From NCBI GenBank assembly GCA_965197905.1, contig CBDAOB010000005.1, positions 96,001-160,000 of the forward strand: 64,000 nucleotides of DNA. Direction: 5' to 3'. Within the stretch, counting starts at the first letter, position 1, and each line of letters opens with the position of its first letter. The notes under the pieces were generated by a model that saw only the letters and a list, made by a program, of their open reading frames with translations, ran no database searches and was not told where the DNA came from. This DNA comes from Candidatus Latescibacterota bacterium. Lineage in GTDB: Bacteria; Latescibacterota; UBA2968; UBA8231. This document shows, piece by piece, positions 1 to 64,000 of the stretch. The position numbers and the translations under genes are program-made.

Positions 1-947
1 GCGACGCCGGGCATGCTTTGCTGTCCATGGCGCAGCAAAGAGTGAAAGGTTCCCTTGCCCCGGTTGATCTTGGAAACGTACCCGGTGTCGCGGCTCGAGC
101 GGCTCATCTCGGTAAAGGCATACGCCGGAATATCCTCGAAGCCGAACATGTCGATCGGATGGCCCCGCACCCATGAGGTGTCCGGCCGGGTATAGTAGTT
201 GAACTCCAAGATGCAATCGGGATGGGCTTCGCGAATGCGACCGAGGATATACTTCACCGCTTCTTTGGTCTTCTCGTACCGCCACCTGATCCAGCGGCGG
301 AAATCGAGCGAGCCGAAGTCCACCTCCCGCGGCATCTGCAATCCGGTTTCGTCACGCAGGAGCTTGGTGCAGACCTCGCAGCAACACCCGGGGTACTCCC
401 GCCCTCCCTGGTGGGAGCCAATGTTGGTGTCATCGAAGTAGAAGCCGTCCAGGTCCAGGTTGTCGAGCCATTCGATCAAATAGTCGGAAACCCAGTCCCT
501 AAAAGGAGAGTTGAGGCAGAACCAGCCCTGGTTCTCGATGAACGACCGGTCGTCGAAGAGGAAGTGCATCAGCCACTCGGGATGCAAAGGCACTAAGGGT
601 TTGCAGAAGATGAGCGGGTAGTAGGAGATGACGATGATCCCTTTTTCGTGCAGCGCCTTGATGTAACTGGGCATCCGGTCCTCGTCCACATCGTCGCGGT
701 ACGGTAAGATCTTGGAGCGGTAGCGCGGAGTGCCGCGATCGATTTCTCCGTTCAGAACCGTCGCCTCCAGGCCCACGTCCGCGGCCCATTCGGCGAACTC
801 GGCTACGGACAGTCCGGTGTACTCTTTGTCCGGCCGCGAGACCGCCGGGTAGGCTTCCGTCTTGCACACCCGCTTCTCGTACGGCAGCTGGCGCAGCCGT
901 TCTGCTGTCGATCCGACTCTTTCCAGTACGACTCCTGGATTTGGCAT
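1..947 (-). CDS. Putative glycoside hydrolase (GHL6/GH42-like TIM barrel), runs off window edge
   Basis: Read by hand, not in the ORF track: MPNPGVVLERVG...HPEWLM...WFCLNSPFRDW...LDGFYFDD...GCCCEVC; AGAGGAG RBS 9 nt upstream. Confidence 0.6.
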   Translation of the reverse strand, partial: MPNPGVVLERVGSTAERLRQLPYEKRVCKTEAYPAVSRPDKEYTGLSVAEFAEWAADVGLEATVLNGEIDRGTPRYRSKILPYRDDVDEDRMPSYIKALHEKGIIVISYYPLIFCKPLVPLHPEWLMHFLFDDRSFIENQGWFCLNSPFRDWVSDYLIEWLDNLDLDGFYFDDTNIGSHQGGREYPGCCCEVCTKLLRDETGLQMPREVDFGSLDFRRWIRWRYEKTKEAVKYILGRIREAHPDCILEFNYYTRPDTSWVRGHPIDMFGFEDIPAYAFTEMSRSSRDTGYVSKINRGKGTFHSLLRHGQQSMPGV

Positions 948-979
948 GGCGATCATCTCCTCTTGGTTCTACAAGACCA

Positions 980-2479
980 TCAAATCGCTGAGTGCAGCTT
1001 CCTCAGCGTCGGGTATAATTGCCTATACACGTCGAGTTGATCCCGGTAATGGGCGCTGCGTTTCTCGTCCGGCTCATAGCGCGCGCTGATCGAAACGGTA
1101 CGCGCTACCGCCTCCTCCAGCGAGGCGTAAATCCCGATTCCCCAGCCGGCGAGCAGCGCGGCGCCGAGGCTGGCGGCATCGCTGACACCGATGGCACTGA
1201 TCGGCGTTCCCACAATGTCCGCTTTCATCTGCAGCCATTTCGCTGATCGTGCGCCGCCACCGATCGCTCGCAGATCGTCGACCTCGATGCCAGCCGTCCG
1301 TAGCTGCTGGATGCTGAGCGCCTGCTCAAAGGTAATGCCCTCGAGCAGCGCTTTCACCAGATCTTGCCGGCGGGTGTCGAAGGTCAAGCCGAGGATTGCC
1401 CCCCTGGAGTTGGGATCGTTCTGCAGCGAGCCGCTCCCGGCAAAGTGGGGCAATATCATCAGTCCGCTCGGTTCGTCCCCGGCCTGATCGACGATAACGT
1501 CGTACACATCCCTTTGCTCGCGCTGGGCCACGGCCCGTTCCGCGGCACCCAGTTGATCGCGATACCAGCGCAGGAGCCGGCCGCCGGTCTGGTTGCCGGT
1601 CAGCGCGGCAAACATCTCGGGGACGACGTGGGGATAGCAGGGGACGTTGTCTTGCTCCAGCCGAGAGGTCGGTTCTTTGACCACCGCAGCGATCGATTCG
1701 GTGGTGCCGATGGCATACATCGCCTCACCGCGACCGAGCACCCCTGCACCCAGGGCCCCACACGGCTGATCGTGGCCGCCCACGACCACCTGTACTCCAG
1801 GCGGCAAACCTAGATCGAGGGCTATGGCGCGCGAGATCTCCCCGACCACGTAACCGCTGGGTCGCGCCATCGGCAGCTTTTCGCCGTCGACGCCGGCGGC
1901 GCCCAACAGCTCCTCCGACCAGCTCAACGAGCGGATATCGAAACCGAGCATGCGCGCCGCCATCGAATAATCGATGACCGGCTCCAACCCCAGGCGCTGC
2001 AAGGCGAAATCGCCGTAGCAGAGGAACTTCCAGGAGTCTCGGTAGAGTGCGGGTTCGTGCTCCTTCCACCAGGCGATCTTGGGGACGGAGAACTGACCGT
2101 GGACCGGTTGTCCGCTGATAGCGTAGATCTTCTCCGCGCCCAGACGCTCGCGCAGCCGGTCTGCCTGCTCGAGGGCGCGGTTGTCGGCGGTCACCGGACT
2201 GTTAGCCAGTACCTCCGACGTTTTGCTCACCGGAATGACGGCTTCCCCCTGAGCCGAAATCGCCAGGGCTTTTGCCGGATTGGCGGGGATGTTCGTGTTG
2301 ACTTCGCGGATACAATCGCACAGATGCGACCAGACCGCGTTCGGATCCAGCTCGAAGAACCCCGGCCGTGGATTCAGCAGTGGGTATTCGCGATAGGCAG
2401 TGACAAGAGGTTTGCCATCCGTGTCGAAGGCGATCGCCTTACACCCAGTGGTGCCGATATCCAGTCCCAGGAGGCTCAT
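980..2479 (-). CDS. FGGY-family carbohydrate kinase (xylulokinase-like)
   Basis: LGLDIGTTGCK, GGHDQ, GGGARS motifs. Confidence 0.9.
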   Translation of the reverse strand: MSLLGLDIGTTGCKAIAFDTDGKPLVTAYREYPLLNPRPGFFELDPNAVWSHLCDCIREVNTNIPANPAKALAISAQGEAVIPVSKTSEVLANSPVTADNRALEQADRLRERLGAEKIYAISGQPVHGQFSVPKIAWWKEHEPALYRDSWKFLCYGDFALQRLGLEPVIDYSMAARMLGFDIRSLSWSEELLGAAGVDGEKLPMARPSGYVVGEISRAIALDLGLPPGVQVVVGGHDQPCGALGAGVLGRGEAMYAIGTTESIAAVVKEPTSRLEQDNVPCYPHVVPEMFAALTGNQTGGRLLRWYRDQLGAAERAVAQREQRDVYDVIVDQAGDEPSGLMILPHFAGSGSLQNDPNSRGAILGLTFDTRRQDLVKALLEGITFEQALSIQQLRTAGIEVDDLRAIGGGARSAKWLQMKADIVGTPISAIGVSDAASLGAALLAGWGIGIYASLEEAVARTVSISARYEPDEKRSAHYRDQLDVYRQLYPTLRKLHSAI

Positions 2480-2503
2480 GCGCGTCCCGCGATCAGATGC
2501 GCG

Positions 2504-3142
2504 CTAGCCGACCAACATGCCGTGGAATTCTTCCGGAATCGTATGAGGTTTCCCATGCTGTAAGGCCAGGTGATAGACCTGCGCGGCCATCTCTACCACA
2601 ACGGTGCAGTGCATCGCTTCTGCCATGGAGTTTCCCACGGTCAGCATTCCATGATTCGCCCACACCACGGCATTCCTTCCCTCCATAACCTTGAGCATCT
2701 CGTAGCCAAACTCTCGTGATCCGCTGGGCAAATACGGCATGATGGGGACCTCGCCGCCCACATCGAGCAGAGCGTTCTGAAGCACCGGGGCTATCGGCAT
2801 ATGCAATACGCCAAAAACGTTGGCGTAGATCGGCTCAACGTGCACGATTGCCTGGACCTCCGGTCGTTTTTCGTAGACCGCGAGGTGTACCTGCGTTTCG
2901 TAGGAGGTTTTGCGTTTACCGTCGACTACACTTCCTTCCAGGTCCGTAGTCACCAGGTCTTCGATCGCTATCTGCTCGTAGGAGTAGTCGTGGGGCGTCA
3001 CCAGGATGTGACCGCTCTCCGGATCTCGGATGCTGAGATTCCCGTGTGTGAGCGGCACGAGGCCAAGTTTGGAAACCTGGACACCCGCCTCGATGAGTTC
3101 CCGCCCCAGTTGCATGAGTTTCTCGTTCGACATTTTGGTCAC
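2504..3142 (-). CDS. Class II aldolase/adducin-family protein
   Basis: GNLSIRD, H..VY..RP, AIVH, NHG metal ligands; GTG start at 3142 behind GAAGGAG. Confidence 0.88.
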   Translation of the reverse strand: MTKMSNEKLMQLGRELIEAGVQVSKLGLVPLTHGNLSIRDPESGHILVTPHDYSYEQIAIEDLVTTDLEGSVVDGKRKTSYETQVHLAVYEKRPEVQAIVHVEPIYANVFGVLHMPIAPVLQNALLDVGGEVPIMPYLPSGSREFGYEMLKVMEGRNAVVWANHGMLTVGNSMAEAMHCTVVVEMAAQVYHLALQHGKPHTIPEEFHGMLVG

Positions 3143-3293
3143 GGTTGCTCCTTCGGAGTGTTGTTCGAGATGCAGCACACGAATCGGAATGCGCGTATAA
3201 TAAGGACGGAGGGGGGCTGTATCAACGAAGGCGTCGGTCTCGGCGAGAGGTCATTACGAAAGCCTGCCGAGCCATTGCCATCACACAAGAAAA

Positions 3294-4598
3294 CTACGAG
3301 TCGCGCAGTGCTGTAAGCAGCTCCACGGAAGACTCGGTCATGCGCCGCCCGCTCTCCTTCGAGAGGCGGCAGGTGTGGACCGTCCTTTGGACCTCATACC
3401 CCCCCTGATCGAAGGCGCTTTCCGGACCCACATACCCGCAATATCCGTTGGTCAGCTCCGATACCAGCGTGACCGCGAAGGGCGAGCGTTCCTTGATCTC
3501 GATGCCGAATTCGACGAAGAGCTCCGCGGGATTGGTTACGATAGCAACATCCCCAAAGGAGATTCCCGTCAGCTCGATGGCGCAGGTCGTATCGCCACTG
3601 GCGATTATCGCAGCCTCTTCCGGATCGTATCGCTGCCGCTGCTGTGTCCTCATCTCTGCAGACGAGCTGCGGCAGTCATCTCTGCAAAAGGTGGAATCTG
3701 CCCAGGGCCGGTCGGGGTAGTTCTGCAAGGTGGATCGAATCACCACCCTGTCGACCGGTGAGGGCTGAGCTGCCCCAAAGGCGGCATGAATCCTCGTGGC
3801 CGTCGCTTCACCAATCAGCCGGGCGAGCTCATCGCCACGGTCGGGTCCACCGGGGGGGCCTTGCCAGATGGTGTCGGCGCAGGGAGCTTCCAAAAACGGC
3901 GTGACCAGATCTTCACCGTAGAGCTCGCGAAGGGCGTCGCCGATTCGACCACCGATGTCGGCGTGATAGATCCCACTGACGCAGTTGTTGTGACAGGCGT
4001 AGTTGACGACAACGGCGAAGGGTGTGCCATCGGTACTGGTGAAGGCCAAGAGCTGCATCTGCTCGTCGATCGGACCGGTGGCTGGATAACGGTCATCCGC
4101 ATTGTCGGCCCCCAACATTACCACAAGCCCGCTGGGCTGCAGCAGTCGCCGGTTTCGCTCATAACCGGGTGTAGGGCAGGTTGCCGGCCGTATCAACGCC
4201 GGCCGCATATGGTCGTTTGCCGCGTTTACAGCTGCGGCCGCCTGGTCAATCAAGACATCCACGAATGCACGATCAGGAAGGGCGCCGCTCAGAAAGGAAG
4301 GGCAAGATGCCGGTGCCGCGTGAGTGTGAGTGGCGCCAACCAGGATGTTGGAGCCGGGGACACCGGTTGTCTGCTCGCACTTGTCTCGGATGGCCAAGAG
4401 CAGTGTTCGGTCTGCGAAGGTCACATCTATGGAGACGACGGCGCCCGCCGTTTCTCCATCGTCGAATACGACGGCGTGACAACAGAGCGGGCTGGCACTA
4501 GCGTCAGGTTGGCAGAGACTGTCGTTGTAGTTGGGGAGGGGATGTTCGGGTGTTATGTCAGTCGTTGCGGCGCCGGCACGGAACTTTGCAGCAGGCAT
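3294..4598 (-). CDS. Neutral/alkaline ceramidase-like hydrolase
   Basis: ATHTHAAP, NYACH, ELFVEFG, NGYCGY, GGYE motifs. Confidence 0.8.
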   Translation of the reverse strand: MPAAKFRAGAATTDITPEHPLPNYNDSLCQPDASASPLCCHAVVFDDGETAGAVVSIDVTFADRTLLLAIRDKCEQTTGVPGSNILVGATHTHAAPASCPSFLSGALPDRAFVDVLIDQAAAAVNAANDHMRPALIRPATCPTPGYERNRRLLQPSGLVVMLGADNADDRYPATGPIDEQMQLLAFTSTDGTPFAVVVNYACHNNCVSGIYHADIGGRIGDALRELYGEDLVTPFLEAPCADTIWQGPPGGPDRGDELARLIGEATATRIHAAFGAAQPSPVDRVVIRSTLQNYPDRPWADSTFCRDDCRSSSAEMRTQQRQRYDPEEAAIIASGDTTCAIELTGISFGDVAIVTNPAELFVEFGIEIKERSPFAVTLVSELTNGYCGYVGPESAFDQGGYEVQRTVHTCRLSKESGRRMTESSVELLTALRDS

Positions 4599-4618
4599 GA
4601 AGTACGTGCTGTGGCGCG

Positions 4619-5533
4619 CTAACGCAGAAGGACCATCGAGCGCGTCGTGCGATGGCCTGGCGTGCTCAAATGATAGAAATAGACACCGGAAGAAACCGGG
4701 TGGCCTCCGTCGTCCCTTCCATCCCAGGTCAATTCGAACGTGCCGGGACCGAATCGACCTGCGGTGAGCAGGTGCACGGAGCGACCGGCGGCATCGAAGA
4801 TGGTTATGGTCAGATCCGTCTCCGCCCCAAGGCGGAAACCGATACTGGTTTCGGAGTTGAAGGGGTTGGGATAGCTGGCTAGCAGCGCGAAGTGTTCGGG
4901 AAGGGATTCCTGTTCGTCGATCGAGGTTGCGGAACCTTCACCAGTATTCTGCGACTCCGCGAGGGCTTTGAGGGACTCGTTGATGACTCGGCGTACGATG
5001 GGCCGACTGAACGTCTGATTGGTGATGTAACGCACTACTCCTTCATGGTCCAAGACCACATAACTGGTCTTACCCAGACCGTACTGGCGCCCGATTTTGC
5101 TGGCGCGCATGAGCAGGGGATACGTAGTCCCGGTCTGCTCGCCAAACTGGCGTTTGACTTGGGACGGGTCACCGTCCCACACGTCGAGACCTAGGGTGAT
5201 AAACGATTCGTTCTTGAATTCTTGATGTACCGCTTCAACGTCCGGCGCCGCCGCACGACAGTAAGGTCAGTTGTAGCCGAAGAAGTTCAGCAGGACCACC
5301 TTGCCTCTGAACGCCCTCAACGTTACGAGATCTCCGTTTGTTTGACGGAGTTCGAAATCGGGGGCGGGTTCCCCCACTTTCGCCGACCCAAGGACGTCGC
5401 CCGCAATGGTGAGGGCTGCAGTAAGCAGCACTGCGAAGTGTTTCCAGACAATGCGATCACAGATCAAGGAGAATACCCTTATACGCTGGAGGGTGGATCT
5501 TTTAAACATAGAAATGCAGAACAGAGATTCCAA
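4619..5533 (-). CDS. Exported AhpC/TSA-TlpA-type redoxin with UxxC (Sec) active site and C-terminal FlgD/T9SS-like sorting domain
   Basis: ORFs 5267-5533 and 4619-5182 are in frame across a single TGA (5267-5269): ...KVVLLNFFGYN-U-PYCRAAAPDVE...; hydrophobic signal before VGEPAPDF; YPNPFN/WDGRD/SGVYFY tail; exact start uncertain. Confidence 0.8.
5228..5263 (-). promoter_or_regulatory. Candidate bacterial SECIS hairpin
   Basis: UACUGU/GCGGUA, CGU/ACG and CGGC/GCCG stems with a GGC apical loop starting 17 nt after the UGA (folded by eye). Confidence 0.55.
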
Positions 5534-5571
5534 TATATATGGTTGCGTAAGATGGCGCAGCGGTGGTGTCC

Positions 5572-5973
5572 CTACGCGTCACCGACGACGTGGACGTGAA
5601 CCATGCGCGCCCGGGGACCGTCGAACTCGCACAAATAGATGCCCTGCCACCGACCCAGAACCAAAGTACCCTCCTCGACTATCACAGTTATACTGTGACC
5701 GATGATGCTGGTGCGTGCGTGGGCGGCGGAGTTGCCCTCGTTGTGCTGGTAGTAGGGTTGCACCCACGGCACCATCCGTTCCAAATCGGCCAGCATGTCG
5801 CGACGAACCGTCGGATCGGCATTCTCGTTGATCGTGATACCCGCCGTTGTGTGGGGGACATAGACGATGACATGGCCGCTCTCGACCTCGCTGCGGGCGA
5901 CCACTGCTTCGACCTCAGAAGTAATCTCGTGCAATTCCTGATGTGCGTGAGTCTGGATGCCAAGCGAGATCAT
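5572..5973 (-). CDS. yjbQ: YjbQ/UPF0047 family protein
   Basis: PHTTAGITINE, HNEGNSAAH, LGRWQGIYLCEFDGPR. Confidence 0.92.
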   Translation of the reverse strand: MISLGIQTHAHQELHEITSEVEAVVARSEVESGHVIVYVPHTTAGITINENADPTVRRDMLADLERMVPWVQPYYQHNEGNSAAHARTSIIGHSITVIVEEGTLVLGRWQGIYLCEFDGPRARMVHVHVVGDA

Positions 5974-6086
5974 ATGGAATGCCTCCCCCGGAGTGTCGTG
6001 GTCCTACAGAAGGAAATTCATGGCGCGAGGGCGTCCGCGTGTGTAAATCGATGATGGGGGAATTGGGGATATTGGTCAAGTGGGAT

Positions 6087-6263
6087 TTATGAACGCGCGT
6101 GATCATGAGGGCTCTGCCTGTTTAAGTCCCGCTGGACGCAGAGGATGAACCGCTTGATCCGGGACACGCAGGACTTTTCAGTTCAATGGAGTAGTGCCGC
6201 CGGCGGATCACCCTGCGAACCTGGTCGAGCAGGTTTCGGAGGATGAGTCTCGACCGACTTCAG
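6087..6263 (-). pseudogene. intI: Integron integrase remnant (N-terminus plus probable extreme C-terminus)
   Basis: With two frameshifts reads PPK-LLDQVRRVIRRRHYSI-(R)TEKSCVSRIKRFIL, typical of the IntI N-terminus, then LNRQSPHD, resembling the IntI C-terminal LNR..SPLD; start codon appears as CTG. Confidence 0.72.
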
Positions 6264-6541
6264 CCGGCCTCTTTCAAATTTCTTGATAGTCGATGACCTG
6301 TGATGTACACTATCCATAATTGTCACCAGTTATGCACAGCCTGATCACTTTAGTCGTCCATAACTTGTTTGTTTTCAGCCATTTACTTGACCTGGAAAGC
6401 CTGGTGGGGTCAAGCTCACCGAACAGCGGCCTGAAAGGCGTTGTGACGGCCTGCCCTATCGCAGAAGAAAAGGGGCGAGAAGCGGGTCAATTTCTCGCGT
6501 CCTATGCGTTTTGATCAGGTTCCCTGAGAATCCCAAGGAAT

Positions 6542-8095
6542 ATGGGTAATTTACATATCCAGGTTACCGACAGTGCCGGCCACCTGATACCATGCCGCCT
6601 GCATATCAAACAGACCAACGGCGACTGCTGGATGCCGCCGGATGTCCTCGATCCACGATATACAGATACCGATGCGCCGGCACTATTGCTACCCGGCCAT
6701 TATAATCGATACCTGCATCTCTGCCACGGCGTCGATCTGCAGTCGATGCATCTCAACACGGGTTCGGCGGTTATTCCCGTACCTGCCGGCGTGTTACAGG
6801 TCTTTCTGGCGCGTGGCCATGAGTTTGTTCCTGTCACCGATCAGTTCCAGATCAAGGCGAACGAAACGCTTCACCGGGATTATGTCCTGCGCCGTACGTT
6901 CGACCTGCCGTCACAGGGATGGTACGGGGGGGATATGCATACCCACTTCTCCCGGTGGCAGCCGAGTGACGACCATGTGTGGGCACGGCTTCTGCAAGCC
7001 GAGGATCTCCATGCGGTAAACAATATGGTGTATAAACATGCCGGGATCGTGGAAGCACCACAATACGCCTACGGTGATGCGGGGGAACACCACACGCATC
7101 ATCACGAAGGGCATTATGTGGTTGCCAGCGGCGAAGAATTCCGCGATGACGATCTGTATGGTCATATGATTGCCGCAGGTATACAGGACATCATCGAACC
7201 GATCAGCGTGGGACATAAATTAGGACGACGGGAGAATTATCCGCTGTTCTCATCGGTCTGTGATTGGACCCATGAGCAGGGTGGGATTGCTGGTTGGGCG
7301 CATGGCGGAACCATCATCAAGCTGTTCGAATCTCTACCTGTCGAAGCCGCACTGGGCAAGCTGGATTTCGTCGAGAACATCCAGTTCAATATGTTTTACG
7401 GCTGTATGTTCTGGTACCGGCTGCTCAACTGCGGCATCCGTCTGACCTGCACTGGCGGGAGCGATTTTCCATTTGCCGCGAATCTGCTTGCGCCATGGTA
7501 TCCGAATCTGGGCCTGGATCGGACATACGTCTATCTGGAAGATACATTCAGCTACACGCACTGGATCGAAGGAATCCGCCGCGGACAGACCTTCGCCACC
7601 AACGGTCCGTTGCTCTTTCTAACCGTGGGCGGAAAACTGCCGGGGTCCGAATGTCATATAGCAGCGTCGCAAGACCGGGTAGCAGTAGAAGGCCGTGTTG
7701 TGTGCAACTACGGGCTGGATGCACTGGAGATCGTACAGAATGGCGCAGTGGTCAAACGCATCGAAGGTACGGGAGGACAGACGGAGATTGCCTGGGCTGA
7801 CACGCTGCGGTTGGACGGCAGCGCCTGGGTGGCCGCTCGGGCGCGTGGCCGCGTTGAGTCTGAGAGATATGGTGGTCTGGCGCCCTGGAACTTGCACGCC
7901 CACACCAGTCCGGTGTACGTCCTGCGGGACAACGCTCCGATTCGTGTAGTATCAGATCTGACGGGTATGGCGGATTACGTCAGGATGGTGATGGAGGTCT
8001 ACAGGCGACAGGGGCAGTTTACGTCTGACTCACAACAGCATGAATTGATGGCCAATTGCAAACAAGCTCTGGCATTTTATGAGCGTGCGTTGTAA
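6542..8095 (+). CDS. CehA/McbA-family metallohydrolase (PHP-like)
   Basis: WYGGDMHTH, GGSDFP, G.TFATNGP, AHTSPVYV. Confidence 0.85.
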   Translation: MGNLHIQVTDSAGHLIPCRLHIKQTNGDCWMPPDVLDPRYTDTDAPALLLPGHYNRYLHLCHGVDLQSMHLNTGSAVIPVPAGVLQVFLARGHEFVPVTDQFQIKANETLHRDYVLRRTFDLPSQGWYGGDMHTHFSRWQPSDDHVWARLLQAEDLHAVNNMVYKHAGIVEAPQYAYGDAGEHHTHHHEGHYVVASGEEFRDDDLYGHMIAAGIQDIIEPISVGHKLGRRENYPLFSSVCDWTHEQGGIAGWAHGGTIIKLFESLPVEAALGKLDFVENIQFNMFYGCMFWYRLLNCGIRLTCTGGSDFPFAANLLAPWYPNLGLDRTYVYLEDTFSYTHWIEGIRRGQTFATNGPLLFLTVGGKLPGSECHIAASQDRVAVEGRVVCNYGLDALEIVQNGAVVKRIEGTGGQTEIAWADTLRLDGSAWVAARARGRVESERYGGLAPWNLHAHTSPVYVLRDNAPIRVVSDLTGMADYVRMVMEVYRRQGQFTSDSQQHELMANCKQALAFYERAL

Positions 8096-8216
8096 CAGAG
8101 CCTCGACGATCGTTATGGCCGCCCAAATAGAGAAGCCGCGTTGAACAAAGCATTGGTCTATCCCGTGGAGAATTCACTCTGGCTGACGGAAGAATCCACG
8201 TACAAGAAAGAGGGAT

Positions 8217-9296
8217 ATGATGTCACAAAAAGTGAGATTCGCCCTAGTGGGTGCAGGTTCTATGGGGCGTTCCAATGCGGCCAGGATTCTTGATGACGGT
8301 CGGGGCGAGATCGTCGCTGTTTGCGACGCTAACCGCGAAACGGCCACACAAGCAGCAGCAGATTTCAACGTTTCGGCGATTTTCTCCGACGTCGATGCCC
8401 TTCTTTCCTCAGGAACGAAATTCGAAGCGGCCGTTGTAGCGACCACCAATGCAACGCATGCTCCCATTTCCGTTGCGCTGTTGGAAGCTGGGAAGAATGT
8501 ATATTGCGAAAAGCCGCCTGCATCTGATGTCGGGGGAGCGGAAAACATCGCCACGACAGCCAGAAAGGCTAAAGGGGTGTTCATGTTTGGCTTCAATCAG
8601 CGCTTCGATCCTTGGGCACAGCACGTCAAGAGAAGGGTCGAAAGGGGAGAACTGGGCACTATTTACCACGCACAGACACAGTGGCACAGAAGGCTGTGGA
8701 CATGGACGTTCGGCAACTGGTTCACCGACAGGAAACTCTCGGGAGGTGGACCCCTGATGGACATCGGGATTCATCGACTGGACCAGACGCTCTGGCTAAT
8801 GGACTTTCCCGAGGTCCTGTCCGTCAGCGGCGTGGCCTACGACTACTTGGCAAACGCCGAATCCGAACGGATCAAAAAGGCATGCACGATCGAGGATTTT
8901 ACTGCATGTCTCATCCGATTGGAAGGAGGGGCTTCACTGATCCTACAGTCCAGTTACCTGTCCTACCTGCCGCTGGATGCTCCGGAAATGAGCACGCTGG
9001 TCATGGGAACGGAGTGCGGCTTGCTCGAATGTGGGGGCGTCCTGCGACAGATGTCCAATCAAGGACCGTCGCCGAGCGACACCCTTATGAACCAATTTGA
9101 TGTGCCTCCGGTCACTCCGATGGGCAGTTTCCTTGACTGCGTGTTGAATGGTGACCCTGCGATCTGCACAGCTGAACAGGGTCTGACTGTAATGCAGGTC
9201 ATAGATGCGATCTACCGGTCGGCCGTCAGCGGAAAGGAAGTAGCTCTTTCAGGCCGAGAGTCGGATTCGAACGATTGGGTGGAGCGGACGCGATAA
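8217..9296 (+). CDS. Gfo/Idh/MocA oxidoreductase
   Basis: GAGSMG, CEKP, GGGPLMDIGIH. Confidence 0.92.
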   Translation: MMSQKVRFALVGAGSMGRSNAARILDDGRGEIVAVCDANRETATQAAADFNVSAIFSDVDALLSSGTKFEAAVVATTNATHAPISVALLEAGKNVYCEKPPASDVGGAENIATTARKAKGVFMFGFNQRFDPWAQHVKRRVERGELGTIYHAQTQWHRRLWTWTFGNWFTDRKLSGGGPLMDIGIHRLDQTLWLMDFPEVLSVSGVAYDYLANAESERIKKACTIEDFTACLIRLEGGASLILQSSYLSYLPLDAPEMSTLVMGTECGLLECGGVLRQMSNQGPSPSDTLMNQFDVPPVTPMGSFLDCVLNGDPAICTAEQGLTVMQVIDAIYRSAVSGKEVALSGRESDSNDWVERTR

Positions 9297-9323
9297 GCCG
9301 CACCGCTCACGCACATGTTTGAC
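9266..9323 (+). other. attC-like site (58 nt, well formed)
   Basis: TTCGAAC-gat-tgggtggagcggacgcg...cgcaccgctcacgca-cat-GTTTGAC; complementary core sites, two extra bases on the left arm. Confidence 0.75.
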
Positions 9324-9382
9324 ATGAACCGCTGAGCTCAATCGCTAGAGAGCCGAACTCCTCAACATGAAAGTGAGCACTC

Positions 9383-9787
9383 ATGAACAAAGGCATCAAA
9401 ATCTTTATAGGACTACTGTCAATACCCCTGTTTGTCTTGGGACTGAAGACGATGTTGGATCCGACGAGCATGATCGAGAAATGGGGTATGGATCCCCTGG
9501 GGCTGACGGGGTTGAATAGCTTGCGCAGCATGTTTCCGGGCATACTCGTAGGCAGTGGGTTGATGATGCAAATGGGCATCTGGAAGAAAAACACCACCTG
9601 GTTCCTAGCAGCTGCCCTCTTGATGGGTGTTGTGGCGTTCGGCAGGATACTGAGCTTTGCAATTGATGGCTTTGACCCTGCGTCCGTACCACCCACCGTG
9701 GTCGAATTGTTGGCTCTGGCCGTCTTGGTGTTCGCAGATAAGAAACTTGGCGGACAAAACGTCAGCCAATCAAGAATTACTGAGTAA
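9383..9787 (+). CDS. Small 4-TM membrane protein (DUF4345-like)
   Basis: N.LRS..G, GR.LS...DG pattern; hydrophobic helices. Confidence 0.7.
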   Translation: MNKGIKIFIGLLSIPLFVLGLKTMLDPTSMIEKWGMDPLGLTGLNSLRSMFPGILVGSGLMMQMGIWKKNTTWFLAAALLMGVVAFGRILSFAIDGFDPASVPPTVVELLALAVLVFADKKLGGQNVSQSRITE

Positions 9788-9891
9788 ATGGTCGAGCCGC
9801 GAAGCGAAGCAAGCGCTGGACCCGACCTGCATGCGGGGCGATGGAGGGAATGGCGGGCAGACAATGGCACTGAACTTCTGGAGGCAGAGGC

Positions 9892-10560
9892 ATGACGACG
9901 AATACGCAATCTGTGGTCTTCGATTACCGCACGCTGCGCTTGATGATCGGGATCTTTGCCTTCTCGCTTCCCTTCGTAGTGTGGTGGGTCGCGCAGGAGC
10001 CGCTGCCTTCGGTCAGCGCATCCTATCACACCAACGCCAGGGACCTGTTCGTTGGGATCCTCTTCGTCGTCGCCGCGTTCCTGGCGGCCTACAACGGACA
10101 CACGAACTGGCAGTTCTGGACGAGTAAGGTCGCCGCCCTCGCGGCGGCGGGGGTTGCCTTGTTCCCAACCTCCAGCGCCTGCAAGGGCACACCGGAGTCG
10201 ACGGTTCACTTCATTGCGGCGGCACTGCTGTTCGGCATCCTGGCCTATTTCTGCCTGGTGCCCTTCTACCGCAAGACACGCGCAGGGTCAGTGAAGCAAC
10301 GACGTCGGGCCGTTGTCTACTTGCTCTGCGGGGGGGCCATGGTTTTGTCCATGCTGACAGTCTTCATCGCCGACAAGGCTTTATCCTGTGAGACGATGCG
10401 TGCCCTAAGAATCACCTTCTGGGCCGAGGCGGCGGCGTTATGGTCCTTCGGCATCGCCTGGTTCGTCGCCGGTAAGGCGTTCAGGGTCATCGCCGATCAG
10501 GAGGAACAGCTGACCTTCATAGCGACAGCCGCGAGTAATACCACTACCACTCGCTCGTAG
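9892..10560 (+). CDS. Integral membrane protein (DUF998-like)
   Basis: SVSASYHT.ARD.FVG, VHF.AA, FW.E...L.SFG.AW. Confidence 0.65.
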   Translation: MTTNTQSVVFDYRTLRLMIGIFAFSLPFVVWWVAQEPLPSVSASYHTNARDLFVGILFVVAAFLAAYNGHTNWQFWTSKVAALAAAGVALFPTSSACKGTPESTVHFIAAALLFGILAYFCLVPFYRKTRAGSVKQRRRAVVYLLCGGAMVLSMLTVFIADKALSCETMRALRITFWAEAAALWSFGIAWFVAGKAFRVIADQEEQLTFIATAASNTTTTRS

Positions 10561-10653
10561 AGCTTGCTCAGTGCATCGACGCTGCGGGAACTTGATAGCG
10601 GCTGTGACAGTTAGTGCGCTCGCGCGCGGGTCATCCCTGCGTTCGCTGAAAGA

Positions 10654-11430
10654 ATGAGCATGAACATACGACTAGCGCAAATCAGGATTGTCCCAGAGAA
10701 GTGCAATCCTGAGGGTAACCACGAAAAGTTGATGTCTGTTCTGAAGAGCATGGCGAGGGAGACTGTCGACGTAGTAGTCACCCCGGAGTGCTTTCTGGAT
10801 GGCTATGCGGTCACCGAGGCCTCGGTGACCGCCGACAATCTCAGAGAATATGCTATCGATCCTTTGAACAACCCCTACGTAGATAGTTTGTCGAGCTGGG
10901 CACGCGCTAACACAGCCTGGGTTGTTTTGGGATGCAGCAGGTTGTCCGCGGAAGGAGTCTACAACACGGCCGTACTCCTTGGTCGTGATGGCAAGCTGGT
11001 TGGCGCCTATGACAAGACCCACTGTCAGGGGCACGACAGAAAATTTGTTCCTGGACAAGAAATTTCCGTCTTCGATTCTGACTTTGGTCCCTTCGGCGTC
11101 CTGATTTGCGCCGATCGGAGGTGGCCCGAGACGGTTCGCTCACTTGCACTGAATGGCGCCAGAGTCATCTTCAACCCAACCGCCGGCATGCACGATGAGA
11201 AGAATTTGCGAATGATGCAGACCCGGTCCTATGAGAGCGAGATTTTCATTGCCTTCACCCATCCTCTGCAGTCCTTGCTCACCGATCCGACCGGGAAAAT
11301 CATCTGCAACGATGCCCACGGCAACGCTAGTTTTTCCCTTTCCGAGATCGACCTGTCGCAGGTTGATGAGGTGAGAGCACGAGATTCGGCTCACTTGAAG
11401 GATAGGAGACCGGAGCTGTATTCTGGTTGA
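10654..11430 (+). CDS. Carbon-nitrogen hydrolase (nitrilase superfamily)
   Basis: PEC, YDKTH, ICAD catalytic E-K-C triad. Confidence 0.92.
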   Translation: MSMNIRLAQIRIVPEKCNPEGNHEKLMSVLKSMARETVDVVVTPECFLDGYAVTEASVTADNLREYAIDPLNNPYVDSLSSWARANTAWVVLGCSRLSAEGVYNTAVLLGRDGKLVGAYDKTHCQGHDRKFVPGQEISVFDSDFGPFGVLICADRRWPETVRSLALNGARVIFNPTAGMHDEKNLRMMQTRSYESEIFIAFTHPLQSLLTDPTGKIICNDAHGNASFSLSEIDLSQVDEVRARDSAHLKDRRPELYSG

Positions 11431-11447
11431 CAGTGCGGAGAAGCATG

Positions 11448-11529
11448 TGCAAACAATGGGCTGAACAGCGGCTTGGTATTCCCCGCGACTGCGCGCTCCA
11501 TGCCAAACGCGTCAGCCCGAGCGCTAGCC
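11448..11529 (+). other. attC-like site with GCT in place of GTT
   Basis: TGCAAAC-aat-gggctgaacagcg...cgcgtcagccc-gagc-GCTAGCC; two unpaired bases on the left arm. Confidence 0.62.
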
Positions 11530-11544
11530 GGTCGGGAGGAAGCC

Positions 11545-12495
11545 GTGAAAACAAAGGTGCCAGCGATAATCGATACCGACATCGGCGGGGACATTGATGA
11601 CGTTCTCGCCCTGGCTTTCGCGCTCAACAGTCCGGAAGTGGATCTGCGTGCGGTAACGACGGTCAACACGGATCCCGCCATGCGTGCGCGTATCGCCGCA
11701 AAGATGCTTCGTACGTTCGGTCGCGAGGATGTCACGGTCGTTCCCGGCGAAAAGCTCCAGTTCGACGGGTCGCCGACATTCTGCAAAGACATCAACCAAG
11801 CCGTTCTCGTCTCTGTTGAAGACTCCGTACCGACGTCTGACCTTACAGCGACCGAAGTGATTGTTGAAACTGTGCGAAACTGCAGCGAGGCTCTCACCAT
11901 CATCGGGATCGGGTGTTGGACCAACATCGCACGCGCTTTCGAGAAGGCGCCGAACTTGTCGGATGCCGTTGGACGGCTCGTGCTCATGGGCGGCAAGATT
12001 TCTCCGCCGGGGCCGGAATCCAATGTTCTCTGCGATCCGGCCGCTGCTGCTTTCGTCCTGGATCTGCCGGTCCCGAAGCTGTTGGTCCCGCTGGACGTAA
12101 CGGCGCAGTGCCGTTACGCTGCGGGGCGACATGAGGATCTCGTCACAACCGGGGGCGAGCAGACCAAGCTCGTCTGGGATTTGATGCGGGCGTGGCAGAT
12201 CGGGCGGCTCGGCGGCAATACCCGGGCTGAGCCGGTCCTGCACGATCCTTTGGCTGTTGCCGTTGCCTTTGATCCATCTCTCATCCGACAACTGGAACCG
12301 ATGCGAGTCACCGTGTCGCACGGGAACAACGATCCACCGTCCACGATACCGGTACCGGGTCTCCCGAACGCAGAGGTCGTGCGAGACGTGGACCGGACGA
12401 GATTCGAGGACCTGTTCGCGAAGCGCATTCTGTCACGCGACCATGAGAGTCTGCAAACGACGCTATTCAGCCGACGAGGAGGACCGCGAGGCTGA
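11545..12495 (+). CDS. Nucleoside hydrolase (IU-NH family)
   Basis: DTDIGGDIDD, MGG, E.N...DP, LHDPLA; GTG start after GGGAGG. Confidence 0.92.
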   Translation: MKTKVPAIIDTDIGGDIDDVLALAFALNSPEVDLRAVTTVNTDPAMRARIAAKMLRTFGREDVTVVPGEKLQFDGSPTFCKDINQAVLVSVEDSVPTSDLTATEVIVETVRNCSEALTIIGIGCWTNIARAFEKAPNLSDAVGRLVLMGGKISPPGPESNVLCDPAAAAFVLDLPVPKLLVPLDVTAQCRYAAGRHEDLVTTGGEQTKLVWDLMRAWQIGRLGGNTRAEPVLHDPLAVAVAFDPSLIRQLEPMRVTVSHGNNDPPSTIPVPGLPNAEVVRDVDRTRFEDLFAKRILSRDHESLQTTLFSRRGGPRG

Positions 12496-12509
12496 TGGCC
12501 ACGTTAGGA
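12452..12509 (+). other. attC-like site (58 nt)
   Basis: TGCAAAC-gac-gctattcagcc...ggctgatggc-cac-GTTAGGA; one extra base on the left arm. Confidence 0.68.
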
Positions 12510-12513
12510 GGCG

Positions 12514-12665
12514 ATGAATCGGTGAGCGCGAAGACGAATCCAATTCCTCAATCTATTCTCATCGGCAAGGGCGGTGGATTGCGCTTGCGACACGTGGGCC
12601 GTGACGGAGCAGAGGACTTGGTGGTTGCCCTGTCAAATCACATCGACGAACGGTTGGCGGAATGA
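12514..12665 (+). pseudogene. Remnant of TlpA/thioredoxin-like gene
   Basis: RBS and ATG right after the attC, then out-of-frame IPQSILIGKGG.LRLRHVG...HIDERLAE*, resembling a redoxin C-terminus. Confidence 0.45.
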
Positions 12666-12777
12666 CGTCGGCCAAGTGGCTCTGGCAACTACACTCGAGT
12701 CAGCGGAAGTATCGACATGCCCGATCGCCTGCCTTAGTGGGTCGGCGTCCGCTTAGCCACTCGGGTCCCTAAGCAAA

Positions 12778-13509
12778 ATGCCTACACCGCTAGACGACAA
12801 GTCGACGGTCAATGAGATCCGCGAAAGGTTTGACCACGATATCGATCGGTTTTCCCAGATTAGTACCGGTCAATCTGCGACGATAGACGCTCGGCTCGCT
12901 ATGGATCTAATCACCAAAGCCGCGGTTGCCTGCACGTCCCCAATCAAACGAGTACTGGACATTGGATGCGGTGCTGGTAACAACTCGCTCAGGCTACGGC
13001 AGGTACTTGGCGAGGACTTCGTCGCCGATCTCTTGGATCTCAGTCAGCCTATGTTGGACCGCGCGGTGGTGCGCCTGTCCGCAATCAATAATCGAGAAGT
13101 CAATGGGTTGCAAGGGGATTTTCGCCACCTTGAACTTCAAGCAGAATCATATGATGTGATCATTGCGGCCGCGGTGCTTCATCATTTTCGCGACGACGCC
13201 GACTGGTTAGAGGTTTTCGAAAAGATATTCTCGCTTCTGGCGGCAGGCGGTAGCGTCTGGATTACCGACTTGGTAGCCCATGAAACGCGTACTATAGATG
13301 AAATCATGTGGGCGCGGTACGGAGAATACTTGGTATCGCTTGAAAGTGAACATTATCGTGACAAAGTACTCGCATACATCGACAAAGAGGATTCTCCACG
13401 CCCGGTTACCTACCAACTTGAACTGTTGCGCAGTGTGGGTTTTGCCCACATCGAGCTACTTCATAAGAATTCGTGTTTTGCCGCGTTCGGTGCCGTAAAG
13501 AGCGCATGA
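12778..13509 (+). CDS. Class I SAM-dependent methyltransferase (CmoA-like)
   Basis: VLDIGCGAG, VLHH, EDSPRP. Confidence 0.9.
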   Translation: MPTPLDDKSTVNEIRERFDHDIDRFSQISTGQSATIDARLAMDLITKAAVACTSPIKRVLDIGCGAGNNSLRLRQVLGEDFVADLLDLSQPMLDRAVVRLSAINNREVNGLQGDFRHLELQAESYDVIIAAAVLHHFRDDADWLEVFEKIFSLLAAGGSVWITDLVAHETRTIDEIMWARYGEYLVSLESEHYRDKVLAYIDKEDSPRPVTYQLELLRSVGFAHIELLHKNSCFAAFGAVKSA

Positions 13510-13619
13510 CCATCGTTCCAGTCGACGCGCGGTGAGACAGGTTATATGGTGCTACCAGCATTGCCAGAACAACCCCGCCGGCAGTTCTTTGGAACCACAC
13601 CATCAACAAGGAGAGAGAA

Positions 13620-13907
13620 GTGAAAAAGTTTATGTATCTGCATTTCGGATTCGAGGAGCCCACCCCGGAAATCATGGAATCTTGGATGGCCTGGTTTGAA
13701 TCGATCTCCGACAAGCAGGTCGACCAGGGTGGGTTCAGTAATGGTCGAGAAATATCGAAAAGTGGAACCAGGGACCTACCATGGGATACGGAATCAATTA
13801 CCGGTTACAACATCATCGAAGCGGAGAGTCTCGAAGCTGCAGAGAAACTTGCTCAGAGCAATCCGTTTATCGCGAGCATTCGCATCTATGAATTGAGGTC
13901 GATGTAG
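13620..13907 (+). CDS. YciI-like dimeric alpha-beta barrel protein
   Basis: W.AWF, ITGYNIIEAESLEAA. Confidence 0.75.
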   Translation: MKKFMYLHFGFEEPTPEIMESWMAWFESISDKQVDQGGFSNGREISKSGTRDLPWDTESITGYNIIEAESLEAAEKLAQSNPFIASIRIYELRSM

Positions 13908-13970
13908 ACCGGATCGAGTCGGGTTGGAGACGCATTCAACCTGCGACAATATCAAGCATTGGAGGCGAAA

Positions 13971-14381
13971 ATGACGAGCGAAATAGTCTATGAGGACAAG
14001 TGGGGGGAGATTATCGACCGGCCATCTTCGAAGTTGGTGGAAATCCGTTGGTATGACACTACAGCAGAAATGTCCGGTGACGAGTTTAACCATTGGCTGA
14101 GTACCTATGCGGGCTGTGTCGAGGTGAGGAAACGACCCGGATGTCTCGTAGACTCTGTTCAGTTTAAGATGCCCATGGACCGAATGAATTCAGGTTGGCG
14201 CGACGAGAATATCATTCCAAGGTACAACGCTGCGGGAGTTGCGAAATTCGCCTTTATCATGCCAGCCGGCATGCCGCTTATCGGTGCCGAACCGGCGCGA
14301 GAGGGTCCGGGGGACTTTCCGACGGGATATTTTGGTGAGCGCTCAACAGCTGTTCGTTGGATCGAAGCGGGTGCCACCTAG
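13971..14381 (+). CDS. Hypothetical protein (SpoIIAA/STAS-like fold possible)
   Basis: GGAGG RBS; WR...IIPRY..AGV.KFA, YF.....A..W. Confidence 0.6.
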   Translation: MTSEIVYEDKWGEIIDRPSSKLVEIRWYDTTAEMSGDEFNHWLSTYAGCVEVRKRPGCLVDSVQFKMPMDRMNSGWRDENIIPRYNAAGVAKFAFIMPAGMPLIGAEPAREGPGDFPTGYFGERSTAVRWIEAGAT

Positions 14382-14480
14382 CAGAACTGCCGCGGACATT
14401 GGCACGGGAAAGACAGCCATTAGGCTGGCTGCGCCTCGGATAGGGCGCTGCGCCAGACGGTTTTGCGAAAGGAACCTGCA

Positions 14481-14794
14481 ATGGATCGCGGAGATGCCGA
14501 TTCGATTTGGTTTGTGATTGAACCACCGAATCCACCAAATCAGGGTATCATGTTTGTGAATCATGCCAAGGCCGGGCGCAGCGGCCACTTGGGCCATGCG
14601 CTAGTCGAATACTCACTGGGGTGAATTGGGACGCCGGTCGTTACCTTCGTATGGCAGAAGCCGGCTGGGGCGGCTACTCCAACAACCTGCTTGTCAGCGG
14701 CGCGTACGCAGGCGCGCCTGAACGGTTGCTCATTCAGGCATCTCATGCCTACCAGCAAGATATGACCAATGTGTTGCACTGGTGGTTGAGGTAG
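14481..14794 (+). pseudogene. Internally deleted gene, possibly sialidase/BNR-like
   Basis: N-terminal piece (..RSGHLGHALVEY..*) abuts an out-of-frame C-terminal piece (WDAGRYLRM..YSNNLLV..RLLIQASHAY..NVLHWW..*). Confidence 0.4.
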
Positions 14795-14837
14795 CGAGAC
14801 TAGATGACTGAGGCGACGACGCCTTCCAGGAAGCGGC

Positions 14838-17800
14838 TTGGGCTGGTGCTGTGGCTGGCTGGATTTGCCGCAGAACCGTTGGTGTCTTAGTCACGTGCAG
14901 ACCTTCTGTGCGGCCGCATTGCTCGCTATCCTGGCGGTGACCCCCGTCACTGGAGAGCTCCTGCTCGTGGAAAACGGGCAACCTCGCTCCACCATCGTGA
15001 TGGGAGCGCATGCCAGCACCAACGAGCGAATCGCGGCGGAGGAGCTGCAGCTCTACCTGCGCAAAATCAGCGGCGCATTGGTCCCGATCGTCACGGACCT
15101 CGAACTGAGCTCGGACAGTGGAGCCAGGGGTCGGTCGACAGGCGGGGCAACACGGCTGCTAATCGGTCGCAACCGCTTCACCGAGCGGATTGGACCGACG
15201 ACCACCGACCTCGGACTGGACGGATACTTGATCCAGACCGAGGGCGACGACTTGATGCTTCTTGGGGATTCCGAGAAAGGTTCCCTCAACGCGGTTTACG
15301 GGTTCCTCGTGGACCACCTGCAGGTGCGCTGGTTCATGCCGGGAGATCTCGGGGAAGACGTGATGCCGAAGCAGACCATCCGCATTCCCCATCTGCGTGA
15401 ACGCCATACGCCCGATTTCTTTGCGGTTCACGGTCTCATCTGGTCCGGGCACACCCGCGGTGCGCCTGACTGGCAGCGACGCAACCGCGCCTCTATCGGG
15501 CCTCCTGACTACTTCTTCGGCCACAGCTTCCACCACATCCTGGTGGAAACCCCCGAGCTGCGGTCCAAACATCCGGATTGGTTTGCCAGAGACGCCAGGG
15601 GAAACAGCAAGAAATCGGGGCAGCTTTGCACTTCCCATCCCGATGTTGTTGCCATCGCCATACGCAAGGCGGCGCTCTTCTTCGATCGCAACCCCGAAGC
15701 TGCCACCTTCGGCGTTTCTCCCGAGGATGGAGGCGGATTCTGCCAGGACTGGCGCTGCCAGGCGCTGGACGAGGAGATCGGGGTCGACAACGGTTTCATA
15801 ACCGACCGCTTCATGTATTTCGCCAACCAGATTGCTCAGGGGTTGCGCGAGCTCGATCCGGTGAAATACTCCAACAAGCGGATCGGGTTCCTGGCGTATC
15901 ACAACTACATCAACCCGCCTGAGAAGATTGTTCCCGATCCGATGGTGACCGTGGTCATGACGCACATGCATTGGTCATACTGCGATGTGCATGCCATGGA
16001 CGATCCCAGATGTCCGAGCAACAAGGGGTTCTCCAGGCGCTTACAACGCTGGCAGGCAGTCTCCGATCACGTCGGCATCTACGATTATTTCGGCCACAAC
16101 GAATTCTACGTGCCGTGGCCGTTGTGGAATACGACCATCCCCCAGCATCTGGCCTACTTCAAGGAACAGGGGATCGAGGCGTTCATTGCCGAGTCGCAGC
16201 AGAACTGGGCAAACCAGGGCATGAATTTCTACGCTGCCGCCAAGCTGGCGTGGGATACCGACCGGGACATGGAGGCTCTGTGGGAAGATTTCTACATTCG
16301 CTTCTACGGACCCGCGGCTGAACCGATGCAGCATTACTGGCAGGGGTGGGAAGCGGACATGCAGGGTTCCGGCCAGCATGTCTGGGACTGGATCCTCGAC
16401 GCCAACAAGGTCCCGCTGATCGATACCAGCCGCCGTCACCTGGATTCAGCCTGGGAAGCAGTGGAGGCGGCGGAAAGCGACGGCACCAGACTGGACAAGG
16501 TGCGCGGCCGGCTGCAGTTGGCGGAAGAGGGGTTCAAACACACCGACATGTGGTACGAGATGCGGCGCCGATGGACGGCCAACGATATCGGTAAAGGCGT
16601 CTCGCTCGCCAACAGCATGATCGATCACATAAAATCGACCCGAGGCATGGAGCCTCAGGTCTTTATCGAAGGGCTGGCGCTTCAGCACATCGAAGAGCAA
16701 CGTCGGGCAATGGGTGGCAGGCCGAGACCGGCGCCGGAAGGCCCCACTTTTCCCCAGCCGCCCGCATGGGACGGCCGTTTTGCGTTACCCGAAGTCTCAG
16801 GAACCTTCCGACCGCTCCGCCTGCAGACGTCGAGTGTCAATTGGGGAGGGGGACAGGTGGAGATCCCGTTCGTCTTGAACCAGCGAGCTCGCGTATGGCT
16901 CGCCGTCTACGAAAAGGGAAGCATCGACACCGGGGAGCGCGGGCTGCGTGGGGCGTGGCTACGTTTGGAGCCGCAGGACAAATTCGTGCTTGTATCGTCC
17001 GGACAGATCTACGGGACCGGCGTGCATGCCGTGTCCTGGGACGGAACGGACTTTGAAGGAAGGCTGGTCCCGGCAGGCGCGTACGCATTCGACCTGATCG
17101 CCGTCAACAATCTGGATCAGCCTGTTCTAGCAGGTCCCAGCGCCCGCACGGGCTGGGGCTCCAACCTCATCGACACGCGCTTCGAACCGCCGGAGATTTG
17201 GATCCAGGAGTACGAGCGAGAGTACCCTGCCAACCGGCACAAAGCGGGGGACGTGATTCGCGGTACCCTGGGTGTCGATTATCTTGCCCATTCATTGGCT
17301 TGGGAACGGTGGTCGTACAACGGCGTGCTGGATTTCGGAGGGGCGCGGACCCACAGCGGTCTGCGCGTCGACGATCTCGACCCGGGAATCTTCTGGACCA
17401 CCCATTACAAAGGGGAAGAGGGCGGTTTGTACAAGATGCGCATCGACCGCGAAGAAAAGAGTTGGAATCGGGACCCTTCCTTCGGCATCAATGGTTTTGC
17501 CGCCAACTTCGAGGATCGGCTGATGGCGGTGGAGCCCTGGGGTCCGGTGGTTTACGGCGCCCATTGGAGTCAGGGGTATCCTCCACTGAGCACCATCGAA
17601 TCATGGGACAAGACCAGTGGTGAGATCGTGCAGGAGTTCGACGTCAACGATGTCTACGGCAATCGTGGACCCGGGCAGATCGGTGTCAACCGGCAGGGGA
17701 TCTGGATGGCCAGCCATTCCAGCCCCAACGTCGCATTTGTCACGCACGAGGGGGCGCTTGCGTGGGTGAACAGAAACGGCGACGAGATCGGTGACTTCGT

Positions 17801-18503
17801 TTCAAATGAGGATGCCAAACTGGGATCGCGAGCGTTACACATTGCGCCTGCGGCCGGCAGCAACATCAAGATTCAGGCGGACGCCCATGGGCGTGCGGTA
17901 TTCCTGACCACCTCGGGAAACAACCGAGGAGCACATTTTTCGGTTCTGGGTCGTGACGGCGCGGGCTTGTTCGAGGTGGAGCTCCCCGGACGGCTGGGCC
18001 CCTTTCGCCCGGATGTCACCTGGCATCTGCGCATCGTCGACGAAGAGGGAGGTCGGTATGACGGCATCTACTACGGCAGCCGTTTTGGACTACAAAGCCG
18101 CAGCTGGGAATACCCAGAGGACCAGAAGTTCGGTCCGGGCATGCTGATGTACATTCCGTTCGATCTGGCTTCGGGAGAGTTGGGGCCACACGTCACTGCG
18201 GTGGAGACGCGTGCGGCTGTACCTGGTAAATATGCGCTTGAGCCGGCCTATCCCAACCCGTTCAATCCGGAAACTATGATTCGCTTCCAGGTTCCGGATA
18301 GGACCACCGTCGAGATTGCGATCTATAACATCGCGGGGCAGAAGCTGCGCACACTTGCAAGCGGAAAATTCGAAGCGGGCTTGCACCGGTTGACTTGGGA
18401 CGGCCACGACCGCATAGGGCGGGCAATGGCCAGCGGAGTCTACTTCTACCGCATGAAAACCGGAAGTTTCCTCGCTACCCGTTCGCTTACGCTGTTGAAG
18501 TAG
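14838..18503 (+). CDS. Large exported protein: DUF4838/GH20-GH67-like domain, beta-rich repeat domain, FlgD/T9SS-like C-terminal domain
   Basis: AAEELQ.YL.KISGA, VRWFMPG..GE, QLCTSHPDV, FYGPAA..M; Pro linker; YPNPFNPET..SGVYFY tail; likely start near 14895. Confidence 0.78.
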   Translation: MGWCCGWLDLPQNRWCLSHVQTFCAAALLAILAVTPVTGELLLVENGQPRSTIVMGAHASTNERIAAEELQLYLRKISGALVPIVTDLELSSDSGARGRSTGGATRLLIGRNRFTERIGPTTTDLGLDGYLIQTEGDDLMLLGDSEKGSLNAVYGFLVDHLQVRWFMPGDLGEDVMPKQTIRIPHLRERHTPDFFAVHGLIWSGHTRGAPDWQRRNRASIGPPDYFFGHSFHHILVETPELRSKHPDWFARDARGNSKKSGQLCTSHPDVVAIAIRKAALFFDRNPEAATFGVSPEDGGGFCQDWRCQALDEEIGVDNGFITDRFMYFANQIAQGLRELDPVKYSNKRIGFLAYHNYINPPEKIVPDPMVTVVMTHMHWSYCDVHAMDDPRCPSNKGFSRRLQRWQAVSDHVGIYDYFGHNEFYVPWPLWNTTIPQHLAYFKEQGIEAFIAESQQNWANQGMNFYAAAKLAWDTDRDMEALWEDFYIRFYGPAAEPMQHYWQGWEADMQGSGQHVWDWILDANKVPLIDTSRRHLDSAWEAVEAAESDGTRLDKVRGRLQLAEEGFKHTDMWYEMRRRWTANDIGKGVSLANSMIDHIKSTRGMEPQVFIEGLALQHIEEQRRAMGGRPRPAPEGPTFPQPPAWDGRFALPEVSGTFRPLRLQTSSVNWGGGQVEIPFVLNQRARVWLAVYEKGSIDTGERGLRGAWLRLEPQDKFVLVSSGQIYGTGVHAVSWDGTDFEGRLVPAGAYAFDLIAVNNLDQPVLAGPSARTGWGSNLIDTRFEPPEIWIQEYEREYPANRHKAGDVIRGTLGVDYLAHSLAWERWSYNGVLDFGGARTHSGLRVDDLDPGIFWTTHYKGEEGGLYKMRIDREEKSWNRDPSFGINGFAANFEDRLMAVEPWGPVVYGAHWSQGYPPLSTIESWDKTSGEIVQEFDVNDVYGNRGPGQIGVNRQGIWMASHSSPNVAFVTHEGALAWVNRNGDEIGDFVSNEDAKLGSRALHIAPAAGSNIKIQADAHGRAVFLTTSGNNRGAHFSVLGRDGAGLFEVELPGRLGPFRPDVTWHLRIVDEEGGRYDGIYYGSRFGLQSRSWEYPEDQKFGPGMLMYIPFDLASGELGPHVTAVETRAAVPGKYALEPAYPNPFNPETMIRFQVPDRTTVEIAIYNIAGQKLRTLASGKFEAGLHRLTWDGHDRIGRAMASGVYFYRMKTGSFLATRSLTLLK

Positions 18504-20975
18504 GTGGACAATCGAAAATCCTTAATGTTTGATCCTGCGCGTCTGTTTTCGTCAGGCCTGCCCAGCCGCGAGTGGTGTCAGTTCCCCGCAGAGGGATTTT
18601 CGCAGCCGGCGTGTGGCGCGATCTTCCGCGCCGAGAAGTCTCCGTGTTGTGGGGTGCCGTTAGGTGGCATCAGCACAGGATGTGTCGACGTGGATCCACG
18701 CGGGGTGTGGGGATTCAGCAGCATCTTCAATCCCAGTTCGGATGAAATGGGTGGGTGGGACCGCCGCGGTCCCCGCAAGCTGCCCACCTTGGAGCCGATT
18801 CTCGGTCTGGCGTCGGGCGGTAAGACCTGGGTAATGGCCACCGAGGAGATGATCGCAGGGGGCGAGATGCCCTGGTGCACCGACCTGCTGGCCGCCGAGA
18901 TGCACGGCAAGGAGATACCTCAACATTTCGTTACACCGGTAGATCTTGAGGGCGTTGAGGCAGCCCGGGATATCGACTACTGGGGCCACTATCCGGTAGC
19001 CGATATGGAGTTCGATACGTCCGCTCCCGTGTCTGTAGGCATGCGGTCATGGGCGCCTCTGATTCCCGGGAACGCTGCCGCTTCCAACATTCCTGCCGCC
19101 GTATTCGAGGTACACCTGCGGGCCGATGAACACGCCTGTAGCGGAACCCTGGCATTCAACTTCCCCGGTCCCGACCGTGAGGAAGCGCGGTCGACGGAAT
19201 TCACGCGCAGCGTTATGCAAGAGGACCTAACTGGTCTCATCGTTTCGTCCGCGGCCGGCGTCAACTACGTGCTCGGCGTCATCGGCAGCGAAGAGGTTCG
19301 CTTTGGCGCCGGTCTGGGCGGCGACGCCGCAGCGTGGAAGTCGTTCGCTGTCTCCCTGCCACAACCGGCCAACCGCGAAGTGACCGGTGCACGGATCTAC
19401 GAAGATGCCAGCTGCACGGCTGCCGTCAGCTTCGATCTCAAACCTGGCGAGGAAAAGGTGGTGCGATTTGTCCTCGCCTGGTACGCCCCGGTGGTGGAGG
19501 GCGCCAGAAAAACGTGGGACGGCATCGACCGGGTCGAGGATGATTTCTTGCGCCAGCGCTGGATGGCGGAATCGTGGGCGGGTGACACTAACTACTACTA
19601 CCAGATCTACGCCACGCGCTACGGCAGCGCCGTCGACGTTGCTCGCCGGGTAAGCGCCGAGCACAGCAGTCTGCTGCAACGGGTACTTGCGTGGCAGGAG
19701 GTTATCTACGCCGAGGGCAACTACCCCGTGTGGCTGCGCGATTCGCTGGTCAACAACCTGGCGCTGATCGCCGAAGACAGTCACTGGTTCCAACCGCGTC
19801 CGCCGTTGGGTGACTGGTCCCATCCTTTCGGCGCCTTCGCACTCAATGAGAGCCCGCGGGGATGTCCCCACATGTCGTGCAACCCGTGCGACTGGTACGG
19901 CAACCATCCCATCGTCTTCTTTTATCCGGACCTGTCGGCATCCACCCTGCGGCTTTTCAAGCAGTATCAACTGGAAAACGGCGAGATACCGTTTGCCATC
20001 GGCAAGATCGGGGATCTGCCCGACATGGCCACGCCGGAGTATTACTGGCAGGTCTCTCTCAACGGAACCTGTTACGTGGACATGGTGGACCGCCAATGGC
20101 AGCGAACCGGAGATGACGAGTTTCTAGCCGAATTTTACGAGTCAGTGAAGGCGTGCAACAGCTTCACCATGAACCTCAACAAGAATCACGGCGGCGTGAT
20201 CAGCATGCCGGAGATAGGCGGCATGGAATGGTTCGAGGCCGGCGAATGGGTCGGCATGGTTGCCCACATCGGCGTCATGCGGCTATCGCAGTTGAAGATC
20301 ATGCTGCGCATGGCCCGAGCCATGGGGGACGATCAGTACTCTACGAAATGCGCGCAGTGGCTCGAAGATGGAACACGGGCGATGGAAGATGAGCTGTGGA
20401 CCGGAAGCTATTACCTGAATTTTCTGGTGCCGGACAGCGAAAAAAAGTCGGACGACATCATGGCCTACCAGCTCGATGGGGAGTGGGCCAACTTCTACCA
20501 CGGGGTCGGTGGCGCACTAGAGCCCGACCGCGTCAAAACCACGCTGGAGACCATCAAGCGCTGCAACATCGCGCTGACACCTGAGATCGGCGCCGCCAAC
20601 TTTTCGCGTCCCGACGGCAGCGCACTCGCCGCAGATACCAAGGTGGCCGAGTATGGCGTCTATGCGATGTTCCCGCCCGAGGTAGTTCTCCTTGGAATGA
20701 ACTACATCTACGCTGGCGATCTCGAATTCGGCCTCGATCTGATTCGCCGCCACTGGGAAAATTTGGTGTTGCGGCAGGGGCACGGGTGGGACCTGCCCAA
20801 CATCGTGCACGGGGATTCAGGGAAGCGGGCGTTCGGCACAGATTACTATCAGAATATGATTCTGTGGGCGTTGCCTGCAGCGATGGAGAATCAGGATTTA
20901 CGAGGATACACAGCCAAAGGGGGTTTGATCGATCGGGTGTGGGAGGCGGGAAATCCGGAGAGTACGGCCCGCTAA
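18504..20975 (+). CDS. GH116-family glycoside hydrolase
   Basis: GVPLGGISTG, GHYPVAD, LWTGSYY, YQLDGEW, YY.NM..W. Confidence 0.85.
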   Translation: MDNRKSLMFDPARLFSSGLPSREWCQFPAEGFSQPACGAIFRAEKSPCCGVPLGGISTGCVDVDPRGVWGFSSIFNPSSDEMGGWDRRGPRKLPTLEPILGLASGGKTWVMATEEMIAGGEMPWCTDLLAAEMHGKEIPQHFVTPVDLEGVEAARDIDYWGHYPVADMEFDTSAPVSVGMRSWAPLIPGNAAASNIPAAVFEVHLRADEHACSGTLAFNFPGPDREEARSTEFTRSVMQEDLTGLIVSSAAGVNYVLGVIGSEEVRFGAGLGGDAAAWKSFAVSLPQPANREVTGARIYEDASCTAAVSFDLKPGEEKVVRFVLAWYAPVVEGARKTWDGIDRVEDDFLRQRWMAESWAGDTNYYYQIYATRYGSAVDVARRVSAEHSSLLQRVLAWQEVIYAEGNYPVWLRDSLVNNLALIAEDSHWFQPRPPLGDWSHPFGAFALNESPRGCPHMSCNPCDWYGNHPIVFFYPDLSASTLRLFKQYQLENGEIPFAIGKIGDLPDMATPEYYWQVSLNGTCYVDMVDRQWQRTGDDEFLAEFYESVKACNSFTMNLNKNHGGVISMPEIGGMEWFEAGEWVGMVAHIGVMRLSQLKIMLRMARAMGDDQYSTKCAQWLEDGTRAMEDELWTGSYYLNFLVPDSEKKSDDIMAYQLDGEWANFYHGVGGALEPDRVKTTLETIKRCNIALTPEIGAANFSRPDGSALAADTKVAEYGVYAMFPPEVVLLGMNYIYAGDLEFGLDLIRRHWENLVLRQGHGWDLPNIVHGDSGKRAFGTDYYQNMILWALPAAMENQDLRGYTAKGGLIDRVWEAGNPESTAR

Positions 20976-21159
20976 GCAGGGAGCACATACCCTTGCGGAA
21001 CGCGCGTTGGGAACCAATCTTTCTGGCGGTGCGGACCCGCGGGGGCACTACTCCGCGCCCCGATTGTCGCTCAATAAACGAGGCCATGCCCGTGATCGCA
21101 GAATCGCAACCGCAATCGATTCCCTGGTACCGAATGCCGGCACATCGAAGACGCGAGTC

Positions 21160-24100
21160 GTGAGACGAGCATCCTTCCTTTTCCTACTGCTCGTGCTCAC
21201 ATCTTGCAGTGCGGCAGCAGGGCAAGAAACCCCACAGCGCCTGGTGTTGCGTGAGGTGGAGCCGTCGTCCCCCTTCCTGCAGCGCCAACTTCCAGCCTAC
21301 CGCAACTACGCCTACACCAACTTCACAAACTATCCGAACCACAGCACGCCTTACACCGACCAACCGCGGACTTTCTACAATTCCCTTGGCAGTCACCTCA
21401 TCACCGGATACGAGATCTACAACTGGCGCGAGACACGGATGCCTGGACAGTAGTACGGCAGCGTCATGTTCAAACACATGAACACCTTTCGCCCGGTCTT
21501 TGACCAGGTGATGGTGGGCAGCGACGGCTATGGCCAATGGGGCTACAGCGCCATCCTTGGGGATGGCGTGATGGCCTACTTCACGCCGATGACCCTGGCC
21601 AAGGTCAATCTCAACGGCCTGCGGGTCGATTATTCCAGACCCAATCTCAAGATTACAACGGTGGCGTCTCGCCTGGAGCGTCAGGCTACCACGCGGACCT
21701 CATCCGGAGCCGCCTGGATCGTCGACGGAAGCTTTTTTGGCGATGACAACATCATGCTGCTCGGAAGCCGGGCCGAGGCGCAGATTGGAGCCCTGCGGTT
21801 GGGTTTGAACGGTGTCAATATGCACCTCTACCAGAGCACGCAGCCGGGCAACGGCCTCAAAGGTAGAGTACGGCCCAACCAACCGCTGATCGACCTGATC
21901 CTGCTGCGCATTGCCGACGATTCGCCCTCTGACGGCCGCGGGGGCCCGGTGGTCCAGGAGATGCAGCTCATCGTCAATGGCCAGGCGCGGCCGGAAATCC
22001 GACCGCAGGTACTGCGGCATCGGTCGGGCATCTCCACCCAGGTCGGGAGGATCTCCCAGTCGACCGGCGAATTCCGCCCGGTTCCGTACAACCGACCCAG
22101 GGCGATTTCCGGTGTCGCCGGTTCCGCCTTTTACCGGGACCGGGAGATGCCCCTCTTCGCCGACTATATCTACCGTTTTTCCCACGAGAGCGGCATAGAC
22201 GTGACTGAGGATACTAACCTGGCGGGGCTGCTGGCGAGTTTCGTGGTTGAATCTCCGGATGCAATCTTGAGCGCCGACGGGGAGGAGGTACTGATCTACC
22301 TGTTCGATGTCTCGCAGGAACCCGAGGTCCGATCCCTCGCGGTCGAAACTCTCATGGGCAATGACTACCACGTGGTGGTAGCAACCCTGTGGGAAGACAA
22401 CGCCCGCGCCCGCAACGTGCAAACGCAGTATAAGACCACCTATTACCGCACCGCGCTGCGCGCCAAAGGCAACATCCAGGATGTGTCGAATCTCAGGAGG
22501 GTGCGCTTCAAAATTGGCGAGGATACCGCGCTGTTCGTCTACGGTGTGGATGCCGCGTTCAACCTGGCAGGTCTGGAAATCAACGGCGAGTACGCGCGCT
22601 CGTCGCTGTACTCCCGTTACCCCGCCCATGTGCAGGGAGAGCGTCGATTCGACGAGGCGCCACGCTTCGCGACGCGCGATGCCGCCTACAACCTGCGGAT
22701 CCTGCGCTGGTTCGGTCGCGGTCGGGTGGGGGCGGAATACTTCTCCATGAATCCGAACTACACCACCGAGATACGCAGCTATCTGATGCGTCAGGCCGTC
22801 TACGACCAGGGGGACCTGGCGGGACTCACGAATCAAACGGTCTACTGGCGGCTAGTGCAGGACAACGATGATCGCGACCGCTTCGTCGATGCGCCTCTGG
22901 GGCACAACATCGCCGCCGGCCGCGATCAGGAGCACGTCGACCCTAATGGAACCTTCCCAGGCCACGACGAGGACAACGACGGCATCCCGGATACGAATCG
23001 CAACTTCAACAATCTGCCCGACTTCGAAGAGCCGTTCCTGATGTACTACGTAGAACCGAACAAATATGTCTACGGTCTCGATCGGAACAACAACAACGAA
23101 GTGGATCTGCGCGAGGACGATTGGGAGATAGACCTTCCATATGATCTGGATCAACGCGGTGTTCACTTCTTTGGCCACCTAGAGCTGACCCGGTTCTGGT
23201 CGATGGGTGTAGGTCGCCACGAGGTCGAAGAAGTGGCCGGTTCCGGGCGCAACAAATCCACCTACGCGTTGTTGAACTACCAGCGCGAGGGCGTTGCGCG
23301 GGTGCGGCGGATCTTCTTCGAGAATCATCTCCGCAGGGTCAAAGACGATATCCCCGATCCGTTCAACGAGTTGTCGGAAAGACCCCGCGTAGCATCCGTG
23401 GGAGCCGGAGACGGCTCCTTGGAGATCAGCAGTATCGGTTTTTTCAATCAGACGCGCGAGGATCCCCGGTTCTACCGGAACAGCTACGTCAACGAGACCT
23501 ACCTTGAAGGTGTGTTGAATCCCTGGTCCACCCTTTATCTGGCACAGAAGCTGCGGCTGCGCTTCAACTGGCAACAGGGGGGCACGTTGACAGGTGGGGA
23601 GGAACAGCGCGAGCATCGTTTGGATTTGCAGACAGTGGTCAGCCGCGCGGACTACACCTGGAACTGGGGCAAATTCAGTGTGAAGCCGCAGTTCAAGTTC
23701 ATGCTCTTTCGCCTGGTGGATCAGGATGCCGACCGCCAGGCCGACGGGACCTACGAGAGCCGTGCGCTCACGTCGGAACTTAGTGCGATTCCGATATTAC
23801 GTCTTGAGTATCCCGTAATGAGCCGAACGTTGATGCAAGTGGGATTCCAGGGGATCGGACCTTTGCCCTATCGCTTCAAAGACAAGGTGCGAGAACGTCA
23901 GAGTTTCGAGCGCCGCACCGCATTCGTCAACCTAATCAACCGCTCGTCCTACTTTGGCTACGATCTGTATACCATAGTCGGCTTCACCCGCGACCAGAAG
24001 GAGTTCGACGATGTTTTCCAACGGAACAGTACCGACCTGGGCGGCATACAGTCCGACCGTTATGGTCTGCTGCCCATACAGGTTCCCCGCCTAACCGGCG

Positions 24101-24168
24101 AGTTTAATGCCTGGTCCGTTTTCGCGCGGGCGCTGATCGGCTTCACCGACTTCGGACGCGCGCTCTAG
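21160..24168 (+). CDS. Large outer-membrane beta-barrel-like protein with Ca-binding DxDxDG loops, interrupted by an in-frame TAG at 21451-21453
   Basis: Signal peptide, then ..RMPGQ*YGSVMFKH.. in one frame; alternating aromatic beta-strands; DEDNDGIPD and DRNNNNEVD loops. Confidence 0.6.
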
Positions 24169-24372
24169 CGAAAATAGGGAGAGGATCCTCGAAGATTCTT
24201 GTGGCTAAGCTAGGGAACGTTAATACAACCAACATCTGTGCTCTGCCGCTGCGGGATACCACCCTCAATCACCGTACCCGGGACATTAGAACGCGGATGC
24301 GCGGTGATGAGGTGGTTGCGATGGACAATTTTGGGGCAGATCTGACTTTCTTCGACCCCTATGAGGGATAGC

Positions 24373-25044
24373 ATGGAACGTATCTTCCCGAACCTGTACC
24401 GGTTCACCGATTTCCGGTCTAGAAGCCGAAGCTATAGTTACCTGCTTGTTCGGAAAGAGGGTAACTTGCTGCTGCCCGGCTTCTTCACCTCGTTGTGCGA
24501 CCACTTCAAGGATATCGACAAAATGGGCGGCATCGACCTGCAGTTCATCACTCACTATCACGATCTGAACCCGGAGTTCCACGAGAAGGCGCACGATCAC
24601 TTCGGCTGCAAGCTGTGTTATCACAAGGCGGCGGGGGCGACGGTTCGAAAGCAGACCAAATGCCCGGCAGAGGAGTTCAGCAACGATGGACTGCAATTGG
24701 GCTCGGACTTCGAGGCCGTGTACTTTCCAGGTCACACGCCCGGCCATAGTGTCCACCGTTGGCGTCACAGACGTAAGCAGTTCGTGTTCTCGGGACACGT
24801 CATGAAGCTGGTCGACGGCGTTTGGGAGTTGTTCTTCAATCCCACCAAGGCAGACAAGGGCACGCGGTTCGATGATTTCGCCGAAGCGGACCACCTTCTG
24901 CCGACCTCATCACCCTACGGCACTGAGGAATTCCATACCTTCAATGGGCATACCAGGACCTCGTTCAACGAGGCAGTGAAACAGGCCTTGGAGGTCCCCA
25001 GTCCCGTGACTCGTCGCGTGCAGTTCAGGTGGACGAAGAGTTAG
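24373..25044 (+). CDS. MBL-fold metallo-hydrolase-like protein
   Basis: ITHYHD, PGHTPGH, FSGH. Confidence 0.75.
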   Translation: MERIFPNLYRFTDFRSRSRSYSYLLVRKEGNLLLPGFFTSLCDHFKDIDKMGGIDLQFITHYHDLNPEFHEKAHDHFGCKLCYHKAAGATVRKQTKCPAEEFSNDGLQLGSDFEAVYFPGHTPGHSVHRWRHRRKQFVFSGHVMKLVDGVWELFFNPTKADKGTRFDDFAEADHLLPTSSPYGTEEFHTFNGHTRTSFNEAVKQALEVPSPVTRRVQFRWTKS

Positions 25045-25173
25045 GCGGTAAGTCATTGAAGCGGATGTTCACGAGCATGGCGACAGCGCCAAGTGTTGCA
25101 GGACGCTTCGCTGCCCCTGATTCCGCATTTTAAGCTGTTTGAATCTTTTAAACACTCTCCAAAGGAGCAAGGG

Positions 25174-25545
25174 ATGGAACTCGGCACGTTCTCGATCAGC
25201 CTGGCTGTCAAGGATCTTCAGGCCTCGAAAACCTTTTATGAGAAGTTTGGTTTCACGGTTTTCGCCGGAGAGGCCTCCCAAAACTGGCTGATCATGAAGA
25301 ACGGCGAACACGCTATCGGTCTCTTTCAGGGCATGTTCGAGAAGAACACCATGACCTTCAATCCGGGTTGGGACAGCAACGCAGGCTTGCTCGACAGCTT
25401 TACCGACGTGCGCGAGCTTCAGCGCCAACTGAAGGCGGAAGGCGTGCAACTAATATCCGAGGCCGATGAGGCCACCGCGGGACCTGCCAGTTTCATTGCC
25501 GTCGACCCGGACGGGAATCCTATCCTCGTTGACCAGCATGTGTGA
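25174..25545 (+). CDS. VOC/glyoxalase family protein
   Basis: [29 protein letters not shown]. Confidence 0.9.
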
Positions 25546-25624
25546 TTGTGGATGTTCCGGCTTGGCATTGGCCAAGCTGAGGTCAAGAGCCGGGGAATAA
25601 GCTAGCAAATGCTGGAAACAAACC

Positions 25625-27526
25625 GTGTCTGGTAAGTACGAGAAACTATATACAAGGTCGCTCGACGACCCCGAAGGTTACTGGGCTGACGCCGCCGAAG
25701 AGGTCCACTGGTACAAGAAGTGGGACACTGTTTTCGATGACTCACGCTCGCCCTTCTATCAGTGGTTCAAGGGCGGCATGGTCAACAGCTGTTACAACGC
25801 GCTCGATCTGCATGTGGCCAACGGGCGAGCTGATCAACTGGCACTGGTCTACGACAGTCCTGTCACCGACACGATCAAGGCGTTCACCTTTCGTGAGTTA
25901 TTGGATCAAGTCGCCCACTTTGCCGGGGTGCTGGCCAGCCAGGGGGCGCAGAAAGGCGACCGGGTGCTCATCTATATGCCCATGGTGCCCGAGGCGGTCA
26001 TTGCCATGCTGGCCTGCGCCCGGATCGGAGCGGTCCACTCGGTAGTCTTCGGAGGATTCGCCGCAAACGAGCTGGCTACCCGCATCGATGATGCCAAACC
26101 GAAACTGATCGTTTCCGCCTCGTGTGGTATCGAGGTGGAGCGGGTGATACCTTACAAACCGCTACTCGATCAGGCGATCGAGATGGCCGCGGCAAAACCT
26201 AAGCGGACTATCATTCTCCAGCGTCCCCAGTCAGAGGCGTCCATGATTGCTGGGCGAGATCTGGATTGGTCTGAGCTGATGGCGGGTGCGAAACCGGTCG
26301 ATTGCGTGCCGGTTGCGGCAACCGATCCCCTATACATCCTTTATACTTCCGGTACAACGGGCATCCCCAAAGGGGTCGTGCGCGACAACGGGGGTCATCT
26401 GGTCGCGCTGAAATGGAGTATGGAAAATATCTACGGCGTTGTTGCCGGCGAGGTTTATTGGGCCGCATCGGACGTGGGTTGGGTCGTCGGTCACTCGTAT
26501 ATCGTTTATGCGCCTCTGTTCAAGGGCTGCACCAGCATTCTGTACGAAGGCAAACCTGTAGGCACACCCGACCCCGGCGCGTTCTGGCGGGTCATCGCCG
26601 AGCATGGGGTAAACGTCATGTTCACCGCGCCGACGGCCTTCCGAGCCATCAAACGCGAAGATCCCGACGGTGATTTTATCCGCAAGTACGATCTGAGCAC
26701 CTTCCGCACCCTCTTCCTCGCCGGTGAGCGATGCGATCCAGATACCCTCCTTTGGGCGAGGAGACTCCTGAACCTCCCGGTGATCGACCACTGGTGGCAG
26801 ACTGAGACCGGCTGGCCGATTGGGGCCAACTGTATCGGTCTGGGGAGTTTTCAGGTCAAGCCAGGCTCCTGTACGAAACCTGTCCCCGGTTTTGACGTGC
26901 GCGTGTTGGATGAGTCCGCCAAGGAACTGGCGGCCGATCAAATAGGCAGTATTGCCATCAAGCTGCCTTTGCCGCCCGGCTGCTTGCCGACCCTGTGGAA
27001 CAATGATGTCGGTTACCAGGAAGCTTACTTGAATGCCTTTCCCGGGTTCTATACGACAGCGGATGCCGGCTACAAGGATGAGGATGGTTACCTGTGGATC
27101 ATGAGCCGGACTGACGACATCATCAATGTGGCCGGGCATCGGTTATCAACCGGGGCGATGGAGGAAGTGCTCGCCTCCCATCCAGACGTTGCAGAATGCG
27201 CTGTCCTGGGTGTAGCGGACGAGATAAAGGGTGAGGTTCCGCTCGGAACGATCGTACTCAAGGCGGGCGTGGAGCGCGCCCACGGCGAGATTGTTCAGGA
27301 GCTGATTCAGATGGTGCGGGAGAAGATTGGTCCCGTCGCTTCCTTCAAGGTGGCGGCCGTCGTGAAGCGGCTACCCAAAACGCGATCGGGCAAGACCTTG
27401 CGCGGGACCGTGAAGAAGATCGCCGATGGGGTAGCTTACCGCATGCCGGCGACGATCGATGATCCGGCTATCCTGGACGAGATCGCCGAAGCCATTGCTT
27501 TGTTGGGTTACCCGAAACGACAGTGA
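25625..27526 (+). CDS. prpE: Propionyl-CoA synthetase
   Basis: YTSGTTG.PKGV.RDNGG, DHWWQTETG, LPKTRSGK, PATIDDP. Confidence 0.9.
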   Translation: MSGKYEKLYTRSLDDPEGYWADAAEEVHWYKKWDTVFDDSRSPFYQWFKGGMVNSCYNALDLHVANGRADQLALVYDSPVTDTIKAFTFRELLDQVAHFAGVLASQGAQKGDRVLIYMPMVPEAVIAMLACARIGAVHSVVFGGFAANELATRIDDAKPKLIVSASCGIEVERVIPYKPLLDQAIEMAAAKPKRTIILQRPQSEASMIAGRDLDWSELMAGAKPVDCVPVAATDPLYILYTSGTTGIPKGVVRDNGGHLVALKWSMENIYGVVAGEVYWAASDVGWVVGHSYIVYAPLFKGCTSILYEGKPVGTPDPGAFWRVIAEHGVNVMFTAPTAFRAIKREDPDGDFIRKYDLSTFRTLFLAGERCDPDTLLWARRLLNLPVIDHWWQTETGWPIGANCIGLGSFQVKPGSCTKPVPGFDVRVLDESAKELAADQIGSIAIKLPLPPGCLPTLWNNDVGYQEAYLNAFPGFYTTADAGYKDEDGYLWIMSRTDDIINVAGHRLSTGAMEEVLASHPDVAECAVLGVADEIKGEVPLGTIVLKAGVERAHGEIVQELIQMVREKIGPVASFKVAAVVKRLPKTRSGKTLRGTVKKIADGVAYRMPATIDDPAILDEIAEAIALLGYPKRQ

Positions 27527-27604
27527 GCCAGCTCGAATCAATGGTGCGGCCTTGCCTAGCAATTGCGAGGCGCCGCTGGGTTCCCACACTCAGGAATGCT
27601 ACGA

Positions 27605-28156
27605 GTGAAGCCGAAGGTTTCAGTCTTTATCGCAACGAGTCTCGACGGCTTCATAGCCCGCAAGAACGGCGAGCTCGATTGGCTGGATGCCGCCAATGCG
27701 ACCGTCTCCGAGGGTGAGGATTGTGGGTACGGCGCATTCATGCAAACGGTAGATGTGCTGGTGATGGGTCGCAATACCTACGAGAAGGTGTTGTCCTTCG
27801 GAGAATGGCCTTACAGGAAGACCCCTGTGGTCGTGCTGAGCGGCAGCCCCATTACTTTCCCGCCCGAGGTGCCTGAGACCGTTACCTGCTCCTCCGAAGA
27901 CCTGATTGCATTATGTGACCGGCTGTCCCGCGAAGGCGCAAGCCACATTTACGTCGATGGAGGCATTACGATTCAACGGTTTCTCGAGGCGCAGCTCATA
28001 GACGAGCTGACCATCACCCTGATCCCGATAATTCTTGGCGAAGGAACACCGCTTTTTGGCCCGACCCAGGGGGACGTGGCGTTGCAACATCTCGAGACAG
28101 TGGCGTTCGAATTCGGATTCGTCCAGGTGAAGTACTCTGTTGTCAGTGATGCATAA
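27605..28156 (+). CDS. Dihydrofolate reductase/RibD C-terminal family protein
   Basis: IATSLDGFIA, MGRNTY, YVDGG, LIDE, GEG.PLF; stop lies in GCATAAC, an attC-like left end. Confidence 0.9.
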   Translation: MKPKVSVFIATSLDGFIARKNGELDWLDAANATVSEGEDCGYGAFMQTVDVLVMGRNTYEKVLSFGEWPYRKTPVVVLSGSPITFPPEVPETVTCSSEDLIALCDRLSREGASHIYVDGGITIQRFLEAQLIDELTITLIPIILGEGTPLFGPTQGDVALQHLETVAFEFGFVQVKYSVVSDA

Positions 28157-28209
28157 CCAAGCGGACACCAACCCATGACTGCTCGAATAGTTCCTAGCGG
28201 AGGCTTAAT

Positions 28210-29970
28210 ATGACAAACGTGCAAACCGACGAATCAACTCGACAGAACCCGCTCCGGTTGTGGCCTGGCGTGATCGGCGTGTCACTGCTGTGGGTGGTCA
28301 GGTTTGGTGTGCCCATCGTCGTGCCTGAAGCTATCGCCTTCGGAGTGATCGGCGGACTCGTCGGTGGGCTGGCCATCGTGGTTTGGTGGGCGTTCTTCAG
28401 CCGGGCGTCACGGTCCGATCGCTGGGGCGCCGTTGTCCTGATGATAGTTGCACTGGTCGTGACCTCGCAAATCGTCCACGAGTCGATTGCGACGGCGATG
28501 ATGGGGATGATGTTCATCGTCTACGCCATCCCGGTCCTCAGCCTGCCCTTCGTCGTCTGGGCGGTGACCACCCGCAACTTTCCCGACCGGCCTCGGCGCA
28601 CTGCGATGGTCGCTACTATTCTGCTCGCCTGCGGCGGGTGGACGCTCGTCCGGACCGGTGGTTTTACCGGCGAGCTCGATCAGGATTTTGCATGGCGGTG
28701 GACGGACACTCCCGAGGAGCGGCTCCTGGCCGAAGGCGGCGACGAGCCCACGTCGCTCCCACTGGCTTCCGCAGAGGCGGCGACGGGAGCTGATTGGAAC
28801 GGCTTTCGTGGACCCGATCGCGACGGTGTTGTCCCTGGGATACGGATCGCAACTGATTGGTCCGTCTCGCCGCCGGTCGAGCTGTGGCGCCGGAATCTGG
28901 GACCGGGCTGGTCCTCCTTCGCGGTTCGGGGGGACCTCTTCTACACCCAGGAGCAGCGCGGCGACGACGAAGTCGTCGCTTGTTACAGGTTGACCACAGG
29001 TGAGCCGGTTTGGAAACACCGCGATACGGCCCGGTTCTGGGAGGCGAATGCCGGCGCTGGCCCGCGCGGGACCCCGATTCTCAGCGACGGTCGCGTGTAT
29101 ACCCTTGGCGGGACCGGCATCTTGAACGTGCTCGAGGCCGGTGACGGGACCTTAGTGTGGTCGCGCAATGCGGCGTCCGATACAGACGTGAAGGTTCCGC
29201 ACTGGGGTTTTGCCGGCTCGCCACTGGTGGTTGATGACGTCGTGGTCGTCGCCGCTGCCGGCACCCTCGTCGGTTACGACCTTGCGACTGGCGCGCCGCG
29301 CTGGTTCGGACCACCCGGTGGCGATGGCTACAGCTCGCCACATCTACTGACCATCGATGGAATCGCGCAGGTCCTGCTGATGGACGGGGATGGTGCCACC
29401 AGCGTCGCGCCGGCCGACGGTGGGTTACTCTGGGAGCATCCGTGGCCGGGCGGCAGCCGCATCGTGCAGCCGGCCCTCACTGCGAACGGTGACATCTTGA
29501 TCAGCGCAGGCGAGGAAAGCGGCGGCTCAGGACTGCGCCGGATCACCGTGGTGCAGGGAGCCGGCGGATGGACCGTCGATGAACGTTGGACCTCGATGGG
29601 GTTGAAACCCTACTTCAATGACTTCGTGGTTCACAAAGGACATGTCTTTGGGTTCGACCGCAGTATAATGGCATGTGTCGACGTCGAAGACGGCAAACGC
29701 ACATGGAAGGGCGGCCGTTATGGCTTCGGCCAGCTCGTTCTATTGCCCGACCAGGACGTGTTGCTGGTGCTGTCCGAAAGGGGGGAACTGGCGCTCGTGG
29801 CGGCGACCCCCGACCGGTTTACGGAGCTTGCGCGGTTTCCGGCAATCGAGGGCAAGACGTGGAACCACCCGGTGCTCGTCGGGGACATCCTTCTGGTTCG
29901 CAACGGTGAGGAGATGGTCGCGTTCCGGCTGACCTTAGCGGAAGACGGCAAGTATGCGATGCACCGATAA
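28210..29970 (+). CDS. Membrane-anchored PQQ-binding-like beta-propeller protein
   Basis: N-terminal TM helices; W..FRGP.RDG, GYSSP, KTWNHP. Confidence 0.85.
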   Translation: MTNVQTDESTRQNPLRLWPGVIGVSLLWVVRFGVPIVVPEAIAFGVIGGLVGGLAIVVWWAFFSRASRSDRWGAVVLMIVALVVTSQIVHESIATAMMGMMFIVYAIPVLSLPFVVWAVTTRNFPDRPRRTAMVATILLACGGWTLVRTGGFTGELDQDFAWRWTDTPEERLLAEGGDEPTSLPLASAEAATGADWNGFRGPDRDGVVPGIRIATDWSVSPPVELWRRNLGPGWSSFAVRGDLFYTQEQRGDDEVVACYRLTTGEPVWKHRDTARFWEANAGAGPRGTPILSDGRVYTLGGTGILNVLEAGDGTLVWSRNAASDTDVKVPHWGFAGSPLVVDDVVVVAAAGTLVGYDLATGAPRWFGPPGGDGYSSPHLLTIDGIAQVLLMDGDGATSVAPADGGLLWEHPWPGGSRIVQPALTANGDILISAGEESGGSGLRRITVVQGAGGWTVDERWTSMGLKPYFNDFVVHKGHVFGFDRSIMACVDVEDGKRTWKGGRYGFGQLVLLPDQDVLLVLSERGELALVAATPDRFTELARFPAIEGKTWNHPVLVGDILLVRNGEEMVAFRLTLAEDGKYAMHR

Positions 29971-29979
29971 GAGAGGCTC

Positions 29980-30219
29980 TTGGCCGCCTGGCCCGATGCG
30001 AAACGTTTCTATGATGTGAATCTGCGCAAGAAATCCTACACACCTGAGCTCATTGAGAACCTCTTGATGCTTTCTGCGCCGCTCATATATGGGTTGATGA
30101 TGGAATGGGATCTCGATCGAGTGGCCGCGTTCGCCAACCAACTGGGATCATTGGTGGCCTCCAGGCATGGTGGCATACCGCCATGGACCTTAGGGGAACT
30201 CATGGCTCTTGAAACCTAG
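29980..30219 (+). pseudogene. PfkB-family carbohydrate kinase remnant
   Basis: RFYDVNLR fused directly to C-terminal FANQLGSLVASRHGG.P; catalytic GAGD region absent. Confidence 0.65.
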
Positions 30220-30228
30220 AATGGTACC

Positions 30229-30894
30229 ATGATCACCACAGTCATATTCGACCTTGACGGTCTCCTCGCGGACACGGAGAAACTCCACCGCAGGGCTTAT
30301 CAGGATGCGTGCGAAGAGTTTGGATACGTGCTTCCCGACCAGCATTACGACGATCATTGGATTCGCGACGGGAAAGGCATCGTTGAATATCTTGCCGTTC
30401 AGCAACTGTCTCTCTGTGCCGACGAGATCCGCGTCAGGAAGGCGAAGAGATATGAACGTTTGGTCCGGTCGAGCGCTGAACCGATGCCCGGCGCGATCTC
30501 CGCCCTCGACCTATTGCGGACGAAATTGAGGATTACCCTGGCAACGTCGTCGTACCGCGATGCAGCATATGCGGTGTTGCAAACCCTCCGAATCGAGGGG
30601 AAGTTTGAACACATCGCGACGAAAGAGAGCGTCGAGCGTTTGAAGCCGTTCCCGGATGTCTTCCTTGGGGTGGCCACCGCTCTGGGAGTTTCACCAGGCG
30701 AATGCGTTGTTGTGGAAGATGCGCAGAAAGGAATTCTTGCGGCCGATTCTGCCGGCATGTCCAGCATCGCGGTTCCAACTGCGCAGACCCGGAACAATGA
30801 CTTCTCGAAGGCAACTGTCGTGCTTCGCTCGCTCGAGGAATTGACCTTCGAGACCATCGCAAAGTGCGCGGGGGAGACGTTTTCATTCAGATAG
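30229..30894 (+). CDS. HAD-family phosphatase
   Basis: FDLDGLLADTE, ATSS, KP.PD, VEDA..G. Confidence 0.92.
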   Translation: MITTVIFDLDGLLADTEKLHRRAYQDACEEFGYVLPDQHYDDHWIRDGKGIVEYLAVQQLSLCADEIRVRKAKRYERLVRSSAEPMPGAISALDLLRTKLRITLATSSYRDAAYAVLQTLRIEGKFEHIATKESVERLKPFPDVFLGVATALGVSPGECVVVEDAQKGILAADSAGMSSIAVPTAQTRNNDFSKATVVLRSLEELTFETIAKCAGETFSFR

Positions 30895-30949
30895 GTTAGG
30901 TTCTCGATGGAAAAGCCCAGGAAAATTATAAACCAGGAGGTTCATTCCC

Positions 30950-31318
30950 ATGACCACCAAATCATTTCACAAATCGGCTGATTGGAAGACCGGTCTGCGG
31001 ACCTACTTCGAGTACCGGGATCTAGGTATCGTGGAGGCCACCAAGGGTAAGGTCCTCGCACATGTCATCCGCGCGAGGGAATCTAGCAGCGGTCCAGGAG
31101 GATATCACACCCACGACCTCGAGTTTCAGATGAACTACGTGCTGAATGGTTGGACGCGGGTGGAGTTCGAAGATGATGGGGTGGTCCGCTTCGAAGCGGG
31201 GGACAGCTGGTACCAGGTCCCCAACATCAAACACGAGGTGCTCGAATTCTCCGAAGATTTCGAAGTCATCGAGATTACCATGCCGGCGCAGTTTCCAACG
31301 GCGGACGCACAACGATGA
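30950..31318 (+). CDS. Cupin-domain protein
   Basis: GLR..FEYRDLG, H.H...FQ..YVL.GW, IKH. Confidence 0.85.
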   Translation: MTTKSFHKSADWKTGLRTYFEYRDLGIVEATKGKVLAHVIRARESSSGPGGYHTHDLEFQMNYVLNGWTRVEFEDDGVVRFEAGDSWYQVPNIKHEVLEFSEDFEVIEITMPAQFPTADAQR

Positions 31319-31376
31319 GAGTGCGGCCACCTTACGCGAGGGGGTTGCGGCGGTGCCGGTCGGAGAGCGGCAAACA

Positions 31377-32159
31377 ATGAGCCGCTTGAACGGCAAGGTA
31401 GCGGCGATCACCGGTGGAGCATCCGGCATCGGAGAAGCCACAGTGCGGCTTTTCGTGGAGGAGGGTGCCCGCGTGGCTTTCGCCGATCGCGATGGCGATC
31501 GTGGTGCCGCCATCGCCGAAGAAATCAACGGGACCGGCGGAGACGTTTTTTTTGTGCAGGCTCACATGGAACGGGAAGCCGAAGCCATGGCATTCGTTCA
31601 AAGTGCCGTAGATCGCTTCGGTCAGCTCAATATCCTGGTGAACAATGTCGCCATGCGCCTCTATCAGACGGTAGTCGAGGCGAGTGAGGAGAGCTGGGAC
31701 ACGATCCTGGCAGTGAACGTCAAGAGTTACGCCTTCTGTGCCAAAGCGGCCATTCCCTTTCTATGCACTGCGGGCAGCGGCAGCATCGTAAATATAGCTT
31801 CCAACAACTCGATCATTGCCGGGATCAACACGGTTCAGTACGACACCACCAAGTCGGCGGTCGCCGGATTGACCCGGGGAATGGCTCGAGCCCATGCGGG
31901 CGACGGCATCCGCGCCAACGCCGTTTGTCCCGGACCTACCTATACGCCATTTCACCAGCAGCGTGCTGCGGCGGCCGGGAAAAGCGACGAGGCGTTCAAA
32001 GAGGAGTTCGGCCGGCCTTTGATGTTGAAACGGCCGGCGGTGCCGCGGGAGATCGCGGCGTGTGTCCTTTTCCTCGCTTCCGACGATGCATCGTTTGTGA
32101 CAGGGTCGTGCCTGGTTGCTGACGGCGGCCAGTCGGCAAACAGTAGTGTCCCCGGTTAA
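31377..32159 (+). CDS. Short-chain dehydrogenase/reductase
   Basis: TGGASGIG, YDTTK, IRANAVCPG, ASFVTG. Confidence 0.92.
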   Translation: MSRLNGKVAAITGGASGIGEATVRLFVEEGARVAFADRDGDRGAAIAEEINGTGGDVFFVQAHMEREAEAMAFVQSAVDRFGQLNILVNNVAMRLYQTVVEASEESWDTILAVNVKSYAFCAKAAIPFLCTAGSGSIVNIASNNSIIAGINTVQYDTTKSAVAGLTRGMARAHAGDGIRANAVCPGPTYTPFHQQRAAAAGKSDEAFKEEFGRPLMLKRPAVPREIAACVLFLASDDASFVTGSCLVADGGQSANSSVPG

Positions 32160-32301
32160 CATTCGAAATGGTTCGATATGAGAGGTCCAACCAGGCCGGC
32201 CCTAGCGAACGTAGGAATGCACGCAACGGTGGGTCTTGCAACTGGTTGCACTCACGACCTGGCGGCTGACGCGAGTAGGGCGTCACCTTGAGTGCAGTCG
32301 C

Positions 32302-32877
32302 CTATTTCTGTTTCCACGGCAGCGCGTTAGACGTGTAAGCCTTGCGCATGTTGCCGAGCCATACCGGCCAGAACCAGGGTGTCTTCGCGCCCGGCGGTAG
32401 GTATGCGGCATCGACCGGGTATTTCTTGGTTCGATCGATCTCTTCCTTCAGGTAGCCCTCGATCGTGGAATAGGGAATCCAGGCGAAAGCGCTCCGTTCG
32501 AGATAAGTCTCGTTGGCTTCGGGCGGGACATGGTTCATCACCCTGGGAGAAGGCACGTACGGAACCTGGGCGAAGTAGGCGGCGAAGGCCCCATCCATCA
32601 CCGGCGTCTGTCCCTTGATTCTTTTCAGCAGATCGTCTCGTTTGAAATATCCGCGCGATTCTTCCTCAGCTTTGTGCGCGGCGGTCTCGCCCATCGTTTC
32701 GCCTTCGCGCCCACCACCTCCAAACCCCGCCCATCCTCTGTCGCTTCCCGCGTGCTCTGCCAGCAGCAAATAGACCTCACCGCCCGATTGGTGGTACAGC
32801 ACCATACCAGCGGGTGGCTCAGCGGCCGCAGTGTGACAAAACATCGCAACCATTCCGCTCACTATCGCCCGTTTCAT
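32302..32877 (-). CDS. Exported NUDIX-like protein
   Basis: Signal peptide; GG.REGETMGETAAHKAEEESRG resembles a Nudix box. Confidence 0.6.
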   Translation of the reverse strand: MKRAIVSGMVAMFCHTAAAEPPAGMVLYHQSGGEVYLLLAEHAGSDRGWAGFGGGGREGETMGETAAHKAEEESRGYFKRDDLLKRIKGQTPVMDGAFAAYFAQVPYVPSPRVMNHVPPEANETYLERSAFAWIPYSTIEGYLKEEIDRTKKYPVDAAYLPPGAKTPWFWPVWLGNMRKAYTSNALPWKQK

Positions 32878-33046
32878 GGGACCCCTTTCTATCCGTGCCA
32901 ACGTCTGCCCTGAGATGCTGATCCACAAGGCCAGCAATATTCCTTATAATATTCGAAATCCGACTGCTCTCAATGCCAGGATATGAAGGCGGGCGTAGTT
33001 GCGATTCCACGACTGACGGCGCACCGCGATCGCTAAGGAGATCACC

Positions 33047-33973
33047 ATGTCGTCCCGCACGGAAGTTGAACCCATCATCGAGCTTTCAACCGAACTTCTC
33101 GCCTCCGAAGATCTCTTTTCGGTGCCCGATCGACGGAGCCGACGAAAGTGGAGCAGACCGTGGTGGCACATGGCTCTGCTGTGCGAGATGGGCGAAGCCG
33201 AACGAATACCAAAGTCGACCGCCGAGAGGGCGATGGGACTCCTCAAGAATGGCGCCTGGCCCAGGTTTGTGATTGCCGCTGCCGACGCGCCGCAAACGGA
33301 CGGCGACCGGGAAAAGATGGACTGCTGCCACTGCGAGCTGGGTGTTTTCTACCGGTTACTTTCGGAGTGTGGCTGCGATGTAGATGCCGAGCTCCCGTGG
33401 ATGCGAAACTGGTTTCTGCAACACCAGCTCCCCGACGGAGGCTTGAACTGCGAGCCATCCGCGTACGGCGGTTCTCGGAAGAGCTCGATAGTTTCAACCC
33501 TGCCGCCAATCGAAGCGATTCTGTACTTCACACCTCGGCCATTTACCGACGCCGAGTCCAGGTTTCTGGATGAAGGGGCGCGATATCTGATCGAGCATCG
33601 TCTGATTTGTTCGAAGAAGGATGGGGGAATCATCAATAAGGAATGGTTGAAACCTCTATTTCCACGTTTTTTCGAATACGACCTACTGCGGGGGTTGGCC
33701 TATCTCGCGGAATGGTCGAAGCGCCGAGAGCAACCCCTGCCAGAGACTGTGATCGCAGAAGGTCTCGGCCGGCTCAAGCCCTACATCGGAAAAAATGGCG
33801 TCATTCTGGGAAGGCATGTGAACGACCGAACAGGGGGCTGGAACGGAAGGACCTTCCCGCTGTTGAAATCCGTGAGCCGAGTGGGAAAAACATCCCCGTA
33901 TCTGGCAAGACAGCTGGACACCGTGCTCCATGGCGTCCAGAAGGCAGACCGTTCGGGAACCGGCCTCAGGTGA
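33047..33973 (+). CDS. Hypothetical protein, prenyltransferase/squalene-cyclase-like alpha barrel
   Basis: QLPDGGLNC, FPRFFEYD.LRGL. Confidence 0.6.
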   Translation: MSSRTEVEPIIELSTELLASEDLFSVPDRRSRRKWSRPWWHMALLCEMGEAERIPKSTAERAMGLLKNGAWPRFVIAAADAPQTDGDREKMDCCHCELGVFYRLLSECGCDVDAELPWMRNWFLQHQLPDGGLNCEPSAYGGSRKSSIVSTLPPIEAILYFTPRPFTDAESRFLDEGARYLIEHRLICSKKDGGIINKEWLKPLFPRFFEYDLLRGLAYLAEWSKRREQPLPETVIAEGLGRLKPYIGKNGVILGRHVNDRTGGWNGRTFPLLKSVSRVGKTSPYLARQLDTVLHGVQKADRSGTGLR

Positions 33974-34617
33974 AATTCCCCTCAGTTTTCACAGCTGCTC
34001 AGAACGAGATTCTCGAGGATCTCGAGCGCCGTGACCACCACGAGCGCCAAAACGGAATACGCGAAGCGCTCAGCCTCAAAGCGCTCGATCCTTCGGTTGC
34101 ACAACTACTCTATCTATTGATCCTGCAGCAGGGAGCCAGGACCATCGTGGAGTTCGGCACCTCTCACGGGTACTCCACCATTCACCTTGCCGCGGCGGCC
34201 GAGCAAACCGATGGCCAGGTCCATTCCGTGGACCTGATGCCCGAGAAGACGGCGTTTGCGACTGGAAATCTCGAAGCAGCAGGTCTCATACATCGCGTCA
34301 CGCTTGTAACCTCCGATGGAGTCGACTTCGTCACCTCGCTGCCCGACGGGGTCGATTTTGTTCTCGTCGACTACGGCGTGCCCAAATTTGTGTCCGCCTT
34401 TCCCGAGCTACGCGAACGGATGGCACCAGGATGTTTGATCTTCTTCGACGGTGGCCCCGGGGGTTACTGGGACCGGGAGGATGTACGTGACTTCAAGACG
34501 CAGCTCGAGGAGGATCCATCCTTTCTGGTCCTGATGCTGCCCATGCACAAGGAGCAGCTGCTCGCTGTTAGAATAGGGAATGAGGTGCAACCGCTAGTGG
34601 TAGACAGTCCTACTTGA
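33970..34617 (+). CDS. O-methyltransferase (YrrM-like)
   Basis: IVEFGTSHGYSTIHLA, DFVLVD; GTGA overlap with upstream stop. Confidence 0.85.
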   Translation: MKFPSVFTAAQNEILEDLERRDHHERQNGIREALSLKALDPSVAQLLYLLILQQGARTIVEFGTSHGYSTIHLAAAAEQTDGQVHSVDLMPEKTAFATGNLEAAGLIHRVTLVTSDGVDFVTSLPDGVDFVLVDYGVPKFVSAFPELRERMAPGCLIFFDGGPGGYWDREDVRDFKTQLEEDPSFLVLMLPMHKEQLLAVRIGNEVQPLVVDSPT

Positions 34618-34696
34618 CTCGACTAGCAGGCAGGCCGTTTATCCACCGTTGTTCGACGGCGCCATCACGACAACCAGTGCAAGTGGAGAGTGAGAG

Positions 34697-35014
34697 ATGA
34701 AACAGAGCAAGCAGTACACGGTGCGGGCGGTACGCTGCCAACACGAAGCGACGGTAGAGGAGACCTACCAGGCTCTCCGACGTGCCACCGAACCTCTCGC
34801 CGACGCCTGGGCGCGCCTCGAGAAAGCCGGCCGCATAGGTTTGAAGATCAACCAGGACATGCGGCTAGACGAACGAATCCGTCACAAGGGGATGTGGCAG
34901 CAGCTTGTTTGTGACAAGGTTGTGCGTGCCGCCCTTCGCCTGCTGCCCGAGCGGACAAGCGCCGAGATCGTGTGCACCGACGTGAGCTTCTACGGCGAGC
35001 GGGTCATCGCCTGA
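34697..35014 (+). pseudogene. Truncated gene, possibly DUF362-like N-terminus
   Basis: 105 aa with RIGLKIN and V.AALRLL segments, ends abruptly. Confidence 0.4.
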
Positions 35015-35044
35015 GTTACTCCGCCCAGGCCTGAGCTGGATAGC

Positions 35045-36673
35045 GTGCCATCCCTTAACCGTAACCTGATTGCCCGCCTGAAGGATCCACGCAGCGAGGT
35101 TCCGCTCGTTGTGCTCGCCGCGTTCTTGTGGGTACCGGGAATGGGCGATCCGTCCTTCCTCTCCGACGATTTCGATCACCTGTTGACCTGGGGGACGCCG
35201 CCGTTCGACCAGATCTGGCGCTGGTTCTACACCGAATCCTTCGGCTACTACCGGCCCCTGACCGCTTTGCTGTGGAAGGTGGAGTACGCTCTCTGGGGAC
35301 CGACGCCGCTGGGTTTCCAGCTGGTAAACCTGGGCCTGCACACCGGCTGCGCGCTCTTTGTTCGCCGATTGGCATTGCAGGTTTTCGGGCCGTCGCGTGC
35401 CGGTCTCTGGGCGGCCTTGGCGTTTCTCTTCATGCCAGGTCACATCTTCGGCGTGTTGATGGTCGCGGCTTTGACCGGACTGCTATGCGCGTTGCTCTAC
35501 CTGGCTTCGATCAGCCTTTACCTTCAAGGCCGGTCAAGTTCGCGGCCTCATCTGGTGCTCTCGGTGGTGTTCTTTCTGCTGGCCGCGCTGACCAAAGAGC
35601 TGGCACTGTCGTTGCCCTTGTTGGTCAGTCTCTGGGAGGCGATCGCGCTGCGGCATGAACGGCGGTTTTCATTCGTGCGCTGGTTCAAAGGTTGTCTGCC
35701 CTACGGCCTGGCGTTGGCCGCGTATCTTCTGTTTCGTCTCATCCACTTCGGCCAGTTGCCCAACAGCCCGCTGCACGCCCACCTGGATCCGGAGCGCATC
35801 GTAGTTAACGCGGCGACGTATACGGTAAAGTGTTTCGTACCCTGGGGTCTGGAGGGTTTGAAACCTTTCTTCCGCGCCCATCCCGACCTTTTGGCGCTGT
35901 TCGCCGGCGCCGGTCTGGTCACGGTGCTGGGTTTCGGGTGGATCTGCCGGCACGCGGTCAAGCCGGGACACTGGTTCAGCGTTATCTGGCTGGGAATTAC
36001 CATGCTGCCCGTAGTTACGCTGTATTCGCCCTGGAACACCTACCTGACCTCGGTCGCCGCCGCGTTGCTGATCGGAGTCTGGTGCGACTGGACTGGAGGA
36101 GTGCGGGCGGCGGGGGTCAGGAAGTGGGGCCTGGTCGCATTCCTCAGCCTGTCGGTCGTCTATTCTCTGGACCACCAGCAGCGCTGGCGCCAGGCGCGTG
36201 TCCTCTGTGGCCGGCTGACCCAGGCCCTGGTCGCGATGCCGGCTTCGGACACTTATTATCTGGCCAACCTGCCGGCTGAGTGGAGCGATGTTCCGCTCTT
36301 TGTCAGCGACTCGGCTCTGCGGGGATCCGTCGCACTCGGCGGCCACCGAAGACAGGTCATGGGCCTTGCCAATGTCTGCAAAGTCCAGCGGGCAGATCGG
36401 GTCGAAATCACTCGGAACAAGGGGCCCAGCTTCTCGCTCCGCCTCGCGCTGCCGGAAGAGTTCATTCGGCTCGAGTCCCTGGAGATCCTTGCCAACCGCA
36501 GGGGGCCGCAACCGGGCTATCGCTTCTCGAAAGGAGCGGCGAGGATCCGTGTCGATGCGCTCAACCCGCAAGGGCAAGCAAGCGCGCTGACGGTGGATAT
36601 GGGGTCCGCCGCAGCTCTGGCCAGGGTCTATCTCTGGGACGGTCAACGATTGAAGCCGCTTTTCAAACCATGA
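35045..36673 (+). CDS. Polytopic membrane glycosyltransferase-like protein (GT-C/ArnT-like)
   Basis: SDDF, YYRPL, NL.LH, TKE motifs; many TM helices. Confidence 0.72.
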   Translation: MPSLNRNLIARLKDPRSEVPLVVLAAFLWVPGMGDPSFLSDDFDHLLTWGTPPFDQIWRWFYTESFGYYRPLTALLWKVEYALWGPTPLGFQLVNLGLHTGCALFVRRLALQVFGPSRAGLWAALAFLFMPGHIFGVLMVAALTGLLCALLYLASISLYLQGRSSSRPHLVLSVVFFLLAALTKELALSLPLLVSLWEAIALRHERRFSFVRWFKGCLPYGLALAAYLLFRLIHFGQLPNSPLHAHLDPERIVVNAATYTVKCFVPWGLEGLKPFFRAHPDLLALFAGAGLVTVLGFGWICRHAVKPGHWFSVIWLGITMLPVVTLYSPWNTYLTSVAAALLIGVWCDWTGGVRAAGVRKWGLVAFLSLSVVYSLDHQQRWRQARVLCGRLTQALVAMPASDTYYLANLPAEWSDVPLFVSDSALRGSVALGGHRRQVMGLANVCKVQRADRVEITRNKGPSFSLRLALPEEFIRLESLEILANRRGPQPGYRFSKGAARIRVDALNPQGQASALTVDMGSAAALARVYLWDGQRLKPLFKP

Positions 36674-38079
36674 AGGGTGCCCTCGGAATACTGGTTCTGG
36701 CTGCCCTGGCTTACTGGCCCGCCGGTCAAGCTTTCTTCGTCAAGGACGATATCGTCCTGATCTCAGGCGCCCATCTGGACTTTTCCACCGCGCTCTTCCA
36801 CTCGTGGCCCGGCGGTTTCGTGCGCCACGAGGCGCCAGAGAACCGGGTGGGATGCAAGGACCCACCAACGGGCTGTCGCAGCAGCCCGTTGAAGCTGGAG
36901 GCAGCCTGACCCTGGGAGCGCAGGGGAAGGTGGAAGCAGCCTCGACAACGACAGAGTGGAGTGGCACCTCCAGACACTCCACGTCTGGCAAGCAAGACGG
37001 AATGGTGTAACCCGAAGTGAACCAGTGATGGAACCCCCTTTAGCGGCCCGCCAACCCAAACCTGGTGGATAAGGGTTGGTACGCAACGCACGTGGTCGGA
37101 TATATGACCGACTGCGACTCTGGGGAGGTGTGATACCCACCGAAGCAGAGGCCTTGGAGAATGCCTGCGGCGTACCCAAGGCGAAGTTGCAGGGGAAAAG
37201 CTGGGCACCTCCCCCGTCAAACGGTTCATGGTGAACGTGGGAACCGAGCCGAGTCCGACCGTTATCGGGCCCACTCAACACCGAAATTGGCGTTACGGCG
37301 TATTAGAGCTCGACACTGGCTACTACGCGATAGAAACAAGCTTCGGGTCCGTGATGACCAACGGGGCTTACTACCTCTATCTGCTCGCCGGCGGCAGCGC
37401 GATCGGCGGCAGGGTCGTCTACTACGATCCCGAACAGATCGGAGCGAATTTCTTCGACGTGTTCCCGCCGTTGTTGATTCTGACCGCTTTGCTGGTCGCT
37501 GCCTACGTGTGGCAAGCCAGAAAGAACGGCGACCGACCCTACGCCGGTCTGGGGATGCCGTTCCTATGGATTCTCCTTTCCCTCCTGCCGCTCCTGATCC
37601 TGGGTGAACGTCCGCGTCGTCTCGCCTATCTGGCGGTACCCGGCTACTCCATGGCCCTAGGTCACATCCTGTTCTACCTGCACGACAAATCCCGCTTCAT
37701 GCGAATATCCAGAACAGGCATTATCTGTTTCGCCCTGGTTTTGGTTTCGACGCTGCATCTACGAAACCGCGATTGGCTTGCCGCCGGCGACCTGGAACGC
37801 TCACTGAGCGATGTGGTTGCCGACGATTGCCACATGGTTGCATTCGACGTGCCGAACCTTATCGGAGATGCCTTATTCTTCAACAGCGGATCAACTGCGC
37901 TCTGGCTGGCTAAAACCGGCCGACGGCCGCTCGTTTCCCCGCCCCACGAATGGGAACGAATTCCGGCGGGGACGATCCCCTGCTACTACCGCTACGCGGA
38001 CGGTCACGTCGAGCCGGTCGAAGAGCCACCTCGTAGTCCCACGTTTACGCGCGGACGGAATTGGGCACCATCCCCTTGA
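36670..38079 (+). pseudogene. Paralogous GT-C-like gene disrupted by a group II intron fragment and a deletion
   Basis: 5' piece 36670-36819 (..FFVKDD..WPGGF) stops just before the expected RP motif; 3' piece from about 37280 (WRYGVL..RRLAYLA..RDW..AG). Confidence 0.7.
36820..37279 (+). mobile_element. Group II intron 5' fragment (domain I; no RT ORF or domain V)
   Basis: Starts GTGCG; dense hairpins; GTGAACGTGGGAACC near the end of domain I; loop GATACC (37132-37137) pairs 5/6 with exon end GGTTTC; 3' boundary uncertain. Confidence 0.8.
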
Positions 38080-38308
38080 GGGGGGCTGGCCGACGTACGG
38101 CTCGTCGGTCCGCTGCAGCCAAGACATCGGTGGGATTGGTATCTTCTTTGAGTGCGCGAATTTCGGGTGTCTCGCGAATCACAGCCGAGAAAACGTATCC
38201 GGGTTTTGACACCAATGGAATCGAGTGGGAGTTTGTAAACCGCCTTACCGACGAACCGGATAAGACCGACACCCTATGGCTGGGCGGTAGACCCTTCAAG
38301 AAAGCGAA

Positions 38309-39670
38309 ATGAAATCTGAACAGAAATTGCAGATCCTGCTGGTTGACGACGAGGAGATCGTACATCAGACAGTCGGTGATTATCTGCGCGAATCCGGCGC
38401 CGAGGTAACGTCGAGGCACGACGGTCGTGAGGCCCTCGATGCCATAACCGGAACCGACTACGATCTCGTATTGGCGGATATCAGAATGCCACGCCTGGAC
38501 GGTTTATCGTTTCTCGAAGAGGCGCAGCAGGTCCGGCCGGAGCTTTCGGTCGTGATCATAACCGGGCACGGGAACATGGAGACTGCTGTGCAGGCGCTCC
38601 GACTTGGAGCTGCCGATTTTCTCACCAAGCCGGTAAAGCTTATAGAGTTGGATGCGGTCCTCGAAAAGGCGGTCCGGCTGAGCGCGTTGCGCAAGGATCG
38701 GCTGCATCTGCGGGAAACCATCCGGGGTATTCAGGAAGCGGAGGGGTTGGGAGACGGCGGACATCAATTTCTCGGAACGAGCACCTCAACCGAAGTCATT
38801 CGAACCCAGGTGCAGCGCGCGGTTGAAGCTGAGTGTGATACAATTCTGATTACGGGCGAGACCGGTACTGGCAAGGAAGTGGTCGCTCGCGAGATCCACC
38901 GCCAGGCCTTTCCAGCCGAGCGGCCGTTTATCGCCGTAAGCTGCCCCGCGCTGCCAGATACTCTGGTGGAAAGCGAGCTCTTTGGGCATGTGAAGGGCGC
39001 TTTTACGGGCGCGCAGACAAACCGCGCCGGATACTTCGAGTTGGCGGATGGTGGCACCCTTTTCCTCGATGAGGTTGGAGATCTCTCAGACGCCGCGCAG
39101 GCGAAGCTGTTGCGGGTCCTCGAGACCAGGGCGCTGCGAAGAGTGGGGGCGGCCAAGGAAACCGAGGTTGAAGTCCGGGTCGTCGCGGCGACCAATCGGT
39201 CCCTCGAGCAGATGGTGGCGACGGGCAGCTTCCGCAGTGACCTGTTTTACCGGCTCAACCTATTTGGGATCGAGCTAACGCCGCTCAGAGAACGGCGCGA
39301 AGACATTCTCATCCTCGCCAAACACTTCTTGGAGGTTCGCAACCGAGGACGGTCCGGTCGGGCTGCGGGATTTTCGCCAGTTGCCGAAGAGATCCTGAGC
39401 GAATACGACTATCCCCGCAACGCCCGCGAGCTACGGAACCTCGTGGAGCGGGCGGCAATTCTCTGCGCCGAAGAGGAAATCCAAGCGGAGCACCTCAGCC
39501 TTCCACAGCGGAACGCGGAACCCGCTCCCGGGGACGCGCCTGCCACCGAACGAGCCGCAATCATCCACGCGCTGGAGGAAGCGAAGTGGAACCGTCGCCG
39601 AGCGGCGGAGATCCTCGACATGCCGTACTCCACCTTGCGATACAAGATGGGCAAACTGCAGATTGTCTGA
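38309..39670 (+). CDS. Sigma54-dependent response regulator (NtrC/AtoC family)
   Basis: REC domain, GETGTGKE, ESELFGH, GAFTGA, LFLDE, C-terminal HTH. Confidence 0.95.
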   Translation: MKSEQKLQILLVDDEEIVHQTVGDYLRESGAEVTSRHDGREALDAITGTDYDLVLADIRMPRLDGLSFLEEAQQVRPELSVVIITGHGNMETAVQALRLGAADFLTKPVKLIELDAVLEKAVRLSALRKDRLHLRETIRGIQEAEGLGDGGHQFLGTSTSTEVIRTQVQRAVEAECDTILITGETGTGKEVVAREIHRQAFPAERPFIAVSCPALPDTLVESELFGHVKGAFTGAQTNRAGYFELADGGTLFLDEVGDLSDAAQAKLLRVLETRALRRVGAAKETEVEVRVVAATNRSLEQMVATGSFRSDLFYRLNLFGIELTPLRERREDILILAKHFLEVRNRGRSGRAAGFSPVAEEILSEYDYPRNARELRNLVERAAILCAEEEIQAEHLSLPQRNAEPAPGDAPATERAAIIHALEEAKWNRRRAAEILDMPYSTLRYKMGKLQIV

Positions 39671-40841
39671 AACGCTGCTGATCGTCGAGGATGAGGCCAT
39701 CGTAGCCGCCGATTTGAAGGCTACTCTCGAACGTAGCGGATACACGGTTCTCGGACCCGTGGAATCCGGGGAGGTCGCCGTTGAAATAGCCGCCGAGCAG
39801 CACCCCGATCTCATCCTCATGGACATCCGGCTTGCGGGCGAGATGGACGGCATCGAGGCTGCCGCGCGAATCCGCCAGCAGCTCCACCTTCCCGTGGTGT
39901 TTCTGACCGCCCATTCGGACGAGGCCACGCTCTCCAGGGCACGGGAATCCGCACCCCTCGGGTTCTTGTTGAAACCCTTCAACGAGCGCGAGCTTCGAAC
40001 CACCATCGAGATCGCAATACACCGCCACGAGCTGGAGGAGAAGCTTCGAGTTACGACCGAAAATCTCGAGCGTGAAACCGCGGAACGGCGTCGCGCTGAG
40101 AGCGAGCTGGATCTGTACCGCGCCCTTACGATTCGCTCCGACAGGCTTCGGTCGCTCGGCCAGATGGCGGCCGGCATCGCCCATGAAATCAACCAGCCTC
40201 TCGTCGGCGTCAGGGGTCTGGCCGAACACATCCTGCTGGGCTTGGAACGCGGCTGGGATTCCAGCGGGGAGACACTCAAAAGTCGTGTCGAAAAGATCAT
40301 TGAGCAGGCCGATCGCATGGATCACATCGTCGAACACGTGCGTATGTTCGCCAGAGAAGGAGATCGGGCTACCTTCGAGCAGGTCAATGTTAACGATGTC
40401 GCGGAGTCAGCAGCGGCGTTGCTGACAAGTCCTTTTCGCCAGGAAGGGGTTCGACTGGATACCGAGCTGGGGACCGAACTGCCCCCTGTGCACGCCAATG
40501 TGTTCTCGCTCGAGGAGGTGCTCATCAACCTGCTCAACAACGCCCGTGACGCCGAGCTGGATCGCCCGGAGGTCGAGTCACCTCGGGTACTCTTGCAGAC
40601 TCAGGTTCAGGGCGAGAACGTGCAGATTGCCGTAATCGATCACGGTATCGGAATCCCGAAGGAATACAGCGACCGAATCTTCGATCCGTTCTTCACCACC
40701 AAAGAACCAAACAAGGGATCAGGATTGGGATTGGCTATCTCAAGGAATATCGTCGATGACTTTGGCGGCAAGCTTGAAATTCGTTCAACGCCGGACAAGG
40801 GCTGTACAGCCTTGATATCCCTGCCGTTCGCAGCCAAGTAA
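39663..40841 (+). CDS. Hybrid REC-histidine kinase
   Basis: LMDIRL receiver; AHEINQPL; PFFTTK..GSGLGL. Confidence 0.92.
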   Translation: MSETLLIVEDEAIVAADLKATLERSGYTVLGPVESGEVAVEIAAEQHPDLILMDIRLAGEMDGIEAAARIRQQLHLPVVFLTAHSDEATLSRARESAPLGFLLKPFNERELRTTIEIAIHRHELEEKLRVTTENLERETAERRRAESELDLYRALTIRSDRLRSLGQMAAGIAHEINQPLVGVRGLAEHILLGLERGWDSSGETLKSRVEKIIEQADRMDHIVEHVRMFAREGDRATFEQVNVNDVAESAAALLTSPFRQEGVRLDTELGTELPPVHANVFSLEEVLINLLNNARDAELDRPEVESPRVLLQTQVQGENVQIAVIDHGIGIPKEYSDRIFDPFFTTKEPNKGSGLGLAISRNIVDDFGGKLEIRSTPDKGCTALISLPFAAK

Positions 40842-40917
40842 TCCTTTCCGAACTCACTACTTACGCTTCAACTGCCCACCAAGCCGACTGCAGGATGGGA
40901 CTCGCCCTCGGGTCTTA

Positions 40918-40947
40918 TTAGCACTTGTTGTTAACAATAGATGCGAA
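40918..40947 (+). promoter_or_regulatory. Conserved 30-bp upstream motif, copy 1 (candidate activator site)
   Basis: TTAGCACTTGTTGTTAACAATAGATGCGAA. Confidence 0.5.
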
Positions 40948-41034
40948 TCTGAGCCGAAAAGACCCCGTTAGACAGTCTCACTAACGCACCATAAACCAGG
41001 ATTTTTCATGATCTTATGGTCGATTTTCGTCGGC

Positions 41035-41050
41035 TGGTATGAACTTTGCC
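41035..41050 (+). promoter_or_regulatory. Sigma54 -24/-12 promoter
   Basis: TGGTATGAACTTTGCC, GG-N10-GC. Confidence 0.6.
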
Positions 41051-41185
41051 AAAGGATCTAGCCTAAGGAGGCGCCCAAGGTGAGCAATGGGAAGCGCAGG
41101 ATGTGTTGCTCCCCGATGCGGAGCGCATAGAGGTTCTCGCGGTCCCGGCGTAACCCTGATCTAGCTTGGAGAGGAGCTTGAACTA

Positions 41186-41560
41186 GTGAAATCGCTAAGC
41201 GTGCTGGTTGCAGATGACGAGGAAATCGTTCGCAAGACTGTGGCGGACTATCTGATGGCATCCGGCCATTCTGTCCGTCAGGTTGAAGACGGTCTCGAGG
41301 CACTCGCCGCCATCGAGTCCGACCAGTACGATTTGCTTATCGCAGACGTGCGCATGCCCCGAATGGGAGGTGTTGCCCTGTTGACCGAGTGTTCTCATAA
41401 ATATCCCGACCTCCCGGTCATAATAGTTACCGGCCATGGTGATGAGGCTTTGTCTAACGAGGTGCTGGAGCTGGGGGCCCACAGCCTCCTCACCAAGCCG
41501 TTTGCCCTACGGGATCTGGGCAAGCTCGTGGCGGCAACGGGGAAGGACGATCAGTCTTGA
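41186..41560 (+). CDS. Single-domain response regulator
   Basis: VADDE, ADVRMP, TGHG, TKPF. Confidence 0.9.
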   Translation: MKSLSVLVADDEEIVRKTVADYLMASGHSVRQVEDGLEALAAIESDQYDLLIADVRMPRMGGVALLTECSHKYPDLPVIIVTGHGDEALSNEVLELGAHSLLTKPFALRDLGKLVAATGKDDQS

Positions 41561-41643
41561 AACTCATCTATTGCTCGTCGTCGTATTCGCTGGAGGTGAT
41601 GCAGTGTCCGACGTTCCTATGAACCAGGTACAGAGGAGCCACA

Positions 41644-41778
41644 ATGATGATCGTCTTGGTGGATGACGAAGATGCCATTCCGCGAGAGAAGATACTCAAA
41701 GGTCTGGATGGCTTGGGGGCAGTGAAGCATTGTCGCATCGAACGGACTTTCGATCCCGATCTTCCTCCGGTATCGGCG
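41644..41778 (+). pseudogene. Collapsed paralog of the 46546-48709 regulator-kinase pair
   Basis: RBS and first 14 codons align to 46532-46588, then the sequence jumps to align with 48270-48360. Confidence 0.75.
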
Positions 41779-41822
41779 CAATGCTACGTGGGCGTTTCGC
41801 CCTGCGTAGCTACCGACTTAGC

Positions 41823-42519
41823 TCAGAACAAGATCTTTGCGCCCAGGGCGAGTCCAGAGCCGTCGAGGCGGGGATTGTCGTCTTCATACTCGTTAAACCT
41901 GTACTCTGCGACGGCCTGGAAGCGGGAGTCTATCCGTAGGTTGAGCTGGGGTTCGATTACCCAACGATTGGGACTCGATTTGTCGATGTTTAGATCCGCA
42001 AATCCGGTTATTGACAGCAGGTTGGTCAATGGAATGAAGTAGATCAGGCTTGCCTGACTTCCGCTGTCATCCGTCTCATAAGGGTGCACGCGCAGGCGAA
42101 GCCATCCCTTGTTGCGGGCCAGTCTCGAGAGCCCTTGTTGGTAGGTGAGACCGAACCGGAAGACCTCATTTCCGCGGCCAGCGAAATCGTCGTATTCTGC
42201 CTGGAGGCTCAGGCCCCGAATTCCTCCCACCCAACGCGGATCCAGAGCACGCTGGAGGCGGTATTCGAGGAAGTACCTCGTAAGGTCAAAGCGCGCCAGA
42301 CGATTTCTTCTGATCGCTGTGGAGATCGACAAAGCCAAACACGGAAAAACCCAGCGGCAGTGCCTTGGTACTGCTCTGAAGGGCGGCCGTGTTGAAATTT
42401 CGGCTATCGAAGTAGTAGGTCGCCTGGGCCGAGGTCTTCCACGGGTTATTCTCCCCGCCCCAGGTTGTATCAATGGCTGCTGCGCCCACGAAAGTTAGAA
42501 CTAAGATCAATTGTCGCAT
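41823..42519 (-). CDS. Putative outer-membrane beta-barrel protein, frameshifted near 42296
   Basis: Signal peptide, amphipathic strands, terminal Phe; removing one G joins ORFs 42286-42519 and 41823-42473. Confidence 0.6.
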
Positions 42520-42850
42520 GTCACCTTTTCCTAGAAACAGACCTCTGGCCAGGGAGACAAGGCAAACGTGGCGTCCTTACCTTCCCGTCGCAAGGCCCTC
42601 TGAAACTTGACGAACTGCAGCAAGTCCATGTACATAAGACGTTTTTCGAGTAAGTGCAATGAACAAACACACCTCGGAGAGCAAGCAGCGGTAGAGGAAA
42701 GCGTGAGCAATCAGATTTGCAGCAGAAAACGAGTGCGCAAGGGCTCGGTTCGCAGAGGTTTGTCCACCGGCGCAGATTGTTGACCTCGACCGTGAGATTG
42801 GTCATTGTCGTGTGCCGAAACGCAGCAGCACTTCTATGGAGGTTAGACGC

Positions 42851-44143
42851 ATGTATACGCTGCTCACAGGAGCTGTTTTCGTTGGCTTGATGCTATCGGT
42901 AAACTCGTCCCCCGCCGTCGCTTCACCCCTAAAGCTGTCCCACGGCTGGAGTGTGCACATCGGCGGTGGCAAGACCGCGACCGCAGAGGCTATTGGCATG
43001 ATGGAGAAGGGGTTGGACAATCCCCGTTTCGTCGTTTTGTACACGACCGCCGACTATGGCGAACCGGAAATCGCCGCCACCCTCCTCGAGCGTTATCCGG
43101 AGGCCAAACTCTTCGGCATGAACGTCTACCGAGGGGTATTCACTTCCGACGGTCTCCACATTGGAATACGTGGATCTCTGGCCATGATGGGGTTCGAGGG
43201 GGGTGATCTGATCTTTGGAGTTGCCGCACGTCAGGTGAAGGACGGCGTCGACATCGCGGCGATCACGCGCGAAACTTTTACAGCTGCCGCCCAGAACGCC
43301 GGTGTCGCGTCTGAAATTCCGCCATCCATGGTTCTACTTGGTGCTCTCAAGGGCACCGAAGATGCGGTCGTCGCCGAGCTTGGAAAACTGATGCATTCGG
43401 ATGTCCCACTGATCGGGGGCACCCACTCCGACAACAGTTTTCGGCCCGGGTACGTACTCGGAAACAACGAACTCATCGAGCACGGTATCGTTATTGCCTT
43501 GATTTATTCGGAGTCGAGCATTGGCGCCTCTTTCTATTCTGGTTTTGTCGGCAAGAAGAAAGCCGGGGTCATTACGGCGAGCGACGGACGACTTCTCAAG
43601 GAGATAGACGGCCGACCGGCTCAGGATGTGTACCGGGAGTGGGCGGGCGGTCACTTCGACGACATCGATACGTCCACCAAGAATGTTCTTGTGATGAAGA
43701 GCGCCACGCGCCCCCTCGCCAAAGCCATCCATCTCTCCAATGGCAAACTGCGTTACATTCCCGTGCGGCCGCAGCGGTTCAATATGGATGGCTCACTCAG
43801 CATGGGTGGCGACGTCACGCTCGGAGATACTATCTACTATGTCGAAGGCAACAAGGAGGCGTTGCGTAGACGGGCGGCTGCCGTGGCTCGCGACGCCATG
43901 GTGAACGGGAAAATCAAGGTGAAAAACGTGGCAGGTGGTCTGCACATCTACTGTGCCGGAGCGGCCAAGACCATCGGTCTCGAGCCGGACGGCGAGGCGG
44001 TGAGAATGGTTGATGAAGTGCGAAAGGCGATGAGAGACACTCCGTTAATCGGCGGATTTACCGCAGCTGAACAGGGCGCCATTCCCGGCTACGGAATATT
44101 CAACGGCAACCTGATGAGTTCGATGGTTGTGTTTCCAAAATGA
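42851..44143 (+). CDS. Exported FIST-domain sensor protein
   Basis: Signal peptide (..SPAVA); PLIGG, EIDGRPA..VY, IYCAG, GGFT..EQG, NL..S..VF. Confidence 0.85.
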   Translation: MYTLLTGAVFVGLMLSVNSSPAVASPLKLSHGWSVHIGGGKTATAEAIGMMEKGLDNPRFVVLYTTADYGEPEIAATLLERYPEAKLFGMNVYRGVFTSDGLHIGIRGSLAMMGFEGGDLIFGVAARQVKDGVDIAAITRETFTAAAQNAGVASEIPPSMVLLGALKGTEDAVVAELGKLMHSDVPLIGGTHSDNSFRPGYVLGNNELIEHGIVIALIYSESSIGASFYSGFVGKKKAGVITASDGRLLKEIDGRPAQDVYREWAGGHFDDIDTSTKNVLVMKSATRPLAKAIHLSNGKLRYIPVRPQRFNMDGSLSMGGDVTLGDTIYYVEGNKEALRRRAAAVARDAMVNGKIKVKNVAGGLHIYCAGAAKTIGLEPDGEAVRMVDEVRKAMRDTPLIGGFTAAEQGAIPGYGIFNGNLMSSMVVFPK

Positions 44144-46065
44144 CCTCAAGGAGCAAGCTGAGCGCGATGTTGGGACTTGGTCTGAAGATCAGGGTCTTTG
44201 CCCTGATCTGCGGACTGGTAATCTCCTTCGTCGTGGCGCTCGCGATCTTGTCGCTTGAGGATCTCGCCGACCTGCTGCACGAGGACTTTCGCGCTAAGGG
44301 AGAACTTGTAGCCAGCTACTTTGCCCGCACATCAGTAGAAGGGATCATCATCGAGGATGAGGTCAGCCTGGGAGAAGCGATCGATCGACTGTTTGAGATC
44401 GAAGACGTCGTCTACGCCGGCATCTACGACAGCGAGCGCACCCTGATCATGCAAAAGGCGACGATAGAAACGGATGAACTTTACGGTTTGGATGCAGATT
44501 ACGGAAACGACACGGTGATCACCGAGCTGCTCTCGGGCGGAGATGGCGACATCTCCGTGCTCGATCTTACCGTGGCCGTCTTCGACGAGCAGTCGGATCG
44601 CATCGGCTGGGTTCGCACCGGCATCAGCTTGCAGGAGATCGACCGCAAGATATGGACTCAACGGTTGCAGTCCCTGGGCCTCCTCGGTGCCTTCATCCTC
44701 GTCGCTCTGGCGCTGACCTATCTGGCGGCCAACAGTATCGCCAATCCCATCAACGCCCTCGCCATGAAGGCTGAGTACATCGCCTCCAGCCGAGACTATA
44801 GCATGAGGGCCGAAAAAGCTCGAAACGACGAGATCGGCCTGCTCGTCGACAGCTTCAACGATATGCTCGAAGAAATCGAGCAGCAGCAAACGGCGCTTGC
44901 GGACAACGAAGAGCGTTTCCGATCTCTTGTCGAAACCACCAGCGACTGGATCTGGGAACTGGATGGGCACGGCAACTACACCTACGCCAGCCCCAAGGTT
45001 GGCGATCTACTGGGGTACGAACCGCAGCAGGTGTATGGCAAGAGCCCCGCTGACTTCATGACGCCAGAAAGTGCCCGCCGGTTCGCTTCGGCGCTCGATC
45101 AAATGGTCCAATCGAAAAGGCCAGTGCTGGGGCTGGAGAGCGAAGGCGTGCACAAGAGCGGTGAGCGGATGGTTTTCGAGATGAACAGCGTACCCATTTT
45201 GGATGGTGGCGGTAATCTGGTGGGGTACCGCGGCATGGACCGCGACATCACCGACCGGAAGAGAATGGAGGAGGAGCTCGAAGCTCAACGCACCCTGGAA
45301 CTGCGCTCCGACCGCTTGCGCTCACTGGGCGAGATGGCCGCGGGCATCGCCCACGAGCTCAACCAACCATTGACCGGTGTGCGCGGCATGGCCGAACATT
45401 TCCTGATCGGCCTCGAAAGAGGTTGGCCACTGACCGACGACGATATTCGAGATCGCACCGGCCGCATCGTCGAGCAGGTCGATCGCATGGTTCACATCAT
45501 CGAACACATTCGCATGTTCGCGCGAGAAGCCGGCAAACCGGAGACCGCGCTGGTACAGGTCAATGACGTGGTGCAGGACACCGTGGTGATGGTGGGGGCC
45601 CAGTTTCGAGCCCACGGACTGGACCTAGTCGTCGACTTGGCCGAAAACCTGCCCGACGTCCAGCTGAACCGATATTCGCTGGAGGAAGTCGTGCTGAATT
45701 TGCTGAGCAATGCACGCGATGCTGTTGAACAGCGCCAAGGCGGAAACGGGCAACCCGCAGTGAAGAAGGATCTGACAGATACCCCTCCGGCACGTATCTC
45801 CATTCGAACCTCGATGGAGGGGGTCGATCAGAGCGCGATGGTCACGATCGACGTAGAGGACAACGGCGCCGGCTTTCCACCAGAGCTGGCGGAGCGAGTG
45901 TTCGACCCGTTTTTCACCACCAAAGATCCAGACAAGGGCACGGGTCTGGGTCTATCCATCTCCAGATCGATCGTCCACGAATTCGACGGTTCCATACAGA
46001 TCCGATCCGTCTCTGGCGAGGGTACCACCGTGTCCGTGCAGGTGCCGCCGGCCCAGCCAGATTGA
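44140..46065 (+). CDS. Membrane sensor histidine kinase (periplasmic domain-HAMP-PAS-HisKA-HATPase)
   Basis: Two TM; DEIG.L..SFN.M; RDITDRK; AHELNQPL; GTGLGL. Confidence 0.93.
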   Translation: MTSRSKLSAMLGLGLKIRVFALICGLVISFVVALAILSLEDLADLLHEDFRAKGELVASYFARTSVEGIIIEDEVSLGEAIDRLFEIEDVVYAGIYDSERTLIMQKATIETDELYGLDADYGNDTVITELLSGGDGDISVLDLTVAVFDEQSDRIGWVRTGISLQEIDRKIWTQRLQSLGLLGAFILVALALTYLAANSIANPINALAMKAEYIASSRDYSMRAEKARNDEIGLLVDSFNDMLEEIEQQQTALADNEERFRSLVETTSDWIWELDGHGNYTYASPKVGDLLGYEPQQVYGKSPADFMTPESARRFASALDQMVQSKRPVLGLESEGVHKSGERMVFEMNSVPILDGGGNLVGYRGMDRDITDRKRMEEELEAQRTLELRSDRLRSLGEMAAGIAHELNQPLTGVRGMAEHFLIGLERGWPLTDDDIRDRTGRIVEQVDRMVHIIEHIRMFAREAGKPETALVQVNDVVQDTVVMVGAQFRAHGLDLVVDLAENLPDVQLNRYSLEEVVLNLLSNARDAVEQRQGGNGQPAVKKDLTDTPPARISIRTSMEGVDQSAMVTIDVEDNGAGFPPELAERVFDPFFTTKDPDKGTGLGLSISRSIVHEFDGSIQIRSVSGEGTTVSVQVPPAQPD

Positions 46066-46198
46066 ATCCGACTCTCTCCGTTGAGTCTGGGCAACGATAA
46101 CGGATCCCGTCGCCGGTTTAAAACTCAGGTAATATCATCTCGCTACTCTGAGCGCAGGTCGGCGCAGACGGAAGACGTATACGGGAACGTGTGGATCC

Positions 46199-46350
46199 GA
46201 AGTAATCTTGAACCTCTTGAACAGCGCCCGCGACGCCGTCGAATCGCAGCACAGTGATCCAGACCATCCGCCTCGCGTGCTGATTAGCACCCAAACTCGC
46301 GGTGAAGCCCCAAACCGGCAGGCGCTCGGCGGTGAGCTGGAGACCGGCAT
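46199..46350 (+). pseudogene. Histidine kinase HATPase fragment
   Basis: EVILNLLNSARDAVE...PRVLIST matches the N-box of neighbouring kinases. Confidence 0.6.
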
Positions 46351-46379
46351 CGGTGGATGGGTAAGTGGGCAGCAGTTTG

Positions 46380-46409
46380 TTAGCACTTCCTACTATCAAT
46401 AGTTGCCAA
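46380..46409 (+). promoter_or_regulatory. Conserved 30-bp upstream motif, copy 2
   Basis: TTAGCACTTCCTACTATCAATAGTTGCCAA. Confidence 0.5.
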
Positions 46410-46495
46410 ATATGCGGGTCTCGGCTGCCGTAGGAGCACAGAACAAATTCCATAACTCTTTTGTTCTTAAGATCTTAGTAACTCCAACCTAAAAG

Positions 46496-46511
46496 TGGCA
46501 TTGCTATTGCT
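46496..46511 (+). promoter_or_regulatory. Sigma54 -24/-12 promoter
   Basis: TGGCATTGCTATTGCT, GG-N10-GC. Confidence 0.7.
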
Positions 46512-46545
46512 ATTTGCAGTATGGAACGGAAACAGAGGAGCCACT

Positions 46546-47220
46546 ATGAAGATCCTGTTGGTGGATGACGAGGATACGATTCTGCGAGTGTTGGGAGATT
46601 TCCTGGATGACTGTGGACACAAAACCCGGGCAGCTTCAAACGGTGCCGAGGCGTTGACCACAATCGAGGCGAATTCCGATACTGATCTGATTCTCAGCGA
46701 TATCCGCATGCCTGCTCTGGACGGTATCCACCTGCTGAAGGCGATGAGGGTCCGGCATCCGGGTGTGCCCGTTGTGCTGATGACCGGTCACGGCGACGAA
46801 TCAATCGCCATCGCGGCGTTGCGGGAGGGCGCTCACGGATACCTCAAAAAGCCGATTAAGCTGGACGAGTTGCTCTCGACGGTCGAACGCCTGGAAGAAC
46901 GCAAGATTCTGGAGTCCGAGGTCTTAGCGGAATACAAAGAGCTGCTCGCCACCGACGCGGCTACTCCTATGGTCGGCGCTTCGCAAGCTGCTGCACAAAT
47001 TCTCACCTGTTTGAATTCTGCTCACAAAGATCTCGGCAGTCTCGCGGACCGGTGCAACGCACTGGGTAGCTGGGGGCGCGAGGTCGCCAAGAACACAGAG
47101 AAGAATATCGGCGACGCCACCTTCCTCCTCGATGAGCTGCCAGGACTGCTGTCCTCGATATCGGGAGAACTGAATCGAATCGAATATCTGGTGGGGAGAG
47201 GTTCACATGATACCCGTTGA
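46546..47220 (+). CDS. Response regulator with helical C-terminal extension
   Basis: VDDED, SDIRMP, TGHGD, KKP; GAGGAG RBS. Confidence 0.88.
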   Translation: MKILLVDDEDTILRVLGDFLDDCGHKTRAASNGAEALTTIEANSDTDLILSDIRMPALDGIHLLKAMRVRHPGVPVVLMTGHGDESIAIAALREGAHGYLKKPIKLDELLSTVERLEERKILESEVLAEYKELLATDAATPMVGASQAAAQILTCLNSAHKDLGSLADRCNALGSWGREVAKNTEKNIGDATFLLDELPGLLSSISGELNRIEYLVGRGSHDTR

Positions 47221-48709
47221 CATTCTGCTGGTCGAGTCGAGTAAGGAAGACCGGGAATTCATGCATACGTCGCTGGCGGCAGCTGGCCACGCCGTCCAAG
47301 TGGCGCATCGGGGAGAAGAGGGATTGAAGATGTTCTCCTCTGGCGTATTCGATGTTGTGATTAGCGAAGTTGATCTTGCCGGCATGGATGGCATTGAAAT
47401 GATTCAGTCGATGCATGCCGCGGATCCGGCGCTGAGTCCCGTCGTCGTTTCCTCGTCTCGCAAGCAGGAAACGGCCGTACGCGCTTTGGAAGCCGGGGCC
47501 CGTAGTTTTTTGAGCAAACCATTTACCGCTGAAGCATTATGCCGTCGGGTAGACAAAGCGGTGCGTGAACGACGACGATTGGTAAATACCCAACTCCTGC
47601 TCGGAGATCTGCTAAGCCACCGGTCGGATCTACAAATCAAGGTTGCCGAATGCGAGCGTTATCTCAACCACCTTCTCGACGCGGCGCCGTTTGGTATCCT
47701 GTCTACGGATGTTCGTGGGGAGGTGCTGACCTTCAACGGACATGCTGAAGAGATCTACGGGAGCCGACAGGAAGACGTCGTCGGGCGCCCTCTGTCCGAC
47801 ATCTTCGGCATGGCCGATTTCGAGCGCATCCAGTTCCATTCTGGTGACGACGCGCTGGCATTCATAACCCAACATCTGCGCCAGTGTGGCCAACGTTTTC
47901 CCGTGCTCGTTCACTGCCGCAGCATCAAGAACGAAACGGGCCGAAGCATTGCGCGGCTTTACGTGGTTGAAGATCGCTCGGAGAGGGAAGAAATGGAATC
48001 CCAGTTGCTGTATGCCGAACGTCTGTCAGTGCTGGGCCAACTCGCGCCACGTATCGCGCACGAGTTCAAGACTCCCCTGCAGATCATATCAGGCACCGCT
48101 GAACTGGCCATGATACTGTTGGAAGAAGGCCAGACGGCCAAAGTGCTCAAACTGGCGGAAGGCCTTCTACCTGCGGCGGAACAGATGAATGACCTCGTGC
48201 AGCAAATGCTCGATCTTGGGAAACCTGAGCAGAGCAGGCAGGAGAAGATGGACCTGGGTCGTGAAATGGAGAAGATTCTGAAAGGTCTAGAAGGCCTGGG
48301 AGTAGTGAAGTATTGTCGCATCGAACGGACACTCGATCGCGATCTCCCTGCAGTAACGGGAGATCCGACCCAGATCGAGCAGGTTTTTCGGAACTTGATC
48401 GTCAACGCCGCCCAAGCGGTGGAAGAATCGGGGCGCAAAGAGCTGCGCCTCGGTGTTAAAGCGCTTCCGGAATGCGTTGAGGTACGGGTGGAAGACTCCG
48501 GGCCCGGTATATCCCCGGAGAACATGAAACGGATCTTCCAACCTTTCTTCACCACCAAGGGCGAGCGCAAGGGCACGGGACTGGGTTTACCAATCGTTAA
48601 GAACATACTCGATCGTCACAGCGCATCGATCGAGGTGGACAGCAAACCCGGCCACGGTACCAGTTTCGTGCTGAGGTTTCCGCTCGCTTTGAATCCGGTG
48701 GCGAACTAA
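47207..48709 (+). CDS. Hybrid kinase: atypical REC-PAS-HisKA-HATPase
   Basis: AHEFKTPL, NLIVNA, PFFTTK..GTGLGL. Confidence 0.9.
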   Translation: MIPVDILLVESSKEDREFMHTSLAAAGHAVQVAHRGEEGLKMFSSGVFDVVISEVDLAGMDGIEMIQSMHAADPALSPVVVSSSRKQETAVRALEAGARSFLSKPFTAEALCRRVDKAVRERRRLVNTQLLLGDLLSHRSDLQIKVAECERYLNHLLDAAPFGILSTDVRGEVLTFNGHAEEIYGSRQEDVVGRPLSDIFGMADFERIQFHSGDDALAFITQHLRQCGQRFPVLVHCRSIKNETGRSIARLYVVEDRSEREEMESQLLYAERLSVLGQLAPRIAHEFKTPLQIISGTAELAMILLEEGQTAKVLKLAEGLLPAAEQMNDLVQQMLDLGKPEQSRQEKMDLGREMEKILKGLEGLGVVKYCRIERTLDRDLPAVTGDPTQIEQVFRNLIVNAAQAVEESGRKELRLGVKALPECVEVRVEDSGPGISPENMKRIFQPFFTTKGERKGTGLGLPIVKNILDRHSASIEVDSKPGHGTSFVLRFPLALNPVAN

Positions 48710-49035
48710 GGCGGATTCGATCCGGCTTATTGGGCGTCGAAGGTTCGGAAGGCACCTTGGGCCAGGCTCGCAAAGCCGCACGTTGGTCCGACCGGATCGG
48801 GCCCGGCAAGAGGCTCCCGCCCAGCTGCGCTGACGATCATACCGTTTGTAGGCATTGGCAACGGCATCATGATCCGGAGCGTGATGTTGCGCCGCAACTA
48901 CCTCTTCAAACATCAAGTGGCAAACCTTGTGGGCATCTGTCCTAGTCGTTCCGTGGCATGATCGCCATCCTGTAGGCACCGAACTCCAGCGGCCGTCCGA
49001 AGTCTCCAAGCGTTTACAGGGGGCAACCCCCAGCG

Positions 49036-49065
49036 CTTGCGCCCGACATTATCAAGTCTTGCTAG
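49036..49065 (+). promoter_or_regulatory. Conserved 30-bp upstream motif, copy 3
   Basis: CTTGCGCCCGACATTATCAAGTCTTGCTAG. Confidence 0.4.
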
Positions 49066-49131
49066 GAAAATGTGCCAAACTTCAGGGCTAACCAAAGCTT
49101 TCGCATTCTGGCAACCAGGGGCCGCAGATTG

Positions 49132-49147
49132 TGGCATGATCCTTGCA
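49132..49147 (+). promoter_or_regulatory. Sigma54 -24/-12 promoter
   Basis: TGGCATGATCCTTGCA, GG-N10-GC. Confidence 0.72.
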
Positions 49148-49207
49148 TTCCCAGCCGACGGATGACTACGAAGGAAGTGGTCGTCGATCTTAACGCAAGA
49201 GGTAAGC

Positions 49208-50541
49208 ATGAAGCCAAAATGGGAGATTGTCCTCCTAATCGTATTCAGTTTGTGGGGGGACATATATGCTGCGGAAACTGGATCGAAGCTCGCTGGGTTC
49301 GACGCACTTGAAGAGGTCAGGAGCTTGAGCGCTCGTTTGGAGGCTTTACAGACAGAACTCGAAAGTCGCGAAACGCTGCTGACGGATGACGTTGTCGACC
49401 TTTCAGGCGAAGAGGTGAGCGTAGGCGAAGGTGGCGACGGAGTCCCCAGTGTACTCGCAAGACCTTGGTATCACAACATCGACGTGTCCGGATTGGGCGC
49501 GTTTTGGTTGATCGATTCCGGGAGAGACGGCGCCCGTCCGGATCCGGGTTTTGTCATCAAGGAGTCGAGCCTGTTCATCGAAGCCCAGGCCTGGGAAGAC
49601 GTCTCCGTGTTCTTCGAAGTGCAGACGACGATGCTCCAGCGTGATAGCACACACGACGTTCGGACCGCCGAGCTCTATGCTCATTTCCGCAACATCCTGC
49701 GGAGATGGGGAGACGGCCTGCTGAACATCAAGATCGGTCGCGTCGACATTCCGTTTGGGGAAGAATATCTCTGGCAGGATGCCCCTGACAACCCTCTAGT
49801 CTCAAACTCCGCGGCCTATCCGTGGCTCTGGGATGAGGGCGCGGTATTTTACGGAAACATCGAGAAAGTGGGATGGGTCGGGGGGCGGTCATGGACGGCT
49901 CGATTCGCCGGAGTGTCGAAGAGAACGCGGACAAATCGATTACCCTCAAAGTCTATGGGCAGCCATGGAAGCCGCTCTACCTGAGCGCCAGTTGGATGAG
50001 AAACGGAGAGACATCGGCCGGGCCTTTCCTTCTGGGAGGAAGCCTGTTCCAACCGGTCGGTGTTGGTGGAGAGTCGATCGCGGGAGTGAGTCCAAGCGCC
50101 ACCGTCAACGCATCTCTCTACGAGCTCTACACGAAGACCGACCTGGGAAGACTCGATGTTGACATGTCCTTCGGTCGGGGTCGTATAGATGATGCCGCCG
50201 ATACATTCGACAGAGACCTCACCTGGTTCATGGTTCAACCATTGTACAAAGTCACGAAGGATGTAGATGCGGTTGCACGCTACAGCGAGATCGGCACATA
50301 TGACGACGCCGAAGGATACCACTTCGACGGAGAATTTCTCGCCAGTGGAAATGCCGCCTATGGATACGACGCGAAACGGCTGACAAGGCTGTCCGTGGGT
50401 CTCAATTGGAAGATCAATCCGCGAGCGAAAATCAAACTCGAGGTGGGACGGGATCGCTACTTCACAGTCGACCAATCACCCCTCGACCCGGCCAATGACG
50501 ACCGGAGCCATGCGGCTCTAGAACTCGCTGTTTCCTTCTGA
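49208..50541 (+). CDS. Outer-membrane porin-like beta-barrel, frameshifted at a G6 run (49880-49885)
   Basis: Signal peptide and coiled coil; IKIGR.DIPFG; C-terminal ELAVSF. Confidence 0.7.
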
Positions 50542-50548
50542 GACTACC

Positions 50549-51550
50549 ATGAAGGCTCACATACTGATTCCGGTAGTCTCGCTCGCCATGCTGCTCCGAA
50601 TTGCGCACGCGCAGAGTTCAGAGATTCATCCGTCGATGGCCGATTTCGTAACTGCTCTCAACGAAGCGACAGCCCAAATCGGAACGGGTCACGTCGAGGA
50701 GCTACTGTCGGCGACTCGCGCGCTCGCGGCGGCCTCACGGGAGACAACTGGACTGCAACCCTACGCTAACGACGACAAAGGGGGTTCCTTCGACAGATAT
50801 CTCGAAGACCTCAGAAATCTCAGCGATGACCTCGTTGTTCACGTTGAAAATGGACAGACACCGGGAGCGGTCTCGGCGCTGCGGGAGATTAGAAATACGT
50901 GCGTCCGGTGCCACACCATCTTCCGCCCGAACACCGAGTCCAACTTTCCGAATCGGGGAAACATCATTCATGGCCAGGTGGCTATAGAGAAAATGAACGG
51001 GGACGACAGGACGGATCGCTCGAACGTCGTCGTTTTCCTGGATCGTGCGCCCGAAGGCCACCCGCACAGGCCCCACATCGCGATCAGTCAGGCAGACCGT
51101 GTTTTCACACCTCGGGTGACGGCTATCGTCAAGGGAACAACTGTTGATTTCCCCAACGATGACATAATTTTCCACAACGTCTTTTCTCTGTCCAAGACCA
51201 AGGCGTTCGATCTGGACATCTACTCCCCTGGAAAATCCAGATCAATAACCTTCGCGAAACCGGGATGGGCGAAGGTCTACTGTAACATCCATCCGGGCAT
51301 GATAGCGCACGTGATTGTTCTGGATAACCCATACTTTGCGGTGTCTGACATCAACGGGCATTTCGTCATTCCCAATGTTCCCGACGGCAAATACAGCATC
51401 CGGACGTGGCACGAATTCGCCAGCAGCATGAAGAAGAGGGTCGATGTAACCGGGGAAGTTGTCGAGGTTGTCGACTTCCAAATTCAGGAAGACAAACGGC
51501 TTCGCGCCCACAAGAACAAATTCGGAAAACAGTACAAGGGCAAGTACTAG
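50549..51550 (+). CDS. Periplasmic cytochrome c'-like heme domain fused to a cupredoxin-like domain
   Basis: Signal peptide; helical domain ending CVRCH; V.FPN.D...HNVFS and YCNIHPGM. Confidence 0.8.
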   Translation: MKAHILIPVVSLAMLLRIAHAQSSEIHPSMADFVTALNEATAQIGTGHVEELLSATRALAAASRETTGLQPYANDDKGGSFDRYLEDLRNLSDDLVVHVENGQTPGAVSALREIRNTCVRCHTIFRPNTESNFPNRGNIIHGQVAIEKMNGDDRTDRSNVVVFLDRAPEGHPHRPHIAISQADRVFTPRVTAIVKGTTVDFPNDDIIFHNVFSLSKTKAFDLDIYSPGKSRSITFAKPGWAKVYCNIHPGMIAHVIVLDNPYFAVSDINGHFVIPNVPDGKYSIRTWHEFASSMKKRVDVTGEVVEVVDFQIQEDKRLRAHKNKFGKQYKGKY

Positions 51551-51571
51551 TAAAGGCCGGAAAAAATACGA

Positions 51572-53593
51572 GTGACACACCTGAGAATCAGGACCAAGAT
51601 CTTCCTCGGCACGATAATTGTATCCCTGTGTTTTATCGTATTTACCCTGTTCGCAACGAATCGTCTGATGAGCAGCATATCGGACGATCAAGCCGTGCAC
51701 AACCTTCGCATCGGGAAGAGGGCTTACGATCGATTCACCAGCTTGCGTCGCAACCTGATTGCCACCGAGGCCAGATCGCTGGCTCAGGCGCCTCATCTTC
51801 GAGCGGTTATGAACATTCCTAATGTCGATCACCAAACAGTCTGGTACACCGCGAGCCAGTTGTTTGAGGTCGTGGATGCCCCTTTGATTCTCCTGACTGA
51901 CGCTTCCGGGACGGTGTTGGCAAACACGGCCGACTCCACATCCCATGGACGGGACCTCAGTTCGCAAGAATGCGTCGAGGGAGCACTCAGGGGCGCAGAG
52001 CACAGCAGCATCTGGTACTATGCCGGCTCTCTGTTTCGAATCGTTGCGGTTCCGGTTACACTGGGGGAACAGATTCTGGGGACGCTTGTGCTCGGAGAAC
52101 GACTGGACGACGCCCATGCTCGCGAAATCAGAGAATTCACCGGTCGGGACGCGATGATCCTGCACGACGGCGAACTGGTCTGCTGGTCGACCGAGGATTC
52201 GATGGCCGAGCGGGCGACCGAGGAGGAGGTTGCGTTACTTCACGGTCAGATCGCGGCCTCCCACGACGCGTCGCCGATTACGAGCGAACTCGGAGGCAGG
52301 CGATCACTCGTAGCGATATCAAACATGTCAGACTCGAGCGCCCACATTGTGCTGTTTCAGGGTTTGCCGGAACTGGAAGGCGGTATTGCGGCCGTGCGGA
52401 ATTCGATCCTCGCTTCGGGTGTGCTGAGCATCATTCTCGCCGTCGTCCTCAGCATCTGGGTATCGTTCCGGATCAGTAAACCGATCCATCAGCTCAAGAA
52501 TGCGGCGGAACTCCTAGGACACGGACAGTTGAGGGACCGCGTTGCCATCAACTCGCAAGATGAGTTGGGCCACCTCGCCAGCACGTTCAACGCCATGGCC
52601 GATCGTCTTCAAGCGGCCTACAAAGAGCTCGAGTGTGCAAATCGCGACCTGGAGCGGCGCGTTGAAGAACGTACCGGCAGTCTTCGTCAGGAAATCGAGG
52701 ATCACAAAAGAACCGACGAAGAACGGCAAAAAGCAGAGGAGGAGCTCGCTCTCCAGAGGACGCTCGCCGCCAGGTCCGACAGACTGCGCTCACTAGGCGA
52801 GATGGCTGCCGGGATAGCCCACGAACTGAATCAACCTCTCGTCGGGGTCCGAGGACTTGCCGAGTACATCCTGATCGGGAACGAAAAGGGCTGGGACGTA
52901 TCCGGATCGCAGCTTAACGACCGACTGTCGCGCATCATCAAGGAAGCCGACCGCATGACCCACATTATCGAGCACGTGCGGATGTTCGCCCGGGAAGCGG
53001 GCAAGCCGGAGGTGTCGGATGTGTCCGCTAACGATGTCGTCCAGTCGAGTGTTGGCATGCTCGCCGCTCAGTTCCGTTCACTCGGGATCGATCTCAGAAC
53101 CTCCCTGGCTGAAGGATTACCTGTGATTCCGGTCAACGCGTTCTCGCTTGAAGAGGTCTTTCTGAACTTGCTGAGTAATGCACGTGATGCTCTCGAGGTT
53201 GTCCCCGAAGCGATAGCCGGAGGCCGATCAGTTGACATTTCGACCGCCCTGAATTCGTCGAACGGGGCACGTGGTGTCACAGTTACCGTTCGCGACAACG
53301 GCGTAGGGATTGATGCAGCTAATCTGGAGCGGGTGTTGGATCCTTTCTTTACGACCAAAGATCCCGATAAGGGAACGGGCCTCGGATTGACGATCTGCAA
53401 ATCGATCATCGAAGGATTTGGAGGCTCGTTCGAGCTGGCTTCGGAGCAAGGTGTGGGCACCGAGGTGCGGATTTGTCTTCCCTCACGAACGGCCGTGCAA
53501 CACGCCGCGAATCCCGGTCCTACCGATGGTCCGCCAACGAATGATCCGTTAGGCTCGCATCGATCTCTACCCCAGGGTGACCGCCATGATTGA
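51572..53593 (+). CDS. Membrane sensor histidine kinase (Cache-like-HAMP-HisKA-HATPase)
   Basis: Two TM; DELG.LA..FN.MA; AHELNQPL; GTGLGL. Confidence 0.93.
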   Translation: MTHLRIRTKIFLGTIIVSLCFIVFTLFATNRLMSSISDDQAVHNLRIGKRAYDRFTSLRRNLIATEARSLAQAPHLRAVMNIPNVDHQTVWYTASQLFEVVDAPLILLTDASGTVLANTADSTSHGRDLSSQECVEGALRGAEHSSIWYYAGSLFRIVAVPVTLGEQILGTLVLGERLDDAHAREIREFTGRDAMILHDGELVCWSTEDSMAERATEEEVALLHGQIAASHDASPITSELGGRRSLVAISNMSDSSAHIVLFQGLPELEGGIAAVRNSILASGVLSIILAVVLSIWVSFRISKPIHQLKNAAELLGHGQLRDRVAINSQDELGHLASTFNAMADRLQAAYKELECANRDLERRVEERTGSLRQEIEDHKRTDEERQKAEEELALQRTLAARSDRLRSLGEMAAGIAHELNQPLVGVRGLAEYILIGNEKGWDVSGSQLNDRLSRIIKEADRMTHIIEHVRMFAREAGKPEVSDVSANDVVQSSVGMLAAQFRSLGIDLRTSLAEGLPVIPVNAFSLEEVFLNLLSNARDALEVVPEAIAGGRSVDISTALNSSNGARGVTVTVRDNGVGIDAANLERVLDPFFTTKDPDKGTGLGLTICKSIIEGFGGSFELASEQGVGTEVRICLPSRTAVQHAANPGPTDGPPTNDPLGSHRSLPQGDRHD

Positions 53594-53990
53594 AGAGATG
53601 AGAATATTGGTTGCTGATGACGAGCTCAAACTACGGGAGTTCTACCGCAATGCCGCCTACATCAGTGGCTTTTCGCAGGTAGATACCGTCTCTTCAGGAG
53701 AAGAGGCTTTGACGTGCGCCATACGCAACAGATACGACCTGATAGTGCTGGATATCGCCATGCCAGGAGCTGGTGGACTTGAGATCATATCCTTGGTTAG
53801 GAATCTGACCTATCACGCCGTAATCGCAATTATCTCGGGAAGGATTCCAGCTACGATCCCGTCGGAAGCTAGAGATTGCGCCGACGCAATCATGGAGAAA
53901 CCGATAACCATCGAAATGTTTCGACATTTGTTGCAATCAGCAGCCCAAGTCAGACATATCCTTGAGGGCGTCAGAAGATTGGAGGGTTGA
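53586..53990 (+). CDS. Single-domain response regulator
   Basis: VADDE, LDIAMP, ISG, EKP. Confidence 0.88.
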   Translation: MIEEMRILVADDELKLREFYRNAAYISGFSQVDTVSSGEEALTCAIRNRYDLIVLDIAMPGAGGLEIISLVRNLTYHAVIAIISGRIPATIPSEARDCADAIMEKPITIEMFRHLLQSAAQVRHILEGVRRLEG

Positions 53991-54055
53991 TGTTGCTTGC
54001 AAACATCAGGTATATCGAGCGCCGAGGAATCGGCCTCGCACAGGAATCATAGCCG

Positions 54056-55162
54056 ATGTTCCGACAATTCGAGTCTCGCGGAGTTGACACGAAAAGAAGA
54101 GCTAGGTCGGGCGGCCCCAGGAACAAAGAGCTAATCGGCGAGGAGCTGATCAAGGGCAATATTACCGGTAACTCAACTATTCGGGGACCGAACTCTCTCC
54201 TCGTACAGGGATCCATAATTGGCACAGTCGACGAGCCCTGCAAGGTCAAGATAGACGGCGACTTGACCGTATCGGGTTCTATGCTCAATGCAGATATCCG
54301 TGCGCGTCGCGTTCATGTTGGGGCTTCCGTGAAGGGCTGTAGCATCCTTGCTGCCGGAAGGATCGAAATCAAAGGAGACACAACAGATGTCAAGGCCACG
54401 TTGTCAACCTTTGAATCACATCAGTACAAACTTGAGGAATTGCAATCGGTCATATTGCGAGCCAAGGAGGAGCTTATTGATCTCCGCCAGGCGTACAAAC
54501 AGTGCGGAAAACAGCTCAGTAAGCGCTGTCGGGCACCCCGAGCTGGAATAAATCTCAATATCGGCGGGCTATTGCGAGAACGCCGTGGATGCATAGAAGT
54601 GGATCTCAGTGTAGTGTACAACGCTTTAAAGGAACTGACAGTGCGGGAATTGGAGACGGCACTAACATCGTTCTTTAGCAAGGGAATTATCGGGTTTCTC
54701 GCCAAATCAAATCGGGAGTTCATTTCCAGGGGGCCCGCCCAGGAGAAAACCTTCCTGCGAGTAATTGGCGGATTGGCCACACTATTTGCTCAGGCTCGAG
54801 CGGTCGATCGCAAAGCCGAGGAGATCGAAAATTGCGGGCGCCAACTCGACGAAATGATCGACGAATTGACGGCCGATGAATCCGAACTCGCCATAGCAGG
54901 ACAGTTGAACCCGAATGTCACCGTCGAGTTCTTGCTCCCTTCTGCTCGAATGGGGCCAAATGGCGAACTAGAAATCAAGTACGACTCTGCGAGTTGGGCC
55001 ATTCGATCGGTCAAAAAGAACGGCGAATGGGAACTGGCGAAACGAAGTATCCACGAGGACTCTCTGATTATCTGCGGCGCCGAAGATTGGCGCAATGTCT
55101 CACTAAGGGTTTGCGAAAACAGGATCGTCATGGATTCGAACCACATAGATTCTTCCGATTGA
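54056..55162 (+). CDS. FapA/DUF342-like beta-helix and coiled-coil protein
   Basis: Repeated I.G.I/V.GS beta-solenoid turns, coiled coil, terminal IAG.L.PNV.V. Confidence 0.5.
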   Translation: MFRQFESRGVDTKRRARSGGPRNKELIGEELIKGNITGNSTIRGPNSLLVQGSIIGTVDEPCKVKIDGDLTVSGSMLNADIRARRVHVGASVKGCSILAAGRIEIKGDTTDVKATLSTFESHQYKLEELQSVILRAKEELIDLRQAYKQCGKQLSKRCRAPRAGINLNIGGLLRERRGCIEVDLSVVYNALKELTVRELETALTSFFSKGIIGFLAKSNREFISRGPAQEKTFLRVIGGLATLFAQARAVDRKAEEIENCGRQLDEMIDELTADESELAIAGQLNPNVTVEFLLPSARMGPNGELEIKYDSASWAIRSVKKNGEWELAKRSIHEDSLIICGAEDWRNVSLRVCENRIVMDSNHIDSSD

Positions 55163-55226
55163 TGCTCGGGAGAGTGCGGGTCGCTTCCTCCGCCCTCGAA
55201 TCTGGTTCTTTCGGAGATTTCATAAC

Positions 55227-56696
55227 ATGACATCGGTCTCGATGTTGCGCACAATCCTGGAGCGCTGTGGAGTCGTTCTGACTACCATTCTGGTCAGTGC
55301 CACGTGTATCCTGCTGACCATTCTCATTTCCGTTGGAGCGCTGTTGTTGACAGGCAATCAAGACTGGGGCCTCATCCTGCTCTTGTCAGTCGTCTGCCCA
55401 GCCTGCATAGCGCCTCCGATCGCCTATTCCTATAGCAGAGTGTTGCACCAACTCGAAGCCAGTCAAACCAACCTGCAGCGCGAGTTGGAGGCACGTGACC
55501 GCGCGAGCGAGCTAGCGCTGGAACTAGAGATCCAATTTCGCCAGGTACTGGAACACACCAGCGAAGCGTTTTTCATGGCGACTCCCACATTTCGTAAGTT
55601 CTACTATGTCAGTTCGGCGTATGAAACGATATGGGGCAGATCGATTGAATCGCTCTATGCCTCGCCGGCCAGTTTTCTGCGCAGTGTGTACAAGCACGAT
55701 CGAGCGAAGATTCTCAAGGAGGTGACGGCCGGTTTCCGCAATCAAGAGCACGAGTTCGAGTATCGTATAGTGCGTCCCGATGGCGAACTAAGGTGGATTC
55801 GATCCCGCTTGTTAGGTGTCGAAGGTTCGGGGGCAAATCGCCGGACGGTGGGATTTTCCGAAGACATAACGGAGCGCAAACAAGCGGAAGGGGAACTGGA
55901 GATCCAGCGCGCCCAAAGCATGCGGGCCGACCGCCTGCGATCACTGGGAGAGATGGCCGCCGGCATCGCCCACGAACTCAATCAGCCGTTGGTGGGCGTG
56001 AGAGGTCTGGCTGAACATAGCTTGATCGGCATGGACAGGGGTTGGCAGCCGGAAGACCCGACGAGCAGAGAGAGGTTTGGCAAGATTATCGAGCAAGTCG
56101 ATCGCATGGTGAACATCGTAGACCACGTTCGTCTCTTTGCGGGGGAAGCGGGAAAAGCGGAGAGTTCGACCGTAAACATCAATGAGGTCGTGCGCTCGAG
56201 TGTAGAATTGATCCGAACTCAGATGCAAACTCACGGAGTTTCGCTGGAGTGCAAGCTTGCCGATGGACTTCCGACGATCTCGGCGAATCCGTATTCACTG
56301 GAAGAGGTAGTGATCAATCTAATTAACAACGCGCGGGAGAGCATCGAGGACAGGAGAAGCAACAACGGCGACTCGTCCGGCGGACACGTGCGAATCTGCA
56401 CTAGATTCGATGGAGAGGCGGTTGGGAAGCGGGTTGAAGTCGTGGTGTCGGATGACGGTATCGGGATGCCGGTTCAGGTTCTGGAACGCGCCTTCGATCC
56501 CTTCTTTACAACCAAACCTCCCGACAAAGGTACCGGTCTTGGGCTCTCCGTGTCGCGCTCAATCGTCGAGCAGTTCGGTGGAGAGATCGAGTTGAGATCC
56601 AACGGTGTGGGTGGCGGCGCCACGGTCCGATTCTCAATTCCGGTCGGCGTCGCTGAAAGCGGTGTCGGACCAACCACGCCAGGTAGGCCGCGATGA
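55227..56696 (+). CDS. Membrane PAS sensor histidine kinase
   Basis: Two TM; EYRIVRPDGE.RWI, EDITERK; AHELNQPL. Confidence 0.93.
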   Translation: MTSVSMLRTILERCGVVLTTILVSATCILLTILISVGALLLTGNQDWGLILLLSVVCPACIAPPIAYSYSRVLHQLEASQTNLQRELEARDRASELALELEIQFRQVLEHTSEAFFMATPTFRKFYYVSSAYETIWGRSIESLYASPASFLRSVYKHDRAKILKEVTAGFRNQEHEFEYRIVRPDGELRWIRSRLLGVEGSGANRRTVGFSEDITERKQAEGELEIQRAQSMRADRLRSLGEMAAGIAHELNQPLVGVRGLAEHSLIGMDRGWQPEDPTSRERFGKIIEQVDRMVNIVDHVRLFAGEAGKAESSTVNINEVVRSSVELIRTQMQTHGVSLECKLADGLPTISANPYSLEEVVINLINNARESIEDRRSNNGDSSGGHVRICTRFDGEAVGKRVEVVVSDDGIGMPVQVLERAFDPFFTTKPPDKGTGLGLSVSRSIVEQFGGEIELRSNGVGGGATVRFSIPVGVAESGVGPTTPGRPR

Positions 56697-58183
56697 ATCT
56701 ACTCCTGATTCTGGCCGATCAGTTTCGTGCCGACTGTCTGAGACACCTGGGCAATGAGGTAATTCAGACCCCGAACCTGGACCGGCTTGCCTCCGAGGGT
56801 GTCTCCTTCACACACTGCTTCAACCAGACGGCCCCATGCGGTCCCAGCAGGATGTGCATCTATACGAGCCGGTATCTGTGTTCGACGCGGGTTGTACACA
56901 ACGGCACCCCTTTGCTGGACGCCGAGGACAACCTCGCTTTCATCCTCCGGGAGGCCGGTTACGACCCGGGACTCATTGGCTACAATACCTATACCATCGA
57001 TCCGGCCGTGTTACCCAAAGACGATGCCCGACAGACCAGCTTGAGTCAGGACAACTGCCTGCCGGGGTTCGAACGGGTGCATTACCACGTGAAGGACAGC
57101 CCAGAGTACTTCCAGTGGCTCGGTGAGCAGGGCTACCCCAAGGAGTTGCTGAACCACGACGCCATTCATTCGCCGAACGTGCCGGAGGGGGGACCAGGCG
57201 AGCATCTGCCGCAGCATTTCCCGGCTCGCTACCGCAAAGAGCACAGCGAGTGCCGCTACGTAACCGAGCGGGCCATCGAGTACGTACGCGACCGCAAGCC
57301 GGCCCCCGGAGACAAGGGATGGGTGCTGAGTCTCAACTACAACAAACCGCACCCGCCGAATATCTGCTGCGAGCCCTACTGCGACATGTATGATCCGGGG
57401 GACATGCCGCCGGCGGCGCGCTCAGCGGAAGAGCTGTCTCCGACTCATCCGTATCTGCGCAACCTGGTGCCAGAGCATCTGCAGGATGAGCTGCACTTGC
57501 AGGAGTACCGGGCCTGCTACTATGGCATGATCACCGAGGTAGACGAAAACTTGGGCCTGCTGTTCGAGGCGCTCGAGGAGAGCGGGCAGTGGGATGATAC
57601 GTTGATCATTTTCTCATCGGACCACGGTGAGCATCTGGGTGATCACTATCTGTTGTCAAAGGGCCAGTTTTTCGACGGTGGCATGCGCATCCCGTATATC
57701 ATCAAAGATCCGTCGCCCGAAGCGGATGTCACCCGTGGCCAGATTCTGCCCCATTTCGTGGAGTCCATCGATTCCGCTCCAACATTGATCGAAGCTCTGG
57801 GCGAGCAGATTCCCGATCGCTTTCAGGGACGCAGTCTTTTGGGGCTGCTGCGCAATGACCGGGAGTATGAACCCCGCGAGGATATTCATTACGAGTTCGA
57901 CTACCGGGGCCGCCGTTGGGCCGGAGAGAATCCGGATCCGGACCTCCACATTCTCTGGGTCGTGCGAGACCGGGAGTTCAAATACATCTATTTCGCCGAC
58001 CCGGAGTTTCCGCCCATCCTCTTCGATCTGAGGTCCGATCCCGACGAGTTGAACAACGTTGCAGGACTGGCAGAGTACGCCGCCATCGAGCTGAGCTGCT
58101 GCCAGAAGCTGTTGCGCTGGCGCATGTACAACGAAGATCAGCGCATGGAACACTGGGCACAGCCGCTCCGCGAAGCGGATTAG
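56693..58183 (+). CDS. Sulfatase-family hydrolase (phosphonate monoester hydrolase-like)
   Basis: ADQFR, CGPSR formylglycine motif, KPHPP, SDHGE.LGDH. Confidence 0.9.
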   Translation: MNLLLILADQFRADCLRHLGNEVIQTPNLDRLASEGVSFTHCFNQTAPCGPSRMCIYTSRYLCSTRVVHNGTPLLDAEDNLAFILREAGYDPGLIGYNTYTIDPAVLPKDDARQTSLSQDNCLPGFERVHYHVKDSPEYFQWLGEQGYPKELLNHDAIHSPNVPEGGPGEHLPQHFPARYRKEHSECRYVTERAIEYVRDRKPAPGDKGWVLSLNYNKPHPPNICCEPYCDMYDPGDMPPAARSAEELSPTHPYLRNLVPEHLQDELHLQEYRACYYGMITEVDENLGLLFEALEESGQWDDTLIIFSSDHGEHLGDHYLLSKGQFFDGGMRIPYIIKDPSPEADVTRGQILPHFVESIDSAPTLIEALGEQIPDRFQGRSLLGLLRNDREYEPREDIHYEFDYRGRRWAGENPDPDLHILWVVRDREFKYIYFADPEFPPILFDLRSDPDELNNVAGLAEYAAIELSCCQKLLRWRMYNEDQRMEHWAQPLREAD

Positions 58184-58186
58184 CTG

Positions 58187-58270
58187 TTAATGCAAAGAAG
58201 CGCAGACGGGCGCACCGCTTGCGTAGCCGACAACACCGCCGCCGATTATGCAGACATCGAACTCCGACAT
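58187..58270 (-). pseudogene. N-terminal stub of an FAD-dependent oxidoreductase
   Basis: MSEFDVCIIGGGVVG, stop after 27 aa. Confidence 0.55.
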
Positions 58271-58292
58271 TCGGTGCCCACTCTCGGGTTCG

Positions 58293-59156
58293 TTACTTGG
58301 TAAAAACCTTGTCTTCGAGGAGCCCCTGGAGTTCAAAGATGCCGCGGCCGGATCGAGGATCGGCGGGATTACGCATACGAACGGTCAGCGATTCAAGGCG
58401 GACGTTTTGTGTGGGTTCCCCACGGAGAGTGTTGGCGTTGAGGGCGTCCCAGTCTTTGGCACCGGGGAGGGACCATGCGTCCGTAGCGGCATACTCGTAG
58501 ATAAGGAGCCGGCGGGAGCTGCTCGAGTTGTTGGCGGCCGAACCGTGCAGGGTTCGGGTGTGATGGATCGAGATGTCGCCGGCCCTAAGTTCGAGGGGAA
58601 CGGCAGTGGAAAGGTCGATGCCGTCGCGCTGAGGACTGATGCCGCCGATGAAAAAGCCGTTCTGGTGATGATCGAGAACGGGTCCGGCATGGGAACCTGG
58701 AACGACCATCATACAGCCGGTTTCCTGTGTCATGTCCTCGAGGGCAATGCCGATGGCGCAGAGATCGCAGTTGGTGTGAGGATGATGGGCGAAGTCCTGG
58801 TGCCACTCCACAGGGGTGCCGCCGCTAGCCGGTTTGATGTTGACCTTGTTGCCCAGGGCGCGGATGTTGGGGCCGATGAGTGGGACAAGGCGGTCGAGGA
58901 TGCGGTCGGAACGCATCAGGGCGTCGAAGTGGGGATGGTAGCCAGAAGGGTTGCCGAGACGTCGGACCCTGGGATGTTCCGGAGTATGGTCGGGTTCGAG
59001 ATCGTAATGTCCCGAGCTCTCCGTGACTGTGCGGCTTTTTTCAATGAAATCGTCAACGATGTCATTGGCTTCAGCCATTTCCTCAGCAGTGAAGATATTC
59101 GAGAGGGTGAGGTAGCCGTTTTCTCGGTAGAAGTCGATTTGATCCCGGGTGAGCAT
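58293..59156 (-). CDS. Phytanoyl-CoA dioxygenase-family (Fe/2OG) protein
   Basis: WHQD, GCM.VVPGSH, LHGS..N....RR. Confidence 0.92.
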   Translation of the reverse strand: MLTRDQIDFYRENGYLTLSNIFTAEEMAEANDIVDDFIEKSRTVTESSGHYDLEPDHTPEHPRVRRLGNPSGYHPHFDALMRSDRILDRLVPLIGPNIRALGNKVNIKPASGGTPVEWHQDFAHHPHTNCDLCAIGIALEDMTQETGCMMVVPGSHAGPVLDHHQNGFFIGGISPQRDGIDLSTAVPLELRAGDISIHHTRTLHGSAANNSSSSRRLLIYEYAATDAWSLPGAKDWDALNANTLRGEPTQNVRLESLTVRMRNPADPRSGRGIFELQGLLEDKVFTK

Positions 59157-59353
59157 AAAGGCTCCTGGGTGATGGGGTGTGACCGACAGGGATTTACTTG
59201 CTATGTGGTACTATAATCATATAGGGCCTTTTTGAGTGATGAGCAAGTCGTGACGTCGCTTTTTTCGTCCCTTGGAGCTCCTTCCGAATCTTCGTACCAT
59301 ACCGGCACGCGGTTGGGATTCACCGAATTCGGCCTCTAAATCGCCGGAATAAA

Positions 59354-60370
59354 ATGCCAGTGGGTGAGACAGGAAGAAGGCTCGTGCTCGTCGGGGGGGA
59401 CAGGGTGGAGCTTGAGTCCTTCGAGGTACCCGAGCCGGGCTCGGGTCAGGTGCTGGTTCGTGTGCATCGAAGTCAGATTAGCGCCGGCAGCGAGAAGAAC
59501 GTGATGGTAGAGGGACCGGGCACCGACGGGGGGCGTCCGATGGGATACACGACGGCGGGGCGTGTTCTGGCTGTCGGGTCCGGGGTGGACGATTTCAAGC
59601 CGGGCGACAGAGTACTTGCCTTTGGAAACCACGGGTCCCACTGGCTGACCGGCCAGGCGTCGAGTTCCGAGCTCCACGCGTCGATACAACCTATTGAACT
59701 TGATATCACCGATGAACAGGCCGCTTTTGCCGTGCTGGGGGATGTCTCCCTCCACGGTGTGCGACGCGCGCAGCTCCAGATTGACGAGCCGGTCGCCATT
59801 TTCGGACAGGGTGTGGTCGGGCAGCTCGTGACGGCTTTTTCCCGGCTTTCCGGGGCCTATCCGATTGTTGCGGTCGATCTGGCCGCAGAGCGCTTGCGCC
59901 TAAGCGGGGTAAGTGGCGCAACCCACACGATTGATGCCTCAAAGGAGGATGCGGTCGAGGCGGTTCGCGATCTTACCAACGGAGGCGCCCGGTGCGTTTT
60001 TCATGCGACCCGCGACCCCGAAGTCCTGGTGCCCTGCATGAAAGCCGCCGGCAGCCGGGCAAAGGTAATTCTGGTGGGAAGCCCGCCGGGAACCGTAGAG
60101 ATCGGCCTCCAGGTTGAACTGCTCCGCCGGGAACTGGATATCCGGGGCGTCTATGAGCAGGGCCTGGAAAACAACCCCCATCCCTACTGGCCGTGGACCC
60201 GCCAGCGCAACCGCAAAGCGATCATGAGACTTATCGCCTCCGGCGATCTCCAGGTGGATCCCTTCATTAGCCACGTGGCCAAACCGGAAGAGGCGAACGA
60301 TCTCTACCGTAAGATTCGGGCCGGTACAGCGGGGTGGATGAGCATCTTTTTTGATTGGGAATCAGGTTGA
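59354..60370 (+). CDS. MDR-family (zinc-ADH-like) dehydrogenase
   Basis: ISAGSE, MGY...G, GQGVVG. Confidence 0.85.
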   Translation: MPVGETGRRLVLVGGDRVELESFEVPEPGSGQVLVRVHRSQISAGSEKNVMVEGPGTDGGRPMGYTTAGRVLAVGSGVDDFKPGDRVLAFGNHGSHWLTGQASSSELHASIQPIELDITDEQAAFAVLGDVSLHGVRRAQLQIDEPVAIFGQGVVGQLVTAFSRLSGAYPIVAVDLAAERLRLSGVSGATHTIDASKEDAVEAVRDLTNGGARCVFHATRDPEVLVPCMKAAGSRAKVILVGSPPGTVEIGLQVELLRRELDIRGVYEQGLENNPHPYWPWTRQRNRKAIMRLIASGDLQVDPFISHVAKPEEANDLYRKIRAGTAGWMSIFFDWESG

Positions 60371-60486
60371 TACGTATGTGATATTGAGTCTGCGCGCGAT
60401 GGTACACAGAATCGCAACCTCCTAACGCGGAGTCTTGATCAATGCGAATGTTGAGGTGTCTACCAATCGGCTTCTACCCGTGAACC

Positions 60487-61254
60487 ATGTCGGACAACAC
60501 CAAATACCCCTTGCGCAGAGCCAATGGCTCGCCGGAACTGCGCACCCCTGACGACCTGCTGGGTGAGGCAGCGGGAGATCTCGAGCAGCTTCCGGGAAAA
60601 GGGAAACCTTTAAATCTCGATACCTATTTTAAGGTGGATGCGGAGCACAGAGTGGCCAATCAGCTCCTTAGCGACAACGGGCTTATCCCCGAACAACTTC
60701 GGAAGCGGCGAGAGATCGAGGTCCTCGGACAAAAGGCCGTTGAGCTCAGTAAGCGGGAGATGGGACATCTGGAGTCGCTCCGCTCCCAACTCGAAGTAGC
60801 GGCATCCAGTTTCGTCGGCCAATTCGGCAGCCGTAGCGATCTCGAGAAGGTTATAGGTATCGACCATTGGCTTTGGGAAATTTGGCAGATCGAGTCGGGC
60901 GATCCGCAGACCCATGCAGCTGTGGAAACGGGTCGTCGGTTGGAGAAGCTCATCACCGATTGCAACCGTAGGCGCGTGCGTTTTATCGCGGAGTACAAGA
61001 GCATTCTGGAACAAGCTCAAACGGCGATCCGGCAACTCAATGCCGAGACTGTTGTTTCACGCGACCTGCCGCAGCAGATCCAACTTCCTCTATTGGATTT
61101 GCACGCTCTCATGTCCGACTTGGTGGAGATTCCCCCGCAGTTGGATTCTCTGCCTCCGGAGTGGGAACAGCGTGTCGGCGAGCTTCACGAGTCCAGTGGC
61201 TCCAGGTCGCTCGGGCTCGTTCGATTGTGGCGGCGGGTGTGCAGCCGCAAATGA
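60487..61254 (+). CDS. DUF1992/DnaJC28-domain-like protein
   Basis: GDLEQLPGKGKPLNL, RVANQLL..NG.IP. Confidence 0.6.
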   Translation: MSDNTKYPLRRANGSPELRTPDDLLGEAAGDLEQLPGKGKPLNLDTYFKVDAEHRVANQLLSDNGLIPEQLRKRREIEVLGQKAVELSKREMGHLESLRSQLEVAASSFVGQFGSRSDLEKVIGIDHWLWEIWQIESGDPQTHAAVETGRRLEKLITDCNRRRVRFIAEYKSILEQAQTAIRQLNAETVVSRDLPQQIQLPLLDLHALMSDLVEIPPQLDSLPPEWEQRVGELHESSGSRSLGLVRLWRRVCSRK

Positions 61255-61327
61255 TGCCGGTCTGCAGTAAGACGCCTCTGGTGCGTGCAAAGGCCAGCCG
61301 GAATTTCGTTCGAAGCAGACTTGGCGT

Positions 61328-62321
61328 ATGAGCGGGATCAGAAATCGGCCGTTGGGCAAGATAGGTCTGGAGGTAACCGAGGTTGGCTTGGGCGGGGCCT
61401 TCATCCATGAGGGCGCGACGGCGCACGATGAAGCTATTCGCGTTGTCCATCGCGCTTTGGAACTGGGAGTGAACTATTTCGACACCGCCCCTCTCTACGG
61501 GAATTCTCAGGAAGTCCTGGGAGAAGCTCTCCAGGGGCACAAGGAACCCTATCTCTTGGGCACGAAGTGCGGGGCGATGGGACTGGCGGACGGGCCCGTA
61601 CCGCGAGTTGGACGCCTTCAAAGTGCAGCTTGATCAGACGCTGCGGGCTCTCCGGCGCAATTGCGTGGACATCCTCTACATACACGAGGCCGATTGGAGG
61701 GTGTATTGGCAGGCCGAGGTCGCGCCGCGCAAGACAAGGCACATATGCGCAGACGGCGTTTACGACTACGACAACGCGCCAGTGACGCAGTTCCTGGTGT
61801 GGGCCAAGGAGCAGGGAATGGCAAAGCATCTGGGTATTTCCGGCAACAATGCTCACCACCTGGCGAAGGTACTACATGAGATCACTCTCCCCGTGGAAGT
61901 CGTACTGGTTGCATCTCAGTACAGCCTGATTCGGCGCAACGCGAGACAGTACCTTCTGCCACTGGCCAGGAAATTGGGCCAAGGTGTGGTACTCGGGGCG
62001 CCTCTGCAGCAGGGGGAACTGGCCGTTCCTCATGAAGAGTGGATAGAACATCCTCCTGATTGGATGGACGACGACCTTCGGGCTCGATTTGAAATGCTCT
62101 ACGCGATCCATAAAGAGACCGGGATCAGTCTGGCCGCACTTGCAATGCGATTTCTGCTGGCGGACATGGATGTAGCCACCGTGATTCCTGGTGCGGCGAC
62201 AGTGCAACAACTGGAGGAAAATGTCGGCTGCGCAGCTTTGGGCCGTCTTTCACCGGACGTCCATTCCCGACTGGATGCGCTGGGTAGAGTGTTCGAGGGT
62301 GTGCGTGGTGTAGACTATTGA
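61328..62321 (+). CDS. Aldo/keto reductase, frameshifted at a G4 run (61571-61574)
   Basis: FDTAPLYG, TKCG-RWDW.., YIHE, IPGA....QLEEN. Confidence 0.82.
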
Positions 62322-62411
62322 CGGCAGAACGAAGCCTTGCAACCGATCCGAAAGTCGGCGTGTCGGAGTCAAGACCACATCGAGCTTTCAGCACAGCACT
62401 CGACAATTGAA

Positions 62412-62933
62412 ATGATTGAAGTTCGCGAGGAACGCGAAGAGGATATTCAGGAGATTCGGCAGGTAATTGTTGCTGCCGGAGGCGGCAATCCAGAAGATGC
62501 GGCCGCCGATCTGGTTGAGCTGCTCCGAAAGAGAAACAAGGCAGTGATCTCCAGAGTGGCAGTTGGCGGCAACCAGGTGGTTGGCCACATTATGTTCTCG
62601 CGTGTTACCGTAGAAGTCGCGCCCAAGGACCTACTTGCCGTCGGGCTGGCCCCATTGATGGTCAAGCCGGATCGCCAGAGACAAGGCATCGGTACCATGC
62701 TTGTACGTGACGGGTTGAGCGAATGCACAAAAGCTGGTGTCGACATGGTCGTCGTTTTGGGACACACCGAATACTATCCACGATTTGGCTTCGCTGTTGC
62801 GAGCGGTTACGGTCTGCAGAACGAATACAACGCCGACGAGCACTTCATGGTGCTCGCGCTAAAAGATGGGGTCTTCGGCAAGGTTAGTGGCATGATCCAG
62901 TATGCACCGGAATTCGGGGAGACTGGTTGTTAA
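62412..62933 (+). CDS. GNAT N-acetyltransferase (YhbS-like)
   Basis: VGHIMFS, LAPL.V.P..QRQGIG, VLGH..YYPRFGF. Confidence 0.9.
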   Translation: MIEVREEREEDIQEIRQVIVAAGGGNPEDAAADLVELLRKRNKAVISRVAVGGNQVVGHIMFSRVTVEVAPKDLLAVGLAPLMVKPDRQRQGIGTMLVRDGLSECTKAGVDMVVVLGHTEYYPRFGFAVASGYGLQNEYNADEHFMVLALKDGVFGKVSGMIQYAPEFGETGC

Positions 62934-63130
62934 GTTGTGCACCCTGACCTTCGGCAGTCTTTGCCTTGGCCAGGCAGGGATTACTGATCAACATGGGATA
63001 TGCCGTTTTCCAGGATGAGACTGCAGAGGAAACTTGCTGGGTACCCCTCGTTAACCAATGCGGAGAGAATCCACGAGATGTCCTTCCCCTATTCTGAACG
63101 CTTCCCAATCGTGTCCTCATTCGCACCGTC

Positions 63131-63382
63131 CTAGTCAATAACCATTTCGAAATCATCGTACAAATCTTTCTCAACAGCCTGAACTATATAGTGCCATTGT
63201 TCAGCAGGAAAAACGGCCACCAGATCACCTTTTTTAGAGACCACAACATGTTTCTTTTTGGTCAGCCAGTTATGGAGTTTCTCCCCCTCAGGTTCGGGTC
63301 CTTCGACGGAAACGGACTGGCTTTTCTCGTCATATTTTATCTGCCAAGTTCCTTTGCTATTCTTCAACCGCAGAGTCTTCAT
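63131..63382 (-). CDS. Small hypothetical protein
   Basis: 83-aa ORF with protein-like composition, AT-richer than flanks. Confidence 0.55.
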   Translation of the reverse strand: MKTLRLKNSKGTWQIKYDEKSQSVSVEGPEPEGEKLHNWLTKKKHVVVSKKGDLVAVFPAEQWHYIVQAVEKDLYDDFEMVID

Positions 63383-63799
63383 CTGTCTCGATTGTCCAAC
63401 GAAAAAGTAGCACGCCCGATCTAATCGATTTCGGGTAGGTACCAGCTACGTCGCTCTCTAGCAGCCTGTCACGGCGCCTCTTCGTGCAGTTCAACATAGG
63501 GAAATTGGGCGAGCGATAAAAGCAAAGCACAACTCCAAGTTGACTCCCTGCCGCGTTATTTTTGTCTATTCCACCATTGTTTTGTCTGTAAAGAGAGGAT
63601 TCGGTCACGCCCAAGCGATGCTGTTTAACGGTACTGATTTCATCAGTTGAGGTTAAGCTCCGACCTTCCTCCCACTAGTTAATCGCTAGCCGAAGAGATC
63701 TCGGTCAGATTTCGCGCCTTGTTTGCCGCCTGTGAATTACGCATTTTGCCCTAGCGGTCCGAGATCGATATTTGCTACCCAGGATCAAGTGTGACAGCG

Positions 63800-64000
63800 A
63801 TGGAAACGGATCATACCGAACTCGAAAAGGCAGAAGAAGAGTTAGCCCGCCTTTCCACTTTTCCCGAACAGAATCCCAATCCCGTCATTGAGACTGACCC
63901 GTTGGGCAACGTGACCTACCTCAATCCGGCAGCTCGGGAGCGATTTGCCGATCTGCCCACATCCGGACTCGAGCATCCGATACTTGAGGACCTGGAGTCC
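63800..64000 (+). CDS. PAS-domain signalling protein, N-terminus only (runs off window)
   Basis: LARLSTFPEQNPNPVIETD..GNVTYLNPAA. Confidence 0.75.
   Translation, partial: METDHTELEKAEEELARLSTFPEQNPNPVIETDPLGNVTYLNPAARERFADLPTSGLEHPILEDLES

Follow-up and report, generated by a model that had tools for sequence, protein, structure and literature searches.

Whether the TGA that separates two ORFs of one frame ends a gene here, or is read as selenocysteine (Sec) inside a longer one, is the question raised by this locus. The window (the whole stretch of 64,000 nucleotides that was analysed) comes from a Candidatus Latescibacterota genome of 6.69 Mb that is 91% complete. The earlier note had described two same-frame ORFs split by one TGA at the first Cys of a redoxin CxxC motif, with the frame open through it, and this description was borne out. 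The ORFs lie on the minus strand at 5533-5267 and 5182-4619, the TGA (5269-5267) gives FFGYN-U-PYC, and translation with TGA as U runs for 304 residues and needs only one recoding, at U89. The plus-strand reading of the region was rejected, as it contains stops and no motif. The start codon is likely TTG 5467 and not 5533, because TTG 5467 is kept in a syntenic same-genus orthologue (L162) that lacks the ATG at 5509. The expectation that automated annotation would split the gene proved correct: the databases hold only its post-TGA fragment (P0002), and close relatives in protein databases are post-TGA fragments only. The best named full-length relatives belong to Ca. Latescibacterota (L082, P0019, and P0123). 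In the gene neighbourhood (window 980-5973, minus strand), yjbQ lies on one side and same-strand genes for a ceramidase-like hydrolase, a class II aldolase, and an FGGY kinase lie on the other; this gene order around the Sec redoxin is preserved in G002, a genome of the same genus.

Table 1. Coordinates of the predicted Sec redoxin gene, its parts, and related genes (G000, the source genome; positions without a contig are those of the window)
Feature	Coordinates	Strand	Remarks
Full read-through gene	4619..5467	-	282 codons and a TAG stop; likely TTG start; open frame up to TTG 5533
Predicted Sec/SPI signal peptide	5387..5467	-	Basic n-region and hydrophobic core; no lipobox; predicted cleavage before SAKVG
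Thioredoxin-fold redoxin domain (AhpC-TSA/Redoxin), ResA-like fold	4946..5386	-	Pfam E 4e-18; AF2; Foldseek
In-frame TGA, predicted selenocysteine	5267..5269	-	First residue of UPYC, with the resolving Cys encoded at 5260-5258
Bacterial SECIS-type hairpin	5239..5257	-	Loop GGC at 5249-5247; conservation and fit to the bSECIS model
C-terminal Ig-like sorting domain (YPNPFN ... SMVLLR), type-A T9SS CTD / FlgD_ig-like	4622..4873	-	TIGR04183, FlgD_ig, AF2 beta-sandwich
Paralogues L024 and L025	G000 C3:435945-436760; C5:758318-759133		Same architecture; UDFC, UHFC; each with a perfect SECIS-type hairpin
Five more genes of the thioredoxin fold whose motif includes an in-frame TGA	G000 C5:1123737+, C5:434954+, C4:1271625-, C4:453304-, C3:749097-
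Three tandem AYUP genes, likely selenoproteins	G000 C4:1987494-1988918	-
FPUGADQ gene, likely selenoprotein	G000 C3:588373	-
PF13557 barrels with a C-terminal extension ending CCRIQ, then TlpA with ASWUGxC	L231:3183-4124; L232:1352-2260

The Sec machinery, which the earlier note had proposed to look for, was found in the genome: SelA (556 bits), SelB (330), SelD (345), and a tRNA-Sec with TCA were all above cut-off. The SelD gene itself has an in-frame TGA with a G-led loop at +18, the same position as in the Sec redoxin. Extraction of homologues gave 36 genes, reduced to 35 loci when one duplicate was dropped. In their alignment, the motif codon was TGA in 34 of the 35 loci and TGC in one, and the TGA-carrying loci were at 30-73% identity. 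In 70 relatives with Cys, that residue occupies exactly the position of the TGA. Of 61 related genomes, 42 contained matches to a profile of the redoxin domain, 70 in all, and 68 of these matches have a TGA; 12 additional ones that were inspected had it at the motif. SelA was found in 41 of the 42 genomes that have the redoxin. Contigs from two studies, one of which may be the source, span the TGA without difference, and contigs of diverged strains from four sequencing runs showed no difference at the TGA or in 5232-5261.

A hairpin with a G-led loop, said in the earlier note to begin 17 nt downstream, is present, but it is the loop (GGC) and not the hairpin that begins after 17 nt. Its arms occupy +10..+17 and +21..+28 after the UGA and form a 4+3 bp stem with one G-G mismatch (-9.7 kcal/mol). 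The bSECIS model, as set out in the accessible part of its source, has a loop of 3-9 nt with G in its two initial positions, 16-37 nt from the UGA, an upper stem of 4-16 bp, and an MFE <= -7.5 (PMC13188914), and this hairpin agrees with it. Compared with shuffles of this GC-rich DNA, the stability of the hairpin was not significant (z 0.14 to 1.07); its significance comes from conservation. Across 25 distinct rows, the 6-pair stem was 88% paired with both-side changes at three of the six pairs, far above slid controls, and the hairpin register of the window itself showed compensatory changes in 7 rows, affecting 4 of its 8 pairs; the sequences tested also served to derive these structures, and relatedness of the rows inflates the shuffle test. 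Synonymous choice was fixed where the stem requires it, with GCG used for Ala +5 in 23/23 and for Ala +8 in 18/20. A crude SECIS rule was passed by 31 of the 35 homologues versus 1485 of 36593 background TGAs (4.1%). Machinery, TGA conservation, SECIS covariation, and independent contigs together support the Sec enzyme with read-through that the earlier note had proposed. The gene is almost certainly one conserved frame with Sec read-through at the TGA, and is very likely a real, conserved, and mis-annotated selenoprotein gene.

The genome holds three Sec paralogues with the sorting tail. In the five further thioredoxin-fold genes with a TGA at the motif (Table 1), the motifs are TGGU (BCP-like), WASWURCR, SWUPPC, KWUGYC, and a deiodinase-like FTUPYC. 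Genome-wide scans for selenoproteins by motif, by the crude SECIS rule, and by dicodon score gave too much noise for a full count, and the candidates given are family-recognisable ones only. Among the other tail-bearing genes in the genome, inspection of 35 short-frame rows gave no convincing upstream Sec. In G002 (L053, L162, and L164), four copies of the redoxin were seen; a TAG lies two codons ahead of the TGA in one of them, and two are frameshifted, through decay or assembly error.

The Pfam AhpC-TSA/Redoxin match covers residues 52-176, with AhpC-TSA as the best match, and spans the TGA. The AlphaFold (AF2) model, built from a 24-row alignment, showed two well-folded domains and a loose linker, with a mean pLDDT of 89 and per-block values of 86-98 over residues 1-150. 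Foldseek matched the first domain to ResA (rmsd 1.7 over about 135 residues), and the closest solved folds were ResA and other periplasmic reductases. The domain has the trait of the TlpA/ResA/CcmG proteins, namely a thioredoxin fold with a redoxin insertion and a CxxC-type motif. The alignment showed neither the cis-Pro loop of TlpA/ResA nor their Trp ahead of the motif, whereas its WATWC rows keep both, and the scores for the ResA (54.6, cut-off 170) and TlpA (32.4, cut-off 230) models were too low for assignment. The peroxiredoxin PxxxT/SxxC(U) motif was also absent, with FFGYNUPYC instead, and the BCP model scored 29.3 (cut-off 140). Given the lack of the Trp, the cis-Pro, and the peroxiredoxin motif, the enzyme would work in a redoxin-like manner and belong to neither the TlpA/ResA nor the peroxiredoxin family. 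The NCBIfam Sec redoxin models likewise remained below cut-off (NF041054, 28.6/300; NF040769, 22.1/120; NF053656, 13.8/100; NF038285, 28.4/250), and the Omp28 domain PF11551 was not among the Pfam matches at E <= 0.01 (NF033782, E 0.075). In a 56-row tree with a midpoint root, the family formed one clade of 39 rows (support 100/99), separate from the WATWC TlpA/ResA proteins, and Cys forms were interspersed among the Sec forms. On a long branch inside the WATW clade of this tree lies L083, which combines propeller-like repeats with WATWUPVC and the tail in one long protein; it may be a second origin of the Sec-plus-tail form. Compared with ResA/TlpA/CcmG (1SU9 and 3C71; 2LS5 from Bacteroides), the protein is alike in fold and in predicted export from the cytoplasm, and differs in having no WC motif and no cis-Pro, in its separate clade, and in a cleavable signal and a tail where the others have a membrane anchor.

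The signal peptide and sorting tail proposed in the earlier note are supported by the sequence. From TTG 5467, the predicted signal comprises 27 residues with a hydropathy peak of 2.6, and the signal peptides of the homologues end at the same place. At the very end of the protein, TIGR04183 (type-A T9SS sorting) matched residues 221-300 with 30.8 bits (cut-off 23) and FlgD_ig matched residues 227-286 with 40.3 (Pfam), and PF18962 was below its cut-off (24.9, cut-off 27). The full-length FlgD model NF005176 scored 29.3 (cut-off 230), which does not identify a flagellar hook cap. In structure comparison of the tail (model pLDDT 65), the PorU CTD reached Z 7.6 (rmsd 3.2, 96 aligned), and FlgD and the RemA CTD each reached 7.2; the fold is a generic Ig sandwich, and these three were tied with generic Ig folds. 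In Foldseek, FlgD gave the best E-values, and the PorU CTD had the top query TM-score (0.65) among the matches listed. The genome contains 105 tail matches, 85 of them C-terminal, on diverse long proteins, and 73 of these 85 end in R or K. Across the 35 loci, 19 tails were intact, 7 proteins had an EF-hand/dockerin-like end, 3 had a short SWG tail, and 6 were interrupted, these labels being assigned partly by eye. One homologue of 640 residues (L065, in G016) carries a beta-lactamase-like domain (serine hydrolase, by eye) between the Sec redoxin and the tail.

According to the accessible text of two sources, the signal peptide of T9SS cargo is used first and the CTD second (PMC5445135), sequence conservation among CTDs is poor, and further FCB phyla may have the T9SS (PMC11285876). 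In this genome, SprA, the PorU sortase, and several PorV/PorQ proteins were above cut-off, with PorU beside PorV; PorU itself and an M6-type cargo adjoining PorV bear related tails. SprA was above cut-off in all 61 related genomes. GldL and GldN gave no match in this genome or in G002, whereas both were matched in the Bacteroidales control G062, so that the canonical motor and ring seem absent, although divergent forms could be missed. GldM gave no match in the genome and none in the controls either. The sprA gene lies about 7 kb from selA (G000 C2:401858-415540), with lptF/lptG and fliG between them, and many genomes of the family show the two genes linked in this way; this is probably housekeeping synteny, and the region contains housekeeping genes with no motor candidates among them. 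On this sequence evidence, T9SS export of the Sec redoxin to the cell surface is reasonably probable; surface export is likely and would depend on a T9SS without known core parts. Read-through and T9SS export, taken together, are probable.

The note had considered the domain combination unusual. With Cys, it is common, since the best 150 library matches contained 70 full-length Cys clusters of signal, redoxin, and tail, together with 16 fragments; it is the Sec version that is undescribed. As far as its accessible text goes, PMC13188914 (Table 1) catalogues UxxC redoxin selenoproteins as a Prx-like thiol:disulfide oxidoreductase (PF00578) and a Redoxin family (PF08534), as well as thiol-disulfide isomerase-like and UGC-TlpA (cd02966) proteins. 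It has no entry there with a T9SS/FlgD tail, and that text mentions neither secretion, the periplasm, signal peptides, nor FlgD. In the accessible part of PMC2907840, HBP35 of Porphyromonas gingivalis is a Cys thioredoxin displayed through its CTD, with thioredoxin activity in vitro and hemin binding, and the role of its surface thioredoxin domain is given as unknown. Compared by description, HBP35 and the present protein share a thioredoxin motif and a C-terminal domain; HBP35 is carried to the cell surface and export is predicted here. They differ in that HBP35 has CxxC and binds hemin, whereas the Sec redoxin has UxxC and no Omp28 Pfam match. A term search of the accessible text of a T9SS review (PMC11205867) found no mention of redox cargo, and the literature search found nothing joining a selenoprotein with the T9SS, or Latescibacter- with the T9SS. 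The Sec-plus-tail form was not found in it either, and subscription papers and supplements may list such proteins. UxxC redoxin selenoproteins and a Cys thioredoxin as T9SS cargo (HBP35) are thus known, and the Sec version with a tail appears new and undescribed.

The recurring neighbours of the homologues are a signal-bearing, tail-less TlpA (WAT[WY]CKPC) and a DUF6029 outer-membrane barrel, which lie within 1.5 kb of each other in 26 of 30 loci. The only invariant cysteines of the barrel form a CxxxxC near its C-terminus, present in 28 of the 30 loci, with the other two cut or interrupted. Among 61 genomes, 38 have barrel and redoxin, 4 have redoxin only, none has barrel only, and 19 have neither; related genomes do not count as independent, and neighbouring genes are lost jointly from fragmentary assemblies. 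Five genera contain both presence and absence states, with barrel and redoxin in step. The two genes lie within 1.5 kb in 20 of the 38 genomes and apart in 18, including this one, where TlpA and barrel stand together at C5:1068468-1070547. Here the barrel is separated by 968 kb from the window gene, which stands among the unrelated yjbQ, hydrolase, and sugar-kinase genes, and by 310 kb from the nearest paralogue. In this genus, three redoxin paralogues stand away from the single TlpA-barrel pair. The gene directly upstream of that pair (L187:4890-6455, plus strand; G000 C5:1066889-1068454), at the place where relatives have the Sec redoxin, encodes a protein with a T9SS tail in which an EF-hand/dockerin-like repeat and cohesin-like segments were recognised by eye.

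A Calditrichaceae genome has an Omp28-TlpA-DUF6029 cluster with the same barrel Cys pair, and its Omp28 protein gave no solved relative by sequence. DUF6029 was found in one of the five outside FCB genomes searched. In G038 and G042, which are without DUF6029, an unrelated PF13557 barrel takes the same slot after the Sec redoxins and is followed by a Sec-TlpA (Table 1). The source genome contains the DsbD transmembrane domain (DsbD_TM). For DUF6029, polysaccharide export has been proposed in the accessible part of PMC9603273. The gene context tentatively suggests a thiol relay from DsbD through TlpA and the barrel Cys pair to the surface redoxin. A possible broader reading, to which we give somewhat less than even weight, is an undescribed thiol-to-selenol relay across the outer membrane with a T9SS that lacks the known motor and with this enzyme as the outer end. 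As part of the same reading, the components might be interchangeable, with a Sec redoxin or Omp28 outside and DUF6029 CxxxxC or a PF13557 Cys-Cys tail in the membrane. DsbD/CcdA thiol relays cross the inner membrane and porin-cytochrome conduits cross the outer membrane, and they feed extracytoplasmic redox proteins. The proposed module would differ from both in a Cys pair within a beta-barrel and a selenol acceptor, and no system with these two parts was found in the searches made.

In the proposed mechanism, SelB would read the hairpin and insert Sec at the UGA, and the Sec pathway would export the protein, with cleavage of the signal peptide. SprA-PorV would then recognise the tail and PorU would cleave it, so that the enzyme would end up on the outer membrane or beyond it. 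Its selenolate could there attack a disulfide or other oxidised sulfur in a substrate at the surface or outside, with resolution by the Cys that lies three residues further on. Judging from gene context, electrons would most likely come from a DsbD-type inner-membrane protein and pass through periplasmic TlpA (CKPC) and the DUF6029 Cys pair to the redoxin.

A true stop at the TGA, reflecting a pseudogene, a sequencing error, or two separate genes, would accommodate the disabled copies in G002 and a hairpin that alone is not unusually stable. However, the identical TGA in 34 of 35 loci of 30-73% identity and in other studies' contigs, its placement at the exact Cys position of the 70 Cys relatives, the covarying SECIS, and the full machinery have largely refuted this reading, which we consider highly improbable. 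The protein could also be a real selenoprotein that stays in the periplasm, its tail serving as a docking or Ig module, and act as a TlpA/ResA-like enzyme reduced directly by DsbD or TlpA. The failure to detect GldL/GldN, the FlgD matches as best Foldseek E-values of the tail, the periplasmic reductases as closest solved folds, and the replacement of the tail in 10 of 35 loci are consistent with a periplasmic enzyme. Against it stand SprA, PorV, and the PorU sortase, the related tails on PorU and on the M6-type cargo next to PorV, the 85 C-terminal tail copies on diverse long proteins, and the PorU CTD with the top query TM-score among the matches listed; we regard a periplasmic location as unlikely.

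Export may also be real and the activity different, the selenoenzyme being a peroxidase or a sacrificial oxidant scavenger that is re-reduced by small thiols, with the barrel linked to it otherwise (e.g. through substrate or as a transporter). The family is without the Trp and cis-Pro that the WATWC rows keep, its best Pfam match is AhpC-TSA, and the barrel cysteines could be a structural disulfide, all of which would suit such an enzyme. Yet the PxxxT/SxxC motif is absent, and three surface redoxin types and two unrelated Cys-pair barrels recur beside a TlpA, which makes a peroxidase or scavenger rather doubtful.

If the reading of a Sec redoxin exported by the T9SS is true, the outer face of a Gram-negative cell would bear a selenoenzyme and the T9SS would have a cargo with Sec. 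The phylum is an uncultured one, and databases conceal the gene as a 'hypothetical' or 'FlgD-like' fragment. The finding would also point to T9SS function in the absence of any GldL/GldN that can be recognised. The gene context would offer DUF6029 a redox role, and it provides a testable answer to the question raised by HBP35, namely from where a surface thioredoxin may obtain its electrons.

Follow-up and report, generated by a model that had tools for sequence, protein, structure and literature searches.

A secreted heme-copper protein and its dCache receptor as a candidate periplasmic redox co-sensing pair

What would a secreted protein with both a heme and a copper motif do when its gene lies between those of a porin and a membrane-bound histidine kinase? 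The question is raised by a locus on the forward (+) strand of the window, the whole stretch of DNA that was analysed (64,000 nucleotides from a Candidatus Latescibacterota bacterium). A porin gene, present as two open reading frames that together span 49208-50541, is followed by the gene for the heme-copper fusion (50549..51550), a predicted secreted protein of 333 amino acids recognised by its motifs, its structural model and a Sec-type signal peptide. Downstream lie the genes for a 673-residue receptor with the domain matches TM-dCache_3-TM-HAMP-HisKA-HATPase (51572..53593), a single-domain receiver that overlaps the kinase stop by 8 nt and is likely to be its local output (53586..53990), and a FapA-like protein whose match to PF03961 (E 1.8e-6) falls under the curated cut-off (54056..55162). 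The successive intergenic gaps are 7, 21, -8 and 65 nt. The genes, coordinates and motifs (CVRCH, HNVF and C-x2-H-x2-M) given in an earlier, sequence-only reading, including its kinase, receiver and FapA-like assignments, were thus borne out, as was the tight gene spacing that it described.

A search with the fusion found 1,591 proteins, and most of the 120 matches listed are full-length fusions. In the 108 aligned proteins drawn from those 120, C118, C121, H122, H209, C245, H248 and M251 are invariant, which places the heme and copper motifs far above chance. In the window protein these residues belong to CVRCH (residues 118-122), HNVF (starting at 209) and CNIHPGM (245-251), behind a signal peptide of about residues 1-21 as read from the sequence. 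The predicted structure (mean pLDDT 91.7, pTM 0.87) has three domains: a helical bundle, then a cupredoxin held within a transthyretin-like sandwich. The bundle, a class II cytochrome c fold by its model and structure matches, occupies residues 28-125 (50630..50923, +). The two halves of the sandwich, residues 138-172 and 259-316 (50960..51496, +), match 5aq0_B over the model range 138..316 (Z 11.2, rmsd 2.2, 81 aligned), with a PF13620 match under its cut-off. Residues 173-258 (51065..51322, +) form the inserted cupredoxin with H209, C245, H248 and M251, and the protein ends in a conserved tail, H321-x-x-K-x-G-x-x-Y-x-x-x-Y333 (51488..51547, +). The helical CxxCH domain and the cupredoxin had been recognised before, but the transthyretin-like domain had been missed. 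The high pTM suggests that the predicted domains are held in a fixed arrangement.

The class of the heme domain bears directly on what the protein could sense. Its modelled helices span residues 28-43, 49-64, 75-100 and 104-125, and a four-helix bundle with a single C-terminal CxxCH (50900-50914, +), invariant in 108/108 aligned proteins as the proposal required, is that of a class II cytochrome c. The top structure match is NaxLS (Z 14.2, rmsd 2.4, 104 aligned), tied with Shewanella cytochrome c' (Z 13.8, rmsd 1.8, 104 aligned); at helical-bundle Z scores of 12-14, c' and cytochrome cb562 are not separable, and the PF01322 match (E 0.049) lies under its cut-off. Discrimination came from residue 30 (codon 50636-50638, +), which is Met in all 138 rows that reach its column, of 145 fused proteins. 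In the profile alignment this Met falls on axial Met7 of cytochrome b562, the ligands of which are given in PMC8082397 as Met7 and His102. The family profile covers engineered cytochrome cb562 over its whole length (residues 3-106, E 4e-7), whereas matches to c' are at E 3e-4 or worse and mostly to the C-terminal helices only. Structural ranges align 24..126 with 1..106 of cb562, and 26..134 with 28..135 of NaxLS, where residue 30 falls on Cys32, the residue mutated to Met in 6r6n; such range offsets differ from residue-level alignments. One profile range, to 2yl0 (positions 32-133 on 16-126, E 0.0013), places the Met three residues later in c', but the axial register, which fits the structural ranges and the helix pattern better, was preferred.

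In cytochromes c' the distal residue is usually a non-binding Leu, Phe or Tyr, and the cytochrome c' of Rhodospirillum molischianum has a distal Met that does not bind. Because of this last example, ligation of the heme by His122 and Met30 is a prediction only. Class IIb cytochromes c556 have a Met in the N-terminal helix and a C-terminal heme His. The fusion has, by alignment position, a helix-1 Met at the sixth-ligand position, as in class IIb (c556 or cb562-like), and at the sequence level lacks the variable, non-coordinating distal residue of class IIa; no c556 entry was present among the matches listed. With cytochrome b562, cb562 and class IIb c556 it shares the four-helix bundle, the C-terminal heme His and a Met at the Met7 position, and differs from b562 and cb562 in its natural CxxCH, its cupredoxin-transthyretin module and its setting in a signalling operon. 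With cytochrome c' (6a3k, 1cgo, 2ccy) it has the fold and the C-terminal CxxCH in common, and it differs from them in its invariant Met and shorter helix 1. NaxLS (Kusta0087/0088 of Kuenenia stuttgartiensis) has Cys at the Met30 position, is a heterodimer and has no copper domain. The domain is therefore probably not a cytochrome c', and the earlier c' label and emphasis on NO give way to the prediction of a six-coordinate heme that transfers electrons and does not trap NO, since the Met is invariant and lies on Met7 of b562. The maturation genes that such a protein would call for are present, as had been anticipated: CcmE and CcmF are intact in the genome and ccmC is split through an assembly error alone, while no ResB match was found in the genome (91% complete).

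The copper domain has the fold and the His/Cys/His/Met ligands of a type-1 cupredoxin, with Foldseek and VIA matches and a PF00127 score of 22.8 bits against a cut-off of 21.2. H209, C245, H248 and M251 are invariant across 121/121 paired loci. The C-x2-H-x2-M ligand loop is of amicyanin length, and the scores fall far below the NCBIfam equivalog cut-offs for amicyanin (15.7 vs 110.2 bits) and plastocyanin (21.4 vs 87.85 bits). In structure searches the cupredoxin matched copper-enzyme domains best (6hbe, 9cck); the fusion protein showed no recognisable type-2 or type-3 copper motif. Fold and ligand set are common to amicyanin, plastocyanin, the Nitrosopumilus purple cupredoxin (5fc9) and the C-terminal cupredoxins of 6hbe and 9cck, whereas the copper domain of the fusion is set apart by its insertion in a transthyretin-like sandwich.

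The gene neighbourhood is conserved on either side of the fusion, and the arrangement recurs in many uncultured bacteria. Among the best 80 GTDB loci, 26 are fused; a porin gene lies upstream in 25 of them, the 26th beginning at a contig end, and a Cache receptor gene lies downstream in 25. A set of 80 metagenome loci contained 11 fused forms, with a porin in 11 and a receptor in 10, at least two of these loci seeming to be duplicates of GTDB records. The loci were chosen through their similarity to the fusion, and related loci are not independent. Fused loci occur in Planctomycetota, Marinimicrobia, KSB1, Gemmatimonadota, Latescibacterota and one acidobacterium; the closest named loci are those of Ca. 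Latescibacterota (L009 and L003). The proposed conservation of gene order therefore stands for porin, fusion and sensor but not for the two downstream genes. A FapA-like gene was found in 0/80 of the best GTDB loci, and the receiver and FapA-like protein were rejected as members of the module, neither being kept in the conserved unit. The two form a pair of which the same genome has a separate paralog (L086), where a FapA-like paralog adjoins a receiver. Among 60 relatives of the genome the family matched in 22, with an intact fusion in only one and a split fusion in one, and the genome itself carries two further copies of the copper protein, both without the fused heme.

The association of copper protein and receptor extends across phyla and beyond the fused forms, a Cache receptor gene lying within 1.8 kb of the copper gene in 50 of the 54 unfused loci among the best 80 from GTDB. 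The periplasmic Cache region has no conserved His, Cys or Met column (the best reaching 29/121), which makes metal binding by the receptor itself unlikely. A histidine kinase is the output in each of the 19 fused loci that were scanned, and across the family the sensor region is joined to histidine kinases, a nucleotide cyclase, Ser/Thr kinases, PP2C phosphatases or GGDEF-EAL domains. With outputs of five kinds behind one sensor region, the input pair is the element that has been kept. As judged from these neighbourhoods, the core of the module is the copper protein with its dCache receptor, and the heme appears to be an optional partner recruited three times; the fusion, singled out earlier as the unusual part, does not form that core.

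The three partners are of different kinds. The class II cytochrome c domain is fused to the copper protein in 26 of the best 80 GTDB loci. In Myxococcota-type loci the genes of the copper protein and the receptor are separated by a further gene, which encodes 4-5 CxxCH motifs in 38 of 39 cases; all 10 of these genes that were scanned matched a multiheme cytochrome family. The third partner is a truncated hemoglobin with a signal peptide, found in 11 of the 12 loci with a copper gene among 20 DUF3034 loci. DUF3034 occurs in 21 of 400 genomes of a gammaproteobacterial class sample; the 20 regions contained the copper gene in 12, the globin in 12, a Cache receptor in 11 and all three in 10, and their globins start with signal-like peptides. 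On plasmids, two of three loci combine the copper homolog with DUF3034, a group 1 truncated hemoglobin and a dCache_3-GGDEF-EAL protein. The proteobacterial copper protein, annotated as 'methylamine utilization protein', matches that of the window at E 1e-33 to 8e-45, and the receptor sensor regions match at E 4e-22 to 4e-34. These clusters thus share a homologous copper protein and sensor region with the window locus, and differ from it in having a globin in place of the c-type heme, a c-di-GMP output and no C-terminal tail; DUF3034 and the window porin have no detectable homology.

A quick tree built from only the copper portion (86 rows) placed each heme-partner group on one side of a branch, with SH-aLRT support of 98, 89 and 98, the globin group consisting of two rows. 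As the three heme folds are unrelated, they would have been recruited separately wherever the tree is rooted. A further 23 GTDB loci lie beyond the fused and pentaheme groups. Two of these (L009 and L011) are damaged fused forms, and the other 21 have no conserved adjacent c-heme gene in a search limited to c-type hemes; Acidobacteriota and several other lineages likewise have no adjacent c-heme gene. The loci without a c-heme gene and the two unfused copies in the genome argue that the core function does not depend on heme. The family comprises 2,938 clusters at 50% identity (E 1e-30 or better, some repeat proteins included). Among its carriers are the cultured genera Polyangium, Chondromyces, Caballeronia and Novosphingobium, which makes the idea testable now.

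The porin gene was read earlier as a single gene; the family assignment held, but the gene is split. Its 5′ piece (258 amino acids, 49208..49984, +) runs out of frame past a run of six G at 49880-49885, and the 3′ piece (222 amino acids, 49873..50541, +), assigned by its profile match, ends in a C-terminal Phe. The pieces cover profile positions 12-196 and 198-416 and join at the six G, whereas each porin homolog is one open reading frame of about 400-460 amino acids. Contigs from sequencing runs X1, X2 and X3 (three of four runs) carry the six G ungapped. X1 and X2 possibly derive from the source sample; X3 is from a second one. In run X4, where the sample also contains a diverged strain, one contig (depth 4 of 9) is two letters short at the G run. 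As a control, all four runs insert a G that mends the split ccmC of the assembly. Since the runs thus expose errors of the assembly, such an error was rejected as the cause of the porin break: the porin gene is frameshifted in the strain, in two samples. Lesions occur in the closest kin as well, in L009, L120 and P0040, and together with that of the window porin they may reflect relaxed selection in the lineage.

An intact homolog, the L009 porin, is predicted to fold into a 16-strand barrel with a helix at its N-terminus, and it matches OmpT, OprP and Omp32 at E about 1e-12 in Foldseek. The barrel and terminal Phe of general 16-strand porins are thus seen on the L009 model, the window gene itself being broken. 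No CxxCH was found in any porin-matching open reading frame listed among the module loci, and the protein is therefore not a Cyc2-like cytochrome-porin. Pfam gave no family for the porin pieces or for four intact homologs and NCBIfam none for the pieces, and the porin profile was not matched by DUF3034 or DUF4394.

The reading that we favour, tentatively and at a little under an even chance, is that the secreted heme-copper protein is a periplasmic redox co-sensor in which electrons pass from heme to copper and the state of the protein is read by the dCache kinase. The earlier idea of a heme-copper relay into the kinase remains the best available. The predicted six-coordinate heme (His122/Met30) would pass electrons to the copper across the fixed domain arrangement, intramolecularly in the fusion, and would thereby bring the copper into equilibrium with a periplasmic redox pool or a redox-active solute let in by the porin. 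By contact with the copper protein, the dCache domain would sense its oxidation state and switch the kinase; at this locus the likely target of phosphorylation is the receiver whose gene overlaps that of the kinase. Entry or presentation of the redox-active signal would fall to the porin, and in this strain that step has probably been lost. In this scheme the heme partner supplies or removes an electron, and the copper site is the invariant element. Complex prediction with dCache residues 31-277 and the mature fusion gave a score of 0.00 in two runs, which counts neither way. More broadly, and more tentatively still, the family may represent pan-bacterial trans-envelope redox signalling, in which a blue-copper adaptor works with dedicated dCache receptors that drive five kinds of output enzyme, and in which three heme folds, each recruited independently, serve interchangeably as inputs of electrons or oxidants. 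Truncated hemoglobins are gas-binding proteins, and the globin partner fits gas sensing or enzymatic activity no less than an electron relay.

Alternatively, the protein might act as an enzyme, converting a porin-admitted solute such as nitrite, O2 or peroxide, with the dCache pocket binding product or substrate and no lasting contact between the proteins. H321 (in 120/121 rows), W287 (112) and H288 (63), all outside the type-1 site, could make a second site; the best cupredoxin matches come from copper enzymes, and globin and pentaheme partners can be catalytic. Such a detector is nevertheless unlikely, given that no type-2 or type-3 motif was recognised and that the same receptor family accompanies heme partners of differing chemistry, or none. 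If instead the difference between apo and copper-loaded cupredoxin reported periplasmic copper delivered by the porin, with an accessory heme setting Cu(I)/Cu(II), the optional heme would be explained, and so would the fact that the copper ligands are the only cofactor residues common to every lineage. A non-systematic look at the annotated loci noticed no recurring copper-transport or efflux neighbours, however, and electron transfer is the usual role of a complete His/Cys/His/Met site, so that a sensor of copper status seems quite unlikely.

Direct binding of NO (or CO) by a c'-like heme, the liganded protein then signalling to the kinase, was the original proposal. The class II fold, with its matches to Shewanella c' and NaxLS, agrees with it, as do a preprint that terms NaxLS an electron/NO shuttle, the globin partner in proteobacteria and a FIST/NosP-like gene 5 kb upstream (match under cut-off). 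That gene, however, falls outside the conserved unit, heme is absent from many modules, the sixth-ligand position holds the invariant Met and the profile fits cb562 rather than c' at full length; we consider direct binding very unlikely. Least probable of those considered is that the porin and the heme-copper protein work as a unit in electron transfer or uptake, with a receptor that merely regulates it or travels along. Heme and blue copper are typical carriers, but no oxidoreductase is conserved in the module, and the sensor region stays with the copper protein while outputs, barrel and heme partner vary.

Membrane receptors that read a periplasmic partner are known from LuxP-LuxQ, TorT-TorS and YfiB-YfiR-YfiN, the last of which includes an outer-membrane component, and known periplasmic co-sensors bind small molecules. 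Unlike the fusion, the partners in LuxPQ, TorT-TorS and YfiBNR bind solutes or act as inhibitors and are not known to carry copper or heme. Each domain, and partner-receptor sensing as a kind, is thus known; what the window contributes is a class II fusion with a predicted His/Met heme and the apparent recruitment of heme partners on three occasions. No publication on the fusion or module was found among titles and abstract openings, subscription papers being mostly outside the scope of the search, and the parts of PMC11904497 and PMC8717448 that were covered do not discuss the gene neighbourhood. The module is probably a means, as yet undescribed, of signalling extracytoplasmic redox conditions. 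A co-sensor that works through a copper site would add a new chemistry to the inputs of Cache receptors and, if the broader reading is true, would give a function to DUF3034 and the adjoining secreted group 1 truncated hemoglobins. In addition, the fusion offers a natural single-chain pair of heme c and blue copper, useful for work on electron transfer.

A sigma54 promoter had also been proposed for the locus. A -24/-12-like site with one mismatch lies at 49132..49147 (+), 76 nt ahead of the porin start, and a similar site at a similar distance is found in the two closest relatives, L009 and L120. Taken alone, the site does not exceed chance: the window has 3 matches where 1.91 are expected, and at least 3 are seen in 30 of 100 shuffled sequences. 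Sigma54 control was rejected as a general feature of the module, as such sites lie upstream of the porin in only 3/40 regions, compared with 2/80 control segments. At this locus a sigma54 site ahead of the porin is plausible, though not established; the genome encodes RpoN and has 28 matches to the sigma54 activator family.

Four kinases encoded in the window share a common core (positions 39663-40841, 44140-46065, 51572-53593 and 55227-56696), and the cores are 51-56% identical to one another. The third of these is the dCache_3 receptor of the heme-copper module. When orthologous receptors of other phyla were compared with this window receptor, they were 24-34% identical to it in the core and 34-45% identical in the Cache region. 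From these sequences, the output domain of the window receptor looks to have been swapped for that of a local paralog.

A FIST/NosP-like protein (matching PF08495 and PF10442, with NF041558 below the cut-off) is encoded at 42812-46065 together with an overlapping single-Cache/PAS histidine kinase, and the two may constitute a second periplasmic partner-receptor pair. Divergent from this pair lies an unassigned beta-barrel-like gene (41823-42473). The FIST/NosP-like protein has an apparent signal peptide.

This genome carries two more modules of copper protein and Cache receptor, at about 1,680,400-1,685,200 (L083) and about 1,599,000-1,602,700 (L084) of contig G000:C4. Each contains a barrel-like gene and neither a fused heme; one has as its output a hybrid kinase that the assembly breaks up, the other an adenylate/guanylate cyclase. 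Three more distant cupredoxin-transthyretin paralogs (L081, L082 and L085) keep the C-x2-H-x2-M motif, and none of the three has a Cache neighbour. As read from translations, two of them adjoin heme-copper oxidase genes and one a di-heme peroxidase-like gene.

The ccmC gene of this genome (L243:10029, also on G000:C4) is split in the assembly by the lack of one G. Contigs of all four sequencing runs contain this extra G, and the split is therefore an assembly error. Further split genes of the genome, for example that at window positions 61328-62321, may be errors too. In close relatives the module also shows lesions, which may stem from decay or from assembly error: fusion and kinase are both frameshifted at L009, the kinase is truncated at L120, the fusion protein P0040 is frameshifted, and at L011 and in P0090 CxxCQ replaces CxxCH.

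At L130, porin and receptor flank a tandem of two copper genes, one unfused and the other a shorter form fused to a CxxCH part. In Comamonas (L118, NZ_CP104280.1) a gene for a DUF4394 protein precedes the copper protein, and neither globin nor DUF3034 was present among the nine annotated features. In a gammaproteobacterium (L035) the copper gene lies on one strand and the porin and receptor genes on the opposite strand, which may reflect inversion or misassembly. The copper protein takes further architectures in P0242, P0253, P0258, P0284, P0316 and P0337, where it is duplicated in tandem or fused to SH3 or to TPR.
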